Shown here in pieces: positions 1-28,419 of a stretch of 28,419 bases of DNA. The DNA comes from Chiloscyllium plagiosum (lineage: Eukaryota): NCBI RefSeq assembly GCF_004010195.1, contig NC_057755.1:12756142-12784560 (forward strand), in the 5' to 3' direction. Position 1 is the stretch's first letter. Each line of letters begins with the position of its first letter. Made by a program: the position numbers and the translations under genes. The notes under the pieces were generated by a model. The model saw only the letters and a program-made list of their open reading frames with translations. It had not been told where the DNA came from and made no database searches.

Positions 1-1120
1 GAGGACCTATAGTGTAATCTCATCAGAGTGAGTGCATCCTTCTTATTTTTGAGCTTGATCCATAATGGCTCAGTGGTTGAGCCCTCCAGTGTATCTTCTC
101 TAAGTGCAGATGTGACATTCTCCCTGAATAATAATGCAATTCCTCCACCTCTTTTATCTTCCTCTCTATCTCGTCTAAAACAACAAAACCCTGGAATGGT
201 GAGCAGCTAGTCCCGTCCCTCTTTCCACTACATCTCTGTAATGGTCACAACATCATAGTCCCATGTTACTGATCCAGGCTCTAAGTTAATCTGCCTTACC
301 TATGATACTCCTTGCATTGAAATAAACACATTCAGTTCATTAGTACCATTGTGTTCATCTACGTGTCTCTGCCTGTCCTTTCTTTCTGATTACTGGTACC
401 CTTATATGTACATTCCCCTCAATCTCTCCACTTGCTCACCTGCTGCTCTGGTTCCCAGGCCTCTGCCATTCTCATTTAAATCCGCACGAGTAGCACTTGT
501 GAATCTCCCTGTGAGGATGTTGACTCCCCTCCAGTATAGGTGCAACCTGTCCCTCTTGTACATGTCACCCCTGCCCCAGAAGAGGTCCCAATGATCCAAG
601 AACCTGAAACCCTGCCCCCTACACCAGCTCCTTAGCCACACATTCATCTGTCCTACCTTTCAATTCCTTCTCTCACTAGCACATGGCCCTGGTAGTAACC
701 CAAAGATTATTACTCTCAAGGTCCTGCTTTTCAACCTCTTTCCTAACTCCCTGTACTTACTCTGAAGGACCTCATCCCCTTTTTACCTATGTCGTTGGTA
801 CCAATGTCACAAAGACGTCTGGCTGCTCACCTTATGAATTTCGTGCAATGGCTCAGAGACGTCTCAAACGTGGGCAGTGAAGTGCCTGTCCATGCCCCTA
901 ATGAGCAAGTCTCCGACCACTATCACTCGCTTGGATTTTGCCCGACCCTGCTGTACAGCAGAGCCTATTGTAGTGCCATAGGCCTGGCTGTCGCTGATAT
1001 ACTCCCTTGATAGGCTATCCCCCCTCAACAGTATCCAAAATGATATACCTGTTAGAGAGGGGAATAACCACAGAAGACTCCTGTACTACCAGCCAGCCTC
1101 TCCTGCCAGTCACTCAGCTA
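1..1120 (-). mobile_element. CR1 LINE 5' part (ORF1 SGNH esterase and start of ORF2 endonuclease), decayed
   Basis: ORF 402-647(-) NVWLRSWCRGQGFRFLDHWDLFWGRGDMYKRDRLHLYWRG is the CR1 esterase C-terminus; CVYFNAR endonuclease start at ~312-330(-). Confidence 0.85.
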
Positions 1121-1124
1121 TTGC

Positions 1125-2240
1125 TGAGCAGCTGCTGTTGGGGACACTTTGTATCACTTTACTGATGATTGAAAGTAGACTAATGGGGCAATAATTGGCC
1201 AGGTTGGACCTGTCCTGCTTTTAATGTACAGAACATACCTGGGCAGTTTTCCTCATGGTTGGGTAGATGCCAGAGTTGTAACTGTACTGAAACAGTTTGG
1301 CTAGAGATACAGCAAGTTCTGGAGCACAAGTGTTCAGTACTAATGCTGGAATATTGTCAGGGCCCATAGCCCTTGCAGGAGAAAGTGAGGACTGCAGATA
1401 TTGGAGTTCAGAGTCGAAAAGTGTGATGCTGGAAAAGCACAGCCAGTCAGGCAGCATCCGAGGAGCAGGAGAGTCAATATTCTGCACATAAGCTCTTCAT
1501 CAGGAATGAGTTGGGTGAGAGCCAAGGAGCCTGTACTTCCACGCACATCATGTGCTGTGTCCGTTGCTCTCAGTGTGGTCACCTCTATATTGGGGAGACA
1601 GGATGCCAACTTGTGGAACATTTCAGAGAACATCTCTGGGACACACCCACCAAACAACCCCACCGCCCTGTGACCGAACACTTCAATGCCCCCTCCCACC
1701 CCACCAAGAACATGCAAGTTATTGGTCTCCTCCACCACTAAACTCTAACCACCCGACGCATGGAGAAAGAATGCCTCATTTTCTGCCTTGGCAATCACAC
1801 AGGATCAATGTTGATTTCATCAGTTTCCCCATTTTCCCCATGCCTTCACCTTATCCCAGATCCAACCCTCTCTGACCTATCACCATCACCGCCTACCTTC
1901 ACCTACCTATCGCATTCCCAGTTACCTTCCCCCTAACCCCACTCCCCTCCCATTTATCTTTCAGCCCCCTTGGGTACCCCCCTCCCCATTCCTGATGATG
2001 GGCTTACGGTCGAAACATCGACTCTCCTGCTTCTCAGATACTACCTGACCGGCTGTGCTTTTCCAATACCACAATTTCCAACCATAGTCTTTGCAGCCAC
2101 CAGTGCCTCCACCCATTTCTTGATATCATGTGGAGTGAATCAATATGGCTGAAGACTGGCATTTGTGATGCTGGCAATCACTGAAGGAAGCTGAGATAGA
2201 CTATCCATTTGGCATTTCTGGCTGAAGATTGTTGCGAATA
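1125..2240 (-). mobile_element. L2/CR1-clade LINE RT fragment interrupted by a Penelope-like element
   Basis: GPDNIPALVLNTCAPELAVSLAKLFQYSYNSGIYP (within ORF 1221-1487(-)); the host sequence resumes at 2082 after the TSD. Confidence 0.75.
1379..2081 (+). mobile_element. Penelope-like element (Neptune type, family 1), 5'-truncated, with inverted terminal pLTR copy
   Basis: GIY-YIG remnant CVRCSQCGHLYIGETG..FREHL..EHFN (1511-1741). Inverted terminus at 1379-1508 and sense terminus at ~1990-2081. TSD ccatagcccttgcag 1364-1378 / ccatagtctttgcag 2082-2096. Confidence 0.88.
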
Positions 2241-2459
2241 TCCCCAGTTGCCTGCATGAGACCAGCTACAAAAACACTCAAGAAGCTTGACAGCATCCAG
2301 GACAAAGCAGCCCACTTGATTGGCACCACATCCATAAGCACCCATTCCCTCCACCACTGATGCTCAGTAGCAGTAACACACTGCAGCAGTTCACCAAAGA
2401 CCTTAGATAGCACCTTCCAAACACTCGACCACTTCCATCTAGAAGCACAAGGGCACCAG

Positions 2460-2495
2460 ATCCTTAGGTCGCTGGTTCAATCCTGGCTTGAAGGA
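2460..2495 (+). pseudogene. tRNA-Tyr(GUA) 3'-half fragment
   Basis: atccttaggtcgctggttcaatcctggcttgaagga closely matches the vertebrate tRNA-Tyr 3' exon ATCCTTAGGTCGCTGGTTCGAATCCGGCTCGAAGGA (recalled); no 5' half and no CCA. Confidence 0.8.
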
Positions 2496-2508
2496 GTCAA
2501 AACGTCTT

Positions 2509-2843
2509 TGGGACAGCATGGTGGCTCAGTGGTTAGCACTGTTACCTCAAAGTGCCAGGGATCTGAGTTCAATTACACCCCTAGGCGAATGTTTATGTGC
2601 AGTTTGCACATTCTCCACGTTTCTTCTGGGTGCTCAGGTTTCCTCCCACAGTCCAAAGATATGAAGGTTAGGTGAATTGGCCATGCTAAATTGCCCATAG
2701 TGTGCAGGGATGTGCAGGCTAAGTGGTTTAACCACAGGAAATGCAGGGTTACAGGGATAGGGGATTGATCTGGGTGGCATGCCCTTCGGAGGGTCAGTGT
2801 GGACTCAACGGCCTGATGCCACACTATAGGGATTCAATGTTTC
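2509..2843 (+). mobile_element. HE1-like tRNA-derived V-SINE
   Basis: A box tggctcagtgg, B box gagttcaatt, central V domain gtttgcacattctcc...tttcctcccacagtccaaaga, CR1-like tail. Confidence 0.85.
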
Positions 2844-3020
2844 TAGATACATGGAAACACTACCACCTGCAAGTTCCCCTTCAAACCATTTCTGGGTGGC
2901 ATGCCCTTCGGAGGGTCAGTGTGGACTCAACGGTCAAATGGCCTGATGCCACACTATAGGGATTCAATGTTTCTAGATACATGGAAACACTACCACCTGC
3001 AAGTTCCCCTTCAAACCATT
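2769..3020 (+). repeat. Tandem duplication, units of 122 and 130 bp
   Basis: 2769-2890 and 2891-3020 appear identical except for an 8-nt indel (tcaaatgg). Confidence 0.9.
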
Positions 3021-3236
3021 CACCATCATGACTTGGAAATATATTGCCACTCCTTCACTGTGGCTGGTTCAAAATTCTACGTCCCTCCCTAACAGCACTG
3101 TGGATCTACCTACAGTATATGGACTGCAGTAATTCAAGAAGATAGTTCACCACTACTTTCTCAAGGGCAACTAAGGTTGGGCGATAAATGCTGTCCCAGC
3201 CAGCGATACCCACATCCTATGAGAGAATTAAAAAAG

Positions 3237-5612
3237 ACAGAGTAAAGATTTTGTGGTCAAGATCGGGACGTCTCCGATCGGGTGTATAAGATTCTGAAAG
3301 GGGAGGGCGAACAGCCAGAAATCGTGTTACATATTGGCACCAATGATATAGCCAGGAAAAGGATTGAGGATATAAAAAGTGATTTCAGGGAGTTAGGGTG
3401 GAAGCTGCAGAGCAGGACGAACAGAGTAGTGTTCTCGGGTTTACTACCGGTGCGAAGCGAGGAACAGGGAGCGGGTGCAGCTTAACAGGTGGCTGCGCAG
3501 CTGGAGTAGGAGGGAGAGCTTCAGATATGTAGATAATTGGGATGCCTTCTGGGGAAGGTGGGTCCTGTACAAGAAGGACGGGTTGCACCTGAACTGGAAG
3601 GGGACCAATGTCCTGGGTGGAAGGTTTGCTCGAGTGGTTCAGGAGGGTTTAAACTAGTATCGCAGGGGGATGGGAACCTGAACTATATACCAGTGTGAGA
3701 GTTGATGCAGATGAGGCAATAGCAAGAGGTAGCGCAGCCAGTGGGAAGGAATTTCCTGGGAAAGAACCAAGGGATCGGTTAAAGTGTGTTTGTTTTAATG
3801 CAAGGAGTATCAGGAATAAAAGTAATGAGCTTAGAGCATGGATCAGTACCTGGTGCTATGATGTTGTGGCCATAACAGAGATGTGGATTTCTCAGGGGCA
3901 GGAATGGTTGCTGGATGTTCCAGAGTTTAGACCATTTAAAAAGAATAGGGAGGGGAGAAAAAGAGGAGGGGGTGTAGCACTGCTAATCAGAGAGGGTATC
4001 ACAGCTACAGAAGTTACCATTGTCAGGGAGGGTCTGCCTATTGAGTCAGTATGGGTGGANNNNNNNNNNNNNNNNNNNNNNNNNNNNNNNNNNNNNNNNN
4101 NNNNNNNNNNNNNNNNNNNNNNNNNNNNNNNNNNNNNNNNNNNNNNNNNNNNNNNNNNNNNNNNNNNNNNNNNNNNNNNNNNNNNNNNNNNNNNNNNNNN
4201 NNNNNNNNNNNNNNNNNNNNNNNNNNNNNNNNNNNNNNNNNNNNNNNNNNNNNNNNNNNNNNNNNNNNNNNNNNNNNNNNNNNNNNNNNNNNNNNNNNNN
4301 NNNNNNNNNNNNNNNNNNNNNNNNNNNNNNNNNNNNNNNNNNNNNNNNNNNNNNNNNNNNNNNNNNNNNNNNNNNNNNNNNNNNNNNNNNNNNNNNNNNN
4401 NNNNNNNNNNNNNNNNNNNNNNNNNNNNNNNNNNNNNNNNNNNNNNNNNNNNNNNNNNNNNNNNNNNNNNNNNNNNNNNNNNNNNNNNNNNNNNNNNNNN
4501 NNNNNNNNNNNNNNNNNNNNNNNNNNNNNNNNNNNNNNNNNNNNNNNNNNNNNNNNNNNCTCCTGCATCTATTGTCTACTGTCTATTGTCTATTAAGTCA
4601 GTGGTGAGTGGTGTTCCACAGGGCTCTGTCCTTGGGACTCTACTGTTTGTAATTTTTATTAATGACTTGGATGAGGAGATTGAAGGATGGGTTAGCAAGA
4701 TTGCAGATGACACAAAGGTTGGAGGTGTCAAAGGTTGACAGTATTGAGGACTGTTGTAGGCTGCAGCGTGGCATTGACAGGATGTAGACATGGGTTGAGA
4801 GGTGGCAGATGGAGTTTAACCTGGATAAGTGCAAAGTGATGCATGTTGGAAGGTCGAACTTGAAAGTTGAGTACAGGATTAAAGACAGGATTCTTGGCAG
4901 TGTGGAGGAACAGCTGGATCTTGGTGTGCAGGTATATAGATCCCTTAAAATTGCCACCCAAGTGGACAGGGTTGTGAAGAAAGCATATGGTGTTTTGGCT
5001 TTCATTAACAGGGGGATTGAGTTTAAGAGCCGTGAGATCTTGTTGCAGCTCTATAAAACTTTGGTTAGACCGCATTTGGAATACTGTGTCCAGTTCTGGT
5101 CGCCCTATTATAGGAAAGATGTGGATGCTTTGGAGAGGGTTCAGAGGAGGTTTACCCCGATGTTGCCTGGAATGGAGGGCTTATCTTACGAAGAGAGGTT
5201 GACTGAGCTCGGACCTTTTTCTTTGGAAAAAAGAAGGAAGAGAGGGGACCAAATTGAGGTGTACAAGATAATGAGAGGCATAGATAGAGTTGATAGCCAG
5301 AGACCTTTTCCCAGGGCAGAAATTGGTAACACGAGGAGTCATAGTTTTATGCTGTTTGGCGGAAAGTATAGAGGGGATGTCAAAGGCGGGTTCTTTACGC
5401 AGAGAGTTGTGAGAGCATGGAATGCGTTGCCAGCAGCAGTTGTGGAAGCAAGGTCATTGCGGATATTTAATAGACTGTTGGACTTGCATACGGTCACAGA
5501 AATTTGAGGGTTTGTACATTAGGTTTACCTTACATGAGGATCAATGGTTGGCACAACATTGTGGGCTGAAGGGCCTGTTCTGTGCTGTACTGTTCTATGT
5601 TTTATGTTCTAA
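3237..5612 (+). mobile_element. CR1 LINE (ORF1 esterase, ORF2 endonuclease, gap, RT and 3' UTR)
   Basis: IVLHIGTNDI and DGLHLN esterase motifs; CFNARSIRNK..DVVAITE endonuclease; [10 protein letters not shown] and KIADDTK RT motifs; ORF 4809-5507; ttcta-repeat 3' terminus. Continuity across the gap is assumed. Confidence 0.9.
4060..4559. other. Assembly gap (500 N)
   Basis: Run of n. Confidence 1.
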
Positions 5613-6917
5613 ATCCACTGTGAAATAGATCAACTACACAAAGTCTCAATAGGTTCTGGAATTGCTTACCAAAACAGAGTCCATGCTACCTGGAATAATT
5701 TATCAGTGCAATGTTAATCCCGATTAGAATAGAATGTGATCACAGCGAATCCCGGCACGCAGTCCGTCCCATCAAGAATGGATTACCAACACAAGGTGGA
5801 ATCTTCCCATAATTGAGCTAAATGTCATTTTCAGCGAGTTTCATGGAGGGTTTCCATGACCGTGGGGTGCCATGGTTAAACTCCAGTTGTGCACTAATTC
5901 AAACATGGCAAACCAAGAACAACCATTCCATATTTGTTGGAAAACATTACCAAAGGAGATGTTTGAGAAAGGGAAGCTGAAACCCTGCTTTTGTTTTCAG
6001 TGCCTGAAGATGGCTGTGGAGAGGACAGCCATCCTTTTCCCTGAGGACTAGTCTGGCTGGAGAAAGCCATCAAAGTGAATACCATTTCCATGAACTGGAG
6101 GAGTGCACAGCACTTCCCTTGCAGCTCTGCATTTCCAGTCTTACCTGTCTGTTGAACTGATCTTTTAGCTGCAGAATCAGGAGATGTGGATATCATGACT
6201 GAGTTTAACAGCCTCTTCATACATCCGAAGAAGAATAGATGTTCTACAGGTGAGATGTTGATTCAATTCTTACATTCATGAGTGAGTATTTTAGTAAGGA
6301 GACTTCAGGTTATAAAGTTAATATCTTTATGCCTTGCGTTCTTGTTTCACACTTATCTGTATAAAAGTTCATTCATGAAGGCACACTACTCTGGGGCAAA
6401 GGTTCATTTAAACTATTCAAACGTAGCTGATGCACAATATCCCCTGCACTAACTAAACTCTGCTCCACACTGCATTTTTCTGGTTACAGAAGAATTTTTA
6501 AGCGCTAACTGAAATTCAGGTGTTGTGGTAAAGTCAACTGAAGCCTTGCGTATTCTTTTAGCGGCATATATGAATTTGCAAGCACTGAAAATTGAGTAAT
6601 GATGGGTGGATAGAAGAATCTGCATCAGGATACCTCTTCAACAGATCATGGCCATGCAGGACTCACTGCACAGCTCTCAAATCTGCAATTATTATGGATG
6701 TCTCAGAAGCGATTTTACTTAGTGCCAGATGATGTTCAAATCATGTATGAATGAGTGCTAACCTTTCTCTAATGTCCAGACAATGTCTTTCTGCAAAGTG
6801 GGACCAGCCTTCAAACAGTTGATAACAGCAACAGTTATTGCACAATAAAAGAGGCAAAGACAGAATTAACAGAGAAACTGCATTTGCTTTTGCACATCAC
6901 AAGGGCTGCTTACCTTT

Positions 6918-8215
6918 ATAGAACATAGAACCTAGAACAGTACAGCACAGGAACAGGTCCTTCAGCCCACCATATCTGTGCCGAACATAATACTATTCTA
7001 AACTAATCCCATCTGTGTGATACATGATCTGTTTTCTGCCTATTCAATGTTGGTATTCTATCTGCTTATACTATCTCCCCAGCAATGTGATCCGGGCACC
7101 TATCATCATCTGTGTAAAAACCTTTCTTTGCACAAATCCTTTAAATTTCCCCCCCCCCCCCCCCCCCTCACTTCAAACCCACGCCCTTGAATATTTGATA
7201 ATTCCACCCTTGGAAAAAGACTCTGACTATCCATCTTCTCCACGCCCCACATAATTTTATATACTTCTATCAGGGCATCCCTCAGCCTCTGACACTATAG
7301 CGAAAATAATCAAGGTTTGTCCAACCTCTACTTATAGCTAATACACTCCAATCCAGACAACATCCTGGTAAACCTCTTTTACACCCTCTCCAAAACCCCC
7401 ACACCTTTCCTATAGTATGGCAACCAGAACTTCACACAATACTCCAAATGTGGCCTAACTAAAGTTCTATATAGCTACAACATGACTCTCCAACTTTTAT
7501 ACTCAATTCCCGAACAATGGAAGCAAGCATGCTGTATCCTTTCTTTATCATCTTATACACTTGTGTTGCTCCTTTGAGGGAGCTATGGGCTTGCATCCCA
7601 AGATCCCTCATATATCAATGCCTCTAAGGGTTCTGCCATTTACTGTACACTTCCCTCTTTCAGTTGACCTCCCAAAATGCAACATTGTAACCTCTCCAGA
7701 TCAAAATCCATCTGCCATTTTTCTGCCCAACTTTCAAACTGGTCTTTATCCTGCTGTATCCTTCGAAATCCTTCCTCATCATTGCCAACTCCATCAATTT
7801 TTGTGTCATCTGCAAACTTACTAATCAAACTTACTGATTCCTGATGAAGGACTTTTGTGCGAAACACCGACTCTCCTGCTCCTTGGATACTGCCTGACCT
7901 GCTGTGTTTTTCCAGTACTACACTGTCGACTCTAATCTCCAGCATCTGTAGTCCTCACTTTTGCCTAAAGTTACTAATCAGACCACCTACATTTTCATCC
8001 AAATCATTTACATATATGACAAACAGAGGTCCTAGTACTGATCCTTGTAGAGTACCACTGGTCACAGAACTCCAGTCAAAAAAACACCACTTGAGAAACA
8101 TCCTGTCTTCGGTCAAGCCAATTTTGTATCTAACTTACTACTCACTGTGGATTCCATGTGACTTAGTCTTCTGGACCAGCGATCATAAGGGACTTTGTCA
8201 AATGCTTTAGTAAGC
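6918..8215 (-). mobile_element. CR1 LINE 3' part with nested PLE terminus
   Basis: (atagaac)n 3' tail at ~6918-6940; SKFADDTKI..WQMDF in ORF 7640-7945(-). Confidence 0.85.
7838..7966 (+). mobile_element. PLE family-1 terminal mini-insertion with hammerhead core
   Basis: CTGATGA 7841-7847, GAAA 7861-7864, family-1 3' end; flanked by aaacttactaatca / aaagttactaatca. Confidence 0.85.
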
Positions 8216-8424
8216 AAATGATTTTGATATGACACAAAATCCACATTCAATCAACAATGTGCACACCTAACTCATTATCTCGTGAGGGTTTGTATCAATT
8301 AAGTTCTGTCTGGCTTGTTGTGACTGATGCTGTATCACTCTAACATAGTGGAAGTGACATCCCCCCTGCTCAATGTTGTTACTTTTCTCCTGAGAAGACT
8401 TCTGCTTCTGGTGGTATGCCCATG

Positions 8425-8820
8425 GTATCTGCTGCTTTTGTCCTTCTAGGTGGAAGTGGCTGTGGCTTTGCAACACCTGTGGCAGATGTTTGGTGAATTT
8501 CTGCTGTGCATCTTGCAGATAGTACACACTGCTGCGACTGAACGTCAGTAGTGGAGGGAATGGATGTTTGTGAACATGGTACCAATGAAGTCAGCTGTTG
8601 TGTCCTGGATGGTGTCAAGTTTCTTGAGTATTGTTGGAGCTGCACCCATCCAAGCAAGTGTAGAGTATTCCATTACACTCCTGATTTGTACAGTCCTTGT
8701 GGAGTCAAGAGGTGAGTTACTTGTCACAGTGTTCCTAGTCTCTGAACTGCCCTCATAGCCAATGTATTTAAATAGTGAGTCTAGTTCAGCTGGTCAATGA
8801 TATTCCCCAGGATGTTCATA
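8425..8820 (-). mobile_element. L2/CR1-clade LINE RT C-terminal fragment
   Basis: QIRSVMEYSTLAWMGAAPTILKKLDTIQD (ORF 8545-8727(-)); same family as 2243-3236. Confidence 0.8.
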
Positions 8821-9007
8821 AGGATATAGCACAATGTTGTAAGATATATCATACATTCTAAATGTATAACATACAATCTATCCAGCACCTTTAGTACCGA
8901 TACTGGTTTTTGTAGAAGCATCCAGTAGGGTGATGGTAGACTGTCAAGGATCATTATCAGAAAATGAAAGCACATCACCAGTGCATCCTTACCATTATGG
9001 ATATGAC

Positions 9008-9212
9008 CTGAAAATGTGTTCATGGAAAGGCGCAGCAGGTCAGGCAGCATCCAAGGAGCAGGAGAATCAATGTTTCGGGCATGAGCCCTTCCTGAAGAAG
9101 GGCTCATGCCCGAAGCGCTTCACAGGAGGCTCCCAAGCACTGAGGATGTCACCTAGACAGGGGACGAAATGTCTGCAAGACAAATGCCCAGCTCAGCGAA
9201 CAGAACCACAAC
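9008..9212. mobile_element. Chimeric PLE junction: family-1 half (9008-9114) fused to family-2 half (9112-9212); left inversion breakpoint
   Basis: Family-1 terminus with an 18-bp inverted repeat, followed by sequence nearly identical to ~11202-11306. Confidence 0.85.
9135..9178 (+). ncRNA. Minimal type-I hammerhead ribozyme motif (PLE family 2)
   Basis: gca-CTGAGGA-t-[gtcacct agac aggggac]-GAAA-t-GTC-tgc; 3-bp stem I; one probable CpG-decay change. Confidence 0.6.
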
Positions 9213-9370
9213 AACATTCAGGGATGTTTGACCTTTTAGAAAGATAGGAGGCATGGAAAGGTGATGGGGTAGCACTATTAATAAGAGATGAAATGAAGAC
9301 TGTTGTGAGAGATAAGCTAGGATTGGATGATGCTGATCTATTTGGGTGAAAGTAAAAAGCAGAAAATGAA
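9213..9370 (+). mobile_element. CR1 endonuclease fragment (continuation of 11342-11600(-), displaced by inversion)
   Basis: NIQG..FRKDR..GKGDGVALLIRD remnant. Confidence 0.75.
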
Positions 9371-9429
9371 TGAAGATATTGATCGAAAAAAAAATACTCC
9401 TTTTAACAACTCTTTCAACTTGCGTGGAA

Positions 9430-9938
9430 CTTGTTGTTGTGAAACTTGAAAGGGTTCAGAAAAAATTTACAAGGATGTTGCCAGGGTTGGAGAATTTGAG
9501 CTATAGGGAGAGGCTGAACAGGCTAGGGCTGTTTTCCCTGGAGCGTCGGAGGCTGAGGGGTGACCTTTTAGAGGTTTATAAAATCATGAGGGGTATGGAT
9601 AGGATAACTAGACAAAGTTTTTTCCCTGGGGTGGGAGAGTCCAGAACTAGAGGGCATATGTTTAGGGTGAGAGGGGAAAGATATAAAAGAGACCTTAAGG
9701 GGCAACTTTTTCACACAGAGGGTGGTACATGTATGGAATGAGCTGCCAGAGGTAGTGGTGAAGGCTGGTACAATTGCAACATTTAAAAGGCATCTGGATG
9801 GATATATGAATAGGAAGGGTTTGGAGGGATATGGACCAGGTGCTGGCAGGTGGAACTAGATTTTGTTGGAATATCTGGTCAGCATGGACAAGTTGGACCG
9901 AAAGGTCTGTTTTTTGCTGTACATCTTTATGACTCTAT
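9430..9938 (+). mobile_element. CR1 LINE 3' end
   Basis: [42 protein letters not shown]; tail ctttatgactctat. Confidence 0.9.
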
Positions 9939-10082
9939 ATTAACATGGTATAACTGATCTTTCTTCCTTTGATATAGAGTGTCCATCAGATAATTCACTT
10001 CACTGACCTTCTTAATTACCTTATATAGACCACTGAATCTTGTCTTCAGATTTTCCTCCTGTAAAGGTAACAATACTAACAG
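9939..10082 (-). mobile_element. Gypsy LTR-retrotransposon integrase C-terminal (GPY/F) fragment
   Basis: LVLLPLQEENLKTRFSGLYKVIKKVSEVNYLMDT...YHVN resembles the consensus VLLP....L.ARF.GPY.I....SEVNY.....HVN. Confidence 0.7.
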
Positions 10083-10375
10083 GTCACAGTCTAAGGATAC
10101 AGGATAGGCCATTCAGGACTGAGTTGAAGTTTCTTCATCCAGAAAGTGGTGAGCCTGTGGAATTCTCTACCACAGAAAGCAGTTGAGGCCAAAACATTGA
10201 ATGTTTTCAAGAAGGAGTTAATATAGTTCTTAGGGCTAAAAGGATCAAAGGGTATGGGGAAAAAGTGGGGACAGGGTACTGGGCTGGATGATCAGCCATG
10301 ATAATATTGAATGACACAGCAGACACAAAGTGTCGAATTACCTACTCCTGCTCCTGTTTTCTATGTTTCTATGCT
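10082..10375 (+). mobile_element. CR1 LINE 3' end
   Basis: VVSLWNSLPQKAVEA remnant and ttctatgtttctatg tail. Confidence 0.8.
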
Positions 10376-10977
10376 TAACCCCACATCTCTGGCTTGAAAT
10401 GTTCTGCTATCTGCATCCCTACTTGCCCATTCTTTCATCTCTGCCTGTGAAGTTTTTAAAAATTCCTGTCTTCTTTGTAAACTCCTGCCAGTCTCTCTAG
10501 AAACACAGACAAATGATCTAACATTCATCTTCCTGTTCTAAAAGCTTATTATGAACCTCTTATCTCATGACCATAAATTAATTTGAATGGATTGAACCCC
10601 GTAGATTCATTTGCCAAATCACTGGTAGCAAATAACAGAAAAACTGACCTTTGCCCTATTCAAAGGAATCTTCATGACAATGTGCTTTCATCATTGTCTT
10701 GAGAATCTGATTGCGTATCTTTAACGCCTTCCCTGTGTTTGTCGATGATATGCTATAGATGTTAACTATTTTCTTTCCAAGTTAGTCAATATATCTTGAA
10801 AAAAAAGTTAGATACAGATTTGGACCCTTGATCTGACTGCATTTCATAATACATAATAATCTGACTGATAGTTCATATTAAGTAAAAACAATTGAGTAGT
10901 TTTATTCATCACTACTGTAGCTGTGATTGCCCTCAAATGGATGGCCTTTTAGAACCAAGGTGTCATATCCATAATGG

Positions 10978-11341
10978 AGGAGAAAGTGAGGACTGCAGAT
11001 GCTGAAGATCAGAGCTGAAAATGTGTACAAGCCAAACACAGAACAGCCAGGGAATTCCTAGAGGCATGGCACTCATCCACAGATTCAATCAAGAAGCACA
11101 TCGACCTGGACCCAATATACCGGCCACTGCAGCGGACAGCTGGAACTGACAACCGGAAGCGGCAGATACAAATCACTATAAATGCCGGAGGAAACATCAC
11201 AGAAGCGCTTCACAGGAGACTCCCAAGCACTGAGGGTGTCACCTAGACAGGGGACAAAACATCTGCAACACAAATGCCCAGCTTGGCGAATAGAACCACA
11301 ACAACGAGCACCCAAGCTACAAATCTTTTCACAAACTTTGA
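10978..11341. mobile_element. Chimeric PLE junction: family-1 terminus (10978-11026) fused to Poseidon-type family-2 3' end (11027-11341); right inversion breakpoint
   Basis: QAKHRTAREFLEAWHSSTDSIKKHIDLDPIY endonuclease C-terminus; degenerate hammerhead core at 11230-11259. Confidence 0.85.
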
Positions 11342-11715
11342 ATCCCTGAATGTTAAGTCGCCATTTTGATCACCTTGTAACCATACCTCTGTAATGGCTG
11401 TGAGATCATATTCATCTACTTCAATTTGTGCTGTGAGTTTGTCTACCCTATTCTGAAAGCTTTATGCGTAAAGATATGAAGCCTTCAACTTTGTTCTATT
11501 ATCACATTTCTCTACACTCTAATGGTTCTTTGGTGCAATTTGACATTCAAGCATTCTGTCCCTTCCTTCTATTTTTTGGGTACAATCAGCACCATCACTA
11601 ATGCACTCTATGAATTTGTTGCCATAGCTACCTTTCTAATTTGATTAACCCAATCAACATGAAGATTAAAGTTACCCATAATTATTGCACTGTTCTTTTT
11701 AAATTCTCCAACTGT
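11342..11715 (-). mobile_element. CR1 endonuclease fragments
   Basis: DEYDLTAITEVWLQGDQ...NIQG, and SAIIMGNFNLHVDW, on the minus strand. Confidence 0.75.
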
Positions 11716-11851
11716 TCATAGAGATAGAGTCATAGAGATGTACATCATGGAAACAGACCCTTTAGTCCAACTCGTCCACGCTGATCAGCTATCCCAACCT
11801 AGTCTCGTCCCACCTGCCAGCACCTGGACCATATCCCTCCAAACCTTTCCT
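11716..11851 (-). mobile_element. CR1 3' UTR tail
   Basis: Reverse complement of the tail at ~9810-9938. Confidence 0.8.
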
Positions 11852-11879
11852 GCAATCCCAACTTGTCCTTTACCTTTGA

Positions 11880-12760
11880 GTTTTAATTTTCCATGCATCT
11901 GAACACCCCACAATTCCTCCAACTCTTTAAAGCCCTATCCACAGTCCCGGTTATGCAATTTGCCCGGACTCTGGTCCCAGCTTGAATCAGGTGGAACCCA
12001 TCCCATTGGAATAACTCCCTCTTTTCCTTGTACACCATGAATTAAAACCTGTTTCTTCCACACCAATCTTTGAGTCAATCCTCTTTAATCTTGTTGACCC
12101 TGTGCCAACTAGTTCAAGTAGATGCCTCCTTTTTGGTTCTGCTCTCAATTTAATCCCAAGCTGCTCATATTCCCTCAGCAGAACCTCATTCCTCTTTCTA
12201 CCTACATCACTGGTACCTACATGAACCATGATAATTGGTTCTGTCCCCTCCCTCTCCAAGTTCCTCTGCAGCCCAGGTGAGATATCCTGAAGCTGGGCAC
12301 TAGGCAGGCAATGCAGCCTTTGGGACTCTCAATGCTGGCCACAGAGAATTGTGTCTATTCCCCTGCTATACTATACCAATTAGAACTACATTTCTCTTTT
12401 CAACCCTTCTCTTGAATGGCATACCACAGTGCTATGGTCAGTTTGCTCATCCTCCCTACAACTCCCACTCTTGTCCACATAGGGAGCAAGAATCTCAAAT
12501 CTGTTAGACAAGCTCAAGGGCTGAGGCTCCTTCAGCATTACCTTCTGGACCTGCTAACTGTCTCACTAATAGTCACTCCTGTCCCTGACTACTAACTTAA
12601 TTTGAGGTAGTTAATCTAAGGAGGGATGTGACTGCCTCCTGAAACACAGAATCCAGGTAACATTCCCCCTCCCTGATGTGTTGCAGTGTTCGAAGCTCAG
12701 ATTCCAACTCATCAACTCTGAGCGAGAATTCTTGAAGCATCCAGCACTTACTATAGGTAA
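11880..12760 (-). mobile_element. CR1 ORF1 (Zn-finger/leucine zipper and esterase), decayed
   Basis: SKCWMLQEFSLRVDELESELRTL and EPIIMVHVGTSDVGR remnants. Confidence 0.8.
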
Positions 12761-12774
12761 GGTCCACCAGCTCC

Positions 12775-14225
12775 TGTATCATGCAGAACAATATAACGCC
12801 AGGCCCTGTATCTCTATTTTCCAGCACTTGGCCCATAGCCTTGTATTCTTTGGCATTGCGAGTGCACATCTAAATACTCCTGAAACGTTATAAGGGTTTC
12901 AGCCTTTTCCATCCTTACAGATTCCCACCACCCTCTAGCTGAAAAAGCCTTTCCTCACATCTCCTCTAAACCTTCTACCCCTTACCTTAAATCTGTTCCT
13001 GGTCATTGATCCCTCCTTGAAGGGGTAAAATTTCTTTGTGTCTCCCCTATCTATGCCCCTCATAAGTGTATACATCTCAATCAGGTCCCCTCTCAATCTC
13101 CTCTGCTCCAAGGAAAGCAAACCCAGTCTATCCAATCTCTCTTCATAACTGCAAGTCTTCAACCCAAACAACACCCTAGTAAAATTACAGCTTTACAAAA
13201 CATTAGTTAGGCCACAGATAGAACACTGTGTGCATTTCTAGTCACCACACATTTGGAAGTTCATGACTGCACAGGAGAGGGCTCAGAGGAGATTCACCAG
13301 GATGTTGCCTGGGGTGGAAAGTCTCAGTTATGAAGAGAGACTCGATAGTGGCTTGGTTTATTTTCCATGGAGCAGAGGAGGCTGGGGGGATCTGACTGGG
13401 TATATTACGGGTGGCATAGATAGGGTAGATCGTGAGAATTTCTTCCCTATGGTAGATGTGTCTAAGATCAGAGGACATAAGTTTAAAGTGAGAAATAAGT
13501 GGTTCAGCGGAGATCTAAGAGTTTTTTTCACACAAAGGGTGATAGAGATATGGAACACACAGCCTGAGAGTGTGGTGGAGGCAGGTACACTCGCAACATC
13601 TAAGAAGCACCTTGTCAAGTACTTAAAATGCCAGGACATAGTAGGATATAAATAAAGTGCAGGTAAATGAGATGAGTGTAGTTTGGTGTTTGTTGGTCGG
13701 CTTAGATATGGTGGGCCAAAGAGCCTCTTTCTATCCTGTATGGCTCTCTCTATAACTCTAAATCTCCTCTGCACCCTCTCCAGTGCTATCACATCCCTCC
13801 AGAACTGCAGACAATACTCAAGCTGTGGCCTAAGCAATATTTTCTACAGTTCCAGCTTCACCTGCCTGCTCTCAAATTCTATGCTTTGACTGATAAAAGG
13901 CCGGTATACCATATGCCTTATTAACCACTTTATTCAACTGTTCTGATATCTTAAGGGAACAGGCACGCATACCAAGGTCCCTTTGATCCTCAGTGCTCCC
14001 CAGGATCCTGCTGTTCATCCTGTATTCCTTCGCCATGCTTGTCCTACCCACTTACATTTAACCGTCCTACATCCAAGTCTAAATCATTTATATTAACCAC
14101 AAACAACAACGGCTCCCTATCAATTACTGGATGCAGACTTCGAGTTGGAAAAACACCTCTCATCCACAATCATAGTCTGCTTCCTGCTAATTTGTCAATT
14201 CTGGATCCAATTTGCCAATTCTCCC
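12775..14225 (-). mobile_element. CR1 3' part, interrupted by an opposite-strand CR1 at ~13180-13757
   Basis: SYEERLDRLGLLSLEQRRLRGDL (12935-13174(-)) continues in RPQLEYC..ALERVQRRF (13758-13837(-)). Confidence 0.8.
13180..13757 (+). mobile_element. CR1 3' end
   Basis: ORF 13263-13655 [21 protein letters not shown]. Confidence 0.85.
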
Positions 14226-14418
14226 CACCCTGTCCACTCTTCCCACTTCACCGTGTTCACTCTCCCCCATTCTGTCCACACTCTGTCCCCACCTTGTCCA
14301 TCTCTTCCCCTCATCCTGTCCACTCTCTCCCTACCCACTCTCTCCACACTCACACTCTCTCCCTGTCCTGTCCAATGTCCTTTGTCCTGTTCTGTCCACT
14401 CTCCTTCCCCTCGCCCTG
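14222..14418 (+). repeat. Pyrimidine-rich degenerate (cc)ctgtccac repeat
   Basis: Recurrent ctgtccac/ctgtcc units in a C/T-rich tract. Confidence 0.7.
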
Positions 14419-14419
14419 A

Positions 14420-14530
14420 CCATGCTTCAAGTGGGCAGCTCACCACCACTTTCTCCAGAATAATTAGAGATGAGCAATAAATGCTGGCCTAGCAAGGGAT
14501 GTGCATATCCCATCAATGAATTAAAAATTA
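14420..14530 (+). mobile_element. L2/CR1-clade LINE or SacSINE-type 3' tail
   Basis: ttcaag..ggcagctcaccaccactttctc...gcaataaatgctggcc..cccatcaatgaattaaaaa. Confidence 0.7.
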
Positions 14531-14696
14531 AACAATTCAAGGAATAAGGATTTAAACTCAGTAACAACCATGGCAGTCTATTTAACTGAATGAATTAATC
14601 CCATTGGTTTTAGGTGATGGCAAGCATTCATCAGGTACATGCCCTCCTCTCTAAATCAAACTGATGACAGATCTTTTTTTTTGTTTTGCTACAAAC

Positions 14697-14847
14697 CTTT
14701 CGTTTTGCATTCAAATGCTCACTATATCTTTCTGTTGAGTCTCCGGGTATTTCGCTGGCCCACAGTGTTTTTCCCACCTTTGTATAGGCGACTCCCATCA
14801 CAATCAATGGTAAGAGGTACGTCAGTATAATCACCACAAGTTGATAT
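14697..14847 (-). CDS. TACR2: Tachykinin (neurokinin) receptor, internal coding exon 3 (TM5 and third intracellular loop); TACR2/substance-K receptor favoured, TACR1/TACR3 not excluded
   Basis: Minus-strand translation YQLVVIILTYLLPLIVMGVAYTKVGKTLWASEIPGDSTERYSEHLNAKRK matches the tachykinin receptor pattern Y..PL..M..AY..VG.TLW..EIPGD....AKRK. Acceptor ttgtgtcttccag|A TAT and donor AAG|GTTTGT; 151 nt = 1 nt + 50 codons, the usual exon-3 phasing. Family confidence is high; paralog confidence is about 0.65. Confidence 0.92.
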
Positions 14848-15208
14848 CTGGAAGACACAACGATCGATAATGCAATTTGTACATATTCAAAAAATATTCA
14901 AAGAAATTCCATAAAAGGAACGGTTTTGTTTATTCTACATGAAAACATAATACTAGAGGAATGTGAACTCTGTAAAATCCAAAATATAAAGCTAGTCTCA
15001 GTAACAGTTGTTAAACACCAGAGGTTAAAGGACTGAGTTTGGGCATACATTTTTCCATCTATAGGCCAGTGAGTTTAACATCTGGCTTTGGGGAATCGTT
15101 TGTCTATTATAAAGAATGCAATCACAATATATTTAGAAATACATAATATGATCAAGCAGAGTTGAAAAGACTTTGTGAAGGGGAAATTGTCTGATCAATT
15201 TACTAGAA

Positions 15209-18200
15209 TGAAACAAAGAACTGCAGGTGCTGGAGATCTCGAACTAAACAGAAATTACTCGGAAACTCAGTAGGTCTGGCAGCATCTGTGGAAAGAAACT
15301 AGTTTGAGTTTTGAGTCTGTTGACTCTATCAGGACTGTTAGATACTCTGGAACCTCCCTCCCCTAGCTTTTACTCTGACTCCATCCCTTCTCCTGACCCC
15401 AAATCTTGTTAGATATTTACTATCCCTGCAGCTCTCTGATGCTGAATGTTTTGTACTCAGCAAAGGGCTCAGTTTTATCCCTCTGTGCCCCCACCTCAAT
15501 GAATTTCAGGCTGGACATGACATTGAACACTTCTTCCATCATCAACTCCCCCCCCCCCACCATGCCCATTTCTGTGGACAGGGGACCTCCCCCTGCCATC
15601 CCACAGACACTTTCACTTGCCTTCAATGCTCTCCTTTGACGGTACTGTGCCTTTAAGAGAGATTTGTTCTGTGCTGTTTCTCTTGCAGAGAGGTGTTGCC
15701 ACAGTGGTACTGAATATCTGCTTCAAAAGCAATGGGTAAACAGCTTTGAGCTCCCTGAGTGCTTTTTTAGATTAAACAATAGAAGCATGAGTGGATGGAG
15801 GTAAAAGTCAGGCTCACACAGACCTAGGGTTTTAACTGTGCTTTCAGTTGGGATTTGTTGAAGCTAATAAATAGAGCTCTCTTTCTACTGCAGCTAAAAG
15901 CTTGAGTTCACCTCTGCTGCTAGATTGTTTCTTTTGGTGTTTCTTTCTCCCAGACTGTAGACGTGATAGCACATGAGGAAAAATTGTTTTCTAGATTTGC
16001 CTCTGCCAAGAGTGTGTTTAGGGGATGTTGCTTATTGGGACAGTTGATGATTAGTCATTAAATAATGTATTATTAAGTATTTTAACAGAGTCAAAGTTTT
16101 TATTCATTTGTATTTTAATTGTGATATAACAGTATTGTGTGTTTTTCTTAAAGCCTACTAGTGGACCAGTCGAATCAGATCTGGAACACAGCATCCTACA
16201 CTTGCTTTTAATTAGAAGTTAGGATCTAAGCAATCTCCTTGATATTTTGAGGGAGTGTCGTCTGGTCCATAACAGTCCATCCACTGGGATATCCCCCCTC
16301 CCTGACCTTTTTACCCACACTCAACTTACTCATTGAGAACTGTCGACGTGACATCAGTCACTTTAATTTTTCTGTCCCCTTCACCCATTCAAAACTCTCT
16401 CTCTCTGAACTGACTGCACTCCATGTTCTTCGGTCCAATCCTGACTTTGTCATCAAACCTGCCAACAAGGGTGGTGCAGTTGTTGTCTGGCATATTGGCC
16501 ACTACGTTGTGGAAGCTGAGCTCCAGTTCTCAAATACTTGCTGCTACCACCCCACCATGACCCCACCATGGTATACCAGGCTTTTGTGTCCATGACTGTC
16601 ATCACCCTCACCTCATCTGGGATCCCCCCATGACAGCCTCCTAGCTCATAGTCCCCCAAACCCATACAACCCACTCTACTTTCTCCCTAAAATCCAGAAA
16701 CAGAACTACCTGGGTAGAGCTGCTGTTTCTGCCTGCTCTTGCCCCTCTTCTTACTTTGACTTGATCTTTTTTCCTCCCCTTGTCCTGTCCTTCCCCACTT
16801 ACATTCACAATTCTCCTGATGCTTTATGTCAGTTTCAGAATTTTCAGTTTGTGGGCTCCAGCCTCCTCCTCTTTGCCATGGATGTGCAGTACCTTTGCAC
16901 CCAGGTTGGTCTCCAGGCTCTCTGCTTTGTCCTGGAAAAAGCTTGAATTATCCCCATCCACCACCAGCCTCCTCTGCCTGGCTAAGTTGTCATCACTTTG
17001 AACAAATTCTCCTTTAACTACTCCCACTTTTTTCAGGTGAAACGGTCATCCTGGATACTTGCATGGGCCCCAGTTATGCATACCTCTTTTAGGGGTATGT
17101 GCAACATTCCTTGTTCTAGTCCTATTCCAGCTCCTGTCCATGATTCTTTCTTCGATACATTGATGACACCATCGGTGCTGCATCCCTCTCTTGTTGGACT
17201 GGAAATATTTCACAATTTTGCTTCCAAATTCCACCTTGCCCTCACCTTCAACTGGTCCATCTCCAACTCCTCCTTTCCCTTTCTCAACATCTGTGTTTCC
17301 ATTTCTGGGCTGACCACCAATATCCATTATAAGTCCATCAATTCCCAAAACTACCTTGACTATACATCCTCTCATCCTACTTCCTGTAAGGTCTCCATCC
17401 CATTCTCTAGTTCCTCCATCTCCAATGCATCTGTTCCGATGATGTCAGTTTCAACAAGGCGGCCTCCGAAATGTCCACCTCCATTCTCAACCAAGGATTT
17501 ACCACCATCGTGTTTGACAGGGCCCCCAGCTGTGTCTCATCCATCTCCCGAACTTTGGCCCTGACCCCCTCTGTCCCCTCCCACAACAGCAGAAAAGTCT
17601 CCCTGGTCCTCACTTTCTACCCTCCCAGCTTCCACATCCAGAGGATTGTAAGTCATAATTTCCACCACCTCCAGCGAGATCCCACCATCAGACACATATT
17701 CCTTTCCCCTCCCTGGTCAGCCTTCTGCGGGCACTGTTCCCTCTGGGACACTCTGGTCCACTCCTCTCCACGCTCCTACAGTATCTTCCCATGCAATCAC
17801 AGGAGGTGTAACACCTGCCCATTTACTTTCTCTCAACTCACCATCCAGACACACCTTCCAGGTGAAACAGTGATTTACCTGCACAGTCTACTGTATTCAC
17901 TACTCTACACTGGGGGGACAAAGCACAGTTTGGGTGACTGATCTGCAGGACATCTGTCAGTAAAAATGAGCCAGAGCTTCCAGTCACCTGTCATTTCAAC
18001 AGACCACCTGGTTCCCTATCTCAGGCTTGCTGCAATGTTCCAGCGAGCATTAACACAAGCCCAAAGAACAATGTCTCATTTTCAGCTTGAGGATCCTGCA
18101 GCCTCTGGGCTCCAATATCAAGTTCAATCACTTAGAACCTGATTGCACTATTCCATGTTTGTTACTCACCCTCATATCCAGTCCTATTATGACATTGGTT

Positions 18201-18556
18201 GCTTTTAGCACAACCAACCAATTTTCACCCATTCTCAGGCCTGCTATCACATTGTATGGTCTCCTTTCAGCACAGCTCACCCAATCTCTCCTACTCTTAG
18301 CTCTTATTGCCACTTTTCTTCTGTCCTAGCCTGCCCTCCATAGTTTCCTTGTTTTCCTACTTGTTTCATATCTCTCTCTCTCTGGGCTCCATCTCCATCT
18401 ATTCACTCACCTCCCCCTGATCGTCAAACATTGTCTTCAGCATAAATAACTCTTTTTTTCTAGTTGCTATCAATTCTAATGAAGAGTCACCTGGCTCAAA
18501 ACATTAACTCTGCTTTCTTCCCACAGATGCTGCCAAGACCTGCTGAGTTTTGCCAA
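15209..18556 (+). mobile_element. Long Penelope-like element (Neptune type, family 3): RT, Cys linker, GIY-YIG remnant, inverted termini
   Basis: IKPANKGGAVVVW ~16452, FAMDVQYL, RYIDD 17153-17167, NYLDYTSSHP, PCNHRRCNTCP. Inverted pLTR ~15209-15335 and sense pLTR ~18470-18556. TSD caatttactagaa 15196-15208 / caagttattagaa 18557-18569. Confidence 0.88.
15635..16274. mobile_element. Probable solo LTR (Gypsy-like) inserted in the PLE
   Basis: 640-bp compositionally distinct block from t(t)tgac to cataaca, flanked by ctcc/gtcc; C-rich PLE sequence resumes afterwards. Confidence 0.55.
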
Positions 18557-18815
18557 CAAGTTATTAGAAGTCTTTGAGGAGTTAACAAGTAGGATAGATA
18601 AAGGAGAAGCAGTGGATAAAATATATTTGGATTTTCAGAAGGTGTTTGAGAAAGTTCCACATACTAGGCTACTTAATAAAACAAAAACCCATGGTACGGA
18701 GGTCGTATATTAGCATGAAGAGAAGATCAGCTAACTAATACAAGACAGAGAGTTGAAATAAAAGGGAGAAATTCAGGATCGCGACCTCAAAGTAGTTGAA
18801 TGCCATTGAGATCAG

Positions 18816-20400
18816 TCATAGAGTCAAGGAGATGTAGAGCACGGAAACAGACACATTGGTCGAACTCGTCCATGCTGACCAGATATCCCAACTCAACCTA
18901 GTCCCAGCTGCCAGTACCTGACCCATATCCCTCCAAACCCTTCCTATTCATATAGCCATCCAGATGCCTTTTAAATGTTGCACAGTCTAGATTAGAGTGG
19001 TGCTGTAAAAGGACAGCAGATCAGGCAGCATCCGAAGAGAAGGAAAATCGACGTTTTGGGCAAAAGCCCTTTATCAGGAATGAGACAGGGAGCCTCCGGG
19101 TTGGAGAAATAAATGGGAGGGGGATGGGGCTGGGGAGAAGGTAGCCAAGAGTACAAAAGGTGGATGGAGGTGAGGATGAAGGTGATAGGTCGGAGAGGAG
19201 GGTGGACCAGATAGGTGGGAAGGAAGATTGGCAGGTAGGACAGGTCATGAGGATGGTGCTGAACTGGCAGATTGGAACTGGAGTAAGGTGGGGGGAAATG
19301 AGGAAACTGGTAAAGTCCGAGGCGGAAGATGAAGGGGTTCTTACTCCACGCGTCGGGTGGTGAGGAAGCGGGGGTGGAGGTGGCCAAGGACCTGCATGTC
19401 CTCGGCAGAATGGGAGGGAGAGTTGAAATGTTCGGCGACAGGGGTGGGGGGGTGGTTGATTGGTGCGGGTGTCCCGGAGATGTTCCCTAAAGTACTCTGC
19501 AAGCAGGCGTCCAGTCTCCCCAATGTAAAGGAGACCGCATCGAGAGCAACGGATACAATAAGTGACATCGGTGGATGTGCAGGTGAAACTTTGATGGATG
19601 TAGAAGGCTCCTTTGGGGCCTTGGATGGAGGTGACGGGGGCAAGTGTGGGCACAGATTTTGCAATTCCTGCGGTGGCAGGGGAAGGTGAAGGGCTTTTGC
19701 CCGAAACATTGATTTTCCTGCTCCTCAGATGCTGCTTGACCTGCCGTGCTTTTCCAGCACCACTCTCATCTGGACTCTCATCTCCAGCATCTGCAGTCCT
19801 CACTTTTGCCTTTTAAATGTTGCAATTGTACCAGCCTCCACCACTTTCTCTGGCAGCTTATTTCACACACGCACCACCCTCTGTGTGAAAACGTTGCCCC
19901 TTAAGTCTCTTTTATACTTTTCCCCTCTCACCCTGAACCTATACCTTCTAGTTCTGGACTCGCCCACCCCAAAGAAAAGACCTTCTCTATTTACCCTGTC
20001 CATGTCCCTCATGATTTTGTAAACCTCTATAAGGTCACCCCTCAGCCTCCGACGCTCCAAGGGAAACAGCCACAGCCTATTCAACTTCTTCCTATAACTC
20101 TCAAATCCTCCAATCCTGGCAAAATCCTTGTAAATCTTTTCTGAACCCTTTCAAGTTTCACAACATCAAGATAGGCAGGAGGGCAGAATTGCACGTAATA
20201 TTCCAACAGTGGCCTAACCAAGGTCCTGTACAGCCGCAACATGACCTCCCAACTCCTGTACTCTATACTCTGACCAATAAAGGCAAGCATACCAAACGCC
20301 TTCTTCACTATCCTACCACCTGCGACTCTACTTTCAAGGAACTATGAACCTGCATGCCAAGGTCTCTTTGTTTAGCAACTCTCCCTTAGGACCTTACCAT
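18816..20400 (-). mobile_element. CR1 3' part with nested PLE
   Basis: Tail atagagtca... at ~18817; ORFs 19863-20084(-) and 20081-20308(-) encode the CR1 ORF2 C-terminus. Confidence 0.85.
18987..19810 (-). mobile_element. PLE family 1 (Neptune type), truncated, with inverted terminus
   Basis: FTCTSTDVTYCIRCSRCGLLYIGETGRLLAEYFREHL (ORF 19021-19803(-)); tgccttttaaatgttgca duplicated at 18965-18982 and 19807-19824. Confidence 0.9.
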
Positions 20401-21006
20401 TACTACAACCTTTTACAATATATATTAATGACTTGGATGAGGGAAGTGAGTGCACTATCACCAAGTTTGATGATGACACAAAAAAAGGTGGGAATTCAAG
20501 TGGTGAAGATGGCACAAAGGGTGTCACAGGTGAGTATAGACAGGTTAAGCAAGTGCTAAGATCTTGGCAGATGTAATATACTGTATGGAAATGTGGGATT
20601 ATAGACTTTGGCAGGAAGAATAGAGGAGCTGAATATTATGTAAATAGGGAAACACTGCAGGAACTATGGGAGAACTCATGCATCAATCAAAAAAATAAGA
20701 AAGGCCAATGGAATATTGCCTTTTATTTCAAAGGCAATGAAATTTAAAGTAGATAAGTTTTGCTAACCCTATAAAGACACCAGTCTCACCACAAATAGAA
20801 TACTGTAAATAGTTTTGGGCCCCATATTGAAGAAAAGCTATTCTAACATTGGAGACAATCCAGAGAATGTTCACTTGGTTGATATTGGGTATGAGGGACA
20901 GTCTAATGAGGGGAGTTTGAGTCCAGTATTTGCTGGAATATAGAAGAATGAGAGTTGACCTTACAAGATGATTTGATAGGGTAGATGCAGATAGGTTGTT
21001 TCCTTA

Positions 21007-22001
21007 GAACATAGAAAATACAACCTAGAAAAGTACAGCACAGAACAGGCCCTTTGGCCTATGATGTTGTGCCGAGGATTAATCCTAATCTAAAATAAAA
21101 TAACCTTACCTATGTATCCCTCAATTCACTGCTGCCCATGTGCTTGCCCAGCAGGTGCTTAAATGTCCCTAATGACTCTGCTTCCATCACCACCGCTGGC
21201 AATGCATTCCATGCATTCACAACTCAGCCTAAAGAACCTACCTCTGATGTCTCCTCAATACCTTCCTCCTAATATCTTAAAACTATGATCCCTCATCCCA
21301 GTCAATCCTGCCCTGGGGAAAAGTCTCTGGCTATTGACTCTATCCATGCCTCTTGTATACCTCGATCAGGTCACCTCTCTTCCTCATTCTCTCCAGAGAG
21401 AAAAGTCCAAGCTTAGTCAACCTCTCTTCATAAGACAAGTCCTCCAGTCCAGGCAGCATCCTGGTAAACCTTCTTTGCACCCTCTTCAAAGCCTCCGTAT
21501 CTTTCCTATAATAGGGCGACAAGAACTGGACACAATATTCCAAGTGTGGTCTCACTAGGGACTTGTAGAGCTATAGAAAAACCTTGCAGCTCTTAAACTT
21601 GAACCCCCTGTTAATGAAAGCCGAAACACCATATGCTGTCTTAATAACCCTATCCACTTGGGTGGCAACTTTGAGGGATATATGTACCTGAACACCAAGA
21701 TCCCTCTGTTCCTCCACACTGCCAAGAATCCTGTTTTAATCCTATATTCAGTATTCAAGTTCGACCTTCCAAAATGCATCACTTCACATTTATCCAGGTT
21801 GAACTCCATCTGTCATTTCTCAACCCAGCTCTGCAACCTGTCTATGTCACGCTGCAGCCTGCAATAGCCCTCAATACTATCAACGGCACCTCCAACCTTT
21901 GTGTCATCTGTAAATTTACTAACCCACCCCTCAACCTCCTCATCCAAGTCATTTAAAAAAACTACAAAGAGCAGAGGCCAAAGACACCTGCAGGACACCG
22001 C
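21007..22001 (-). mobile_element. CR1 RT/3' end
   Basis: WVSKFTDDTKVGG and [10 protein letters not shown] remnants; tcctta on both flanks (21001-21006 and 22002-22007). Confidence 0.88.
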
Positions 22002-22243
22002 TCCTTATGGAAGAGTCTGATACCAGAGGGAATAATTTCAGAATAAGGAGTTACACATTTTGAACAGAAATGAGGAGAAATTTCTTTTCTCAGAGCATAA
22101 TAAATCTGTGGAGGTCTTTCACACAGAGGGGGCCATTAAATATATTCAAGTCCAAGACAGAAAGATTTTTAATCTGTAAGGGAATCAAGGGTAATGGGGA
22201 AAAGGCAGGAAAGTGGAGTTGAAGTTTGTTAGATCAGTTGTGA

Positions 22244-23175
22244 TAGAACATAGAACATGAAACAGAGAACTATACAGCATAGGAACAGGCCCTTCGGCCC
22301 ATGATGTTGTGCTGAACATGACGCCAAATGAAACTAATCTCTTCTGCATGCTTTTGATCCATATCCCTCCATTCCTTCAATATTCATGTGCTTATCTAAA
22401 AGTCCCTTAAATGTCCTTACCATATCTGCCTCCACCACAACTGCTGGCAGTGCATTCCAGATTCCAACCACTTTCTGTGTAAAAAGACTTGCCCCTCACA
22501 TCTCCTTTAAACTTTCCCTCTCTCACTTTAAATGCATGCCCCCTAGTATTAGACATTTCACCTCTGGGAAAAGGATTCTGACTGCCAACCCTATCTCTGT
22601 ATCTCATAATTTTATAGATTTTTTATCAAGTCTCCCCTCAGCCTCTGCCGCTCAAGAGAAAATAACCTAAGTTTTTTTAGCCTCTCCTTATAGCTCATAC
22701 CCTGTAATCCAGGCAGCACTCTGATAAACCTGTTCTGCACCCTCTCCAAAGCCTTCGCATCCTTCCTGTAATGTGATGACCAGAATTGAATGCAATATTC
22801 TCAGTGTGGCCTAACCAAAGTCTTATAAAGCTGCAGCAACATGGCATCCTGACTCTTGTACTCAATTGCCCGACCAATTAAGGCAAGCATGCCGTACACC
22901 TTCTTTACAATTATCTCTACTTGAGTGGCCACTTTCAGGAAGCTATGGACTTGAACCCCAAGACCCTTCTGTACATCAATGCTATTCAGAGTCCTGCCAC
23001 TAACTATATACTTTTTCTTAACATTTGATCTCTCAAAGTGCAGCACCTCAGACTTACCCAGATTAAACTCCATTTGCCATTTCACCGCTCGCATCTGCAA
23101 CTGATCTACATCCTGCTGTATCCTTTGATAACTTTCTACATTATTCACAACTCCACCTTGCAAACTTACTAACTC
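22244..23175 (-). mobile_element. CR1 RT/3' end
   Basis: (atagaac)n tail at 22243-22270; ORF 22801-23163(-) KWQMEFN..YKTLVRPH. Confidence 0.88.
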
Positions 23176-23339
23176 ACCCTGAATCTCCCTAAATAGCAGA
23201 GCAGACTATATGAATTCCTGCTGATCCTACGTCTTATGGTTTTATATTAAAGTTTTATTCCGATTCACACTGGACAAAACTTTCACACACTGATTATTTG
23301 TTCCCCATATGGACATGTATGTTTATATATGTCCATATG

Positions 23340-23450
23340 AGCCCTTCACCTCATTCCTGATGAAGAGCTCCTGCCCGAAATGTCAATTTTCCTGCTCCTC
23401 AGATGCTGCCTGACCTGCTGTGCTTTTCCAGCACCCACTCTAATCTTGAC
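23340..23450 (+). mobile_element. PLE family-1 terminal mini-insertion with hammerhead core
   Basis: CTGATGA 23357-23363, stem II, GAAA 23377-23380, then family-1 pLTR sequence. Confidence 0.85.
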
Positions 23451-23532
23451 ATATATGTTTAGATATGCACACACACCCAATGATCCCTTAATTGACACTT
23501 AACCATGATCTGTTCCCTTGCCCTGCCCCTGC

Positions 23533-23787
23533 CAGAAGGGAGTTAATAGTCAACCAAATTACTGTAGGTCTGGAGTCACATGATGGCCAGACCAGATAAC
23601 GACAGCAATTTCCTTCTCTAAAGGACTTCAGTGAAGCAGATTTCCTGGCAATTGACAATGGTTTCATCATCAGACTGAATTCCAGATTTTTATTGAATTC
23701 AAAATCCACCATCTGCAGGGGCAAGAATTGAACTCAGGTGTCTGAACAATTACCTGGTTCTCTGAATTAATAGTCTAGTGATAATAC
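23533..23787 (-). mobile_element. SacSINE1-like DeuSINE
   Basis: Minus strand: tRNA-like head with B box gagttcaattc, then gaattcaataaaaatctggaatt, then Deu domain gaaggaaat..tggtctggcc..catgtgactccagacc..ggttgact (family recalled). Confidence 0.75.
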
Positions 23788-24482
23788 TTTAAGGAAGGAA
23801 ATTTGCCATCCTTACTTGGTCTGGTCTACATGTGCTTCCAGAACCAGAGCAATGTGGTTGACTCTTCACTGCCCTTTGAGATGGTTGAGCAAACCAGACA
23901 GTGATATCAAATTGCTTAAAAGTCTCAAAGGAATGAACCCGTTTAGAGCACCTGGTGTCAATCCAGAAATCAGAAACAACAATGGCAAACACAGCCCTGC
24001 AATGTCCTCCTTACTGAGGTCTGGGGATGAGTGTCAAAATTGGGAGTGCTGCCTCACAAACTAGTCAATCAACAGCCTGTCATAGTCATACTCCCAGAAT
24101 CATACCTTATAGAAAATGTCCCAGACACCGCCATCACCATCTCTGGATATGTCCCGTTCCACTGGCTAGACAGACCTAGCACAATGGTATGGAGTCGGTA
24201 GGGGACTTGCCCTGGGAGTCCTCAACATTGACTCTGGATGCAACAACGTCTCATTGCACCTGGTCAAACATGGACAAGGAACCTCTTGCTCATTACCACA
24301 TATCACACAACCCACTCCCACCTTGGCTGATGAATCAGGATGCCTCTATGTTGAATAACACTTGGAGGAAGCACTGAAAATGACAAGGGTGCAACATGTA
24401 CTCTGGATGGGGGATTTAAATGTCCATCACCCAAGAGTGACTCTGCAGCAGCACTACTGATTGAGCTGGCCGGGTCCTAAAG
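23788..24482 (+). mobile_element. Deu domain followed by L2/CR1-clade LINE endonuclease remnant
   Basis: Deu domain 23788-23900, then KLGVLPHKLVNQQPVIVILPESYL and VLWMGDLNVHH remnants. Confidence 0.7.
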
Positions 24483-24484
24483 TA

Positions 24485-24768
24485 CATTTTTAAAATTCAT
24501 TCGTGGGAGGTGGGCTTTGTTGGTTGATTCTGAGTTGCCCTTCAGAAGGTGGTGGTGAGCTGCCTTCTTGAACCACTGGAGTCCACATGCTGTAGGTTGA
24601 CAATACCATTAGAGAGGGAATTTCAAGATTTTTGACTGAGCAACAATGAAGGAAGGATGGTGAGTGGCTTGGAAGGGAGCTTGAAGATGGTGGTGTTCCT
24701 TGTGTCTACTGCCCTTGTCCTTCCAAATGGAAGTGGTCATAGATATTGGAAGGTGCTGTCTAAGGATT
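24485..24768 (-). mobile_element. L2/CR1-clade LINE 3' UTR
   Basis: Reverse-complement similarity to 2400-2460 and 2975-3236. Confidence 0.7.
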
Positions 24769-24786
24769 TTTGTTTTGGTTTTTTTT

Positions 24787-25098
24787 GATTAGATTACTTT
24801 ACAGTGTGGAAACAGGCCCTTCAGCCCAACAAGTCCACACCGACCCACCGAAGCGCAACCCACCCATACCCCTACATTTACCCCTTACCTAACACTACGG
24901 ACAATTTAGCATGGTCAATTCACCTGACCTGCACATCTTTGGACTGTGGGAGGAAACCGGAGCACCCGGAGGAAACCCACGCAGACACGGGGAGAATGTG
25001 CAAACTCCACACAGTCAGTCGCCTGAGGTGGGAAGTGAACCCGGGTCTCTGGTGCTGTGAGGCAGCAGTGCTAACCACTGTGCCACCGTGCCGCCCAC
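24787..25098 (-). mobile_element. HE1-like V-SINE
   Basis: Minus strand gggcggcacggtggcacagtggttagcactgctgcctcacagc, V domain and CR1-like tail. Confidence 0.9.
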
Positions 25099-25099
25099 C

Positions 25100-25263
25100 A
25101 ACAGTTACTCTGTTTAAAAGACATTTAGGTAAATACATAAATAAGAAAGGTTTGGAGGGATACAGGCCTAGCACAGGCAGGTGGGACTAGTTTAATTTGG
25201 AATTATGATCGGCCTGGACTAGTTGGACTGAAGTATCTGCTTCTGTGCTGTATGACTCTATAT
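25100..25263 (+). mobile_element. CR1 3' tail
   Basis: tttaaaagacattt...ctgtatgactctat, similar to 9780-9938. Confidence 0.8.
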
Positions 25264-25658
25264 GCTTTCATATTTCTCTTGGCACAGCAGGCATGTCCCC
25301 TCAATGTCCTTTATAGCAGGAGGTATCACCTAGGCCATGCTAGAAATGGACAGAAGCACAGGCACCACCATTTTCAGAGCTTCTAAATCACCAGAATCAA
25401 ACGCGATGTGTCAGCCCGACTTCTCAGGGTCTCCCTATTTCAGACAGGAGCTCTGTTAAATCTGTTACACCCACTGAAATCCTGAGTCTGAAAGTGACAA
25501 ATTGCTGAACAAGTGGCGTTTCTGAATAGTTCTCAGATTGATTCATGCATCTGAGACACAATCATTAGATAGTCACTGGCAATATAACAGTTTGATTTTT
25601 GTTTATATCCCAAAATGGGCTTGATAAAGGATCCTGATCTGAAAATATATAAGCTAAA

Positions 25659-25962
25659 AGGGCATCATGGTGGCCCAGTGGTTAGCACTGCTGCCTCACA
25701 GCGCCAGGAATCTGGGTTCGATTCCCGCATCAGGACACTGTCTGTGTGGAGTTTGCACATTCTCCCCATGTCTGTGTGGGTTTCCTCCCACAATACAAAA
25801 ATGTGCAGGTCAGGTGAATTGACCATGTTAAATTGCCCATAGTTTAGACCCATTAGTCAGGGGTAAATGTAAGGGAATGGGTCTGGGTGGGTTACTCTTC
25901 AGAGGGTCAGTGTGGACTTGCTGGGCTGAAGGGCCTGTTTCCACACTATAGGCAATCTAATA
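25659..25962 (+). mobile_element. HE1-like V-SINE
   Basis: A box tggcccagtgg, B box gggttcgattcc, V domain and tail. Confidence 0.9.
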
Positions 25963-26478
25963 AAACAAATTCTGCCTTGATAAATCTGTTTTACGATAGA
26001 CTGTACACTGTCTATCATAGGTACTATTGATTTCACTTTGTTCTTGCTGTCAGTGCGTGAGATGTGAGCAAGTAAGAACAGATGTTTGTGTGTGAATTAA
26101 ATATAGCACTTAAGACAGTACAATCAGCAACTTAGAAATTGATGTTAATGCAAATGGGAATGGTTATTGCTGTTTCATTAATACATAGGGTATAGAGCAA
26201 ATATTAGAGAGCAAATAAGGGAGAAATGTTTCCTGTGCTAAAAGGGTCAGTATCAAGGGGACTCAGATTTAAGATAATTGACCAAACAGCCAGAGGCGAT
26301 GTGAGAACACAATGTCATATACAGGAAGATATTATATATAAACCTCTCTGCAGTGGCTCGAAGGGCCATGGAGGATGATCCAATAGTATTAGCTGATTAT
26401 GTGTTGGAGAACAAAAATCGGAGGGGTATGCAGAAAAACGAAGTGCAGTGAAGTGAAGTGGATTGTAGTACCAAATAG

Positions 26479-26600
26479 GAGAAAGTGAGAACTGCAGATG
26501 CTGGAGATTCCTGAAGAAGGGCTCATGCCCGAAACGTCAATTCTCCTGTTTCTTGGATGCTGCCTGACCTGCTGCGCTTTTCCAGAAACACATTTTCAGC
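26479..26600. mobile_element. 122-bp PLE family-1 mini-element with internal inversion and perfect 15-bp TSD
   Basis: TSD tgtagtaccaaatag at 26464-26478 and 26601-26615. Confidence 0.9.
26506..26543 (+). ncRNA. Minimal type-I hammerhead ribozyme motif, intact core
   Basis: CTGAAGA 26511-26517, a-[gggc tcat gccc], GAAA 26531-26534, C-GTC 26535-26538; stem I is weak. Confidence 0.62.
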
Positions 26601-26734
26601 TGTAGTACCAAATAGCCAATACAATAATAGTGGACTCAATACTGAGGTCAGGGCTGACCAGAACTGGACACAGGCTTAATGTGGGTCTGACTGAACCACT
26701 GGGCACAGGGGTTGGTATGGGTCTGACTGAAATA

Positions 26735-27195
26735 CATGCAAGGTGCTACATTTTGGGAAAGCAAATCTCAGCAGGACTTATACACTTAATGGTAAGGTCC
26801 TAGGGAGTGTTGCTGAACAAAGAGACCTTGGAGTGCAGGTTCATAGCTCCTTGAAAGTGGAGTCGCAGGTAGATAGGATAGTGAAGAAGGTGTTTGGTAT
26901 GCTTTCCNNNNNNNNNNNNNNNNNNNNNNNNNNNNNNNNNNNNNNNNNNNNNNNNNNNNNNNNNNNNNNNNNNNNNNNNNNNNNNNNNNNNNNNNNNNNN
27001 NNNNNNNNNNNNNNNNNNNNNNNNNNNNNNNNNNNNNNNTTGAGAGGCATTTGGATGGGTATATGAATAGGAAGGGTTTGGAGGGATATGGGCCGGTGCT
27101 GGCAGGTGGGACTAGATTGGGTTGGGATATCTGGTCGGCATGAACGGGTTGGACCGAAGGGTCTGTTTCCATGCTGTACACCTCTATGACTCTAA
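26735..27195 (+). mobile_element. CR1 3' part spanning a gap
   Basis: VLHFGKAN..EQRDLGVQVHSSLKV; tail ctctatgactcta. Confidence 0.88.
26908..27039. other. Assembly gap (132 N)
   Basis: Run of n. Confidence 1.
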
Positions 27196-27897
27196 GAAGG
27201 GTATAAATAGCATGAATTAGAAGGCACATTTGACATTAGTAAAATGATCAATAAACAGGTGTCATACGTTTAAGGTAAGAGATAAAAAGCTAAGAATTGA
27301 GAGATTGTTTTTCCCTAAAAAAATGGTGTGAGTCCAGAACTCATTGCTTGAAAAGTTACTCTCGTAACATTTATTCAGTATTGAGCTAGTCACTTGTATT
27401 GTCATAGCCTCCAGGGCCATAAGGCAAAAGCTTGAAAATGGGATTAGTGCGGTCAGATATTTGTTGATTGGCATGGACTCAATGAATGGCTTCCAGGTGT
27501 GCTGTAACTGCTTATGAGACTTTGATTATTGAGGGACATTGATTCAAATTAGTGGAAGATAATTTCAGGACTGATATAATTGAGCCTTCATACAAAACGT
27601 TAACAAATTCATGGAGTCATTTATGGTACAGAGGCAGGCCAGTCAGCCTATGAGATACATGCCAGCTCTCTGTGCAACAATTCAGTCAGATGCAATCTTC
27701 TGCTTGTTCACCATAACCGTGGAAATTTGCTTCCTTTAAGTGGCCATCTAATTCTCTTTTCGAACAATTGAATGTCCGTGAGTTTCAGGCCATTACCACT
27801 TGACATAAAAAAGTTATTCATTGCCATCCCACCCTTCCCAGAACTCTTGCCCAAAGCCTGAAAGCAGTGTTTCCTAAAAGGAACACCATTCTTAATC

Positions 27898-27965
27898 GAA
27901 AATAAGAACAGAAATTGTGGTAGGAACTCAGCAGGTGTGGCAGTATCTGTGGACAGAAAAACAGG
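27898..27965 (-). mobile_element. PLE family-3 terminal fragment
   Basis: aacagaaatt..gaactcagcaggt.tggcag.atctgtgga.agaaa resembles 15247-15300. Confidence 0.65.
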
Positions 27966-28132
27966 GATGAAGCCTACAGGAGGTTTGGCAAAGTGTGCGT
28001 TGCATCTGAATTTTCCCTTGAGGCCTAGCAAGATTTCTCATCATAACTTCCCACATATTGCACCTCACTTACTACCTACCCCAATCAGTGGCATGCCTCA
28101 TGACCAAGAAAACGTAGCAAGTCTTTTGAGCA

Positions 28133-28419
28133 AGAGCTGAAAAATGTGTTGCTGGAAAAGCGCAGCAGGTCAGGCAGCATCCAAGGAGCAGGAGAGTCGA
28201 TGTTTCGGGCATAAGCCCTTCTTCAGGAATGAGGAGGGTGTGCCGAGCAGGCTAAGATAAAAGGTAGGGAGGAGGGACTTGGAGGAGGGGCGTTGGGAAT
28301 GCGATAGGTGGAAGGAGATTAAGGTGAGGGTGATAGGCCGGAGAGGGGGTGGGGGCGGAGAGGTCGGGAAGAAAATTGCAGGTCAAGAAGGCGGTGCTGA
28401 GTCTGAGGGTTGGGACTGA
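28133..28419 (-). mobile_element. PLE family-1 3' end running off the window, with hammerhead core
   Basis: Minus strand CTGAAGA (28226-28220), gggc ttat gccc, GAAA (28206-28203); C-rich 3' UTR similar to 1860-1990. Confidence 0.88.

Follow-up and report, generated by a model that had tools for sequence, protein, structure and literature searches.

An apparent 1.9-kb inversion with breakpoints inside two unrelated Penelope-like elements in a tachykinin receptor intron of Chiloscyllium plagiosum

Repeat content of the intron

The window, that is, the whole stretch of 28,419 nt of Chiloscyllium plagiosum DNA that was analysed, comes from a gapped assembly of 3.56 Gb. The features under study (Table 1) lie in an intron of a tachykinin receptor gene, bounded on one side by the TM5 exon and on the other by a TM6-7 exon 22.6 kb to the left of the window. 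The best matches of the TM5 exon were the substance-P receptor (E 1.6e-16) and the neuromedin-K receptor (E 2.1e-15), and the flanking exons bear out the location in a GPCR intron proposed in a preliminary description of this DNA. The inverted segment probably has no effect on its host, because it is entirely intronic, lies 3.3 kb from the nearest detected coding exon, and is made up of repeat remnants.

Table 1. Positions of the features in the window (PLE, Penelope-like element; TSD, target-site duplication)
Feature	Position	Strand	Remarks
Old unclassified repeat, left half (family-1 insertion target)	8882-9007		continuation reversed at 10424-10975
Family-1 TSD, outer copy	8992-9007	+	16 nt
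Family-1 inverted arm	9008-9091	-	84 nt; start point is that of intact copies
Family-1 hairpin centre with 26 nt from the start of the forward pLTR	9089-9114	+
Joint J1 (family 1/family 2)	9112-9114		3-nt microhomology GAA; 7/10 nt alike
Family-2 arm (in ancestral order, inverted 5' arm)	9112-9212	+	ends at usual arm position
Inverted segment	9115-11026		1912 nt (1915 nt with microhomology included); TSDs, PLE ends, CR1 and old repeat
Family-2 TSD, inner copy	9213-9225	+	13 nt
CR1-type endonuclease region, downstream half	9213-9381	+	decayed
Old repeat, right half	10424-10975		split at family-1 TSD
Family-1 TSD, inner copy	10962-10977	-	16 nt
Family-1 pLTR, final 49 nt	10978-11026	-	12-nt stem foot and 37-nt tail
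Joint J2 (family 1/family 2)	11026/11027		blunt, 0 nt shared
Family-2 forward copy	11027-11341	+	315 nt; GIY-YIG region end, pLTR, 36-39-nt tail
Family-2 TSD, outer copy	11342-11354	-	13 nt
CR1-type endonuclease region, upstream half	11342-11601	-
TM5 exon, host tachykinin receptor gene	14631-14897	minus	protein matches

Pieces of two PLE families were found at the ends of the inverted segment. In intact family-1 copies the inverted arm begins as at 9008 and the 3' end falls as at 10978, and the hairpin centre was the same in all of the other loci scored (39/39). Intact copies with the window's layout measured 210 nt in 8/29 cases, and the 54-nt spacing was kept in 19/29. The element in the window consists of the first 107 nt and the last 49 nt, 54 nt of the forward arm being absent, and its break lies 21-23 nt past the hairpin loop, not at the centre. 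Retention of the closed centre, followed by 26 nt of the forward arm, shows that joining of the element preceded the cut. A natural family-1 copy is predicted to fold with a stem of 84 bp (-111.4 kcal/mol, z -25.8). The family-1 piece has an inverted 5' copy beside a 5'-truncated forward copy, flanking TSDs, and a 37-nt tail, within the 30-40 nt expected of EN+ PLEs. A related family-1 copy, whose pLTR is ∼78% identical to the window piece, carries a CX2-5CxxC motif in an ORF at 19487-19765 and matched GIY-YIG PF01541 at 19021-19812 (E 0.0028, below the curated cut-off). By this linker motif rather than by a tree, the relative, a copy of another subfamily, fits Neptune; the one long family-1 copy that was read is mostly N.

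Family-2 copies share the 3' base of 11341, followed by the TSD, and their inverted arms end where 9212 corresponds. An inverted arm was present in 11/29 copies, 8 of which had an exact TSD of 10-13 nt, and the tail measured 36-38 nt in 8/11 copies and 36-39 nt in the window (30-40 nt expected). Family 2 forms a loose inverted repeat, its arms being 101 nt or more in length and separated by 175 nt or more, and its exchange point is its change of orientation. The 5' ends of family-2 copies are broadly spread in a search that selected copies containing the full 101 nt, and so give no reference length for any family-2 loss. One copy ends at the same 10-nt palindrome, but, set against that broad spread, the idea that the family-2 break marks a favoured 5' end of its RNA was rejected. 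The order of the two PLE pieces is not given by their divergence, because both are equally far from their family majorities (6/156 or 3.8% for family 1, 15/416 or 3.6% for family 2).

Matches of family-2 copies to PF01541 (E 0.01 and 0.044) fell under the curated cut-off; the window's own 75-aa piece gave no match to PF01541, and a 114-aa fragment (16251-16592), examined for the telomerase-related reverse transcriptase of EN+ PLEs, gave none in Pfam. According to PMC8557442, the Zn-finger-like motif CX2-5CxxC in the RT-EN linker is a criterion that separates PLE clades. No such motif occurs in the 80-aa stretch preceding the EN in two family-2 copies, a stretch partly out of frame, and by this test, rather than by a tree, family 2 fits Poseidon. 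The anatomy of both families agrees with that of canonical EN+ PLEs as described in PMC8557442 and PMC11167929 (a 5'-truncated copy, an adjacent inverted copy, and a tail of 30-40 nt), and differs from it only in the later rearrangement. When 8900-11500 was scanned with Rfam for the hammerhead ribozyme of the PLE pLTR, no hammerhead family gave a hit with an E value of 5 or less, and the scan yielded three weak chance matches overall. Minimal PLE hammerheads may have no Rfam model.

Exchanged duplications, chimeric joints, and ancestral order

Each TSD is present as an outer and an inner copy in inverted orientation. The family-1 copies are reverse complements at 16/16 positions and the family-2 copies at 13/13, and neither pair can be extended by a single base, so the two inverted repeats of the preliminary description are exact and maximal; both are located at PLE ends. 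Repeat length by itself is weak evidence, since the 1.467 Mb around the window contain 735 unique matches of 13-22 nt in inverted orientation at most 30 kb apart. The deciding evidence is position, as every TSD copy adjoins the exact PLE end where intact copies carry theirs. With 3 nt of slip allowed per side, the chance of inverted matches at these fixed sites is 2e-8 for family 1 and 9e-7 for family 2.

Both inner joints are family-1/family-2 chimeras, and the GAA microhomology noted earlier at J1 is present, while J2 shares 0 nt. The likeness at J1 (3 nt exact plus 7/10) occurred in 0.9% of 138,600 random family-1 by family-2 joins, and a 3-nt overlap alone in 5.7%. The J1 pattern was matched once in the genome. 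J2 was also found once, a second full-length match being absent among the 40 scored of 708 candidates, and the words that span it are nearly unique in the genome. As each joint is single in genome searches, the idea that the chimera is a mobile composite element was rejected. The exchange of TSDs and the chimeric structure of the joints are confirmed for the assembly as it reads.

The two halves of the CR1 endonuclease region abut in 6/7 intact paralogues, in a relative orientation opposite to that in the window and with the 13-nt TSD as their overlap; in the remaining paralogue collinearity is seen farther out. Among three paralogues of the old repeat, one carries both halves across the 16-nt TSD, with a 14-nt overlap. 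Because CR1 and old-repeat paralogues run in the un-flipped order, the assembled order is the derived one. Four independent markers in the assembled letters (the two TSDs, CR1, and the old repeat) set the ancestral order. Flipping the segment in silico had been said to restore three things together: direct TSDs and a collinear CR1 endonuclease are indeed obtained, but the family-1 element remains short by 54 nt. The chimeric joints and exchanged TSDs support the inversion that had been proposed, with its two breakpoints in PLEs of unrelated families.

Assembly survey and comparison with other animals

It is possible, though on balance doubtful, that the flip is an artefact in which a 1.9-kb contig ending in two PLEs was placed reversed and its gaps were dropped, which would also explain the 54-nt loss. 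Such an error would suit a gapped assembly, as the 1.467 Mb holds 67 runs of N (one of 3 N), 7 of which adjoin these PLE families, and inverted PLE structures often trouble short-read assemblies, according to Craig et al. (PMC8557442). It would also suit the position of all four inner ends in high-copy repeats, and the unique inner DNA has no second copy in the assembly. Neither joint, however, contains N, though a gap of 3 N was retained elsewhere. A repeat was present at 108/134 gap sides, where a median of 372 nt was read into the repeat and only 8/108 sides had 110 nt or less, as measured with the 1.467 Mb alone as library; three of the four inner ends here (107, 101, and 49 nt) are far below that usual stretch. 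Short family-1 elements were closed routinely, 29/49 young family-1 3' ends lying in short TSD-bounded elements without N, and the survey contained no flip with N joints and PLE ends. The J1 microhomology, rare among random joins, also argues against an artefact, and a seamless double mis-join is atypical of this assembly. When worked through by hand, no consistent k-mer size made all four ends contig tips.

In the same 1.467 Mb, 154 PLE 3' ends were found (137 of family 1), 67 of them with a direct TSD of at least 12 nt. The window pair was the only case of an inverted TSD adjoining a PLE piece. A scan for further inter-family chimera pairs, as envisaged in the preliminary description, returned this pair and no other among the 154 ends, a single case that lends no support to recurrence and counts against the reading preferred below. 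A scan for swapped TSDs of any family gave 92 loose candidates, which were taken together as chance background.

Independent contigs were compared from the same species (A) and from two relatives (B and C). Counted on unique pieces, A showed 3 differences in 2827 nt, and divergence was 2.3% for B and 3.4% for C. A contig was counted as bridging an edge only when it extended at least 31 nt past it. By this measure contigs from A bridged 9007/9008 (two runs) and 9212/9213 (one run) and reached 19-24 nt beyond the other two edges, and B bridged 9212/9213; at the 10978 edge the B contigs include 20 nt of family 1, and at the 11341 edge 24 nt of family 2. Contigs from C entered family 2 by 25 and 24 nt at its two edges, under the 31-nt bar. 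Another C contig, on 10527-10977, runs on for 43 letters that were not placed on family 1. This overhang has exactly the size of 8949-8991, and so placed it would overlap by 30 nt a C contig that ends at 8978. From the size of the overhang, not from its letters, we infer that the family-1 site is empty in C and that the order there is ancestral. On the evidence of C, family 2 likely existed before family 1 and before the flip. The outer-edge matches in A, B, and C do not confirm the inversion, because a flipped allele has the same outer edges as one that is not flipped; this, together with joints that come from one assembly, counts against the preferred reading.

The region around J2 (10950-11066) was examined in four runs, three from species-A samples of two studies and one from relative B. 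A locus-specific flank contig was present in 4/4 runs and reached 10996-11001, at depths of 3, 5.1, 14.8, and 6.3. Because the J2 words are nearly unique, a bridging contig of ∼53 nt or more was expected; none of the 32 pieces listed (45-58 nt), out of 32 + 23,169, crossed 11026/11027. Likewise, no crossing of J1 or J2 was seen among the pieces listed (at least 97 nt) in the wider comparison of A, B, and C. Such contigs can show presence, not absence, and two A runs have a filter-type hole with depth 0 at 10028, so the lack of J2-crossing pieces was not counted as evidence. It did, however, hold up the odds of an artefact or of a private allele, which would otherwise have been put lower. The inner joints are known from this assembly alone, and the inversion may possibly be private to the reference haplotype.

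Candidate mechanisms and known systems

The reading that we prefer, and for which we see the case as about evenly balanced, is a real post-insertion inversion in which both inverted-repeat PLE insertions broke and their ends were cross-joined by end joining. In this scheme family 2 would have entered an old CR1, generating the 13-nt TSD; its anatomy is visible in the window, and its precedence over family 1 would follow from relative C. Family 1 would then have landed at a distance of 1.9 kb, in the form of a complete 210-nt hairpin, with duplication of 16 nt of target, judging from intact copies. Both elements would later have broken, with hairpin or cruciform extrusion as the likely trigger, a proposal that is strong for family 1 but less so for family 2, where at least 175 nt separate the arms. 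At least 54 nt would have been lost, and the four ends would have been joined crosswise with 3 nt and 0 nt of microhomology, at the joints that appear in the assembly. The PLEs could have acted as passive fragile sites, and the breakage would need no PLE enzyme; the term PLE-driven mechanism used in the preliminary description is an overstatement, as nothing links PLE enzymes to the flip. Its suggestion that both elements broke at their centres and were cross-joined holds for the breakage and cross-joining that we prefer, but not for the centres, since family 1 broke off-centre and lost 54 nt. Several observations count against the preferred reading: reported palindrome breaks are central and that of family 1 misses the loop by 21-23 nt, family 2 is no tight palindrome, and J2 is blunt.

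An inversion coupled to family-1 insertion, in which target-primed ends joined a break in the older family 2, is unlikely in our judgment. It agrees with the order proposed above, family 2 first, and the 49-nt 3' piece is in the size range of naturally truncated family-1 ends. The biochemistry also allows it, as PMC11167929 describes a PLE protein that cleaves and extends both strands, with two RNA start sites, and the joining of distal breaks by L1 intermediates is reported in PMC13526784 and 10.1101/2024.08.27.596794. Against this, the left piece contains the hairpin centre, already closed and followed by 26 nt of the forward arm, which is the layout of finished copies, and the L1 twin-priming cases of 10.1101/2024.08.27.596794 exchange at the orientation change, whereas family 1 exchanged elsewhere. 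Two concurrent insertions of families 1 and 2, resolved crosswise, had been offered as GIY-YIG-initiated events in the preliminary description and are very improbable. The TSDs on the two sides of each bridge differ, a pattern also seen in the synchronous-L1 inversions of 10.1101/2024.08.27.596794, family 2 was exchanged just where its orientation changes, and both pieces are equally diverged from their majorities. Relative C, however, has family 2 at both edges and apparently, by the overhang, an empty family-1 site in the un-flipped order, which leaves this reading unsupported. The off-centre family-1 break and 54-nt loss speak against it as well, and in PMC13526784 L1 intermediates recombine best given extensive homology, which is absent between these families.

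Exchanged TSDs with chimeric elements are the usual signature of ordinary ectopic (homologous) recombination between inverted elements, as PMC2603318 and PMC2775673 have it. Here the joints belong to different families, share 3 and 0 nt, and are non-reciprocal, with 54 nt lost from family 1. The earlier view that this was not ordinary ectopic recombination therefore stands; given junction sequence without homology, we reject that process, unless the joints are misassembled. The Alu/L1 RRMI (PMC2603318) and Galileo (PMC2775673) events resemble the window in their chimeric elements at both breakpoints, exchanged TSDs, and kilobase size; they differ in that homologous copies within one family recombine, whereas the window joints unite unrelated families with 0-3 nt shared.

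The joining of two unrelated palindromes by NHEJ is an established route, palindrome-mediated translocation (PMC4940405). Like the PATRR translocations of humans described there, t(11;22) among them, the window event would combine inverted-repeat breaks, scant mutual homology, end joining, and small deletions. Unlike them, it is intrachromosomal, spans 1.9 kb, involves retroelement palindromes, and has no shown recurrence; its family-1 break is off-centre, and its family 2 is long-spacered. PATRRs are more than 90% AT in the same source, and the window elements have an ordinary GC content (43% in 9001-9500). PATRRs are also near-perfect palindromes, which a natural family-1 copy resembles; the family-2 arms are at least 101 nt with at least 175 nt between them.

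Synchronous L1 insertions yield reciprocal inversions with hetero-duplications (10.1101/2024.08.27.596794), and L1 intermediates join distal breaks (PMC13526784; 10.1101/2024.12.14.628481). The window shares with these synchronous or break-captured L1 inversions its retroelement bridges, two different target duplications, and twin-primed structure. The L1 events described there are somatic, insertion-coupled, and exchanged at the orientation switch; the window PLE insertions appear separate in time, and in family 1 the centre and the exchange point are 21-23 nt apart. Other transposable elements have also been linked to inversions (PMC9977147; PMC12910113). In the open-access literature we found no report of two PLE families joined by an inversion. 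Earlier studies reportedly place Penelope at breakpoints in the Drosophila virilis group. Each ingredient of the event is already known, and the case is single and intronic.

If the flip proves to be one of assembly, the locus is a warning for PLE-rich assemblies. If it is real, exchanged TSDs are no proof of ectopic recombination, and the fold-back shape of a PLE can be a fragile site long after insertion. We consider it a tentative and rather unlikely proposition that twin-primed PLE palindromes or insertion intermediates generate a class of homology-free germline inversions between unrelated elements; if they do, this locus would be the first sequence-resolved vertebrate example. A real inversion would also mean that hairpin-rich genomes have an unrecognised source of small inversions, one missed by searches for same-family inverted pairs. 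The 137 family-1 3' ends in 1.467 Mb extrapolate to some 10^5 genome-wide.

The hairpin centre of family 1

The centre of the family-1 hairpin (window 9089-9096; L034-L062 among other loci of the same assembly), at which the two halves meet through a 3-nt overlap, was the same in all 39 of the other scored loci, which include both orientations. Such a recurrent centre could represent a favoured annealing point of two cDNAs, or, as an alternative, it could derive from an amplified fold-back element. The window also contains a separate, intact family-1 fold-back insertion (see table).

Elsewhere on the window's contig, a pair of young family-1 3' pieces lies at G000:C46:12,310,570 (+) and 12,312,169 (-), with 1.6 kb between them and without a direct TSD. 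For the piece on the minus strand, a single inverted match of 15 nt occurs at a distance of 47 kb, without an adjoining PLE; this is probably due to chance.

A family-2 copy resembling the joints

At L217, a locus on another contig, the short piece of a family-2 copy stops at the same 10-nt palindrome as the inner family-1/family-2 joint at window 9112-9114, and its long arm begins 6 nt from the family-2 start at the other joint (11026/11027).

Features in the window and at locus L217
Feature	Position	Length	Detail
Assembly gap	window 4060-4559	500 N	within CR1 copy
Neptune-like PLE fragment	window 18965-19811		GIY-YIG match and linker cysteine motif
Intact family-1 fold-back insertion	window 26477-26598	122 nt	TSD 15 nt
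Assembly gap	window 26908-27039	132 N	within CR1 copy
Family-2 copy	L217:1360-1800 (G000:C30)		TSD 14 nt

Neighbouring CR1 sequence and the left flank

The Neptune-like PLE fragment is an insertion in a CR1 3' end, with a 16-nt direct repeat. The inverted segment also contains the 3' end of a younger CR1 (window 9430-9940), adjacent to the old CR1 endonuclease remnant. In relative B, a related animal (sequencing run X5), the left-flank contig aligned up to window 8979 and was followed by 30 unaligned letters (window 8980-9009); this animal may carry a further insertion, or a deletion, immediately ahead of the family-1 TSD.
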